DNA of 37,118 bases from a virus (Duplodnaviria; Caudoviricetes). The stretch lies in IMG/VR virus record IMGVR_UViG_3300037483_000661, positions 1 to 37,118 of that record. One strand, 5' to 3'. The stretch's first letter is position 1; each line of letters begins with the position of its first letter. This document shows, one piece after another, positions 1 to 37,118 of the stretch. Under the pieces are notes generated by a model. That model had not been told where the DNA came from. It worked only from the letters and a program-made list of their open reading frames with translations, and searched no databases. The translations under genes and the position numbers were made by a program.

Positions 1-123
1 CGTCCGCGAGCTGGGGCCCGGCAACCGCGACGGCCGCGAGCTGCGGCGCCGCGAGGGTAAAGTCGGTGAGGAGCGCGCGATCGAACCCCGCGGGCAGCAC
101 GAGGACGACCCCGTCCAGGACGA
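1..123. repeat. Exact 123-bp terminal direct repeat (copy 1); circular-assembly overlap
   Basis: Bases 1-123 (cgtccgcgagctgggg...ccgtccaggacga) are identical to 36996-37118, and a minus-strand ORF reads through the junction in frame. Confidence 0.97.
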
Positions 124-1480
124 CCGCCACCAGGAGGTCGCCGACGGTCAGGACGTGGGCCTGCACCAGCGCCGGCGCCTCGAGGTTGGCGGCGACCAGG
201 AGGTCCGCCGGCGCGAGCTGGTTCGCCTGGGTGAGGGCAACCCCGTCGAGGACGGTCGCGACCGCGAGCGCCGCCACCTCGAGGAGCGTCCCGGTCGTCA
301 CCGTCACCGGCTCGAGCGTGACGGCCACCGCCAGGTCCTCGACCGCGAGCTGGTTCGCCTGGGTCAGCGCGGGCGCGTCGAGCGTGGCGGCGACGGTGAG
401 GTCCGCCGGCGCCAGCTCGCCCGCGACCTGCAGCGTGACGTCCTCGATCCCCGCGGCGACCAGGAGGTCCGCCACGGTGAGCTGGCCGGCTTGGGTGAGC
501 GCGATCGTGTCGAGCGTCCCCGCCACCGCCAGGGAGGCGACGGCCAGGACGTGCGCCTGGGTGAGACCCACCGCCTCGAGCGTGGCGGCGACGTCGAGAC
601 CGGCCACGTCCAGGACGTTGGCCTGGGTGAGGGCGGGCGCGTCCAGCGCGGCCGCGACCGCGAGGTCCGCGACGGCGAGCTGGTTCGCCTGGGTGAGGGC
701 GATCGCGTCGAGCGCAGCCGCGACCGCCAGATCCTCGACCACGAGCTGCACGGCCCCGCCCGCCGTGACCCGGACCACCACCCGGCGGGCCGGACGGAAC
801 TCGCCGAGTATCACCCCAGACGGGGACAGTGGGCCGCCGGTGACGCTCAGAGTCCGGCCGGCACCGCCATGGTCGTACACGTCGGGCGAACCATCCATCC
901 ACCAATCCCCGACGAGCGACGCGCGCTGCATCGCTCGCAGCGCATACCGCTCGACACGCACCTGGCTGGCGGAGATATCGGCCGCCCACATGCGCCACCG
1001 CGCAAACCAGCCATCAAAGGGGCTGGTCGGCGCGTTGTAGCGCGCGCCGAGTCGCAAGAGAGGATTTGAGCCGCTGGCGTACGTAACGGTGCGTGAGGCA
1101 TCGGGCACGACATTGCCATCGAGATAGACGCTGCTGGTCCCAGTACCCAGGGGCACCCGGAACCATAGGTAATACCATCGATCGAGGGCGAGGGTGGAGC
1201 CCGCCGTGACCCCCTCGGTGTTGTAGTCGCGGAGACTCAGTTGACCAGTCGTGTTGATCTGCAACGCGGCCCCAGTGAAGGCTCGGGACAGCCCCGCAAT
1301 CATGGCATAGCCAGATGCAGGATAGCTGGCAATCCGCACCCAGCCAGCCAACACCGTCGCGGTGTTGTTCGCCTGTACTGCCGTGCGGCTCAGATATTGG
1401 GTAGAAGCCGCGATGAGCCGGAGACTACGGGCAGTCACCGGCCACCGGGGACGGACGGACGGCGGGGTGAGGATCAACAC
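1..1480 (-). CDS. Putative tail fibre/virion protein, 5' part: N-terminal LamG/ConA-like domain plus ~10 tandem 22-aa repeats; continues across the junction to a stop at 36952 (507 aa total)
   Basis: Not in the ORF track. Hand translation from GTG at 1480 (after GGGGTAGG) gives MLILTPPSVRPRW...TVLAGWVRI...LALDRWYYLWFR...SVYLDG...LRLGARY...FDGWFARWRMW (LamG-like pattern), then LTQANQLAVADLAVAAALDAPA-type repeats, with no stop before the contig end. Confidence 0.8.
   Translation of the reverse strand, partial: MLILTPPSVRPRWPVTARSLRLIAASTQYLSRTAVQANNTATVLAGWVRIASYPASGYAMIAGLSRAFTGAALQINTTGQLSLRDYNTEGVTAGSTLALDRWYYLWFRVPLGTGTSSVYLDGNVVPDASRTVTYASGSNPLLRLGARYNAPTSPFDGWFARWRMWAADISASQVRVERYALRAMQRASLVGDWWMDGSPDVYDHGGAGRTLSVTGGPLSPSGVILGEFRPARRVVVRVTAGGAVQLVVEDLAVAAALDAIALTQANQLAVADLAVAAALDAPALTQANVLDVAGLDVAATLEAVGLTQAHVLAVASLAVAGTLDTIALTQAGQLTVADLLVAAGIEDVTLQVAGELAPADLTVAATLDAPALTQANQLAVEDLAVAVTLEPVTVTTGTLLEVAALAVATVLDGVALTQANQLAPADLLVAANLEAPALVQAHVLTVGDLLVAVVLDGVVLVLPAGFDRALLTDFTLAAPQLAAVAVAGPQLAD
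100..752 (-). repeat. Degenerate 66-bp (22-aa) tandem coding repeat, ~10 units
   Basis: Recurrent + strand word cgagctggttcgcctgggtgag; protein units LTQANQLAVADLAVAAALDAPA / LTQANVLDVAGLDVAATLEAVG / LTQAHVLAVASLAVAGTLDTIA etc. Confidence 0.9.
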
Positions 1481-1489
1481 GGCCTACCC

Positions 1490-2053
1490 CTACTGGATCT
1501 CGTCCACGATCGGATCGAAGACCACGTGGCACTCGACATCGTCCGAGTGCACGGCGGCCCCCGCCTGGTTCACCACGACGAGCGTCCCGTAGCGTTCCTT
1601 GGGATAGAAGCCCCCCACGAGGCCGACCTGTACGGTCGTCGTGGCTTGCGCCGTCACAACCATCGTCCCGACGGGATCGAGCTGCTTGAGCGAGGCGTCG
1701 AGGTTGGACGAGTAGCCGGCGTAGGCGGCATCGCTCCCGCTCACGCCGCCGGGGTTCCCGTTCGCCGCCGTGGCGTCGGGACTCCACGCGATGTAAAACT
1801 CGACAATGTCGCCCGCCACGGGCGTCGCCGCGAACTCGATGGCCGCGATGATGTGGTAGTAGCCCGCCCGCGTCGCCCCGAGGTCGAACTTGGCCGACTG
1901 GCGCGCGGCGTTGTCGGCCACCGAGGCGAGCGACAACTGCACGTCGGTCGGCGTTCCCTGTTCGAGGCTTGACCCGGCCGCCGGGGAGAAATCCCCCGCG
2001 TGATCCGCGAAGGAAAGCTGGGTTCCGGTTTTCAGCAGGACCTCGTTAGCCAC
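1490..2053 (-). CDS. Hypothetical phage protein, probably virion structural (beta-rich, 187 aa)
   Basis: Protein-like composition, GAGGAGGG RBS before the GTG start, tightly packed among tail-associated genes. Confidence 0.7.
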   Translation of the reverse strand: MANEVLLKTGTQLSFADHAGDFSPAAGSSLEQGTPTDVQLSLASVADNAARQSAKFDLGATRAGYYHIIAAIEFAATPVAGDIVEFYIAWSPDATAANGNPGGVSGSDAAYAGYSSNLDASLKQLDPVGTMVVTAQATTTVQVGLVGGFYPKERYGTLVVVNQAGAAVHSDDVECHVVFDPIVDEIQ

Positions 2054-2057
2054 GGGA

Positions 2058-2480
2058 CTAACCCTCCTCTCGCAGCGCGCGCGCTACGTCCAGGTGACTC
2101 ACGGGTTGCCCGAGTACCTGCTCGGCGCGGCTGCCGTCTCGCGTGGCCAAGCCCACGAGCGCCGCGCGCGTCGCCGTCCCGGCCCCGAACGCATCCACGA
2201 ACGCCTGCCGCACGTTCACGTCCGATACGTCGACCTGCCCGGCCGAGATGATGAGTTGGAGACTCTGTTTCTGCGCGGCCGTGAGCGCCGCCCAGTCTCC
2301 GGGCACGATGGCGTTGACGATCCGGTACGCCTCGATGACGCCCCGGTTCACGCGGATGGCGGCGTTCGGCGCGTTGAGGAGATCGGCCAGCCCGGCCGTG
2401 TGGCCTGACGCGACCAGGGCCGCGTAGCCCAGCCCCGCCGGGTCGGTCGTCAGCTCCGTCTTAAGCGCGGTCAGGTCCAT
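2058..2480 (-). CDS. Hypothetical phage protein (140 aa, MDLTALKTELTTDPAGLGY...)
   Basis: Clean ORF with typical amino-acid usage, in operon orientation. Confidence 0.7.
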   Translation of the reverse strand: MDLTALKTELTTDPAGLGYAALVASGHTAGLADLLNAPNAAIRVNRGVIEAYRIVNAIVPGDWAALTAAQKQSLQLIISAGQVDVSDVNVRQAFVDAFGAGTATRAALVGLATRDGSRAEQVLGQPVSHLDVARALREEG

Positions 2481-2523
2481 GTCAACCCCCCGCCGGCGCC
2501 GGGAACACCCGTTGCGCCCGCCA

Positions 2524-3150
2524 TCAGCTACTCCGCTCCGTGAGCCAGCGCGTGTAGGCCTCCTGACAGATGCGTTGGCCCTCAGAGGTCAGCCGCTCAT
2601 AGCCGAGGATCCCACTGGCCCCGTTCCACAGCAGGCCGATCGCGCAGAATTGTTGCGTGCCCCCGGGAGGCACGTCCACGATGGCAGGACGGATATAGAG
2701 TCCCGCCAGTTGGTTGATGATGCTGGTATCGGCCTGGACGCTATCGGGACGATTGGGTGGGAGTGGAGTCACGGTGAAGCTGAACACCGATGAGGCAGTC
2801 CAGGAACTCGTCAGGCCGAGGGTGTCCCGCGTCCGCACTTCCGCGACGAGATTCCCGATGGTAACCCCGAGCGGTGGCGTCACAAGACGCAGGGTATCCA
2901 CTCGCTGCCCAGCGGGCGTCGTGCCCGTGGCGAGGATCGCGCTCGCCCCTTGGCGGAGCCGCGTGTCATAGCCGGCGATGGGTGCCTGCCGCTGGCCCAC
3001 CGTGGCCGGCGCCCACCGGATCACGATCCGCACGGAGTCCCCCGCCTGGAGGACGGAGGCCGTGACGCCGTGTGGCGGACCGTTGTCCCCGCTTGCCGAG
3101 GGACAGGCCGTGAGGGCGAGACAGAGTCCGAGTAAGAGGAGTCCCTTCAT
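2524..3150 (-). CDS. Lipoprotein with FnIII-like and Ig-like domains (208 aa)
   Basis: Start reassigned to ATG 3150 after GAGGTG; signal/lipobox MKGLLLLGLCLALTA-C; FnIII-like IRWAP...IAGY...EVRTRDTLGLTSSW; Ig-like IRPAIVDVPPGGTQQFCA. Confidence 0.7.
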   Translation of the reverse strand: MKGLLLLGLCLALTACPSASGDNGPPHGVTASVLQAGDSVRIVIRWAPATVGQRQAPIAGYDTRLRQGASAILATGTTPAGQRVDTLRLVTPPLGVTIGNLVAEVRTRDTLGLTSSWTASSVFSFTVTPLPPNRPDSVQADTSIINQLAGLYIRPAIVDVPPGGTQQFCAIGLLWNGASGILGYERLTSEGQRICQEAYTRWLTERSS

Positions 3151-3182
3151 ACCACACCTCCGGGGTTGTCGTGACTTGTCGT

Positions 3183-3551
3183 TCACTTCGGCACGTTCCG
3201 CAGGAGGTCCGCGAGGGCCACGAAGATCCGGACGAGGAAGTTCTCGCTCGCGTGCGCCGCCTCGCCGCTCATGGTGAACGACGCCGCGATCGCGATCATC
3301 AGCCCGACGATCGCGAACGGCGTCCCGTAGAGCAGAAACGTCATGTTCGGCTGCTGTTGGAGCACGAACACCGGCACCAGGGCAAACCCGGCCCCGATGA
3401 CGATGAACAGGAGCCCGAGCAGGATCATCCAGACCCCGTGCCCGAGGGACCTCGACTTCTCCTCTGCCTTCGCCTTCGGCATGTCCGGGTCGAGCGCCAA
3501 CAGCGCCGCCGTGGTCTGATTTGGGTCGAGCATCAGTCCGTCTCCCTTCAT
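3183..3551 (-). CDS. Putative holin (2 TM helices)
   Basis: Two hydrophobic segments (VWMILLGLLFIVIGAGFALVPVFV; FLLYGTPFAIVGLMIAIAASF); ATGA-coupled to the endolysin. Confidence 0.6.
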   Translation of the reverse strand: MKGDGLMLDPNQTTAALLALDPDMPKAKAEEKSRSLGHGVWMILLGLLFIVIGAGFALVPVFVLQQQPNMTFLLYGTPFAIVGLMIAIAASFTMSGEAAHASENFLVRIFVALADLLRNVPK

Positions 3552-4099
3552 GGCGTGCCTCGTTTGGGCGTGGGGAGGACGCCCCACACGTCCAGCCAGA
3601 GCTTGCCGAACTCGATCCACGGCCCCGGGTCCGGCTTGGGATCGTCCCGCACCCAGGGCCCGGACACGTGCTCGTGACCGAGCACGTAGCCGATCGACGG
3701 GAACCGCTCGGCCCAGTCCCGGCAACACCAGGCGAGGGCGCGGAGCTGGGCCGGCGGGAACGGACAGTCACGCCCGCGGAGCTCCCGGACGAGCGTCGCC
3801 AAGGTGTGACTGCCGGCCACCAGGAGCTCGACGCCGAGCGTGCGGCGGTTGAGTCCGCTCGTCGTGCCGTGGCGGCTGTGCCCGGCGTGCCAGGCGATCC
3901 GGTCGTCCGGGACCGCCTGGACGATCGCGCCGGCCGGGTCGATCAGCCGGTGCGCCGCGAACCCCGTGGCCTGGAGGTGCTCCCACGCCGGCACGCCGTT
4001 GACGAGCTCGCCCATCGCGTGCACGATGACACCGTCCGGCGCCGTCAGAATCCCCCGGTCCGGGTGCTCGAGGAGGCGGACAGTCAGCGGCGGCGTCAT
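3548..4099 (-). CDS. Endolysin, N-acetylmuramoyl-L-alanine amidase (Amidase_2 type)
   Basis: Motifs VIVHAMG, AAHRLID, IAWHAG, N..TLGVEL, LGHEHV, KPDPG. Confidence 0.9.
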   Translation of the reverse strand: MTPPLTVRLLEHPDRGILTAPDGVIVHAMGELVNGVPAWEHLQATGFAAHRLIDPAGAIVQAVPDDRIAWHAGHSRHGTTSGLNRRTLGVELLVAGSHTLATLVRELRGRDCPFPPAQLRALAWCCRDWAERFPSIGYVLGHEHVSGPWVRDDPKPDPGPWIEFGKLWLDVWGVLPTPKRGTP

Positions 4100-4473
4100 C
4101 GATCGCCCTCCTTCGCCGAGGGTGTATAGCGGTCGTGGCGGTCGAGGAGCACGGCGATATCGCGGCCGTGCCCGTCCAGGATGGCGAAGATGCGGGCCCG
4201 CTCCCGGCGTGCGTCCTCGTTGTCACGGCCGCGCGCATCCTGTTCTCGGTGCAGCCGGTCGTGCACCTCCCGATCCCGCCGGCGGAGATCGTTCCACGCC
4301 CCCGCAATGAGGAGCGTCACGACGCCGAGCAGGGCGCTCGCGATCCAGAGGACCACGTCGGGCTGGTTGCCGGACGCCCCGCTCCCCTGAGCGGCGGCCG
4401 CGCGGACCGTCGCGCCCACGGCGGCGGCGGCGACGCCGGCGGCCACGGCGAGCGGGAGGGCGGGCTGGATCAT
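4096..4473 (-). CDS. Membrane protein with coiled-coil tail (lysis-cassette associated)
   Basis: ATG 4473; TM VVLWIASALLGVVTLLIAGAW followed by a charged coiled coil; overlaps the amidase start. Confidence 0.6.
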   Translation of the reverse strand: MIQPALPLAVAAGVAAAAVGATVRAAAAQGSGASGNQPDVVLWIASALLGVVTLLIAGAWNDLRRRDREVHDRLHREQDARGRDNEDARRERARIFAILDGHGRDIAVLLDRHDRYTPSAKEGDR

Positions 4474-4712
4474 CGCGTCCCCGGCACGCCGACGCCGAGC
4501 CCGGCCCGGTGCAGTGCGGCCCGGCACCCATCACACGCCCACAGGGGGGCGGTCGGCGCCCGCCGGCCGCGCGTGGGGACGCGGGCCCGGGCGGCCGCGG
4601 GGAGGCCCTCGAGGGCGACGATCATGTCGGCCGCGCGGAGGTGGCCGCAGCAGGGCGCCCGCACCGGGCGGGCGGGTGGCGTGATGCCGTGCGCCGCCGC
4701 GTACGTGGTCAT
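4470..4712 (-). CDS. Small Cys-containing hypothetical protein (80 aa)
   Basis: ATGA overlaps at both ends; PCCGH and CDGC motifs. Confidence 0.55.
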   Translation of the reverse strand: MTTYAAAHGITPPARPVRAPCCGHLRAADMIVALEGLPAAARARVPTRGRRAPTAPLWACDGCRAALHRAGLGVGVPGTR

Positions 4713-7700
4713 GCGGCCTCCACCGGGACGAACAGGACGCCGTCTTCGTCGTTCGGAGTGGCGCTTTCCACGCTGTCGGTCGCCGTCGTATAGGTCGCCC
4801 CGGCGGCGGCGTCGGCGTCGGTCGCGAGGTTGAAGCCGTGGACCGCGAGCGACGTCTCGCCGGTCCCCGTCGCCGTCACCGCCTTGATCCGGACGCGCAC
4901 CTTGCTGCTGCTGTCGAGCCCCGACACGTTGACGGTCCGCTGTTCGTGGCTCCACGTGGCGACCTCGTCCCCGGGATCCAGGACGAACCACTCCTCCTGG
5001 GCGACGGCGTACGCCTTCGTCGCCCGCTCCACCCAATCCCCGCCGGCCCCGCTCTCGGACGTGTCGATGGCCACCGTGATGGTCAGGCTCGTCCGCCCCC
5101 CACCCTCGAGGGCATGGGCCCGGAGCTCGACGCTGTAGTGGACCACGTACGCGGCGTCGTTCGCGGGCGCATCGGCGAGCGTGAGTTCCGTCGCCTCCCC
5201 GAGCGCGTCCAGCAGGTTGGTCGTGGGGAAGTCGTCGTCGCGGGCCGTGATGACCCCGGGGGCGACGTTCTGGGCAACCACATCGAACCCCGTCGTCGAG
5301 ACGTTGGTGGCATGGACGCGGAGGATGCGCTCCCCCGTCCAGCTATCGTCGAACGTCCGGACCTTGAGCGCCGCCAGGAGCAGGACGGGGGCGTTCTGGT
5401 ACGCCTGCCCGAACACCCGACTGTCCCCGTCTCGGCCGAACAACGACTCCTCGACATGCCGTGCGAGCGCCGAGATGAGCGGGCCGTCGTAGATCCGGAC
5501 GTCGCTGGCCAGGTGGCCGTCCGCCTCGCCTTGGGGGGCGTACTTGCCGTCGTCGTAGATGGTGGCCCGCCGGATCCGGAGGAGGTCGTCGTCGCCAATG
5601 GACGGCGGCTCGCCCTCCCACTCGTCGACGCCGACGAACGACACCCGGACCCAGGCGGTGGGTGGGCCCGTCTCCCAGCCGTCGCGGATGTGCGCGGCCT
5701 GATACCAGTAGGCGCCCCCATCTGAGGGCAACGGATCCTGATAGGTCCGCTGGGTCCCGGGCACGATCGCCACCACGACGGCGTCGGTCAGCTCGAGCTC
5801 CGTGATGGCCGGGCCGCTCCCGGGCGTGTTCGTGAGCTCGAGCCGCCAGTAGCGGTGCGTCCCCGCCGCCGGCCAGCTCGCCCGGTTCCAGCCGGCCAGA
5901 TTCGGGGGGAAGCCCGTCAGCACGGTGACCCAATCGACGCCGTTGTCCGACCACTGGAGGTCGTAGAACCCGCCATAGGTGTCGGCGTCGAGATAGAGGC
6001 CGAGGTCCGTCATCGCCCGGGCCCCCGCGGCGCCGAGGTCGATCGTCAAGGTCGCGCCACTGCTGGCGGCGTCGGTGTCCCACGCCGTGGCATCCGTCGC
6101 CCCGTCCACGGCGGCGTCGGCGTCGAAGCTGCCGAGTCCGCTCCCAGTGAGCATCGCGGCCAGGAGGCCGGGCGAGCCGCCCGCATCGGGGGACCGGCGG
6201 ATCTGGATCGCGAACGCCGGATCTCCGGCCACGAGCCGGAGAACGGCCACGACGCCCGTGACGTCGTCCGTCGGCTCCTCATCGGGGACGACCGGTTCGT
6301 CGGTCGGGCGCGGCGGAATGAGGGTGGCGGTCGCCCGCAAGGGCCCCATCGCCGGCGCCGGGAGCGCCGCCCCCGGCGTGGCGGTGTCCGTGATCTCCGT
6401 GGAGACGCCGCCGAAGCCATCCCGGTGCCGGACCCCGAACGTGCGCTGCTGCCCCGTGGCGAGCCCGTGGAACGTGTGCTGCGTCGATCCCGCGGGCAGC
6501 GTGACCTGGGGCGTCGTGTCGAGCGAGTACTCGACGGCGTACGCCGGTTCCTCGAGCGTCGCCTCCACCAGCACCGACCGCCCGAACGCCGTCGCGGTCA
6601 CGGCGGAGGGGGGCGTGAGCGCCTCCGTCGTCACGTCGTCCACCGCCGACCACCCGGACCGGACGCGCGTCGGCGCGGTCGCCCGGGCCCGGACCGAGAT
6701 GAGCGTCCCGGAGGGTCGGTTCCCGACCACGATCGTCTCGTTCGCGACGTCGGTCCGGACCGTGATCCAGTCTTCGGCCGCCGGTGCGGAGCCGTGCGCC
6801 ACCTCCACGATCGCGGTCGCGCCCGCGGGGACGTCGCTCACGGTGATGTCGACCCGGTGTTTCGGGGTCGCCGTGTTCTGCGCGACCGCGACCGTCGGCG
6901 TGGCGAGCGGCTGCGCCTTGGGGCCCGCGTCGAGGTACAGGTACACGTACGTCGCGCGCTCGGCGTCGTAGACGCGCCGCCGCTCGAGCACGTGCACGAT
7001 CCGGAGCCCGGACCGGGCGCCGGTCTCGGGGTTGGGCCCGTGCAGGTCGTCCTGGTTGAGGATGACGAGATCGCCGGGCACGGGCGCGTCGGCCACCACG
7101 GGCCCGACGAGCTCGCCCACTTGCGGCCCGTCCTGGAAGCGGTCAAAGGTGTCGGTCTTGAGCCCGGCGAACACGCCCTCGACGTCGACGTCCCGGAAGA
7201 CCGCGTCGGTGGGCTCGAAGATGGCCTCCCGCAGCCCCAGGTCCTCGACCGTGTCGGCCTCGACGCGCCGCTCCCAGGCGATCGAGGCCAGGGGCAGCGG
7301 GAAGTCGTACACCGTGAGGCGCGTGCGGGCCTTGAGGACGACCGCGGTGATCGCCTCCCCGCCCGGGTTGCGCCACGTGGGCCCGCTGAGGACGGTCCCC
7401 GCATGGAACTCGTACAGCGTGTCGGGGTCGATCGCCGCCGGCGGCCGCAGGGACCGCGGCGCGATCCGGCCGATCGCGTCCACGAACGGGACCAGGGTGA
7501 ACGGTCGGCAGAGCTGCGCCTCGATCCACCGGTCGCGGACTTGGGGTCCCTGGATCCGCCACCAGGGCGCCGGGTAGCTGTCCGCGGCCAGGGCAGTGAA
7601 CGCCGCGGGATCGTAGCGTTGGGTCGGGCTACCGTGGAGCCCTTGCAGGATCTCCTCCCAGACGTCCCCCGGGCGGAGACCGGTGTCCCGGCTGCCGAGC

Positions 7701-8575
7701 AGGTACGGGGTCGCCGCGGTCGTGGGAATCCCGCCCGGCCAATAGAGCCGGCCCGTGACCCGATCCCCGACGTCGAGGCCGTGCCCCGGCCAGTACACCC
7801 AGACGCTCATCCAACTCGGCTCGGCGGAGGCCATGAGCGGCCCCAGGCGGTCCTTGTTGATGAAGCCGAACGTGCCCGCGGGCCCGGTGACGCCCGGGAT
7901 GAGGTCGAACCCATTGACCAGGCGGTCGACGCCGCCCGTGCGGAACCGCAGCTCGCGGAACGCCCCACTCGTCGGCGTCATGTCCTCGAGGTAGTCGTTC
8001 CGCAGGACCTCCACCATGGTCGAGGACACCCGCACCAGGCCGTCCGGCTGGGCGAACTGCACGTGATCCGTCGTCACCAGGACGACCCGGTACGTCCGCT
8101 CGCCGGCGGCGCTCCGTCCCATCCAGGCGCTCGTCGCGCCGGGCGGGTCGAGCTGCCAGCTCATCGTCCGTTCGAACAAGAGCGTCCGCCGCTCAATCCA
8201 CCGCTCGTCCGAGCACTCGAGCTGGTAGCGACCCTCCGGCCCCGTCTGCAGGTTCGAGCAGCGGCGCGTGTCCACGGTGGCAAAGGCGCCGCCGTCCGTG
8301 GCTAGGCGGAGCTCGAGGATCCGGCCGAGCATGGTCAGACGGCCACTCACGGCGAGTGCGGCCGTGAAGTCGCCGTCGACGTCCAGGATCTCGATCCAGT
8401 AGGGGGTGTTCTCGGTGCGGCCCTCCGTCGGGCGGACCGTCTGCCCGCCGAACGTGGGGACGCCGACGAACCGGCCATGCGCGATCGTGAACTCGACGGT
8501 GCCGTCCGTCGGTGTCTCGGTGCCCCGCGCATGGATCCGGAGCTCGAGCGTACGGGCCGCGCGGGTGACGGTCAT
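4709..8575 (-). CDS. Large tail-tip/host-specificity protein (1288 aa) with FnIII-like repeats and an F5/8-type C (discoidin) domain
   Basis: Position after tape measure and distal tail gene; FnIII-like ISVRARA...SGWS; discoidin-like AAVDG...TAW...LTIDLG...YDLQWSDNGVDW...HRYWRLELT. Confidence 0.8.
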   Translation of the reverse strand: MTVTRAARTLELRIHARGTETPTDGTVEFTIAHGRFVGVPTFGGQTVRPTEGRTENTPYWIEILDVDGDFTAALAVSGRLTMLGRILELRLATDGGAFATVDTRRCSNLQTGPEGRYQLECSDERWIERRTLLFERTMSWQLDPPGATSAWMGRSAAGERTYRVVLVTTDHVQFAQPDGLVRVSSTMVEVLRNDYLEDMTPTSGAFRELRFRTGGVDRLVNGFDLIPGVTGPAGTFGFINKDRLGPLMASAEPSWMSVWVYWPGHGLDVGDRVTGRLYWPGGIPTTAATPYLLGSRDTGLRPGDVWEEILQGLHGSPTQRYDPAAFTALAADSYPAPWWRIQGPQVRDRWIEAQLCRPFTLVPFVDAIGRIAPRSLRPPAAIDPDTLYEFHAGTVLSGPTWRNPGGEAITAVVLKARTRLTVYDFPLPLASIAWERRVEADTVEDLGLREAIFEPTDAVFRDVDVEGVFAGLKTDTFDRFQDGPQVGELVGPVVADAPVPGDLVILNQDDLHGPNPETGARSGLRIVHVLERRRVYDAERATYVYLYLDAGPKAQPLATPTVAVAQNTATPKHRVDITVSDVPAGATAIVEVAHGSAPAAEDWITVRTDVANETIVVGNRPSGTLISVRARATAPTRVRSGWSAVDDVTTEALTPPSAVTATAFGRSVLVEATLEEPAYAVEYSLDTTPQVTLPAGSTQHTFHGLATGQQRTFGVRHRDGFGGVSTEITDTATPGAALPAPAMGPLRATATLIPPRPTDEPVVPDEEPTDDVTGVVAVLRLVAGDPAFAIQIRRSPDAGGSPGLLAAMLTGSGLGSFDADAAVDGATDATAWDTDAASSGATLTIDLGAAGARAMTDLGLYLDADTYGGFYDLQWSDNGVDWVTVLTGFPPNLAGWNRASWPAAGTHRYWRLELTNTPGSGPAITELELTDAVVVAIVPGTQRTYQDPLPSDGGAYWYQAAHIRDGWETGPPTAWVRVSFVGVDEWEGEPPSIGDDDLLRIRRATIYDDGKYAPQGEADGHLASDVRIYDGPLISALARHVEESLFGRDGDSRVFGQAYQNAPVLLLAALKVRTFDDSWTGERILRVHATNVSTTGFDVVAQNVAPGVITARDDDFPTTNLLDALGEATELTLADAPANDAAYVVHYSVELRAHALEGGGRTSLTITVAIDTSESGAGGDWVERATKAYAVAQEEWFVLDPGDEVATWSHEQRTVNVSGLDSSSKVRVRIKAVTATGTGETSLAVHGFNLATDADAAAGATYTTATDSVESATPNDEDGVLFVPVEAA

Positions 8576-10233
8576 GCGGCGCCCGGGATCCGTGCGAGGA
8601 GTCGGTCGAAGTCGTGCCCCGTGCCGCGCTTGGCGATCAGTCCTCCGAACGCGATGTCCGCGCCGGCAGAGGATCCCAGCGACCCTAGATGGAGGACGTC
8701 GTCGGACCAGGCGGGCGCGAAGGGGATGGCCGTCCCAGGACCGCTATCACTGACCACCGCGCCGCCGTTCTTCCGGCCGTGGAGATGCACGGATCCGTCG
8801 GCAAAGAGTTCCAGCATCAACTCGATTAGGTCACCCGGGGTCGGGGTGAGCGCAATCGTGGAGTTGCTTTCGCCGAGCGCCGTCGCGTGACCCGCGAGGT
8901 ACGTACTCGCGCCGCTCGGCTTGGCGATCAGGAGGAGCGGGCTCGATCCCGCGGCGGCGCCGATCTGCCAGAGGCGGGGGCTCAGATCGCCGGCGGCCAC
9001 CCAGGGCGGCGCGGCGCGCTCGACGAACCGGGTCGCATAGCTCGCGGCCATCGGCCCGTGCGGATAATCGACCGACCACTGGTCAGCATTGCGGGTGTCG
9101 AGGCTCGGGCCCTGATAACTCGCCGGGAAACTCGCGTCCCACGCGTTGAACCCGAAGATGTACAGGGATCCCGTCGCAGCCCCCGACACGCCCGCCGGGA
9201 AGATCCGGAGGACGTTCGTCTCGCCATCGTCAATACCGCTCGGCGCGAACGCGATCGCGTACCATCCTCCGGTGAGCGGCACGAGGTCAAAGAGCGCGCC
9301 GGCGCCGCTCGTGGTCGCGATCGCCGGGACGCCGTCCGTCCAGGTGATCGTGACCCGCTGATTTCCCGCCGGCGAGTCGAGGTCGACGGCCGACTCGGCG
9401 GCACTCCCCGCACGCACCGCTCCCAGAATCGCCTTACTCCCGTCCCCCGTGAATCCCGCCACGACCTGGATCCCCTCGAGTCCCGCGCCATCGTTGTCCT
9501 CGAGGAGATAAGCGGCCGCACCGCCGACGGGATCGGCCTGCCCGCCCGTCAGGACGGGGGTCCCGATCGGCGTCCACGCCGAAAAATCCTCCGGCTCCGG
9601 CAGGAGTTGGGTCCGCGCGGCCTCGAGGAGCGTGAACGGCCGCAGGATGCCGTTGACCTCGATCCACGTCACCCGGCGGAGCCCGCTCGCGATCGACTCG
9701 ATCCGCCGCGCGGCCGAGATCCGCGTCCCCGTCGTCGCCCGCGTGAACGCGGCCCCGGTCATCGGGCCCGCCGGCCCCACCTGGACGAGGAGCCCGGAAG
9801 CAAGCGGCGCCAGGGAGCCGCCGTCGATGCGCCGGAGCGTGACCGGGACCTCCCACTCGCCGTACGCGGAGCGCGCCCCGTCCGGCGTCACCTGGACCAC
9901 GGCGCCGGCGTCCATGAGGACGACCGGGTACGCCTCGGCGGGGACCGCCAGGTCCGGGTAGTAGGTGAGCGTCCGGCCCCGCGCCCCTTCCCGCAGCAGG
10001 GCGCGCAGCGCATCGGGGTTGCTGTGGAACCGGATCCGGCCCTGGATCTCCTCGGCGCCGCCTGTGAACTGCTCGACGTGGATGGTCTGCTGGTCGAGCG
10101 CCACCGACCGGAACAGCGTCTCGACGTCGCCGTACGCGCCCCCGGGAATCCAGAGCCGGCACGGCAGCACATGCACGACCTCCTGGCCGTCCGCGTCGGT
10201 GAGCGCGAAGCCGGACCGATGGGTGAGGATCAT
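8572..10233 (-). CDS. Distal tail protein fused to carbohydrate-binding/LamG-like C-terminal domains (553 aa)
   Basis: ATG 10233 overlaps the tape-measure stop (ATGA); FTRATTGT...LLEAARTQLLP motif common in phage tail/fibre proteins; beta-rich C-terminus. Confidence 0.65.
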   Translation of the reverse strand: MILTHRSGFALTDADGQEVVHVLPCRLWIPGGAYGDVETLFRSVALDQQTIHVEQFTGGAEEIQGRIRFHSNPDALRALLREGARGRTLTYYPDLAVPAEAYPVVLMDAGAVVQVTPDGARSAYGEWEVPVTLRRIDGGSLAPLASGLLVQVGPAGPMTGAAFTRATTGTRISAARRIESIASGLRRVTWIEVNGILRPFTLLEAARTQLLPEPEDFSAWTPIGTPVLTGGQADPVGGAAAYLLEDNDGAGLEGIQVVAGFTGDGSKAILGAVRAGSAAESAVDLDSPAGNQRVTITWTDGVPAIATTSGAGALFDLVPLTGGWYAIAFAPSGIDDGETNVLRIFPAGVSGAATGSLYIFGFNAWDASFPASYQGPSLDTRNADQWSVDYPHGPMAASYATRFVERAAPPWVAAGDLSPRLWQIGAAAGSSPLLLIAKPSGASTYLAGHATALGESNSTIALTPTPGDLIELMLELFADGSVHLHGRKNGGAVVSDSGPGTAIPFAPAWSDDVLHLGSLGSSAGADIAFGGLIAKRGTGHDFDRLLARIPGAA

Positions 10234-12146
10234 GCGAACCGCACCCCGCGATCGCGGCCGTCGGCGACCAGGTGCCCGAACGCCTGCCGCCACCAGGTGT
10301 CGAGCGCGAGCTCGCGCGGATCCATGACCCGCGGGTAGGGCGGGAGCGACGCCAGGTCGAGGCGGAGCCCTCCCCCGCTCGGCACGATCGCGCCGCTCGC
10401 CTGGGGCACGAACAGCTCGGGCCCGCGCTCGCCGACCAGGTACGCGCGGCCCCCCTGAACCGGCCCGCCGTGCTGGCGACCCGACACGGCGCCCCCGATC
10501 GCCGCCCCGATGCTACCCAGCCCGGGCAGGAAGAACGCGACGGCGCGCGTAATGAGGGCTTGGACGAGGATCCGCTTGAGCTGGGCGATCACGCTGTTGG
10601 CGAACGCGCTGAAGGAGAGCTTCCCGCTCGTGGCCGCCTGCTCCATGCTGCTCGCGATCGCCGCCCCGAACGTCTCCGTGGACGTCGTCGTCTTGTCGAG
10701 CTCGCCCCGGGCCGCCACGATCGCCCGGACGTACGTCTCCCCGGAGATTTTCCCGCCCTCGAGCAGGGCGTTGAGCTCGGTCTGCCGGGCGGCGTACTTC
10801 TCGGTCGCGGTCTGGAACTCGGTCGTGATGGCGGCGGCCTTCTTCGCGAGCTCGTCGGTCGCGTCGGCGTCAGCCTTGAGGAGGGCGATATCCCGTTGCA
10901 GGGCGAGGGCGTGCTCGATCGTCGCCTCGCTCGCGCCGAGCTTGGCGAGCTGGTAGCGGGTGACGGCCTCGGCCGTCTGGCCGGTCGTCGCGCGCTCCTC
11001 CTCGAGCTTCCCGACGAACGCGGCGACGTCCTCGGCCGCCTTGGCGGTCGCGTCCTTGATCTTGGTGCGGGCCTCGACCGCGGGGGCGGCGAGCTGCGCG
11101 CCGATCGCCGGCGCCCGGGACTCGACGTTCTTCCCGACGCTGTACCACACGTTGGCCAGGTCCGTCCCGACCTGACCGACGTCGGCGACAAAGTCGCGCC
11201 CGGTCTCCTTCACGGCCTCGAAGGCGGCCCGCCACTTCCCCTGAAGGGCGAGGACTACGACGGCGGCGACGTTCCCCAGCTCGTGCGCGAGCGTCACGAG
11301 CACGCCCTTCACGACCGCGCCCACGCTCAGGAATCCGCGCAACACCCCCTCGGCGCCGGCGATCGCGCCCTGGAACCCGCCGGTCTTCCCGGACGCGTCG
11401 ACAAACCGGTTGGAAAGGTCCAGCAGGATGGGCAGCACGCGCTGCGCGACCAGGTTGATCGCGCCGGTGAAGACGCCTTTGAGCCGGGTCAGGTTGTCGC
11501 GGAATTGCTCCGCGGCCGCGGCCGTGTCGTCGTCGATCACGAGCCCGAGCCGCGCGGCCTCGTCGGTCATCGCCGCGAGCCCGGCCCGGCCCTGGTTGAG
11601 CATCGGGATCAGCTTCGTCCCGGCCCGACCGAACACCTCCTGGGCGAGGGCCGTCTTCCGGGTGCCGTCCTCCATGGCGGCGAAGCGCTCGGCCATGTCG
11701 CCGAGCAGCTCGCGCTGGGGCCGGAGCTTCCCCTCGCTGTCGGTGACGGCGACGCCCAGGCTGTCGAACGCCGCTTTCTGGCTCGCGAGCCCCGCGGCCG
11801 CGTCGCTCGAGGCCCGGGCCATCTTGGCGAGGCCCTTCTCGAGCTCCTCATTGGAGACGCCGGACAGGTCCGCCGCGTGCCGGAGCCCGGTCAGGGTCTC
11901 GGTCGTTGTCCCGATCGCCTGGGCCGTCTTCCGCGCGTTGTCGGCCGTCTCGATCGAGCGCGCGACCAGGGCGCCGAACGCGCCGACGCCGGCGACGCCG
12001 GCCGCGGCGAGCGCCTTCCCGACCTGGGCCGCCCGGGCAGCGATCCGCTTGATCGCCGCCTCCGACTGCCCCGACGCCTGCACGAGCGCGGTGGCGTCGC
12101 CGACGATCTTGACGATCAGCTCCTTAATGGTCGAGCGGCCGGCCAC
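10230..12146 (-). CDS. Tail tape measure protein (638 aa)
   Basis: Ala-rich helical protein; N-terminal IKELIVKIVGD; C-terminal RQHGGPV..GRAYLVGERGPELFVP signature; follows the tail chaperone genes. Confidence 0.93.
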   Translation of the reverse strand: MAGRSTIKELIVKIVGDATALVQASGQSEAAIKRIAARAAQVGKALAAAGVAGVGAFGALVARSIETADNARKTAQAIGTTTETLTGLRHAADLSGVSNEELEKGLAKMARASSDAAAGLASQKAAFDSLGVAVTDSEGKLRPQRELLGDMAERFAAMEDGTRKTALAQEVFGRAGTKLIPMLNQGRAGLAAMTDEAARLGLVIDDDTAAAAEQFRDNLTRLKGVFTGAINLVAQRVLPILLDLSNRFVDASGKTGGFQGAIAGAEGVLRGFLSVGAVVKGVLVTLAHELGNVAAVVVLALQGKWRAAFEAVKETGRDFVADVGQVGTDLANVWYSVGKNVESRAPAIGAQLAAPAVEARTKIKDATAKAAEDVAAFVGKLEEERATTGQTAEAVTRYQLAKLGASEATIEHALALQRDIALLKADADATDELAKKAAAITTEFQTATEKYAARQTELNALLEGGKISGETYVRAIVAARGELDKTTTSTETFGAAIASSMEQAATSGKLSFSAFANSVIAQLKRILVQALITRAVAFFLPGLGSIGAAIGGAVSGRQHGGPVQGGRAYLVGERGPELFVPQASGAIVPSGGGLRLDLASLPPYPRVMDPRELALDTWWRQAFGHLVADGRDRGVRFA

Positions 12147-12570
12147 GGGCGGCGTCCTCCTGCTGCAGGGCCTCGAGCACCGCGTCGGGGAGCGTGCCCC
12201 CCTTCGCGAGCGTGAACATCGCCATCACGCGCAGACTATCGGCCGGCGAGCCGGCCGCGGACGACGCCAGGAGCTCGGCCCGCGTCGGCAGCGCGAAGAA
12301 ATCGGCCGGCTCGAACCGCCCGCCGCTGAGCTTCCGCATTCGGAGCGCCGGGAGGAGCTGCTCGAGGAGGACGCCCGCCGTCCATTGGATCACCTCCCGG
12401 TCCCGGGCCGCGCGCGTCGCGGCCGCCTCCTGGTACGTCTGCACCCAGGCCGCGGTCGCCCGGGGGGTCAGCCGCCAATACAGCGCGTCGGGGATCCCTA
12501 CGACCCCGACGCAGTAGCTCCACTCGTCCCAATCGGCCCGCTCGGGGTCGACGGGGCCGGCGGAGGGTCC
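12124..12570 (-). CDS. Tail assembly chaperone gpT-like frame, probably reached by -1 frameshift
   Basis: Frame -1 relative to the upstream chaperone; W...GIPDALYWRLTP motif typical of gpT-like regions; no good independent start. Confidence 0.65.
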   Translation of the reverse strand, partial: GPSAGPVDPERADWDEWSYCVGVVGIPDALYWRLTPRATAAWVQTYQEAAATRAARDREVIQWTAGVLLEQLLPALRMRKLSGGRFEPADFFALPTRAELLASSAAGSPADSLRVMAMFTLAKGGTLPDAVLEALQQEDAARGRPLDH

Positions 12571-13001
12571 GTCGGGCCCGCCCCTCCGGCGGCGGGCGAC
12601 GGCGGCTTGAGGATCCGGAGGAGGCAGCTCGTGCAATACTGCAGGACGGCGTTGACCAGGTCGCCCGCCACGAGCGGCGTACAGACCTCCTCCACGGTCT
12701 CGAGCCGCAGCTGCGGCTGGTGGGTCGTCGCCAGGACCCAGAGCAGGAGCGGGAACGTCTCGTCGTCGATGTAGGCCCACTCCTGGGCGCCGCGGAGCTC
12801 GACCCCGCGCGGCCGCGCCCCCGGCAGCGGCCGGCCGGCCTCGTCGCACGGCCCGATCGGACCGATCCCGCGCTCCCGGGTGATCTGCCGGAACCGCGAA
12901 AAGGCGGCGTTGCTCGCGAGCAGCACACACTGCCCCACGGGCGCCGGGAGCGTGATTGCGAGCGTCTCCCCGAGGGCCGCCTCGCGCGCGATCAGGCCCA
13001 T
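12498..13001 (-). CDS. Tail assembly chaperone gpG-like (167 aa)
   Basis: ATG 13001 overlaps the tail tube stop; lies between tail tube and tape measure; low-complexity tail after ...GPTDPP. Confidence 0.7.
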   Translation of the reverse strand: MGLIAREAALGETLAITLPAPVGQCVLLASNAAFSRFRQITRERGIGPIGPCDEAGRPLPGARPRGVELRGAQEWAYIDDETFPLLLWVLATTHQPQLRLETVEEVCTPLVAGDLVNAVLQYCTSCLLRILKPPSPAAGGAGPTDPPPAPSTPSGPIGTSGATASGS

Positions 13002-13426
13002 ACCGGCACGCCGGAGATCTTGAGCTCGCCGGCGATCGGGATCTTCCCGTCCACCGGGAACGCGCCGATCGTCAGGTTCACGATCGACGCCGGGAACGTG
13101 CAGGTCGGGTCGCCGGCGATCTGCGGCCAGGCGAGCTGATAGTTGCGGATCCCGCCTGCCTGGAACCGGCCCAGGAGGCCGGCCGCCGTGTCGCCGTGGG
13201 TCGTCTCGGCCGGGTCCCAATGCCCTTCGAACGGCACGGTCCCGTAGTCCTTGGTCGTCTCGACGTGCTCCTCGGCGTGCTCGTCCGAGTCGTTGTCGAC
13301 GGCGGATTCCACGTTCTGGGCGAAGGCGAGCGGTCCGGCGCTCCGGATCTGCGCGATCTTCGTGAACGCCTCGGTGGCGCCGCCATCGCCCATCCGAAGC
13401 TCGGTCTCCTTGCCTGCGTAACGCAT
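12992..13426 (-). CDS. Major tail tube protein (144 aa)
   Basis: G.ETELRMGDGG..EAFTKIAQI...KDYGTVPFEG.W...GELKISGVP pattern of siphovirus tail tubes; AGGAGG RBS. Confidence 0.88.
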   Translation of the reverse strand: MRYAGKETELRMGDGGATEAFTKIAQIRSAGPLAFAQNVESAVDNDSDEHAEEHVETTKDYGTVPFEGHWDPAETTHGDTAAGLLGRFQAGGIRNYQLAWPQIAGDPTCTFPASIVNLTIGAFPVDGKIPIAGELKISGVPVWA

Positions 13427-13450
13427 GGGCCCTGCCCTCCTGGCTCGCGG

Positions 13451-13906
13451 TTAGTCTGCACTCGGGTCGGCGAACTGCCGGTGGAACATCGCCCGGAACT
13501 GCACGCCCGCGGCCGCGTACGCCTCCGCGAGGTCCTCCCCCTGCCACTGCGTGTCCCCCTCGACGACGTCGGTCACCAGCCCGCCCAGGGTTGGATCCGC
13601 GAGGATCCGGGACACGGCCCACCAGTACAGCTCCTCGACCAGCTCGTCCGCCGTGGTGGCGGCGGTGAGCTGCTTCGCGCGGCACTCGACGACGAATACG
13701 AACTCGTCCTCCCGGCGCCCGAGCTCGCTGTCGCCCTCCGTGCTGCGGACCGGGTAGACGACGAGCGCCGAGAGCTTGTCCTTGTCGAGCGGCCGGAACC
13801 GGAACCGGTGCACGGCCGTGAGGTGCGTCGGCCGGTCATCATCGGCGGCTTCGAGCAGGGCGACCACCGCCGCGAGGATCTGGCTCCGGATCGTCTCGGG
13901 GGTCAC
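13451..13906 (-). CDS. Tail terminator/completion protein (151 aa)
   Basis: GTG 13906; IRSQILAAVVALL...ILADPTLGGLV motif; directly upstream of the tail tube gene. Confidence 0.75.
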   Translation of the reverse strand: MTPETIRSQILAAVVALLEAADDDRPTHLTAVHRFRFRPLDKDKLSALVVYPVRSTEGDSELGRREDEFVFVVECRAKQLTAATTADELVEELYWWAVSRILADPTLGGLVTDVVEGDTQWQGEDLAEAYAAAGVQFRAMFHRQFADPSAD

Positions 13907-14244
13907 GCCGGCGCTCCCGAGAGGTGCAGGTCGGTGAGTCCGGAGCCGGGATCGTCCTGGCGGTCCCGGACGATGAACGTCCCGGACCAGTGCACCGTCC
14001 CGTCGGCCGTCACCCGCTCGGCCGTGAGGGTCTCGTCGATCGCCGCGTCGGGCAGGAGCTCGCCCACCACGCGCACGTAGAGCGGGGTGTCCCGGATGCT
14101 CGGCTCGACGAACGCGAGCTCCGGCCGGCCGTGGAGGCGGCCCCACGAGACGGTCGTCCCGTGGGTCACGCGCACCCCCCGGGCATCATCGCGGAGCATG
14201 TCCTCGAGCTCCGCGGCCGCGATCACCCGCCCGTCGTCGGTCAC
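13903..14244 (-). CDS. Head-tail joining protein (gpFII-like, 113 aa)
   Basis: Size, position, and C-terminal FIVRDRQDDPGSGLTDLHL resembling head-closure proteins. Confidence 0.6.
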   Translation of the reverse strand: MTDDGRVIAAAELEDMLRDDARGVRVTHGTTVSWGRLHGRPELAFVEPSIRDTPLYVRVVGELLPDAAIDETLTAERVTADGTVHWSGTFIVRDRQDDPGSGLTDLHLSGAPA

Positions 14245-14537
14245 GAGGACTTCTTCCGCCCCTTCCCCTTCCGCGTGCCCTTCGTGGCCGGCGCCTTGGC
14301 CGGCGCCCGGGCGGCGCCCTTCGCGTCCGCGGCCGCGGGCACGTCAGCCGGCACCGCCCCGCCCGCGCCGAGCGCCTTCGCGTCCGTCTGCGCCGGCGCC
14401 GCGCGGCCCTGCTGCATGAACGCGCGCGCGTCGCCGAGCGGCAGCTCGACCACGCTGTTGCCGTAGTCGGGGCCGTAGTTCCTCCCCTTGTAGCACACGT
14501 TCTTCGTGAAGCGGATCACCGTCAGTTGCGGAGGCAT
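14241..14537 (-). CDS. Small basic head-associated protein (98 aa), nested in-frame start
   Basis: CAGGAGA RBS before ATG CCT; MPPQLTVIRFTKNVCYKG...VVELPLGDARAFMQQGRA plus Lys/Ala-rich tail, like the small gene often following capsid genes. Confidence 0.55.
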   Translation of the reverse strand: MPPQLTVIRFTKNVCYKGRNYGPDYGNSVVELPLGDARAFMQQGRAAPAQTDAKALGAGGAVPADVPAAADAKGAARAPAKAPATKGTRKGKGRKKSS

Positions 14538-15272
14538 CGGGGTTCTCCTGGGGTCAGGGACACGGAGGGCCGCCAGGCCGGCGACCAGGTCAGCAGGGAG
14601 CCGCTCGAGGATGCGAGCGGCGACGGTGGGCCCATAGCCCGCGTCGTACGGGTGCATCCCTTCCGGCGTCTTGACGTCGACGGCGCACGCGTCGAGCTGG
14701 CGCACGCGGAGGAGCTCCGGCTGCGCCACCGCGGCCGCGCGCTGCATGCTCATGTGATCCATGCCCGCGTGTCGGTGATCCTGCCAGAGCTCCCACGGCG
14801 GATCGACCCGGTCGAGTAGCTCGGCGCGGTACAGCCGGCCGGGCCCGGCGGGCTCCCCGCGGCGCGCGCCGAGGTAGCCACTCCAATAGCGGACCTGGCT
14901 GGTGCCCAGGTGCATGAAGTAGAGATCCGCGAGCCCGAGGTACGGCACGCCCGCCTCGCACCGCGCGAGGAGCGCCCGACACGTCCGCTCACAGAGAAAG
15001 TCGTCCGAGCCCATGACGAGCACGGCGTCGGCGCCGGCGTCCCGGGCGGCGAACATCGCCGCGTTGAACTTCCGGCCGAGCGGCTCGTTGGGGACGCGGA
15101 CCGCCTGGCCGTCGTACGCGGCGGCGAGCTCCTCGTGCCGGTCCTGGGATACCGCGGTGATGGCGAGGACCTCGTGCGGCGCCCACCAGGCGCGGAGATG
15201 CTGCGTCCACCGCCAGTAGAGCGCGGTGAGCGCGAAGCGCCGCCAGGCGGCCGTGATGACGGCAACCTTCAC
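14241..15272 (-). CDS. Glycosyltransferase (GT-A fold) with in-frame C-terminal small capsid-associated domain
   Basis: GTG 15272 coupled to the upstream stop; VAVITAAWRR, PNEPLGRKFNA, VLVMGSDDF motifs; C-terminal 98 aa has its own RBS and ATG at 14537. Confidence 0.8.
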   Translation of the reverse strand: MKVAVITAAWRRFALTALYWRWTQHLRAWWAPHEVLAITAVSQDRHEELAAAYDGQAVRVPNEPLGRKFNAAMFAARDAGADAVLVMGSDDFLCERTCRALLARCEAGVPYLGLADLYFMHLGTSQVRYWSGYLGARRGEPAGPGRLYRAELLDRVDPPWELWQDHRHAGMDHMSMQRAAAVAQPELLRVRQLDACAVDVKTPEGMHPYDAGYGPTVAARILERLPADLVAGLAALRVPDPRRTPMPPQLTVIRFTKNVCYKGRNYGPDYGNSVVELPLGDARAFMQQGRAAPAQTDAKALGAGGAVPADVPAAADAKGAARAPAKAPATKGTRKGKGRKKSS

Positions 15273-16018
15273 GCGAACACCGCCGGCCGGTGCACCGTCC
15301 AGCCGCCCGTGCGGCCCTGGGCCGCGAGCAGCGCGTCGCGATTGGCGAACTTCCCGGCCGACTCCTCGGCCCAGATCGTGTACCCGGGCCGGCCCGGATC
15401 CGGCTCGAGCGGGGCCGCCCGATCGAGGAGGTACGTGAGCCAGTCCGCCGGGTGCGCGACGAGCCAGATCGGGACGCCCGCCCGCTGGGCCCAGAACGCG
15501 AGCGCCGGCTCCTCGGTGTTCCGGCCCGGGACGTGAGCGGGGACGCCGAGCCGCGTGTCGAACGCGAGCCCGCAGCCGCCCGGATAGTTGACCCAGCGGC
15601 CGCGCGCCACGTCGTCGAGCGTCTTGGCCGCAAAGTCCGCGTGCAGAAACGAGCGCGCCCGTGGCCGGAGGATCCGGCCGTGCGTCGTCACGAGCGCCTG
15701 GCCGGCCCAATGGTCGACCCAGGCCGCCATGACGTCGGCGTAGTCCGGCGGGTAGGCGAGGTCGTCGTCGCATACGAGATAGAGTCCGTCCCAGGTGTCC
15801 GCCCATTGCAGTTTCGTCGCGCTCCCACTCGGGTTGTCCGGATCGAGAACCCACTCGTCGGCGAGCGCCTCGACCTCCGGCGGGACCGCCGTCATCCGAT
15901 TGCAACTCACGGCCAACCGGTCGACCTGCGGCCGCAAGGACCGCAAGGTCTGACCGATCGGCCGTCCCGGGATCGTGGCGACCGCGGCAAGCCGCGGCCG
16001 CCGGATGGTCCCGGTCAC
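15269..16018 (-). CDS. Glycosyltransferase (GT-A fold, 249 aa)
   Basis: GTG 16018 after GGGAG; ATIPGR...LRPQVD, YLVCDDDLAYPPDY (DxD motif). Confidence 0.82.
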   Translation of the reverse strand: MTGTIRRPRLAAVATIPGRPIGQTLRSLRPQVDRLAVSCNRMTAVPPEVEALADEWVLDPDNPSGSATKLQWADTWDGLYLVCDDDLAYPPDYADVMAAWVDHWAGQALVTTHGRILRPRARSFLHADFAAKTLDDVARGRWVNYPGGCGLAFDTRLGVPAHVPGRNTEEPALAFWAQRAGVPIWLVAHPADWLTYLLDRAAPLEPDPGRPGYTIWAEESAGKFANRDALLAAQGRTGGWTVHRPAVFA

Positions 16019-16026
16019 GCTCCCGG

Positions 16027-18213
16027 TTAGGAGAGCGTGAGCCCGGTCGCCTTGGCGAACGCCTCGGCGTGCCGGAACTGGATGTCGGCCATTTGGAAGG
16101 ACGACACCTCGATGATGCCCTGCTTCTTCCCGGAGAACGGGTCGACGACCAGCTCGAGCATGCCCCACTCACCGACCAGCATCTCCCCCCAGGCCCCGAA
16201 GACGAGCCCGTGTTCGGACGGCGTCGGGGTCGGGGTCGCGCCCAAGTCCGTCCGGACCTGGGTCGAGGCCGCCGCCTTGTAGCCGTTCATTTCGCCGTCA
16301 CGGACACCGCCGGTCCAGATCGGCGCCCCGGAGACGGCGGGGAACGTCTCGGTCTGCTTCGCCACGCCCCGGATGCCCGGGGTCGTGAGGTACGCCATGC
16401 CGTCGACGTCCGCGTCCGCGTCGGCGATCGCCGTTTCCATCTCGATCACCTTCGCGTACGAGATCGCGCCGGCGAAGGCCACCGCGTTGACGCCGGAGGC
16501 GACGTACACGCCCTCCGGCTGGTTGTCGCCGCTCCCGGAGCCGTGGAGGCCGGCCCGGTCGATCCCGCGCGCGTGGATGGCGACGAGGTCCGTCTCGACC
16601 AGCGCGTCGACCGAGAGGGCCGCCTGCCGGAGGAGCTGGCGCGTGTAGTAGGTCGACGCCATGAGCGTCTTCGGGCTCAGGGTCACGAGCGCGAGCGCCA
16701 ACTCGGTGATGGTCTGGTCGGTGCCCGGGTTCTCCGCGAGCCACTCGGCCACCGCGGCCGCCGTCTGCTTGACGAAGGACGCGTTCCCGACCAGGCCCGG
16801 GAGGTAGGTTGCGCCGAGCTGCAGGACCATGGCGCGCGACCGGAGGAGCTCAATGAACCCGTGGAACTCGGTGTACACCGCCTCGGCGCCCTTCGTGCTG
16901 GTCGCCGTGTCGAGGCCGTCCCTGGTCTGGATCGCGTCCCGGAACTGGCGCGCGCTGGCCAGCAGCGGCCGGAGCGTCTCGAGCGTCTCGGCGTCGAGCG
17001 ACCCCGCTCGCGCGAGGATCCCGGTGGGGACGAAGATCCCGCCCCGCGGCTGGTACTTCTCCGGGAGGTGCTTCTCGAGGGCCCGCGAGACTTCCATCTC
17101 GAAGCCGGCGGGCTCGCCCTGACCGGCCGCCCGGACCTCAACCGCCTGCAGGATCGCCGATCGGAGCGAATAGTTCCGGACCTCCTGGTCCGTGAGGCCG
17201 AGGACGTTCCGGGTGCTCTGGGCCGGCGCCGTCGTCGGCTTCGCCGGGTTGGCCGCGCGCTCGGTCACGATCTCGCACGCCGCGTCGGCGAACGACGTGC
17301 CCTCGGTGATCCACTTCTCAACGCGCGCCTCGGGCAGGGTGTGCGCCTTGCCCAGGTTCCGGAGGTGCTGCATCCGGGTGCGTTCCTCGCTCCGGATCTC
17401 CTCCACGCTCGGCACGGGCACCGCCGGCGCCGCGTCACCTTCCACCCGGCCGGCCGGGCCGGCCTTGAGAACTTCCCCCATGTGCTCCCCCCTGGCCGCA
17501 TCGGCCGGTTGGTTTCGCGCCGGGTCATCCGCCGCGGCGCTCCGTCCCACGCCGACCGTCAGGTCGGCCGGGATCACTTCCCAGGATGCCTCGAGCGGCT
17601 CCCAATCGATGAACCGCCACGTCTCGACGTTGTCCTCGTCCACCGCCTCGAGCTGGGCGGCGTAGATCTGGTATCCGATCGACGTCGTCGACCGGATCCC
17701 GTCGAGCACGTCCGCCTGCACTTCCTGCCCGAACGGGTTGCGGGAGAACTTGGGCACGGCGCGAAGGGTCCGGTCCGGATCGACCGCCCCCTCGAGCCAC
17801 TTCCCGGTGAGCCGGGTCCGGATGTGCTCGGCGATCATCGGCAGCCCGCGCGTCACGCGCGCGAGGCGCACGCTCCCGGGCCCGTGGTCGAGGATCTCGA
17901 TCCAATCCGGCCCGAACCAGCCGCGCCGGCGGATCGGCGTCTCCGAGGACAGCGCGACGCGGCCGAGCGCCGCGACGTTCGCAAACTCCTCGCCGCCCGT
18001 GCCGGTGCCGGTCTCCTCCTCGGGGTCCTCGTCCCCCTCCTCCTGGCGCGCCGCCCGGATCGCCGGCGGCGCCGGCGCGATCGCCGGGTGCTCCACGTCG
18101 AGGTGCACCAGGGCGCGGTCCTGCCCGAGCGCGTTCCGCTCGGCGATCATCGCGGCCATCTCCCGCTCGCGTCGGGCCTTGAACGCGGGATCCAGCGGCT
18201 TACGCTCCGCCAT
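16027..18213 (-). CDS. Prohead protease-major capsid protein fusion (HK97 fold, 728 aa)
   Basis: ATG 18213 after AGGAGGG; protease motifs ALSSE...EILDH...SIGY...WEPLEASW..IPAD..VGVGRS; capsid motifs AEWLAE, LSPKT, GSG..NQPEGV, FGAW, LVVDPF; possible internal start at 17481 (GGGGGAG RBS, MGEVLK). Confidence 0.93.
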   Translation of the reverse strand: MAERKPLDPAFKARREREMAAMIAERNALGQDRALVHLDVEHPAIAPAPPAIRAARQEEGDEDPEEETGTGTGGEEFANVAALGRVALSSETPIRRRGWFGPDWIEILDHGPGSVRLARVTRGLPMIAEHIRTRLTGKWLEGAVDPDRTLRAVPKFSRNPFGQEVQADVLDGIRSTTSIGYQIYAAQLEAVDEDNVETWRFIDWEPLEASWEVIPADLTVGVGRSAAADDPARNQPADAARGEHMGEVLKAGPAGRVEGDAAPAVPVPSVEEIRSEERTRMQHLRNLGKAHTLPEARVEKWITEGTSFADAACEIVTERAANPAKPTTAPAQSTRNVLGLTDQEVRNYSLRSAILQAVEVRAAGQGEPAGFEMEVSRALEKHLPEKYQPRGGIFVPTGILARAGSLDAETLETLRPLLASARQFRDAIQTRDGLDTATSTKGAEAVYTEFHGFIELLRSRAMVLQLGATYLPGLVGNASFVKQTAAAVAEWLAENPGTDQTITELALALVTLSPKTLMASTYYTRQLLRQAALSVDALVETDLVAIHARGIDRAGLHGSGSGDNQPEGVYVASGVNAVAFAGAISYAKVIEMETAIADADADVDGMAYLTTPGIRGVAKQTETFPAVSGAPIWTGGVRDGEMNGYKAAASTQVRTDLGATPTPTPSEHGLVFGAWGEMLVGEWGMLELVVDPFSGKKQGIIEVSSFQMADIQFRHAEAFAKATGLTLS

Positions 18214-19783
18214 CGTTCCCTCCTGTGCCGGCGGCGCCGCCGCCGCTCGTGTCGTCGCTCGTCTCGTCGATCGGGCGGCCCGCGAGGTCGGTCTCGAGCT
18301 TGAGGCCCAACGAATCCGCGAGCTGCTTCTCGGCCCGGAGCTCCTGGAACACTTCCTCGATATCGACGCCGCGCGCCGCGGCCGCCCGGGTCCGGGAGCT
18401 GAGGCCGGCGCGGATCGCGAGGATATCGGTCTGCACGTCCTTGAGCGGATCGACCCAGGGCCAGCCGCGCGGCTGGAACGTGAACCGCTCCGGATCCGCC
18501 GCCTCGAGATCCTCCGGGGGGAGGTGGCCCATCGTGACGGCCCACGTGAGCCAGCGCGGGAACAGCCGGGCATGGAGCGCGTCGATCAGCTCGGCCTGGT
18601 CCACCTGGTAGCGGTCCCGCTCGGCCAGGGTCCCGCTCCGGAGGCTCGAGAAGTTCACGCCCTCGAGGTCGTTCGCGAGCGTGTTGTACGCGACGGCGAG
18701 TCCGGACGCGACCGAGCGCAGCATCGACTTGACGAACGCCGCGTACTGCGAGCTCGGATGCGTCGGTGCCCAGCTCGTCACCTTCCAGCCCAGCGGGAGC
18801 ACGCCGAACTGCCCGGGCTCGCCCTCCGAGAACACGCGGTCCTCGATCTCGCCGTGACCGGTGCGCGGGTCCGGGAGGTTCGCGGCGGTCGGGTCGCGCT
18901 CGTAGAACCCCATCCGGATCGCGTTCGACCGCGCCGCCGTGACCTCGGCTTCCTCGTAGCCGGCGGTCATCTTCGCCGCGACGAGCGCCGAGAGGAGGCG
19001 CGGGAGCCCGCGGCTCTGGCCGGCGCGCGCGGGCTCGTACCAGTGGAGGATCTCCCCCGCCGGCACGCGCTGGCGCTCCTGGGCGTGCCACAGGTCGTTC
19101 GGGTGGCTCGTGTAGATGTGGTACGCGACCGGCTGGCCCCAGGCGTTCACCTCGACGCCGCCCCGGATCTCGTTCTGCTGCCGGCCGGCCGGGATGTTCA
19201 GCCGGTCGTCGAGCTGGTCCGGATCCAACGCCTGCAGCGCGAACCCGTACGCGTTCGGGAACCCCTCGACCATCCGGAGGAGCGCCTCGCCGTCCCGCGC
19301 CCACGTCTTCACGAACACGCGCTCGTGGGTCGGGAAACTCCACTTGCCGGCGACGTCACAGAGGTCGGGGCGCGTCCAGCGGAACCAGGCCCGCTCGATC
19401 CGGCGGTTCCGCTCGAGGTCCGGGATCTCGGCGCCGGCGGGGCCGCGCTTCACGAGCTGCACGCGGAGCCGGACGCCCTGGGCGCCGACGATCTGTTCCT
19501 CGGCGAGCCGGCCCCAGCGGGCGGCCGGGCCCCACGTGCCAACCAGCTCCCGCGACGCGCGCCGGGCGCGCCGCAGATCGCGGAGGACTTCCTTGTCGAC
19601 CGATTCGATCGGCCGCATGATCCAATCCTGCCAGAGCCGGCCCATGCGGCCGGCGCCCTGGGCGCCCGCCAGCGCGCCCGCGAGCTCGTCGGTGATCTGG
19701 ACGCGGGCGAACGCGGGGGCGAGCGGGCCCGCCAGGAGCCCGGCGACCGCGGCCGTGAGGAGGCGCAGCTCAGAGCGGATCAC
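18200..19783 (-). CDS. Portal protein, lambda family (527 aa)
   Basis: LRRARRASREL, RDGEAL, GVEVNAWGQPVAYH, GQSRGLP, LANDLEGVNFSSLRSG, WVDPLKD motifs. Confidence 0.95.
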   Translation of the reverse strand: MIRSELRLLTAAVAGLLAGPLAPAFARVQITDELAGALAGAQGAGRMGRLWQDWIMRPIESVDKEVLRDLRRARRASRELVGTWGPAARWGRLAEEQIVGAQGVRLRVQLVKRGPAGAEIPDLERNRRIERAWFRWTRPDLCDVAGKWSFPTHERVFVKTWARDGEALLRMVEGFPNAYGFALQALDPDQLDDRLNIPAGRQQNEIRGGVEVNAWGQPVAYHIYTSHPNDLWHAQERQRVPAGEILHWYEPARAGQSRGLPRLLSALVAAKMTAGYEEAEVTAARSNAIRMGFYERDPTAANLPDPRTGHGEIEDRVFSEGEPGQFGVLPLGWKVTSWAPTHPSSQYAAFVKSMLRSVASGLAVAYNTLANDLEGVNFSSLRSGTLAERDRYQVDQAELIDALHARLFPRWLTWAVTMGHLPPEDLEAADPERFTFQPRGWPWVDPLKDVQTDILAIRAGLSSRTRAAAARGVDIEEVFQELRAEKQLADSLGLKLETDLAGRPIDETSDDTSGGGAAGTGGNDGGA

Positions 19784-20375
19784 GGGATCCCACCGATTGA
19801 ATGAGGGCGCCGCCGAGCTCGACCCGGAGGCCCTCGGCGAAGAGGTTGCGGAGCCGGTAGAGCTCCGCGATCGGGATCCGCGTGATCTGGGTCCCGTCGA
19901 TTGTCACGTTCTCGCGGTCCTGGGGGAGCCGGCCCTCGAGGCGGGCGGTGATGAGCTCGAACATCTCTTCGTTGTGGGAGCGCCGCGGCGTCGTGATCGT
20001 CGCCGGATCCCGGCGGACCAGGAGGCCGGCACGCCAGACCCGGTGCCGCGCGGTGACGACGTCGTTCTCGTCCCGGGTCTCGACAAAGCCGTGGAGCTGG
20101 TAGGCGCCGGCGGGGAGGTTCGTGCTGGCGGCCGGGCCGACGGTGACGAGCCAGCCGCCGCCGTCCTCGGCGACGCTCGCGATCCCATCGGTGAGCTTGC
20201 CAGGGCCCTCGAGGTAGTAGGCGAGGAGCCAAGCGTCGGCGCTCGAGTAACCGTCAACCGTGCGCCGCCATTGCCAGGTGTCGCCGGCGGTGACGCGCGA
20301 GGGCTCGACCGTGGGGATCGTATCGGCTGGCAGGCTCCGGGCTCCGGGTGGGAACCAAAAACGGCGGGCCTGCAC
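19770..20375 (-). CDS. Head-tail joining protein with gpW-like C-terminus; true start probably near 20333
   Basis: EPSRVTAGDTWQWRR N-terminal domain and TIDG..ITRIPIAELYRLR gpW-like motif, immediately before the portal. Confidence 0.75.
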   Translation of the reverse strand: MQARRFWFPPGARSLPADTIPTVEPSRVTAGDTWQWRRTVDGYSSADAWLLAYYLEGPGKLTDGIASVAEDGGGWLVTVGPAASTNLPAGAYQLHGFVETRDENDVVTARHRVWRAGLLVRRDPATITTPRRSHNEEMFELITARLEGRLPQDRENVTIDGTQITRIPIAELYRLRNLFAEGLRVELGGALIQSVGSRDPL

Positions 20376-20407
20376 CTCAATGGGAGGACAGGCCCGGCCG
20401 TTTGGTT
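20353..20407 (-). terminator. Long imperfect hairpin followed by U-run (intrinsic terminator/attenuator candidate)
   Basis: Minus strand AACCAAACGGCCGGGCCTGTCCTC-CCATT-GAGGTGCAGGCCCGCCG-TTTTTGGTT. Confidence 0.6.
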
Positions 20408-20432
20408 GTGCCCTGCACTACGTACGAGGCCG

Positions 20433-20462
20433 AACTTACTAGCGGTCCGGCCCGGTTGTCAA
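20433..20462 (-). promoter_or_regulatory. Sigma70-like promoter upstream of the head genes
   Basis: Minus strand TTGACA-N18-TAAGTT in the intergenic gap. Confidence 0.6.
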
Positions 20463-20464
20463 CA

Positions 20465-20668
20465 TCAGGGGGCCGGCTCGGCCCGCTGATAGTGCTTCGC
20501 GTAGACGATGTACCGCGTCCCGCAGCGGTCGCATTGGACCCGCTCGATCGGGCGCTCCGGGTTCTCCTCGACCCACCGGTCCCGCTCCCAGGGGAATAGC
20601 CGGCGGGGCTCGATCCGTTCACAGGACGGGCAGCGGGACGCGAGGCGCAACATGAGCGGTCCGGTCAT
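20465..20668 (-). CDS. Small zinc-ribbon protein (67 aa)
   Basis: CPSC...CDRC; ATG overlaps the terminase stop. Confidence 0.65.
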   Translation of the reverse strand: MTGPLMLRLASRCPSCERIEPRRLFPWERDRWVEENPERPIERVQCDRCGTRYIVYAKHYQRAEPAP

Positions 20669-22632
20669 TGATTCCACCCTCCGATGAATCCACGCCGGCG
20701 GCCCGCCGGGCGGTGTGCGGTAGGACGCTCGGCCGCGGGTTGGCCGGTGAGCGCCTCGGCGAAGCGGCCGAGCTGCTGCGTGACGGCCGGGCCCAGCGCG
20801 TGCAACGCGGCCAGGTTCCCGACCCAGAGATCGAGCGCCTCATTGCGGGCGCGGATCGGCTCGTAGATCCGGCGGAGCTTGCCGCGGCGCCAGCGCCGGC
20901 GGACGCGCTCCGCGGTGAGCTCGAGCAGGTAGTCGTGCGAGATCCAGGTCGGGAGGTGCACGTACCCGGGCCCGGCCTCGGGCAGCCGGAGGCGCGAGAA
21001 GAGGAGATCCTTCGCGGTCAAGGTCCCGATCGACCAGAGCAGAATCCCATCTTTCCGCGGCGCCTGGGGGCGCACCGCAAGCGGGAACCCGTCCTCCCCG
21101 CGGCCCTTGCTCGCCCAGATCCGCCGGCCCTGCAGCGGCCGGACGAACCGATACACGGACTCCGCCTGATAGCCCGAGTCGATCATGGCCGACTGGATCG
21201 TGAGCGGGCTCCCGGACGCGTGCGGGTAGACGCGGGTGAGTACATCGAGGAACCGTTTCCAGACCCACGCGCCGGCGTCGTCTTGCTTCTCGAGCGGGCC
21301 GGCGCCGAGCTTGCCAGGGTCGCCGAGCAGCTCGACGTGCCACACGAGCCACGCCTCTTCCCCGTCGCCCCAGCCGACGACGTCGACCTCGATCCGGTCG
21401 CTCTGAATGTCGGCGGCCAGGGTGAGGAGCCCGGCGCGCGTCGGCACCACCGGTTGCTCCGGATCGGAAAACGGCTCGAGCCGCTCGGTGAGCGTCACGC
21501 TGTCGACGCGGCTTCCCTCCTCCTCGTACGACTCGGCGAAGATCGTATTCACGACCGCCTGCAGCTTGAGCGGGTTCCCCTGGGCCTCGAGCCACTCGTG
21601 CACCAGGTCCTCCCAGGAGATCAGGAGGGAGATCCACGCCGGCACGTGGAAGGACGCGATCCGCCGCCCGGGTTGCGCCGCGATCCAGCGGCCGCCGCGC
21701 ACGAGCTCGATCTTCGCGGCCTCGTCGATCAGCGCGCCGCATCGCTCGCACGCGAACCGGACGGTCTGCGGCCGGCGCTCGTCCCAGGTGAAGTGCTTGA
21801 ACTCCACCGTCTGCGCGTGGCCACATTTGCGCTCGAGGCAGCGGACGAACCAGCGGCGTTGATCGCCGCGTTCGAACGCGGGCTCGATCCGGGAGATGCC
21901 GGCCCGGCCAGGGGAGCTCACGCGGATCATGGTCCGGTCGACGAACGTCCGGGACCGGGCGCGGAGGATCTCGACGGGGTCGCCCTCGCCGCCGACGTCG
22001 CCCTTCATGCGGTCCTCTTCGTCGACGATCAGGAGGCTTGCGGGTCGCTGGGCGAGCTCGACCGCGGAGGAGGCCCAGCCGAGGGAGATTGTCCCGCCCG
22101 TGTATTCCTTGCGGAACGTGGTGTTCGCGGAGTCGCGCGACTTCCGCGTGCTCACCTTCTCCCGCACCGTCGGCGTGTGCGCGATCAGGCGATCGAGGCG
22201 GTCGCGGCTCCACGTCTCGGCCGCGTTCTCGGTCGGGAGCACGATCACGATCGGGCTCGGCCGAAGATCGACCGCCCAACCCACGAGGTTGAGCTCGACC
22301 TCCGTCTTCCCGACCTGGCTCGCGCCCATGACGGCGATCTCCTGGTACGCGGGATCCGCCGCCGCGTCCATGATCTCGACCAGGTAGGGCGTGATGCTGT
22401 TGCGCCATCGGCCCGGGGCATCACCGGTCTCGCTGGGGAGGACGCGGCGCTGCTCGGCCCATTGGGAGGGGAGGAGATCCGGCGCCGGGACGAACGCGCG
22501 ACGCAGCATCGCCGCGGCGTCGCGCTGCGTGGCCGTGATCGCGCGCGCCCACGGATCACCGCCGGCCCGTCCCGTTCGCGTCCGGGTCGATCTCGTCGGC
22601 GACGAGCGCGAGCTTCTCAATGAGCTGGGCAA
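20665..22632 (-). CDS. terL: Terminase large subunit, lambda GpA family (start uncertain, possibly 22509)
   Basis: TPYLVEIMDA, Walker A MGASQVGKTE, Walker B LLIVDEEDR, EGDP, VSSP, ADIQSDRIE, IDSGY, RNEALDL motifs. Confidence 0.96.
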   Translation of the reverse strand: MPSSLRSSRSSPTRSTRTRTGRAGGDPWARAITATQRDAAAMLRRAFVPAPDLLPSQWAEQRRVLPSETGDAPGRWRNSITPYLVEIMDAAADPAYQEIAVMGASQVGKTEVELNLVGWAVDLRPSPIVIVLPTENAAETWSRDRLDRLIAHTPTVREKVSTRKSRDSANTTFRKEYTGGTISLGWASSAVELAQRPASLLIVDEEDRMKGDVGGEGDPVEILRARSRTFVDRTMIRVSSPGRAGISRIEPAFERGDQRRWFVRCLERKCGHAQTVEFKHFTWDERRPQTVRFACERCGALIDEAAKIELVRGGRWIAAQPGRRIASFHVPAWISLLISWEDLVHEWLEAQGNPLKLQAVVNTIFAESYEEEGSRVDSVTLTERLEPFSDPEQPVVPTRAGLLTLAADIQSDRIEVDVVGWGDGEEAWLVWHVELLGDPGKLGAGPLEKQDDAGAWVWKRFLDVLTRVYPHASGSPLTIQSAMIDSGYQAESVYRFVRPLQGRRIWASKGRGEDGFPLAVRPQAPRKDGILLWSIGTLTAKDLLFSRLRLPEAGPGYVHLPTWISHDYLLELTAERVRRRWRRGKLRRIYEPIRARNEALDLWVGNLAALHALGPAVTQQLGRFAEALTGQPAAERPTAHRPAGRRRGFIGGWNQ

Positions 22633-23080
22633 CTAACGGCCGCAACCGCACCACGGCATCGCGGCGGCTCCGGATGTTGATGATGTCCACCGACCAGCTG
22701 GTCGGGACTTTGAGAATGGCGGACTGCAGACCGCCCAGGATCCGGTTGAGCATGTCGAGGGCGTCCGCCCGCGGCAGCAGCTCCTCGCGTTCGCGATCGA
22801 CGCGCAGCTCCGCACGCTCGGCCTCGGCGCGATCGCGGCGTAGCTTGGGCGACTCGGCCTCGCCGGGGCGGCCCGTGCCGTTGCCGGCGCGGAGGTGGCG
22901 GAGGTAGGCGCGGATGTTCGCCGCCAGCGCATAGCGGCCGTGGCCCGCGCGCTCGAGGATGCCCTCCTGCACGAGCTGGCGGATCCGCGCCGGCGTGAGC
23001 TCGAGCAGCGCGGCGAGCTCGTCGGCCGAGATGGCTCGGTCAAGATCCACCGCGCGCCGGGCGTGCTTCCTGGCTCCCAC
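22556..23080 (-). CDS. terS: Terminase small subunit (Nu1-like, N-terminal HTH plus coiled coil)
   Basis: ISADELAALLELTPARIRQLVQEG...GRY HTH; coiled coil RAEAERAELR; directly upstream of terL. Confidence 0.88.
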   Translation of the reverse strand: MGARKHARRAVDLDRAISADELAALLELTPARIRQLVQEGILERAGHGRYALAANIRAYLRHLRAGNGTGRPGEAESPKLRRDRAEAERAELRVDREREELLPRADALDMLNRILGGLQSAILKVPTSWSVDIINIRSRRDAVVRLRPLVAQLIEKLALVADEIDPDANGTGRR

Positions 23081-23083
23081 GCC

Positions 23084-23272
23084 TCACCGCACCGCCTCGT
23101 TGTACCAGTGTACGGTACGGACGCAGCCCGGTCCGGCAGCCAACTCCTCGCCCGACCAGGTAGTGAGGTCGTCGACGACGGCCGGCGTGCATGGCGTCGG
23201 CGCGGTGGCGTCCGTGCAACCACCGATGAGTACCAGGGCCACGAGTACGCGGAGCGCGATCGACTGCTGCAT
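23084..23272 (-). CDS. Small lipoprotein (62 aa)
   Basis: GGAGGGAGG RBS; signal peptide with lipobox LIGG-C then TDATAP. Confidence 0.65.
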   Translation of the reverse strand: MQQSIALRVLVALVLIGGCTDATAPTPCTPAVVDDLTTWSGEELAAGPGCVRTVHWYNEAVR

Positions 23273-23294
23273 CGCTGGCCTCCCTCCCCGTTCT

Positions 23295-23358
23295 CCGGGG
23301 GATATTCCGGTTTAGTGAAACGCAAACGCAAACGACGAAACGACTTGACTAACTAGCG
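23295..23358. promoter_or_regulatory. AT-enriched intergenic control/packaging region with an iteron copy and AAACG repeats
   Basis: CCGGGGGATATTCCGGT (23295-23311), AAACGC-AAACGC-AAACGA-CG-AAACGA (23318-23343), ACTAACTAGCG (23348-23358); upstream of terS. Confidence 0.5.
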
Positions 23359-23395
23359 TTAGAACGCGCCGCGCGGACCTGCGTCCGGCCCCCTT

Positions 23396-24109
23396 CTACC
23401 TAGGACCCATCGCGACCTTGTCCTGGCCCGTCACGGTCACGCCGGCCGCCAGCAGCAGCGGCCGCACCGCGAGCAACGCCGCAGGGTCATGGTCCCCGAG
23501 CGGGACGTCTCCGGGCTGCATGAGCCCACGCAGCCGGTCGATCTGACCCGCGCGTTCCAGGCTCCGGTGCCCACGGCGCCGGAGGATGACGGCGGCGCGG
23601 CGCAGCCCGCGCTCCGTGAGCGCGGCCGCCCGCATGCGGGGCAGGCCCGGCAGCGCGACCTCCGTGGCCATCGCCGCCGACCAGGCGGCCCGTTCAAACC
23701 ATGGCAGCGGCGCGACACTCCCCATTTGGACGTCAGACAAAGCCTGGTCGCGTCCGTTGCCATGGTCCTGCGTGAGCGCAGCCGAGGGAGACAGCTTCCC
23801 TTTGGGTGTCACGGCGGACGTGGTCTCCTCGTCGGCTACGCGATCCTGATCGGCCTCATGACCCGGCACCCCACAGATGGTTGACAGTTCGAGTCTGGCC
23901 GGGTCCTGAGGCCGCAGGGTCGGCGGGCGTGTCCGGTGCAGATCCCGCTCGACCACGGTGAGGAAGTACTCGCCCAGATCCTCCCAGAGGCGCAGGGCGT
24001 CGGATTGGAGCGCGGCCGCGACGCGGCGCATCGCCGTTCGGAGCGGCAGGCCGCTGCGCGTGCGCTCGGCCACGATCCGCTCGTAGAGGTCCCGCGGGGT
24101 GTACGTCAT
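23396..24109 (-). CDS. Hypothetical protein (237 aa) with three guide units embedded in its middle
   Basis: ATGA-coupled to the TasA-like gene; helical-looking N- and C-terminal parts flank the array-encoded segment. Confidence 0.6.
   Translation of the reverse strand: MTYTPRDLYERIVAERTRSGLPLRTAMRRVAAALQSDALRLWEDLGEYFLTVVERDLHRTRPPTLRPQDPARLELSTICGVPGHEADQDRVADEETTSAVTPKGKLSPSAALTQDHGNGRDQALSDVQMGSVAPLPWFERAAWSAAMATEVALPGLPRMRAAALTERGLRRAAVILRRRGHRSLERAGQIDRLRGLMQPGDVPLGDHDPAALLAVRPLLLAAGVTVTGQDKVAMGPR
23698..23918 (-). ncRNA. TIGR-like stem-loop guide array, downstream block (3 units)
   Basis: Minus strand: CCA-GACTCGAAC-TGTCAACCA-TCTGTGGGG-TG; CCA-CGTCCGCCG-TGACACCCA-AAGGGAAGC-TG; CCA-GGCTTTGTC-TGACGTCCA-AATGGGGAG-TG; each enclosed by its own complementary stem; period 75-76 nt. 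Confidence 0.88.
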
Positions 24110-24855
24110 GCGACCACCCCCACGCCGCTGTAGCGGGGATCGTAGTCATGCGCGATCCGCCAGGCGTCCCGGAGGATCGCCTTCGCGGTGACGCGGAGCG
24201 CGTCCGCGTGGAGGTGCGCCGCCTTCCAATGCGGCCCGCCGAGGTTGGCACAGTCCCATCCGGTCTTCCCCGTCGTGCGCCGCTTGGCATACGCCGCGTC
24301 ACACGTCGCGCAGCCGTCGCCCTCGGCGAGCATGGGGAGGGCGTCGTGCGGGGCACGGCGCGCGAGGTAGACCGCCCGGTACGGGGAGGTGGGCTGCTTC
24401 ATGGTGGGCTCTGCGACCCGCCAGATCCACCACGCTTTGACGATCGCGGAGTAGCGCCGGTCGTCCCGCGCCCCGGCCGGGTGCAGCCCCACGTAGCGCC
24501 AGACGGACGCGACGGTGGGCGACCCCGGGAACTCGGCCAGCGGTATGAGGGGCGGCGTGAGGCTCAGGCATCGGAACGTCGCCACGCCCAGGCCGCGGGT
24601 CCCCTCCACCCAGGCCGCAATCGCGGTGTCCGTCCAGTACTCCGCAATCGCGCGATCGAGGGGGGCTAGGAAGGCGCGCAAGTCGGCGCTGGCGTTGTCT
24701 ATCCAGCGATCGAGCGCCTCGTCCGGCGGGATCTTGCCACGCGCGAACGCCGCGCGGCGATTCTCGAGCGCGCGGAGCACCTGCTCGGCCTGGCGGTAGT
24801 AGGTGGCCAGTTTCCGGGCCTCGAGATAGTCAGCGGGCTCTGGATAGGGACGCAT
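24106..24855 (-). CDS. tasA: TasA-like Nop-domain RNA-binding protein (IS110 C-terminal domain homologue, no nuclease domain; 249 aa)
   Basis: N-terminal coiled coil, GTRGLG helix-hairpin-helix, F...TVASVWRYVGLHP, SPYRAVY, ALRVTAKAILRDAW as in the IS110/IS116 C-terminal (Nop-like) domain; no DEDD RuvC or HNH domain; flanked by CCA/TG-box dual-spacer units. Confidence 0.82.
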   Translation of the reverse strand: MRPYPEPADYLEARKLATYYRQAEQVLRALENRRAAFARGKIPPDEALDRWIDNASADLRAFLAPLDRAIAEYWTDTAIAAWVEGTRGLGVATFRCLSLTPPLIPLAEFPGSPTVASVWRYVGLHPAGARDDRRYSAIVKAWWIWRVAEPTMKQPTSPYRAVYLARRAPHDALPMLAEGDGCATCDAAYAKRRTTGKTGWDCANLGGPHWKAAHLHADALRVTAKAILRDAWRIAHDYDPRYSGVGVVA

Positions 24856-25324
24856 GGCAGCTTACTCCTGGGGTGAGGGGGGGCGGAGGGGGCAGGACAG
24901 GGGGGCCCTGGGTGTCAACTGCCGGTTGGTCCTGCCCCCGTGACTCGTGAGCGGTGTGCGGAGGGGGCAGGACATCCCCTTGGTGGGTGTCAGCGTCACC
25001 ATGGTCCTGCCCCCGTAACCGGTAGAGGTGCGCCGGTCGGCCGGCGCTCGTGAATCGGAGCTCCTGGCACCGTTCGATCAGGCCAGCGTCGACCAGCTCC
25101 TTGAGCCGCCGGCACGCGGTCGCCGCCCGCCAGCTGAACCGCTGGTCGAGCTCGTCGCCGGTCAGCGGCCCGTCGGCCAGGGCCTCGAGGATCCGCGCCC
25201 GGTGCGTGTTGGCACGCTCGGTCATGGACTGCGCCGCCAGGTGCGACGTGCGCGGATCCGTGCGCCGCGCCCGCGGGGCCGGGACCTCGTCGAACAGGGA
25301 GGCTTGTCCGGGCAGGGGGGCCAT
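24830..25324 (-). CDS. Winged-HTH DNA-binding protein whose C-terminal extension is encoded by two guide units
   Basis: RARRTDPRTSHLAA, RILEAL..GPLTGDEL...RRLKELVDAGLIE wHTH; C-terminal GQD..DT..VLPPP repeats come from the array. Confidence 0.75.
   Translation of the reverse strand: MAPLPGQASLFDEVPAPRARRTDPRTSHLAAQSMTERANTHRARILEALADGPLTGDELDQRFSWRAATACRRLKELVDAGLIERCQELRFTSAGRPAHLYRLRGQDHGDADTHQGDVLPPPHTAHESRGQDQPAVDTQGPPVLPPPPPLTPGVSCHASLSRAR
24888..25014 (-). ncRNA. TIGR-like stem-loop guide array, upstream block (2 units)
   Basis: Minus strand GGGGGCAGGA-CCA-TGGTGACGC-TGACACCCA-CCAAGGGGA-TG-TCCTGCCCCC and GGGGGCAGGA-CCA-ACCGGCAGT-TGACACCCA-GGGCCCCCC-TG-TCCTGCCCCC; perfect 10-bp stems, 75-nt period. 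Confidence 0.9.
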
Positions 25325-25329
25325 TGGCG

Positions 25330-25977
25330 CTACTTCGCCGTCCGGAGCGCGTGCTCCCATGCCTTGCGGTACTCGTCGGCGTACACCTTGGCCGCGGTCG
25401 CCTGGATCGTGGCGACGAACCGCAGCTCCGGCGTGATCGGGACGGACGGCACCAGGACGTAGAGCGGGACCGTCCCACCCCGCGCCTTCCGGCGGTAGAT
25501 CACGCCCGTCGTCGCCGTGACCATGACGCGGACCAGGTCGTCCGAGACTTCGGTCCGGTCATTCACACGGAGCCACGTCCGGCCCGTGAGGGCGTCCCGC
25601 TTCGCCGGCCGGCCGCTCCCCGTTCTCTTCATGGCCGGGAGCGGGACCGCGATCGTCGGACCGCGGCGCGCGCGCTTCTCGGTCTCGGTCTCGAACTTCC
25701 CCAGGATATCGGCCCGGGCCATGCCGCCCGGCGGCTCGAGCCGGAGGACCGCGACGAGGCTCCGCTTCGTGGCCCGCGGCTTGAGCTTGACAGCCCGGCT
25801 CACGAACAGGCGGTTCCGGACCGTGAAGATGGACTCCATCTGGGCCCGCTGGGCCGCCTGGGCGGCGAGCGCGGTCGCGTTGAGCGCCACGGCCCGGGCA
25901 AAGGGCTCCTGGTCCCGGAACAGCGTCCGGATCACCCGCCCCACGGGCTCGGCGTTGGTGGTCACGCGGACGATCAT
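25330..25977 (-). CDS. Lambda gpZ-like (tail completion/neck) basic protein (215 aa)
   Basis: ATG 25977 after GGAGGG; PFARAVALNATA...RATKRSLVAV pattern, very basic. Confidence 0.6.
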   Translation of the reverse strand: MIVRVTTNAEPVGRVIRTLFRDQEPFARAVALNATALAAQAAQRAQMESIFTVRNRLFVSRAVKLKPRATKRSLVAVLRLEPPGGMARADILGKFETETEKRARRGPTIAVPLPAMKRTGSGRPAKRDALTGRTWLRVNDRTEVSDDLVRVMVTATTGVIYRRKARGGTVPLYVLVPSVPITPELRFVATIQATAAKVYADEYRKAWEHALRTAK

Positions 25978-26219
25978 GGTTTCCCTCCGTTCGCGACCCG
26001 GAGCCGCTGGCGCCAGGGGTAGGAGATGACCCAGCCGACGAAGAGGAGGCCGCCGGCAGCCGCCCAGACGGGCCAGAGCGCGCCGCCCAGGAGCAGCAGG
26101 GGCCGCGGGTGCCGGATCGCGCGGGCCCGCCGATCCACGCGCAGCAGGAGCGCCGTCAGGGCGGTCCCCTGAATCGCGCCCAGGCCGTAGCCCAATAGGA
26201 TCCACAGCGCGGCCGTCAT
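25974..26219 (-). CDS. Small membrane protein (81 aa)
   Basis: Two hydrophobic stretches; 4-nt overlaps with neighbours. Confidence 0.55.
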   Translation of the reverse strand: MTAALWILLGYGLGAIQGTALTALLLRVDRRARAIRHPRPLLLLGGALWPVWAAAGGLLFVGWVISYPWRQRLRVANGGKP

Positions 26220-26701
26220 CCGTGCCCCCGGGCCTGGGCCTCGCGCGTGCCGGCCTCCATGGCGCAGCGCGTGCACAGGTTTTCCCGATAGAGCCCGCCA
26301 TCGTGCACCGGCACGCCGCACTTGGCGCACGTGGCCAGGGGCGGGGCCGGGACCGGCTTCGCGCGGAACGCGGCCGCGATCCCGGTCCCGACCAGGACCG
26401 GATCCTCTAGCGTGATCGGCTCCCAGGCGTCCCGGCCGCCGAAGTAGCGGAGGAACACGCCGAGCTCGACCTCCCAGGCCCGGAGTCCCTCGGCCGTGGC
26501 CGGTGTCTCGCCCCGGGCGATCCGGAGCTCGAGCGCGCCGGCCGCACCGACCCGCCGGAGCGAGACGATGGCGCCGCGCGGCAGCGCGTACCACGCCCAG
26601 CGCCCGCCGAGCTCGGCCGCGCGCATCACGAGCTTGGCGAAGAGGTCGGGGAGGCTCCCGCGCCAGATACGGGACTCGGGAATCGTCGGGACGTTAGGCA
26701 T
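26216..26701 (-). CDS. Hypothetical protein with C-terminal CxxC...CxxC zinc ribbon
   Basis: CAKC...CTRC; in a coupled gene chain. Confidence 0.6.
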   Translation of the reverse strand: MPNVPTIPESRIWRGSLPDLFAKLVMRAAELGGRWAWYALPRGAIVSLRRVGAAGALELRIARGETPATAEGLRAWEVELGVFLRYFGGRDAWEPITLEDPVLVGTGIAAAFRAKPVPAPPLATCAKCGVPVHDGGLYRENLCTRCAMEAGTREAQARGHG

Positions 26702-27068
26702 CGGGCGCCGTCTCGGTCAGGGTGATGGCGACGCCGTGCGGTTCCGCGACGTGCTGCCCGGGCAGGCCGGCGAGCACGCAATACGGCTCCCGATCGTCGA
26801 CGACCAGGCCGGCGCGGACGAGACAGTCGATCGCCCACTTGCAGCGGGCCATGGCGTTGTCCCGGTCCATGCGCTGCGGGAGATAGAGCTCGATCTCGAC
26901 CCGGGCCTCCCGGAACGGCTGCGGCCGGCCGCGGAGGGCGCGCTCGGTCACGAGGGCGCGGAGATAGTACGCCTTCCGTTTCCGGTGCCACGTTGCCCAG
27001 TGCATCCCCTTGAGGTGATTCGCGAGGTTGGGCGGGAGCGGGAGCCGGAGCGTCAGGGTGCGGCTCAT
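26694..27068 (-). CDS. rusA: RusA-like Holliday junction resolvase (124 aa)
   Basis: LPLPPNLAN...DRDN...K.AIDCL..AGLVVDD catalytic pattern. Confidence 0.8.
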   Translation of the reverse strand: MSRTLTLRLPLPPNLANHLKGMHWATWHRKRKAYYLRALVTERALRGRPQPFREARVEIELYLPQRMDRDNAMARCKWAIDCLVRAGLVVDDREPYCVLAGLPGQHVAEPHGVAITLTETAPDA

Positions 27069-27268
27069 GCTGGCCGCCAATCGTGCGCGGGTAGTGGCCC
27101 CATGAGGATGCCCGGGCGTGGATCCCACGATAGGAGGACACCGCGTTCGGGCTCGCCGAGCTGCTCATGCCATTCATCCCATGTGAGGCCGCCTCCCGCC
27201 TCACACCACGCGAAGAACGCAGCCTCATCGGACGGAAAACGACTCAGCATCAGGGCGCGGGCGCTCAT
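27065..27268 (-). CDS. Hypothetical protein (67 aa)
   Basis: ATGA overlaps on both sides (MSARALMLSRFPSDEAAFF...). Confidence 0.5.
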   Translation of the reverse strand: MSARALMLSRFPSDEAAFFAWCEAGGGLTWDEWHEQLGEPERGVLLSWDPRPGILMGPLPAHDWRPA

Positions 27269-27501
27269 TGCGGCTGCGGTCCATGGTGACGGCCCCAGAC
27301 CGTGCGCGCGTCCTCGGTTGTGGCCGGCCGCGGCACGTCCCTGAGCTCCTGCTCGAACTCCGGCCCGTGCTCGGTGACGACCTGGACGAGGGCCACGTAC
27401 AGCAGGCAGGGCGTGCCGGCCGCGGTCGTCCCTTTCCAGATCCGGCACGGGATCCCCTTCACCGGGAGCACGTCGTCGGTGTGCTCGATCGCGATCTTCA
27501 T
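27265..27501 (-). CDS. Hypothetical protein (78 aa, MKIAIEHTDD...PCRIWKGTT)
   Basis: ATGA-coupled, protein-like sequence. Confidence 0.6.
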   Translation of the reverse strand: MKIAIEHTDDVLPVKGIPCRIWKGTTAAGTPCLLYVALVQVVTEHGPEFEQELRDVPRPATTEDARTVWGRHHGPQPQ

Positions 27502-27821
27502 CCCACGACCCACCACGCGACGAGGGCCCCGGCCAGCGCCAACACCAACCGCCAGACCACGTTGAGCCAGAGCGTCGCGCCGTAGACGCCACGGACGGCC
27601 TTGTAGAACTGGTTGACGGCCTCGGCGAGGAGCGCCGCACCGATTGCCGGCGCCGGCGCGCTGTGCAGGAAACGCACGAACGCCCACACCAGCAGCGCGG
27701 CCCCGACCGGATGCGCGATGAGCGGGCGCCGCTTCACGCCATCCAGGAAGCCGAGGAGCCCGGGCGCGATAGGCCCGCCGGATGGGCTGACGAACCAGCG
27801 CCAGGGGGGAAACCACGTCAT
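27498..27821 (-). CDS. Membrane protein (107 aa)
   Basis: Several hydrophobic helices; AAGGAG RBS; ATGA-coupled. Confidence 0.55.
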   Translation of the reverse strand: MTWFPPWRWFVSPSGGPIAPGLLGFLDGVKRRPLIAHPVGAALLVWAFVRFLHSAPAPAIGAALLAEAVNQFYKAVRGVYGATLWLNVVWRLVLALAGALVAWWVVG

Positions 27822-28057
27822 CTGATCGCTCCTTCGGTGGGGCTGGGACACGTGCACGCGCCGATATCGCCGTCGGTCTCGAGGCCGGCCGCGTCCATCG
27901 CGTAGCCGCCGGGGCGCGGCTCCCAGCGCGTGAGGCGCGTCGGGACGTAGCGCCCGATCGGCTTCCCGCACCGCCGACACGCCGGCGCCGCGGCGAGCTC
28001 GGCCTCCTGTTGCGCGCGGAAGGCGGCGACCAGCTTCCCGCGGACGCTGTGCTTCAT
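27818..28057 (-). CDS. Small Cys-containing hypothetical protein (79 aa)
   Basis: GAGGAGG RBS; CRRC...CTC. Confidence 0.55.
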   Translation of the reverse strand: MKHSVRGKLVAAFRAQQEAELAAAPACRRCGKPIGRYVPTRLTRWEPRPGGYAMDAAGLETDGDIGACTCPSPTEGAIR

Positions 28058-28257
28058 GCGGGCGTGTCCTCCTCGCCTGGGCCTTCGAGGTGCCCGATGC
28101 ACAAGCCCGTGCCCGGGACCTCCTCGTACAGGCACCCGGACGGATGCGTGCAGTAGGCGGTGACTTCCGTGAGCAGCGGCTCCCGGGCGTTCACCATGGC
28201 CTGACGCGCGCGCGCCGGGATGGGGTTGCCGAGCCCGTCGAGGATGCCGTCCCTCAT
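28054..28257 (-). CDS. Hypothetical protein (67 aa)
   Basis: ATGA-coupled chain. Confidence 0.5.
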   Translation of the reverse strand: MRDGILDGLGNPIPARARQAMVNAREPLLTEVTAYCTHPSGCLYEEVPGTGLCIGHLEGPGEEDTPA

Positions 28258-28475
28258 GCCTGCCCCCGGGACTCGGCCACGAGCCGGCGCTCCTCGGTGT
28301 TCAACGCCTCGCGGACCCGGGCCTTCGCGCCCGCCAGGCCCTTAATCACGATCGGACCCGGGGTCGCCTCGAGCACGCGCCAGACGAGGGGCGTCGTCTC
28401 GCCGAGGTAGTCCGCGTCGTCGCGGCACCGCTCGAGATCGCGGAGGAGGCGGCGGAGCTCCTCGACGCGCGTCAT
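28254..28475 (-). CDS. Hypothetical helical protein (73 aa)
   Basis: ATGA-coupled chain, MTRVEELRRLLRDLER. Confidence 0.55.
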   Translation of the reverse strand: MTRVEELRRLLRDLERCRDDADYLGETTPLVWRVLEATPGPIVIKGLAGAKARVREALNTEERRLVAESRGQA

Positions 28476-28741
28476 GGCTCGAGCACCTCGCACGTGACCC
28501 GGAACCGCGCGGGCGCCATCACGGCCACGGTGCGCGTCTCCCGGGCCTCCGCCGGCGTTTGGGGAATGGTCCGGAGCACGACGTCGCCCGCGTGCAGCGG
28601 CGTCCGGAACCCCCGATCGCGCAGCTCCCAGCCGTGCGCGAGTTGATACGTGCCCGGCGGCCAGGGCGTGACCTCGGGGCGGAACGCGATCGCCTCGAGC
28701 GTGCGCTCGTACGGCGTCCCGGGACGGAGGCGGACGATCAT
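28472..28741 (-). CDS. Hypothetical protein (89 aa)
   Basis: ATGA-coupled chain, MIVRLRPGTPYERTLEAIAF. Confidence 0.55.
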   Translation of the reverse strand: MIVRLRPGTPYERTLEAIAFRPEVTPWPPGTYQLAHGWELRDRGFRTPLHAGDVVLRTIPQTPAEARETRTVAVMAPARFRVTCEVLEP

Positions 28742-29025
28742 GGCGTGCCCTCGGTGGCGCGGATCGACGTGGCGGCGGTGTAGCTGGCGTCGATCGCGGC
28801 GGTCGCCTCGGCGAGCAGCTGCCGGGACGCGTCCGGGACCTCGCCCGCGGTGAGCTGGTGGTAGCGGCGGGTCTGCAGGCGCGCTACGCGCTCGCGCAAC
28901 GCGACCGGGATCCGGCGCCAGTGGGGCCAGCAGAACAGCCGGTAGGCGTGGATCTCGGCCGTGCACGTGCTGTAGCCGCATCGGCCGGTCGGCTCGCGGG
29001 GATCCCCGATGCCGGGCCGGGTCAT
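28738..29025 (-). CDS. Hypothetical protein with Cys/His cluster (95 aa)
   Basis: C....C.......FCWPHW pattern. Confidence 0.6.
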   Translation of the reverse strand: MTRPGIGDPREPTGRCGYSTCTAEIHAYRLFCWPHWRRIPVALRERVARLQTRRYHQLTAGEVPDASRQLLAEATAAIDASYTAATSIRATEGTP

Positions 29026-29558
29026 CGCTGCCCCGCCCGGGTGAAGAGGTCGAGCTGCGCCCGGAAGGTCTCAATCCCGGGATGCCACGCGCCCCACCGG
29101 CGGACGATCGTCCCGAACTCGGCCAGATCGTGCGGGACCATGATCCAGCCGCGGTCCGGGTCCCGGCTACAGTGACTCAGCTCGTGGTCGACCAGCGCGA
29201 GCCGCTGGGAGAGGTCGAGCTCCTGCCATGCCTTCCAGGAGTAGACGATCAGGAAGTCGACGCGCGCCAGGTGGACGAGCTCGGCGCTGGCCCGCTTCGC
29301 CCGCGCCACGACCCGGCACGGATCCGCGCCGCCGAACTGGTGCCGGTAGAGGTGCGCGATCCGGGCGCCCGCGAGCTCCGGATGCCACGCCTTGCGGACC
29401 AGGGTTGCGAACGCGGCCGGGACCTCGGCGTCGATGTACCGCGTCCCGTCGTCCGGCCAGGCCATCGGGTCGACATGCTCGGCCAGGGCAAGGCGAACGT
29501 CGTCGCCGTCCAAGCCGGCCGGCAACCGATTGAGCTCCTCCCGCCAGTCGGTCGTCAT
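29022..29558 (-). CDS. Putative phage metallopeptidase (HExxH)
   Basis: ALVDHELSHC...PHDLAEFGTIVRRWG motif. Confidence 0.8.
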   Translation of the reverse strand: MTTDWREELNRLPAGLDGDDVRLALAEHVDPMAWPDDGTRYIDAEVPAAFATLVRKAWHPELAGARIAHLYRHQFGGADPCRVVARAKRASAELVHLARVDFLIVYSWKAWQELDLSQRLALVDHELSHCSRDPDRGWIMVPHDLAEFGTIVRRWGAWHPGIETFRAQLDLFTRAGQR

Positions 29559-30259
29559 CGGGGGCCTCCATGGTGGGCCTCGAGGAGCTCGCGTGCCGCC
29601 TGGACGTCGGCGAACGCCGCCTCGTTCCCGCCGGCGACGTCGGGATGGGTCCGCTTCACCGCCGCGCGGTAGGCGCGCCGGGCAACGTCGGCGTCGGCCA
29701 GGATCGCGTCGTCGCTCTCGTCGGACTCGCGGGCGAGGATCGCGGCCGCGACCTCCGGGGTCTGCGGCGCGGGTCCCGTCGTCGTGCTGCTGGGGAGCTG
29801 CCGGAACCCGACGTATTGCTCGCCCTTCCCCGTGACGCCATGGCGGTCGACGGCGCGCAGCGCCTCGAGCGAGAGCGCGATCGCGCGGACGTTGGCCTGC
29901 CAGCCGGGATGCGCGAGGTCGAAGTACCCGCCCCCGTCGTAGCGGTCACAGTGGTAGCGCAGCCAGCCGAGTTGCGGGTGCAGGAGGGCGACGGCGACGC
30001 GGGGCGAGGCCGGGCGCGCGTCCGACCGGATCCAGCCGTCCTGCCGGAGGTCGCGGTCACGGAGATCCAGCTCGAGCACGAGCTCGCGGGTGCCCAGGGC
30101 CGCGGCTTCCCGCCGGAGGAGGGTCTCGGTCGCTGTCCAGAACCCGCCCCGCATGCCGGCCCCGAAGGGCGAGCGGACCCGGGACCGCGTGATCGGCCAC
30201 GGCCAGCCGGCGAGGACCGCAGCTCGGACCCGCACGTCAACTGCCTGTAATCGGCTCAC
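29555..30259 (-). CDS. J-domain (DnaJ-like) co-chaperone protein (234 aa)
   Basis: C-terminal AYRAAVKRTHPDVAGG..AAFADVQAA with HPD motif; N-terminal CDRY...NVRAIALSLEALRAVDRHGV; GTG 30259 overlaps the upstream stop. Confidence 0.85.
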   Translation of the reverse strand: MSRLQAVDVRVRAAVLAGWPWPITRSRVRSPFGAGMRGGFWTATETLLRREAAALGTRELVLELDLRDRDLRQDGWIRSDARPASPRVAVALLHPQLGWLRYHCDRYDGGGYFDLAHPGWQANVRAIALSLEALRAVDRHGVTGKGEQYVGFRQLPSSTTTGPAPQTPEVAAAILARESDESDDAILADADVARRAYRAAVKRTHPDVAGGNEAAFADVQAARELLEAHHGGPR

Positions 30260-30939
30260 CCCTGGGCCTCCCGGATTCGCTGAAATCGCTCCATCCAATG
30301 CGCCTCAATTCGGGTCGCCTCGCGCGCCTTGGGTTCCTGGTGTTCGTCCGGAGGACGTCTCGGATTCTCCACATCTCGACATACCTCAGAACCCGATATG
30401 ACTCCGTCACTTCTGGAATCCGAGACCCCCCCCGACCCCCCCCTATGTAGACGCTCCGGCCGGGGGATATTCCGGTCGGCGGAGGGGGTCGGGGGCGGAT
30501 TATCATCCGGCGGGGCGCGGATTATCCTCCGGTCCGGAGGGCCGGCGCGAGCCGGAATATCCTCCGCCCTCCCGGCCGCGATCGCCTGGGCCCGGAGGTG
30601 GACGTCGAGCGCCTGGCCGCATCGCGCGAGCTCGGGCCGGGTCCGGTTGGCCGGCGCGCACCCGGTCGGCAGCGTGGCGTACCAGGTGGAGCCGGCGCGG
30701 CCGTCCACCCGGGGGCCGCGGACCAGGAGCGCGGCCCGCTGCAGGAACCGCTGGTAGCGGGTCACCGTCTCCTCGGCCATGCCGAGCTCGTCGGCGAGGG
30801 TGGCGGACCGCATCGTGCACCCCTCGGTCGCCTGGTCGAGGAGCCGCATCTTGAGCCACACGAGCTTGACGCCGGCGGGGAGCACCCGCGATCGCTCGAT
30901 GATGCCCGCGGCACACGGCGGGAGCCGATCCGGTCTCAC
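30256..30939 (-). CDS. Putative replication initiator (N-terminal HTH, iteron-bearing linker)
   Basis: KLVWLKM...TLADELGMAEETVTRYQRFL..AALL HTH; internal 16-bp repeats as in lambda O-type genes. Confidence 0.7.
   Translation of the reverse strand: MRPDRLPPCAAGIIERSRVLPAGVKLVWLKMRLLDQATEGCTMRSATLADELGMAEETVTRYQRFLQRAALLVRGPRVDGRAGSTWYATLPTGCAPANRTRPELARCGQALDVHLRAQAIAAGRAEDIPARAGPPDRRIIRAPPDDNPPPTPSADRNIPRPERLHRGGSGGVSDSRSDGVISGSEVCRDVENPRRPPDEHQEPKAREATRIEAHWMERFQRIREAQG
30460..30567. repeat. Four iteron-like 16-bp repeats, consensus SCGGAWTATCMYCCGS (putative replication origin)
   Basis: 30495-30510 gcggattatcatccgg, 30517-30532 gcggattatcctccgg, 30552-30567 ccggaatatcctccgc, and inverted 30460-30475 (rc ccggaatatcccccgg). 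Confidence 0.75.
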
Positions 30940-31499
30940 CGCTGCCCTTGCCGGCGCTTGCCGACCTCACCGGGCGCCAGCTGCGTCCCGCAGCCGTCGC
31001 ATGGATTGTGGGTCGTGCGCTTCGCACAGTGCGGGCAATCGGTTGCGGGGATCCGGGCCCGGCCGTCCCGCGTCTTGGGGCCCGGTTTGGCCGACCGGGC
31101 CGGCGTCGCCCAGCCGTGCGCCTTCGCGTGACACCGCACGGCCTCCCCGGTGACTGGGAGCCGCAAGCGGTCCCGGATCTCCTGAAAGGAGAGGCCCTGG
31201 TCCTCCCGGAGTCGGCGCGCGGCGTCGACGTCCCAGGAGGGTGCGCGCGGGGCGCTCGCGGGCGCCTGGCGCATGGTTGGCTCGGCCGCCGGGCGTTGGC
31301 GCCGCGGCTGGGTGGCGCGGCCTGGGGGCCGCCTGGTGCGTTTCCCGGCAGGGAGGCGCTTCGGCGCCGTCTCGCCATCCTCCACGTACGACGAGAGCAG
31401 CAGCTTGAGGGCGGTCATCCGGTCGCCGGTCCGGACGAGCTCGAGCTCGAGCCGCGCGAGCTCGGCGTGCGTGGCGTCCAGGAACGCGGCGGCGCTCAT
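30936..31499 (-). CDS. Hypothetical DNA-binding protein (coiled coil, HTH, zinc ribbon)
   Basis: ARRLREDQGLSFQEIRDRL HTH-like; CPHC...CDGC. Confidence 0.65.
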   Translation of the reverse strand: MSAAAFLDATHAELARLELELVRTGDRMTALKLLLSSYVEDGETAPKRLPAGKRTRRPPGRATQPRRQRPAAEPTMRQAPASAPRAPSWDVDAARRLREDQGLSFQEIRDRLRLPVTGEAVRCHAKAHGWATPARSAKPGPKTRDGRARIPATDCPHCAKRTTHNPCDGCGTQLAPGEVGKRRQGQR

Positions 31500-31639
31500 G
31501 GGAGCCCCGCGAGCGGCCAGACGAGGAGGAGCACGGCCAGGCCGACGAGCACAAGGATGATCGTTATGTCGAGCGCGATCAGCCCGCGGAGCTGGCGGAC
31601 CCGGCGCTCAAGACGGCGGATCTCCGGGTTGGCGGTCAC
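31496..31639 (-). CDS. Small single-TM protein (47 aa), not in ORF track
   Basis: GTG 31639 to TGA 31496 with 4-nt overlaps at both ends; MTANPEIRRLERRVRQLRGLIALDITIILVLVGLAVLLLVWPLAGLP. Confidence 0.6.
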   Translation of the reverse strand: MTANPEIRRLERRVRQLRGLIALDITIILVLVGLAVLLLVWPLAGLP

Positions 31640-33363
31640 CGCTTCGCCCCTTTCTTCACCGGCCGGCCCTTGGGCGCGGGCTTCGCCGGAGCGGTCTCGA
31701 TCGGGGCGGCGGCGGCCTTGAGCCGGGCGATTGCCTGCTTCGTGAGCTCGGCGGTCGACGGCGCGGCCGTGACGAACCAGGCGGTGAACGTCAGGAGGCT
31801 CGCCGCGGCGGTGACGTCGGTCGGCGTCTCCCGGTCAAACGCCCCGCGGAGGGCCTTGGCCTTGTGGAGCGCGTCGAACCACTCGCCGGCGAGATCTCGC
31901 GGCTGTGCCCACGGGTCGAGGATCCGCTGACGTTTGTCGATGCGCGCGAAACCGTCGTCATACTCGAGGAGCACCCGCCCCAACTGGAAGCCGATCGCGG
32001 CGACGACCCGGGGATCGAGGGCCGCGATGGCGTGCGACGCGATCTCCTGGTGCAGCGCCGGATCCGCCGCGCGCTCGGTAATCAGCGCCTCGATAGCCTC
32101 GCGGATCTTGTCGTCGTCCTCCCAGGGGAGCTGCTTCGGGGCCTTCGTCGCTTTCGCCGGGGACGCGTCGCCCGCGGCCGGCGCCGGCCGGGCCTTCGGG
32201 GCCACGCGCGTGATCGTCGCCCACTCGACCGTCCCCGCCTTCGCGTCGGCGATGTGGATCACCTGGACGGCGCCCTTGGCGCCCGCGGCCGCCTTATTCC
32301 ACTCGCCCCGCTTCGCATCAGCCTTCCCGCGCACGTCGCCCGCCGTCACCTTGGCGAGCTTCACGCCGCGGGCCTTGTGCTCCTGGATCGTGCGCGCGAC
32401 GTGCGCGTCCGTCTTCCCCGCGAAGCAGGCGCGGTCGGTGCACTCGTCCTTCCCGGCGGCGAGCTCCGGGAACAGGGCCGGCTGGAACCCGGTCCGCTTG
32501 GGACACGTGACACAGCTCCCGGCGGCCGGCACCAGCTCCGCGTCGGCGGTCGGGAACGGCGCCGTCTTGAGGTTGAGATGGACCTCCTCCTCGATCCAGC
32601 GCCGCAGCTCGGCCAGTGTGCCGGGCGGCCGGAGGAGGCTGCTGTGCGTGCCGCCCCAGATCGTCGGAACCAGCTTCCGGAGCGGGCGGGTCCCGTCGTC
32701 CTCGCGGAGCCCGCCGCTCCCCAGGCCGTAGACGCCGCCCAGGACGGCCGCCCGTTGGCGATCGGCCGGGACGCGCGCGATCAGCAGGGCGTGCGCGAGC
32801 GGGAGCGTGCCGTCGATGAGCAGCGTGGCCACGTCGGGCCGGAGCTCGCGCAGCTTGAGCCGCTGGTAGACGAACGTGTCCGTCTTGCCCGTCAGGGCGG
32901 CGAGCTCGGCCACGGTGCAGACCGGCCCGCCCCCGTTCCCGTCGAGCAGGGAGGCGAACGCCTGGGCCTCCTCGAGCGGGGTCAGGTTCTCGCGGCCGAG
33001 GTTCGCGAGCGCCACCTCGCGCTTGAACTCCTCGTCGGTCATGGTCCGAATCCGGACCGGGATCAGGTCGCGCTTGGCCCGCTCGGCGGCCCGGAGCCGG
33101 CGGTGCCCGTCGGCGACCTGGTAGACGAGGGTGGGCCCGTCCTGGATCGGGCGGACGAGGAGCGGCTCGCGGACGCCATCCTCGGCGATCGCGTGCGCCA
33201 GCTCGTCGAGCGCGGCTTCGTTCAGGGCGAGGCGGGGATTGAGGCCGGACGCACGCACGGCGGCGAGCGGGACCATGGCGAGACGACCGAGCCGGTCGTC
33301 GGGGTGCGGGTCGGTCATCGGGATCGGCTCCTCGGTGGGGTGGAATGGGGACGGCGGCGTCAT
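31636..33363 (-). CDS. parB: ParB/Spo0J-family protein with long C-terminal extension (start 33363 or 33318)
   Basis: NPR...ELAHAIAEDGVREPLLVRP...VADGHRRLRAA...NLGRENLTPLEEAQAF; HTH; CVTCPKRT...CTDRACF Cys cluster. Confidence 0.92.
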   Translation of the reverse strand: MTPPSPFHPTEEPIPMTDPHPDDRLGRLAMVPLAAVRASGLNPRLALNEAALDELAHAIAEDGVREPLLVRPIQDGPTLVYQVADGHRRLRAAERAKRDLIPVRIRTMTDEEFKREVALANLGRENLTPLEEAQAFASLLDGNGGGPVCTVAELAALTGKTDTFVYQRLKLRELRPDVATLLIDGTLPLAHALLIARVPADRQRAAVLGGVYGLGSGGLREDDGTRPLRKLVPTIWGGTHSSLLRPPGTLAELRRWIEEEVHLNLKTAPFPTADAELVPAAGSCVTCPKRTGFQPALFPELAAGKDECTDRACFAGKTDAHVARTIQEHKARGVKLAKVTAGDVRGKADAKRGEWNKAAAGAKGAVQVIHIADAKAGTVEWATITRVAPKARPAPAAGDASPAKATKAPKQLPWEDDDKIREAIEALITERAADPALHQEIASHAIAALDPRVVAAIGFQLGRVLLEYDDGFARIDKRQRILDPWAQPRDLAGEWFDALHKAKALRGAFDRETPTDVTAAASLLTFTAWFVTAAPSTAELTKQAIARLKAAAAPIETAPAKPAPKGRPVKKGAKR

Positions 33364-33587
33364 CGCGGTAGCTCCACGACGAACCCGCCGGTCTGCAACA
33401 CCTCGAGGCCCTCGAGCGCCAGGGTGATGCGGCGCTCGGCGGCGGCCCACGCGGCCGCGACCTCCGGCGGCACGCCGAACACCTCGCGGTGCAGCCGGAG
33501 CACCATGAGACCGTTGCGGAGGTGCGCGACCGGCGAATCGGCCGGATAGACCGTGTCGTGCGTGAGCGGCCAGGTGAGGGCCATCAT
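33360..33587 (-). CDS. Hypothetical protein (75 aa)
   Basis: ATGA-coupled chain, AGGAG RBS. Confidence 0.55.
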   Translation of the reverse strand: MMALTWPLTHDTVYPADSPVAHLRNGLMVLRLHREVFGVPPEVAAAWAAAERRITLALEGLEVLQTGGFVVELPR

Positions 33588-33811
33588 GCGGCCGGCTCCT
33601 GGGCCCGACGCTTGGCGGGCTTCACGAGCAGGACCACGATCGGTCGGCGCAGTCGGGCGGGCCGGACCGGGGTCGGCACCCGCGGCGTGGGGACGGCTGG
33701 ATGGCGGCGCCGCTGCGCGCGGTAATCCCAGCCGATCAACGCCCCGGCCCCGACCAGGAGGGCCAGCAGGAGCGCCACGCCGGCCAGCATGCCCCAGGCG
33801 AAGTCAGTCAC
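33584..33811 (-). CDS. Small single-TM protein (75 aa)
   Basis: GTG 33811; FAWGMLAGVALLLALLVGAGALIGW followed by a basic tail. Confidence 0.55.
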   Translation of the reverse strand: MTDFAWGMLAGVALLLALLVGAGALIGWDYRAQRRRHPAVPTPRVPTPVRPARLRRPIVVLLVKPAKRRAQEPAA

Positions 33812-34103
33812 GGAGCACCCGCCGGGGTCGCGGGAGCGGCAGCACGACGGGCAACGCCTGGCGGGCCTGGTAGTCGGTGCTCGCATGGATCCGAGCCCGG
33901 ATCGGATCCAGACGGCGGTTGAAGAGGGCGAGCTCGCCCAGGAGATCGAGGAGGTCTCGCTCCATGAGCTCGGGCGCGAGATCCAGGACGCGGGCTTCCG
34001 CGTGGCGGAGGTACGCGAGCACCGTTTCCGGCCGCGCGTAGGGGAACAGGTCGGGCTGAGACGAGGACACGGCCGGCCTCACCGGGAGAGAGAGCATCGC
34101 CAT
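33804..34103 (-). CDS. Hypothetical protein, first gene of the early operon (99 aa)
   Basis: GAGGA RBS; helical protein-like sequence. Confidence 0.55.
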   Translation of the reverse strand: MAMLSLPVRPAVSSSQPDLFPYARPETVLAYLRHAEARVLDLAPELMERDLLDLLGELALFNRRLDPIRARIHASTDYQARQALPVVLPLPRPRRVLRD

Positions 34104-34185
34104 AGCGCGATCCTCAGCTCAACGGGAGGTCAACGGGCAGGGTGCCGAACGGCCCCCGAAATGTCCTCTTTTTGGGTCGCGTTAC

Positions 34186-34276
34186 GGTTAACCCGGGCCG
34201 GGGTAACCTGTTGCGGAAACATATCTTATACGCATAATCCGGCATCTTGACGGGTGACGTTCCGGCACCGTACATT
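34186..34276. promoter_or_regulatory. AT-rich control region with an inverted repeat and two + strand sigma70-like promoters
   Basis: IR ggttaacccg..cggggtaacc (34186-34208); TTGCGG-N16-CATAAT (34211-34238); TTGACG-N18-TACATT (34247-34276). Confidence 0.5.
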
Positions 34277-34292
34277 GACCCTCGCATCGACG

Positions 34293-34371
34293 GACCCTCC
34301 GCGGGCGCGAGCCCACACGAGTGGTGGAGATGCCCGGCGGTTGGCGCCGCCGGTGACTGCTTCGGAGGGTC
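34293..34371. ncRNA. Candidate structured RNA (multi-stem junction)
   Basis: Closing stem GACCCTCCG/CGGAGGGTC enclosing hairpins CCAC-acga-GTGG and CCGGCGG-ttggcg-CCGCCGG. Confidence 0.4.
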
Positions 34372-34594
34372 AGCCGCGAGGCTGGCCCTTTCGTTTCCTG
34401 GCCGCGAGGCCCTCGAGCGCCAGCGGATACCAGGCCGGCGGCCCGTGGGCCTCGTAACGGTCGATCGTCGCGAGACTCAATCCGAACGCGCTCGCGATCT
34501 CCACCCGGCCCGGCACGGACTCGCCGAACAGCTGCTGGCGGATCCGCCGCCAGCGCGCCGACTCGGCCGTCTGTGTGGGGGGGTGATATCGCAT
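34370..34594 (-). CDS. Small HTH transcriptional regulator (Cro/repressor-like, 74 aa), probably leaderless
   Basis: RVEIASAFGLSLATIDRYE HTH; ATG 34594 lies ~8 nt after a -10 box. Confidence 0.75.
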   Translation of the reverse strand: MRYHPPTQTAESARWRRIRQQLFGESVPGRVEIASAFGLSLATIDRYEAHGPPAWYPLALEGLAARKRKGQPRG

Positions 34595-34601
34595 GGCCCG
34601 C

Positions 34602-34631
34602 AATCTGTGGGCATAGACCCCGGCCTGTCAA
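34602..34631 (-). promoter_or_regulatory. Sigma70-like promoter for the HTH regulator
   Basis: Minus strand TTGACA-N18-CAGATT. Confidence 0.55.
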
Positions 34632-34710
34632 GTTGTCAGGGGAGCCGGGCCTCGACGGCGACCGTTCCGGGGGCCATCTTGGGGACGGTTCCCTCCCCCG
34701 GAGTGTCGTC

Positions 34711-34932
34711 ATGGTCGAGCTTACCGCGAAGCGTTGGAAGCTGCTCAAGGTCGCCGGCATCCTCACGATCCTGCTCGGCGTCGTGCTGCTCGTGGCCGGG
34801 ATGGGCGAGGCGAGCATGGCCGCCGAGGGCGACGCCGCCTCCCCCTTGCTCACGGCCGGGATGCTCGCGGGACTCGTGGGCGTCGCCCTCTGGCTCACCG
34901 CCCGAGTACTCGCCTGGTGGCACCATGGGTAG
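34711..34932 (+). CDS. Small 2-TM membrane protein (73 aa); one of only two + strand genes
   Basis: GGAG RBS, ATG 34711; two hydrophobic helices. Confidence 0.7.
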   Translation: MVELTAKRWKLLKVAGILTILLGVVLLVAGMGEASMAAEGDAASPLLTAGMLAGLVGVALWLTARVLAWWHHG

Positions 34933-35290
34933 GCGAGTCCTGATCGTGCTCCTCGGCCTGGTCGGGTGCCGTGGTCCGGCCGTGCTCGAGCCCGCCGCGC
35001 CGCCGGCTATGGAGCCGCCCTTCCAGCCCGGCCTGCGTTTCGTCGGGGCCTGCTCGCGCCCGGCGGTATGGTGGCTCCAACGGGATGGCGCTAACCTACC
35101 GCCGACGGGGATCTGGCTCTTCCAAGCCACGGACTCACTGGACTTCCCGGCGGTCCCCGGCACGAAGGAGATGGTGTGGTGGGAGCTGGACCCGAGCACC
35201 GCGCGCGCGCTCCAATACGGGATCGGCACCCTCGATAGCCTAGGGGTCGCCCGGGTCACCGCCGCCTGTGTCGCTGAGGATAGCCGTTAG
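34925..35290 (+). CDS. Lipoprotein (121 aa)
   Basis: MGRRVLIVLLGLVG-C lipobox; overlaps the upstream stop; converges on the end of the late operon. Confidence 0.7.
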   Translation: MGRRVLIVLLGLVGCRGPAVLEPAAPPAMEPPFQPGLRFVGACSRPAVWWLQRDGANLPPTGIWLFQATDSLDFPAVPGTKEMVWWELDPSTARALQYGIGTLDSLGVARVTAACVAEDSR

Positions 35291-35946
35291 AACACGCGCA
35301 GCGTGACGGCGACGCCGGCGCGTGGCTCGATCGCCGCCTGGGTGAGGGTCGGTGTGCTGCAGAGCCCGACGTAGCCGGTCGCCCGGATCCGCCAGAGGGT
35401 GAGCGCCGGGCCGGCGCCGGCGCAGAGCTCTCCCGGCAGCTCGTAGCGCGCGAACACTTCCCCCTGCAGCCGCGGCCGCCAGGACCAGGCGACCATGACC
35501 CCGGGCCGGGCCGCGAGCACGGCGCCGGCGGTGTCGGCCGCCGCACCGGTCAACGCGAGGGCGGCCCGGAGCTCCCGGACCTCTCCGTCCTTCGCCTCGA
35601 GCGCGCGGCCGGAATCGGCGAGCGCGCCGGCGAGCGTCCGGGCGAGGGCCTCGAGGGAGTCGATCGCGGCCGTGTCGGGGACGGTGGTGCGGATCGTCTG
35701 GATCCGGATCTCCACATCCGGCGGCGGGGGGCCGGCCCGCGCGGCAGCCGCCGCGGCCGCGGCCGCATCGGCCCGGGCCTCGTGCGCCGCCGCGAGCGTG
35801 CGGAGGGTCGCGACTGTCCCCTCCGCCCGCGTGGCCCGGTCCTCCCAGGCGGCGGTGGCGGCCCGGAGCACGAGATAGCACGTGCCGGCGCCCAGCACGG
35901 CGCCGACCAGGCCGGCCACGAGGAGACCACGGATCCGGGGGGCCAC
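35287..35946 (-). CDS. Membrane-anchored coiled-coil protein with beta-strand C-terminus (spanin-like candidate)
   Basis: N-terminal TM, Ala-rich coiled coils with a Pro linker, amphipathic strands ending AVTLRVF. Confidence 0.55.
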   Translation of the reverse strand: MAPRIRGLLVAGLVGAVLGAGTCYLVLRAATAAWEDRATRAEGTVATLRTLAAAHEARADAAAAAAAAARAGPPPPDVEIRIQTIRTTVPDTAAIDSLEALARTLAGALADSGRALEAKDGEVRELRAALALTGAAADTAGAVLAARPGVMVAWSWRPRLQGEVFARYELPGELCAGAGPALTLWRIRATGYVGLCSTPTLTQAAIEPRAGVAVTLRVF

Positions 35947-35950
35947 GGGG

Positions 35951-36331
35951 TCAGGGCGTCCCGGTCAGGTTCTCGACCCGGAGATAGATCCGTGCCTTCC
36001 CGACCTTCTCGACCCCGTCCGTCCAGGTCCACGTGACGAGCAGCTCGTGATCCTCCTGCGCGCCGCCGCCGAGGATCGCGTTGTCGGCCGGGTCGAGTGT
36101 GATCGCGCCGACGCCCGCCTCGGTGATATCGGCCAGGACGTCGACGGCTTCGCGCTCGTTGACGACCCGACCCGTGTCTTTCACGACGAGCGTGTACGTG
36201 CAGGCGTCGAGCGACGAGCCCGGGAGCGCGTCCCCGTTCTCGTCCTCGACCGTGAACCCCAGGACGGCGGTCGCGCCTTCGGCGAGCACGGAGCCCGCCG
36301 CCCGGAGGTCCGTTTCGAAAGGCTTGCCCAT
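35951..36331 (-). CDS. Virion protein with BppU-N-like fold (126 aa)
   Basis: EGATAVLGFTVEDENG...AITLDPADN...LVTWTW...IYLRV pattern. Confidence 0.6.
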   Translation of the reverse strand: MGKPFETDLRAAGSVLAEGATAVLGFTVEDENGDALPGSSLDACTYTLVVKDTGRVVNEREAVDVLADITEAGVGAITLDPADNAILGGGAQEDHELLVTWTWTDGVEKVGKARIYLRVENLTGTP

Positions 36332-36333
36332 GG

Positions 36334-36696
36334 TCAGGTCGGGTCCCCGTACTCGAGGTCGTGCGCCGGCACCGTCACCGTGCCGCCCGACGTGAGCGCC
36401 TGGGACGTCACTTCGGTCACGCCCAGCAGCGTCGCCCCATCGTCATAGCTGAGGTGCGTCGCGGTCCCGCTCGTGTCGATCGGGACGTTCGCCTGCTGCG
36501 CGACGGTCGTCTTCCGGCCGGAGGTGTCCCCGTCCGCTTTCGAGAAGTCGCCGCCGTCGAGCGTGACGTCGGCCAGGGCCACCGCCGCGATGCCCGCGAA
36601 GTTGGCCGGCGCGGCCGAGCACACGACCTGCCGCGTCGCGGTCGCGAACTTGTCCAAGGCGGCGTCGGGCACGCTATCGTCGAGAAGCTTCGTCAT
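36334..36696 (-). CDS. Putative virion structural protein (120 aa)
   Basis: GGAGGTG RBS; LADVTL..GDFSKADGDTSGRKTTV...SGTATH beta-rich pattern. Confidence 0.65.
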   Translation of the reverse strand: MTKLLDDSVPDAALDKFATATRQVVCSAAPANFAGIAAVALADVTLDGGDFSKADGDTSGRKTTVAQQANVPIDTSGTATHLSYDDGATLLGVTEVTSQALTSGGTVTVPAHDLEYGDPT

Positions 36697-36947
36697 CGGG
36701 CACCTCCCCGGCGCCCCTTCGGCGCCGCCGTGGCTTTGGTCGTCATCTTCGCCACCTCGAGCGTCTGCGGCCCGGGCTTCCGCTCGCCGGTCGGGACCTT
36801 CCCGGCCACGTCCGTGGCCCAGCCGCGGCCGCAGAGGGTCGCGCCGTAGGCATCGTCGACGGTCGCGACGTCGCCCTCAACCCAGACGTGCAGCACGCCG
36901 TCCGGGCCGACGTCGGAAATCCGCTGTTCGGTGATCTTGATCTGCAT
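36693..36947 (-). CDS. Hypothetical protein (84 aa, MQIKITEQRISD...)
   Basis: ATG 36947 after GGAG, 4 nt after the fibre gene stop. Confidence 0.6.
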   Translation of the reverse strand: MQIKITEQRISDVGPDGVLHVWVEGDVATVDDAYGATLCGRGWATDVAGKVPTGERKPGPQTLEVAKMTTKATAAPKGRRGGAR

Positions 36948-36951
36948 GGGG

Positions 36952-37118
36952 TCACTCCACGGTGATGGACGTGAGCCGCGGGCTCCGGAGTGTGACGTCC
37001 GCGAGCTGGGGCCCGGCAACCGCGACGGCCGCGAGCTGCGGCGCCGCGAGGGTAAAGTCGGTGAGGAGCGCGCGATCGAACCCCGCGGGCAGCACGAGGA
37101 CGACCCCGTCCAGGACGA
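36952..37118 (-). CDS. 3' end of the junction-spanning fibre gene (see 1-1480)
   Basis: Frame continues ...GPQLADVTLRSPRLTSITVE to TGA at 36952-36954. Confidence 0.75.
   Translation of the reverse strand, partial: VLDGVVLVLPAGFDRALLTDFTLAAPQLAAVAVAGPQLADVTLRSPRLTSITVE
36996..37118. repeat. Exact 123-bp terminal direct repeat (copy 2)
   Basis: Identical to bases 1-123. Confidence 0.97.

Follow-up and report, generated by a model that had tools for sequence, protein, structure and literature searches.

What would a phage do with an RNA guide that spells part of a tRNA-Leu gene? The question is raised by one of five guide units around a tas gene in the window analysed here, a stretch of 37,118 nt that is a whole virus record with a 100% completeness rating, 123-bp direct terminal repeats, and a GC content of about 72%. 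The genome encodes a lambda-type terminase, portal, capsid, tape measure, and ParB-like protein (Pfam), the last being a long protein at 31636-33450 on the minus strand, many genes away from tasA. No tRNA genes are found in the phage genome, and its original description as integrase-less holds: the tyrosine/serine integrase families PF00589, PF00239, and PF07508 are absent at E values up to 1. Among the 37 ORFs scanned with Pfam and the 30 scanned with PHROGs, a part of the 192 mechanical ORFs, we find no Cas effector or Tn7-like transposase genes. Two sediment metagenome runs (X1 and X2) contain at least half of the phage's sampled words, and X1, identical to the window over 23826-25070, may be its source.

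Two further observations concern the genome at large. In addition to the ParB-like gene, positions 30256-30939 (minus strand) probably encode a helix-turn-helix replication initiator, judged by eye, in this integrase-less genome, whose lifestyle may be lytic or plasmid-like. At 101-760, 66-bp periodic repeats correspond to a 22-amino-acid repeat protein on the minus strand that runs across the terminal repeat.

A predicted nuclease-free Tas protein and its guide units

The features of the locus, all on the minus strand, are as follows.

24973..25004, minus strand: tigRNA unit 1 core, upstream of tasA, with a stem nearly identical to that of unit 2
24898..24929, minus strand: tigRNA unit 2 core, upstream of tasA
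24106..24855, minus strand: tasA, 249 aa, predicted coiled-coil and Nop-domain protein without a nuclease domain, with a clade-conserved Cys-x2-Cys insertion
23396..24109, minus strand: 237-aa ORF overlapping the tasA stop (ATGA), with units 3 to 5 in frame inside it
23867..23898, minus strand: tigRNA unit 3 core, the tRNA-matching guide, CCA-spacer A-TG-4-nt loop-CCA-spacer B-TG, a core of the TaTasR tigRNA1 type (Table S3, PMC12045711)
23887..23895, minus strand: unit 3 spacer A, whose complement corresponds to tRNA G53 to C61 (last T-stem base, T-loop, and C61)
23869..23877, minus strand: unit 3 spacer B, sense to the tRNA-Leu variable arm's 3' end and T-stem 49-52
23851..23914, minus strand: unit 3 closing stem, about 16 bp with bulges, folding z = -3.35
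23792..23823, minus strand: tigRNA unit 4 core, in its own stem
23716..23747, minus strand: tigRNA unit 5 core, in its own stem

The tasA product has no Pfam match and no Pfam nuclease hit. A profile of 26 tasA homologs finds only TasR (9mty, E = 8.7e-20) and TasH (21kl, E = 2.1e-16) in the PDB, and the TasH alignment to the phage protein begins past the TasH HNH domain. The AlphaFold model is helical (pLDDT 91.1, pTM 0.88), and its ten best fold matches are TasH and TasR chains. IS110-family recombinases are weaker fold matches (E = 0.055 to 0.13), and the protein also matches PHROG 4285, annotated "transposase"; the DEDD RuvC-fold N-terminal domain that marks IS110 is absent by Pfam, model, and fold search. 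We assign the protein to TasA because 249 aa leave no room for a nuclease domain, and on profile and model evidence it is a predicted Nop-only protein with neither RuvC nor HNH. It has no match among the 9,182 rows listed in the available part of Table S1 of PMC12045711. The insertion of its clade, Cys-x2-Cys ... Asp-Cys ... His (C182, C185, C202, and H209), which some relatives lack, is possibly a metal site.

Five units of the form CCA-N9-TG-N4-CCA-N9-TG lie within 0.4 kb of tasA and on its strand, two upstream and three downstream; over 200 base shuffles, this 32-nt pattern arises 0.035 times on average and at most once. Each unit is closed by its own stem, those of units 1 and 2 being nearly the same and those of units 3 to 5 differing, and 32-nt units are likewise present in relatives' Tas loci. 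As in stem-loop TIGR-TasA systems, variable palindromic stems take the place of edge repeats, and two spacers within the expected 8 to 12 nt lie between boxes beside tas; the pairing of both spacers with opposite strands of one contiguous site is seen at the sequence level for unit 3 only. The minus-strand letters of unit 3, within its hairpin, read CCA-GACTCGAAC-TG-TCAA-CCA-TCTGTGGGG-TG. CTT (CUU) is absent within 30 nt on either side of the five cores; a CUU at the stem base is described as frequent, not obligatory, in stem-loop TIGR-TasA. Searches for an Rfam family, sigma-70 promoter, or terminator gave none. By its boxes and fold, unit 3 is a real stem-loop TIGR guide gene with a predicted guide RNA, and the type of system, stem-loop TIGR-TasA, is already known. 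At one related locus (L003:5765-5796, minus strand), one unit lies on the strand opposite to that locus's other units.

The 237-aa ORF is probably a real gene, with a coding-like GC3 of 0.92 and 0.90 in its flanks but a GC3 of 0.69, unlike coding sequence, in the array part, and no family was found for it with Pfam, PHROGs, or further searches. Three guide hairpins hence sit in frame within a probable non-tas gene; published intragenic guides lie inside tas.

The unit 3 guide matches tRNA-Leu genes

For TaTasR tigRNA1, the target consists of spacer A and then spacer B in reverse complement (Table S3, PMC12045711), and we built the unit 3 18-mer by this published join, which the original prediction had also used. 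It has at least 100 exact matches in GTDB genome contigs, in organisms of many phyla, and 4 in IMG/VR, all of them in phage tRNA genes (Arg, Ser twice, and Gln) on viral sequences with a GC content of 33 to 58%, against about 72% in this phage. Among the 100 GTDB matches listed, the T-stem closes in 96 and the remaining 4 are unrelated DNA. ARAGORN, run with a relaxed threshold, calls a tRNA at 86 of these 100 loci: 81 as Leu, in which every one of the six anticodon types encountered is represented, 2 as Gln, and one each as Met, Lys, and undetermined. The 14 loci without a call comprise the 4 of unrelated DNA, 3 cut by a contig or locus end, and, by eye, 7 copies of only the 3' part of a tRNA; in 2 further called loci the 5' part is non-tRNA by eye. 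In the ARAGORN drawing, with standard tRNA numbering, spacer B spans stem 49-52 together with the last part of the variable arm, and G53-C61 falls to the complement of spacer A. The original prediction that the joined spacers spell the 3' part of a tRNA-Leu gene is thus borne out.

Its further statement that the T-loop motif forms only across the spacer junction is incorrect. The complement of spacer A contains the entire G53-C61 motif, and what crosses the junction is just the GGGGG stem strand and the adjacency. Since spacer A alone carries the motif, all four possible joins are formally T-arm-like, so the four geometries were compared in one genome sample, at up to 1 mismatch in 201 genomes of Myxococcota (a phylum chosen because it held exact matches; the centre genome holds one of them). 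The published join matches 22 of the 201 genomes, and the three wrong geometries 0, 1, and 0. tRNA-Leu genes account for 21 of its 23 one-mismatch places, and the differing base is target position 1 or 3; TasR is reported to tolerate edge mismatches better. No exact 18-mer occurs in the 200 sampled genomes besides the centre genome, and exact matches are rare per genome. The unit had been put forward as independent support for a tandem opposite-strand rule, and the published join alone does find the tRNA; the rule, however, was already published (PMC12045711), so unit 3 confirms it on natural sequence and is not a discovery of it.

How far could chance produce such a match? The motif GGTTCRANTC occurs in random 18-mers at 1.3e-4. 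The upper bound for a random match to any tRNA 18-mer held by at least 85 genes is 2.2e-4 per guide, giving 1.1e-3 for five guides and 3.3e-3 with gaps of 0 to 2 nt, a bound that assumes 50 tRNAs per genome and stands before scan-wide selection. tRNA genes make up about 0.1% of a bacterial genome, and a guide copied from real DNA would be expected to hit one about 1e-3 of the time. Set against 2.2e-4, this favors a true origin at least fivefold, and probably by much more because the chance bound is loose. The finding was picked post hoc from a very large scan, for which reason we keep a modest share of probability on chance. Origin of the unit 3 guide from the 3' half of a tRNA-Leu gene is highly probable, and the tRNA-Leu site is a strong candidate for its natural target.

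The other guides give no comparable signal. Units 1, 2, and 5 have no exact match in IMG/VR. The unit 4 target matches three IMG/VR contigs, all in one low-complexity G-rich tract, and these matches were judged to be chance. Unit 5 matches 2 of the 201 Myxococcota genomes and unit 1 matches 12, where the 7 places examined out of 13 all lie in unrelated reading frames, so hit counts alone mislead; unit 3 stands out in that its matches are one homologous gene. No credible targets were found for units 1, 2, 4, and 5 by exact search of IMG/VR and, for units 1 and 5, in Myxococcota, and no guide targets the phage genome itself at up to 2 mismatches with gaps of 0 to 2 nt. In relatives, the T-loop motif is present in 0 of 79 distinct guide-like units in any geometry (these units come from 39 of 97 loci, and some may be false and others missed); judging by these units, tRNA aiming is not a family trait. 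A run of at least 4 G or C is seen in 4 of the 5 reconstructed targets, against 14% of window 18-mers (P = 0.002, post hoc), and in 8 of 79 targets of relatives. Units 1 and 5 read like ribosome-binding regions, for which reason guide targets may lean to noncoding DNA.

The site lies within attachment repeats

The original prediction also linked the match to tRNA attachment cores, and this link is seen in other genomes. G461 carries a tyrosine integrase directly after an intact tRNA-Leu(CAA), and an identical copy of a 36-bp repeat that includes the 18-mer is found 57.7 kb away. In G261, a 38-bp repeat is present in copies 13,641 bp apart, with no integrase found between them. A 3'-only tRNA copy lies 0.65 kb from an integrase match in G239, weak, below-cut-off integrase matches lie within 0.8 kb of the site in G247 and G256, and no integrase match is found near the site in G221. 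The repeats place the 18-mer within attachment repeats of integrated elements, the genomes being those of unrelated bacteria, and free forms of such elements would then carry the site in their attP. Attachment at a T-loop is known, for example in mycobacteriophage Ms6 (PMC1762012). In the alphaproteobacterial loci L028, L099, and L116, similar non-tRNA sequence precedes a 3'-only tRNA-Leu copy, which suggests one family of integrated elements.

The phage itself has neither of the two marks of a temperate phage that integrates at tRNA-Leu, an integrase and a copy of the tRNA 3' end as attP, the contiguous 18-mer being absent from its genome. The 18-mer matches come from other genomes, and the host searches gave no host-linked match. 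Terminase relatives among isolate phages reach at most 37% identity; in bacterial genomes the terminase is found in 0 of 5 and, at 37 to 45% identity, in 2 of 201. Protein searches with the phage proteins indicate no useful host taxon. With the Tas profile, neither a set of 5 genomes nor one of 10 gives a match, and just 1 genome among the 201 Myxococcota has one, a weak match of 414 aa. Compared with the genomes of 50 of the 100 target-bearing loci, 19.9 kb of the window gives short GC-rich matches only.

Spacers differ between near-identical strains

A sister strain is represented in run X2 by a 1,464-bp contig (depth 8.4) that covers 23493-24956 with 48 substitutions and 2 gaps relative to the window. 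Among the 43 substitutions listed, the six spacers of units 3 to 5 hold 35, loops hold 3, and stems or the positions beside them hold 4, with the last one at 23966; both gaps are in unit 3, within spacer A. Unit 2, the entire tasA gene, the boxes (CCA and TG), and nearly all stem bases are unchanged. Over 23696-23898, all six spacers of units 3 to 5 are replaced, and by eye the replaced guides contain no T-loop motif. The window's own version of unit 3 is seen again in a 151-nt piece of run X3 (23803-23953, 1 difference, depth 2.2), and its version of units 4 and 5 in a small piece of run X8 (0 differences in 201 nt). These comparisons, with the downstream swap resting on the one assembled X2 contig, hint at in-place swapping of spacers within unchanged boxes between near-identical strains.

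Spacer acquisition is, together with natural guide targets, a stated open question for TIGR-Tas (PMC12045711 and other TIGR-TasA work), and a clue to it comes from two phage strains that are nearly identical apart from six spacers. They constrain it in that replacement happens in place and affects the two spacers of a unit, and in that the unit 3 pair spells one contiguous natural sequence. The unit 3 locus is a useful snapshot of spacer replacement; its function at the tRNA site is inferred. In the upstream array (24909-24974), short contigs of X2 and X4 join 24974 to 24909 plus 9 other letters, which points to another or an extra upstream unit.

Possible roles of the tRNA-matching guide

In the mechanism that we propose, the unit 3 spacers would have been copied from the 18-bp site of tRNA-Leu and the attachment repeats, most plausibly from the attP that a co-infecting temperate phage or island carries. 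Following published work on other Tas proteins, guides would be processed into single tigRNAs, and in a Tas dimer each spacer would pair with one DNA strand. The TasA-guide complex would sit, without cutting, on the variable arm-T-loop part of the tRNA-Leu gene and on its attP, attL, and attR copies; attP and attB would share the 18-mer, and occupancy of both would hinder the rival's integrase. TasA is described as binding DNA tightly and repressing sterically without cutting, and as repressing when aimed inside a gene, including a chromosomal one (bioRxiv 10.64898/2026.09.09.750476). That unit 3 and the predicted TasA complex occlude the attachment site against rival integrating elements is our tentative reading, to which we give a probability of about 0.45. 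We consider it the best one because the phage has no integrase, needs the host's tRNA-Leu, and swaps guides quickly: without an integrase or tRNA gene, it would have no need of the site and no reason to starve itself of tRNA-Leu. Guide turnover between near-identical strains is as expected in a conflict between elements. The wider model is more doubtful, namely that TIGR-TasA is an adaptive, cut-free blocker of landing sites in which an 18-bp site is copied, split, and half-inverted into an existing hairpin by in-place replacement, so that guides occupy tRNA attachment cores against the integration and excision of rivals.

Several other explanations have to be weighed against occlusion of the attachment site. 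A tRNA-derived spacer might simply have been sampled from cell DNA, with tRNA genes at about 0.1% of it, and bring no selected benefit. Such incidental capture would fit the loss of the guide from the X2 sister strain and its absence from the 79 units of relatives, and the G/C-run, noncoding-like lean of the targets (4/5 versus 14%) would raise the tRNA share; the recurrence of the window's version in X3 speaks against it, as does the consideration that a roadblock on a host tRNA gene would hardly be neutral, and we think it unlikely. Comparably unlikely is a transcriptional effect, in which RNA polymerase is blocked by TasA bound within a tRNA-Leu gene, either the host's or that of a rival phage with tRNA genes. 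Repression by TasA inside genes is published (bioRxiv 10.64898/2026.09.09.750476), the exact site is present in four phage tRNA genes, and the majority of 18-mer matches are intact genes, but a phage without tRNA genes depends on the host's tRNA-Leu, and the matched phages differ strongly in GC content. From sequence, blocked integration and a repressed tRNA gene cannot be told apart.

A chance origin, with the real target an unsequenced noncoding site and the tRNA look-alike a product of G-run bias and scan-wide selection, gains from numbers: about 83,000 tigRNAs have been catalogued, among which a rate of 1.3e-4 yields roughly ten T-loop motifs by chance, and the guides here are rich in G-runs and have no host link. 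The other 8 bases also follow real tRNA-Leu genes, however, to 18/18 and in the published geometry only, and the expected rate for a guide from real DNA, about 1e-3, lies above the chance bound of 2e-4, which leaves chance improbable. The original prediction had further considered that the protein tethers this genome to the chromosome, and TasA, perhaps with ParB, could anchor it to a chromosomal tRNA gene or aid its integration. The genome does lack an integrase and carry a ParB-like gene, and Faure et al. describe TasA-ParB operons and speculate on an aid to integrases. The idea is poorly supported here: the strain with an identical tasA has replaced the unit 3 guide, parB lies 6.8 kb off and does not adjoin tasA, and at up to 2 mismatches none of the guides finds a site in the phage genome itself, making tethering very improbable. 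We give the least credence of all to a snoRNA-like action in which spacer A pairs with the T-loop of the tRNA-Leu RNA. In its favor are the complementarity of spacer A to tRNA G53-C61 and the Nop domains shared with box C/D snoRNPs, but spacer B, which has the sense of the tRNA, can fit a target only if it is double-stranded, and TasR is reported to be without action on RNA.

Relation to known guide systems

The closest systems are the stem-loop TIGR-TasA systems PlTasA, BlTasA, and MbTasA (PMC12045711; bioRxiv 10.64898/2026.09.09.750476 and 10.64898/2026.08.11.744272), described as sharing a Nop-only protein, palindromic stems in which CCA and TG boxes flank two 9-nt spacers, units on both sides of tas, and targeting by A plus reverse-complement B. 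Relative to those descriptions, the phage system differs in its candidate natural target, in three units in frame in a downstream gene in place of tas, in spacers swapped inside unchanged boxes between strains, and in having no CUU within 30 nt of the cores. TaTIGR-TasR and SpTIGR-TasH (PDB 9mty, 21kl, and 9w04) share the fold, and TaTIGR also the 32-nt core, yet they have nuclease domains and dual-repeat arrays, and the phage system has neither. Unlike TasA-TasParB operons, the locus does not have parB in an operon with tasA. IS110 bridge-RNA recombinases have a related Nop-like RNA-binding domain; the phage system is without the DEDD domain or a single target-plus-donor RNA and has an array of separate guides instead.

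Functional parallels are found among mobile elements. In the delocalized crRNA homing of CAST I-F and V-K (PMC11656645), as described there, a mobile element's short guide likewise directs a noncutting complex to a conserved site by a tRNA or other housekeeping gene; the phage, in contrast, has no Cas/Tn7 genes in the ORFs scanned and no integrase, and its guide is strain specific where that of CAST is fixed. Viral CRISPR mini-arrays and plasmid type IV and V-M CRISPR (PMC11656645, PMC12045711) are similar in that a few element-borne guides serve competition between elements, partly without cleavage, but protein and guide are unrelated, and the targets described for them are genes that belong to rival genomes instead of a tRNA attachment core that is shared.

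We found no publication reporting tRNA or attachment-site targets of TIGR guides (preprint supplements and TIGRSafari being outside this scope); in the available text of both preprints the word "tRNA" occurs 0 times, and in that of PMC12045711 in the references only. The tRNA-Leu site matched by unit 3 is a rare candidate natural target for TIGR-TasA systems. Matching at 18/18 and belonging to a named class of genes that is universal, this candidate makes binding, repression, and blocking of integration testable in a laboratory strain, and RNA-guided occlusion of attachment sites, if true, would add a new way for mobile elements to compete. Finally, two isolated actinophages, Morrissey (Gordonia; L135:2304-2335) and Rich (Mycobacterium; L136:3208-3239), each carry a Tas-like gene with a single stem-loop unit and provide cultured models with known hosts for Tas-like genes.

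Follow-up and report, generated by a model that had tools for sequence, protein, structure and literature searches.

Predicted guide units of a stem-loop TIGR-TasA locus lie within the linker of a TasA partner gene in a tailed phage

The locus and its setting

The DNA analysed here, referred to as the window, represents a complete phage; the record is 37,118 bases long and has direct terminal repeats. Its PHROG-matched genes run along the minus strand in the tailed-phage order of terminase, portal, head, tail and endolysin, and the locus of interest is placed just before the gene of the terminase small subunit. The following features, all on the minus strand, make up the locus.

24830 to 25324, minus strand: helix-turn-helix (HTH) gene, its frame open through units 1 and 2 and 26 nt into tasA (Pfam HTH_20, E 8e-9; ORF list)
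24963 to 25014, minus strand: upstream unit 1, core 25004-24973, 10-bp stem (pattern and stem)
24888 to 24939, minus strand: upstream unit 2, core 24929-24898, same stem as unit 1 (pattern and stem)
24106 to 24855, minus strand: TasA-like Nop-domain gene, 249 aa, too short for a nuclease domain (homologue profile, phrog_4285)
23396 to 24109, minus strand: putative TasA partner gene, 237 aa, two conserved domains and a linker encoded by three TIGR units (codon bias, homologues, model)
23930 to 24109, minus strand: N-terminal three-helix domain of the partner, codons 1-60 (GC3 0.92; homologues; pLDDT 74-93)
23852 to 23913, minus strand: embedded unit 3, core 23898-23867, 15-bp stem (pattern and stem; spacers differ in a variant)
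23780 to 23837, minus strand: embedded unit 4, core 23823-23792 (pattern, stem, variant comparison)
23698 to 23767, minus strand: embedded unit 5, core 23747-23716 (pattern, stem, variant comparison)
23447 to 23701, minus strand: C-terminal domain of the partner, codons 137-221, comprising a helix, a short hairpin and a long helix (GC3 0.90; family profile; model)

The window has a GC content of about 72% and contains 192 ORFs of at least 80 aa. Because long chance ORFs are common at such a high GC content, any open frame through the locus needed independent support. Scans of the window for sigma-70 promoters and for terminators each returned zero, and Rfam gave just two weak matches, both below the gathering score. 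A ParB-like gene (31639-33318, minus strand) is situated about 7 kb upstream of tasA and is not adjacent to it. Across 25586-32253 (runs X1 and X2), the source-like run contains a second, more abundant relative whose upstream genes are up to 10% different, which points to a mixed population of related phages.

By its anatomy, the 249-aa gene is TasA. A profile built from 26 homologues matches TasH (21kl, E 2e-16), with the match confined to the Nop part (profile positions 14 to 248 of 264), and PDB 9mty (E 9e-20), an entry labelled as an IS110 C-terminal domain protein which we take to be the TasR structure. This 249-aa protein has 28 other relatives at E ≤ 0.001; a viral-contig scan with the window TasA alone confirmed nothing. 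In genome samples that included the seed genomes, TasA occurred in 2 of 401 and phrog_4604, discussed below, in 1 of 401. An IS110 transposon with a bridge RNA was considered and rejected, since the Nop part stands alone with no N-terminal DEDD/RuvC domain.

Anatomy of the guide units

The pattern CCA-N9-TG-N4-CCA-N9-TG has exactly five matches in the window, all on the minus strand, where a mean of 0.035 was expected from 200 simulated windows with the same first-order base statistics. A stem closes each of the five cores. The embedded units have stems unlike each other and unlike those of units 1 and 2; they recur every 75-76 nt in two different phases, their stems separated by 12-14 nt, and their loops read TGTCAACCA, TGACACCCA (peptide VTPK) and TGACGTCCA (SDVQ). 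The embedded block folds with z = -5.6, none of 200 shuffles being as good. On these features, the locus is a stem-loop TIGR-TasA system as judged from its sequence. The trinucleotide CTT is absent within 30 nt of all five cores, and since the CUU motif of Xu et al. (2026) is thus missing here, the processing route may differ. A search for targets of the five guides within the phage's own genome, in both orders and with gaps of 0-2, gave a best result of 3 mismatches of 18, which is the level of chance.

A probable gene with a predicted disordered linker

The earlier note had described a 237-codon ORF whose ATG overlaps the stop of the TasA-like gene and which carries three guide units. All of this is borne out: the ORF runs from 24109 to 23396, the overlap reads ATGA, and the three cores listed above fall inside it, occupying codons 66-138 as a block of 219 nt. 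The overlap is ordinary for this genome, as all 15 junctions picked as overlaps read ATGA or GTGA. The frame does stay open through the loops, as had been stated, with stop counts across the block of 0 in the ORF frame and 2 in each of the other two. Shuffling the block leaves any given frame open in 13% of cases, so the open frame is by itself weak evidence.

Codon usage provides firmer ground. GC3 is 0.92, 0.70 and 0.90 over codons 1-65, 66-138 and 139-237, and the codon score over the same three parts is 0.39, -0.03 and 0.22 per codon, with the other two minus-strand frames at -0.66 to -0.87. The ORF frame scores best in all three parts, on a measure trained on 11 ORFs that included tasA and of which two proved poor. 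With coding bias in both flanks and a conserved family, described below, the 237-codon ORF is very likely a real gene. Both upstream units also lie within an ORF, the tail of the HTH gene, which the earlier note had overlooked; since the HTH frame spans units 1 and 2, every one of the five units is in an open frame. Codon support for the HTH tail is weak, the whole ORF scoring 0.06 per codon.

The ordered segments proposed on either side of the array are recovered by AlphaFold2, which orders residues 5-60 and 137-221 and gives pLDDT below 50 over most of residues 65-131. The low-confidence linker coincides with the array, and a compact member of the family is modelled at a mean pLDDT of 88. 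The window partner has no match in Pfam or PHROGs. Fold searches with two models found no convincing counterpart among solved structures (best Z 5.1 and 4.6), a Foldseek search of the PDB gave nothing at E ≤ 0.001, and the ESM Atlas yielded no usable match. Among the weak fold rows are several HMG boxes matching residues 1-63 (Z no higher than 4.7), which is no more than a lead. A viral fold library returned four phage proteins at E ≤ 6e-6, the Rich and Omega proteins among them. The predicted complex of TasA with the partner scored 0.00 with a mark of 0.32, which says nothing for or against an interaction.

The partner family and its association with Tas

A phmmer search of 1.84 billion representatives found five other proteins at E ≤ 0.001. 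Four homologues aligned in full, of 175-313 aa, all contain both domains, namely the N-terminal helices and a C-terminal PW-x-R-x-x-W region, separated by linkers of very different lengths. In L013, L015 and L016, three independent loci of which L016 is a contig titled uncultured Gemmatimonadales bacterium, the top non-self match of the N-domain profile is the gene directly after tasA. At L014, a nine-unit array behind tasA is followed by an ORF (1732-1848) that is truncated by the contig end and resembles a partner N-domain.

Iterated profiles over 515 loci gave 63 ORF matches, which reduce to 49 distinct Tas loci; single-unit DNA patterns had yielded mostly loci without Tas. The partner adjoins Tas in 24 of these 49, comprising 19 of 27 stem-loop loci, 5 of 9 unclassified loci and none of 13 dual-repeat loci. 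When only loci with long flanks are counted, the figures are 16 of 19, 2 of 2 and 0 of 7, respectively. The partner lies upstream of Tas in 18 cases and downstream in 6. As the 49 loci had been chosen via Tas or array patterns, profile seeds included, the link was tested partner-first as well. A tblastn search with one partner matched 85 GenBank phage records, 80 of them from Mycobacterium phages, and a Tas gene was next door in all six records fetched, four of which are mutually close relatives and two of which are Gordonia phages. The window and L016 partners themselves gave two weak rows and none, respectively, in tblastn against GenBank phages, and a viral-contig scan with an alignment of five proteins confirmed nothing.

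The position of the window protein within this family is supported by a profile from 19 other loci. Built without the window or P0032, the profile recovers the window protein at E 4e-4 and P0032 at 2e-11 (Z = 12000). With the three closest DNA-linked members removed too, the window protein falls to E 0.66, and P0031-33 still score 8e-4 or better. In sequence, the window protein is thus tied only modestly to the wider family, a link that would run via P0031-33 once the closest members are left out; the C-domain of the window protein diverges from the family. Phrog_4604, of unknown function, is matched by 3 of 14 aligned partner members. No ParB match was found for these 14 members in Pfam or PHROGs, and none is among the fold-search rows listed; a ParB-like domain may nonetheless be present. 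Because none of the 13 dual-repeat loci has a partner, its role is most likely that of an accessory factor of stem-loop TasA systems, as far as gene neighbourhoods indicate.

Embedding of units across the family

Linker units with stems occur in 6 of the 24 partner genes, each with an open frame and both domains: three units in the window, two in L278, and one each in L013, Mycobacterium phage Rich gp51, L006 and L459, the last with a weaker stem. Rich gp51 carries two further units in an N-terminal extension. Several candidates were left out of this count, namely L015, which has no stem; L008, L016, L143 and L474, in which the unit precedes the likely start; L017/L146, where the unit lies in an N-terminal extension; and a second, degenerate candidate in L013. 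Two members examined as protein sequences only, P0031 and P0035, each contain four peptide traces of units in one phase (e.g. GHIAHDTQIYVA), where 0.1 were expected and none of 20,000 shuffles did as well, by a pattern set after these proteins had been seen.

The remaining 18 of 24 partner genes contain no linker unit, and embedding in the linker is therefore optional. At many loci units are found elsewhere as well, in tas tails, in N-terminal extensions or in gaps between genes. The cluster-A1-like mycobacteriophages Bethlehem, Arcanine, Sumter and Atkinbua carry their array in the intergenic space between partner and tas. The idea of a conserved partner with a variable linker, put forward in the earlier note, has held up: the flanks are conserved domains, and linker length and unit number vary. 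The homologue check proposed with it came out the same way, with the family neighbouring Tas genes and the frame kept in every case checked at the DNA level. Neither stops or frameshifts in homologous arrays nor unconserved flanks, the outcomes named as refuting, were seen among the homologues checked.

Spacer change between close variants

P0038, the second member of the cluster of the window protein, is also 237 aa long and has 21 differences from it. Fifteen of these fall in the 24 codons that touch a spacer (p 3e-13), two involve variable loop bases and four lie elsewhere. At the DNA level, a contig of 1464 nt from run X2, taken from another sediment study, shows 48 differences from the window. 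Among the 40 that are listed, 33 affect the 54 spacer bases, 3 the loops and 4 the stems; the 30 box bases have none. All six embedded guide segments are changed in this close variant, and length, boxes and open frame are kept; a pair of one-base gaps inside one spacer cancels out. The 1061 nt upstream, covering the N-domain, tasA and unit 2, contain a single difference. Of two third-position stem changes, read by hand, one breaks a pair (23828) and the second restores a pair (23753). P0038 and the X2 contig are probably one allele and not two tests, because changes at codons 101, 127 and 138 are common to both.

Non-spacer bases of the X2 block are about 4% different (7 of 165), and other X2 contigs differ by 3-8%. 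Because of this resemblance, the variable block may have come by recombination from a relative. Within it, spacers have diverged by at least 61% against a background of about 4%, with unit count, stems and boxes kept; spacers thus change in place within fixed slots. With random spacers, the frame would stay open in 56-81% of cases, so that a stop-free variant is consistent with selection on translation and is not proof of it.

The cultured A1-like phages show comparable change. Relative to Bethlehem, partner and tas are 1.5-3.8% different, and the two scored units differ at 19-23 of 34-36 spacer bases, a count from two units in an imperfect alignment (a relaxed rerun caught six units in three of the four phages). 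Each slot keeps its own stem, except for the last slot, in which two scaffold types occur. In these phages (L516-L519, approximately 2100-2450) a stem-loop array with some five slots occupies the space between the partner and a Tas gene that is labelled a transposase or hypothetical protein, and near-identical phages differ in spacers slot by slot. At 24909-24974 of the window, short contigs from runs X2 and X4 join the upstream units via another 9-nt spacer; spacers or unit number in the upstream array vary within the X2 and X4 samples.

Relation to known systems

Faure et al. (2025, PMC12045711) describe the processing of stem-loop arrays to individual units. The window locus resembles the stem-loop TIGR-TasA systems described there in its solo Nop-domain protein with no fused nuclease, its carriage by a phage and its units on both sides of tas. 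Each unit likewise holds two 9-nt spacers (within the published range of 8-12 nt) between a CCA box C and a TG box D, exact in 5 of 5, and variable palindromic stems take the place of edge repeats, with spacers variable and boxes fixed. Unlike the stem-loop loci in the text of that paper, the window has units inside a neighbouring protein gene. It also differs from the dual-repeat TIGR arrangement, in which edge and loop repeats alternate with a 36-nt period, since its units are 75-76 nt apart and have unlike stems. The only associated gene in the text of Faure et al. (2025) is tasParB, which accompanies dual-repeat arrays. The partner is similar to TasParB as a probable accessory gene in an apparent operon with tasA and unlike it in having no Pfam ParB match and in being found at 0 of 13 dual-repeat loci.

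That coding DNA can double as a source of tigRNAs has been reported before for tas genes: units within the tas coding sequence preserve the reading frame, coincide with disordered segments and, for BlTasA, are expressed (Xu et al. 2026, bioRxiv 10.64898/2026.09.09.750476). The same work shows that TasA represses transcription at guide-matched DNA and presents the CUU motif at the stem base as common, its text not stating it as universal. The window shares with these intragenic tigRNAs its stem-loop units in coding sequence, the kept frame and the disordered segment. There the host gene is tas, whereas in the window the hosts are the partner and the HTH tail, with no unit in 24106-24855, and the stems are without the CUU motif. 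In-place spacer change between variants is not described in the text of Xu et al. (2026), where spacer acquisition is called unknown. In the main accounts of both TIGR papers, spacer acquisition and stem-loop guide maturation are left open, and no accessory machinery is known. Across Faure et al. (2025) with its supplementary files, Xu et al. (2026) and two further preprints (bioRxiv 10.64898/2026.08.11.744272 and 10.64898/2026.09.22.753630), the text yielded no non-tas host gene, partner family or in-place spacer change; figures and bioRxiv supplements may show such loci.

The phrog_4604 proteins and Rich gp51, Bethlehem gp72 and Gordonia phage Morrissey gp43 are members of the partner family. 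Rich gp51 is like the window in having a unit in its linker, and Bethlehem gp72 and Morrissey gp43 have no embedded unit. What the locus offers is an unnamed gene family tied to stem-loop Tas, guides hosted in the linker of that gene and spacers that change in fixed slots. A coding array is moreover a built-in readout, as spacer replacement within it must keep length and avoid stops.

Proposed mechanism and competing explanations

One RNA is likely to serve both as partner message and as guide source, given the arrangement of the sequence. Judging from the overlapping starts and stops, hth, tasA and the partner would share one transcript, on which TasA would bind the CCA/UG boxes and capture the hairpins. 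A nuclease would then trim each hairpin out, as at other stem-loop loci described in Faure et al. (2025) and Xu et al. (2026), and TasA would load the guides, bind DNA targets and repress them. By analogy with published stem-loop processing, it is reasonable to infer that guide excision would cut the partner message. Trimming of units 3-5 would break that message between the two domains with no rejoining and spare the upstream tasA, so that each transcript would yield either full-length partner or guides. The units would sit in the linker because this predicted disordered segment accepts almost any residues, the sole hard limit being that the loop TGA and any new spacers put no stop in frame. 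Such cutting of the message would most probably be a side effect and not a switch under selection, as most partners have no linker units. This reading, of guides inserted where the protein tolerates any sequence, is assigned a probability of roughly 0.66.

A selected feedback switch would place the same cut under regulation: TasA loading would destroy the partner message, ribosomes crossing the linker would unfold the hairpins, and the outcome would set the ratio of TasA to partner or time guide production. The recurrence of units between the two domains in 6 of 24 partner genes, at loci unlike one another, speaks for such a switch, as do the open frames of all five units and the overlap of tasA with the partner. 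Yet the 18 of 24 partners with no linker unit argue against an obligatory coupling of message and guides, and units in tas tails, N-terminal extensions and intergenic gaps are what would be expected of insertion wherever it is tolerated; the switch is accordingly considered unlikely. The message would also be left uncut if the embedded guides were separate short transcripts from internal promoters, which Xu et al. (2026) cannot exclude for intragenic tigRNAs in the text of their account and with which the lack of a CUU motif here would agree. With 12-14 nt between stems there is little room for promoters, however, and processed units are the published norm, making this explanation improbable.

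The remaining explanations doubt either the protein, the guides or the fate of the message. Were the window copy decaying or split, only the N-domain, or a C-terminal part from Met129 or Met147, would be made and the open frame would be due to chance; the 13% of shuffled blocks that are open, the divergent C-domain and the internal ATG/TTG at codons 124, 129, 147 and 159 would fit. This is nevertheless very improbable in view of a GC3 of about 0.9 in both domains, the lack of a purine-rich ribosome site before the internal starts and the open frames of all linker-bearing homologues. Still less credible is that the embedded units are dead relics no longer loaded by TasA. Stems that resemble neither each other nor units 1 and 2, and the lack of a target in the phage's own genome, could be taken that way, but in both alleles every box is preserved, against a change in at least 33 of the 54 spacer bases. 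The earlier note had also allowed that excision might edit the message, with re-ligation producing a compact isoform. Homologues with short linkers are known (P0032, 175 aa; Bethlehem gp72, 153 aa) and the 219-nt block is a multiple of three, as is, however, every in-frame insertion, and single units, at a spacing of 75-76 nt, fall in two phases. Among 55 ORFs scanned, 37 of them without a PHROG match, none matched an RNA ligase family, and the TIGR papers mention no such step in their text. Editing is unsupported, and the chance that it occurs is slight in the extreme.

Beyond tolerated insertion, a more speculative and rather doubtful proposal is that the partner is a dedicated stem-loop factor that rewrites spacers in place within fixed stems, or matures guides, and that is switched off as its hosted guides are cut out. 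If the partner does rewrite spacers, arrays would adapt by slot-by-slot spacer replacement and not by unit addition, which would be testable in cultured phages such as Bethlehem. The partner-array-tas module is present in many cultured Mycobacterium smegmatis phages, so that these questions can be addressed in a laboratory host.

Unit variants and a possible sixth unit

Box D varies among loci (TG, CG or AG) and is uniform inside each locus (L003, L004, L013, L017, L142, L005). The Gordonia phages BENtherdunthat (L520, 2165-3439) and Spooky (L521, 2165-3421) carry three to five units inside the tas coding sequence, the arrangement that Xu et al. (2026) describe; upstream in Spooky, a single TG-type unit stands among units of the CG type. 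The window partner gene has, close to its end, a lone CCA-N9-CG (23413-23426, minus strand) with no stem by eye, which is possibly a degenerate sixth unit. A three-residue change in P0038 (codons 229-231) falls on the nine bases between CCA and CG, and an X2 contig over 23369-23519 contains seven differences.
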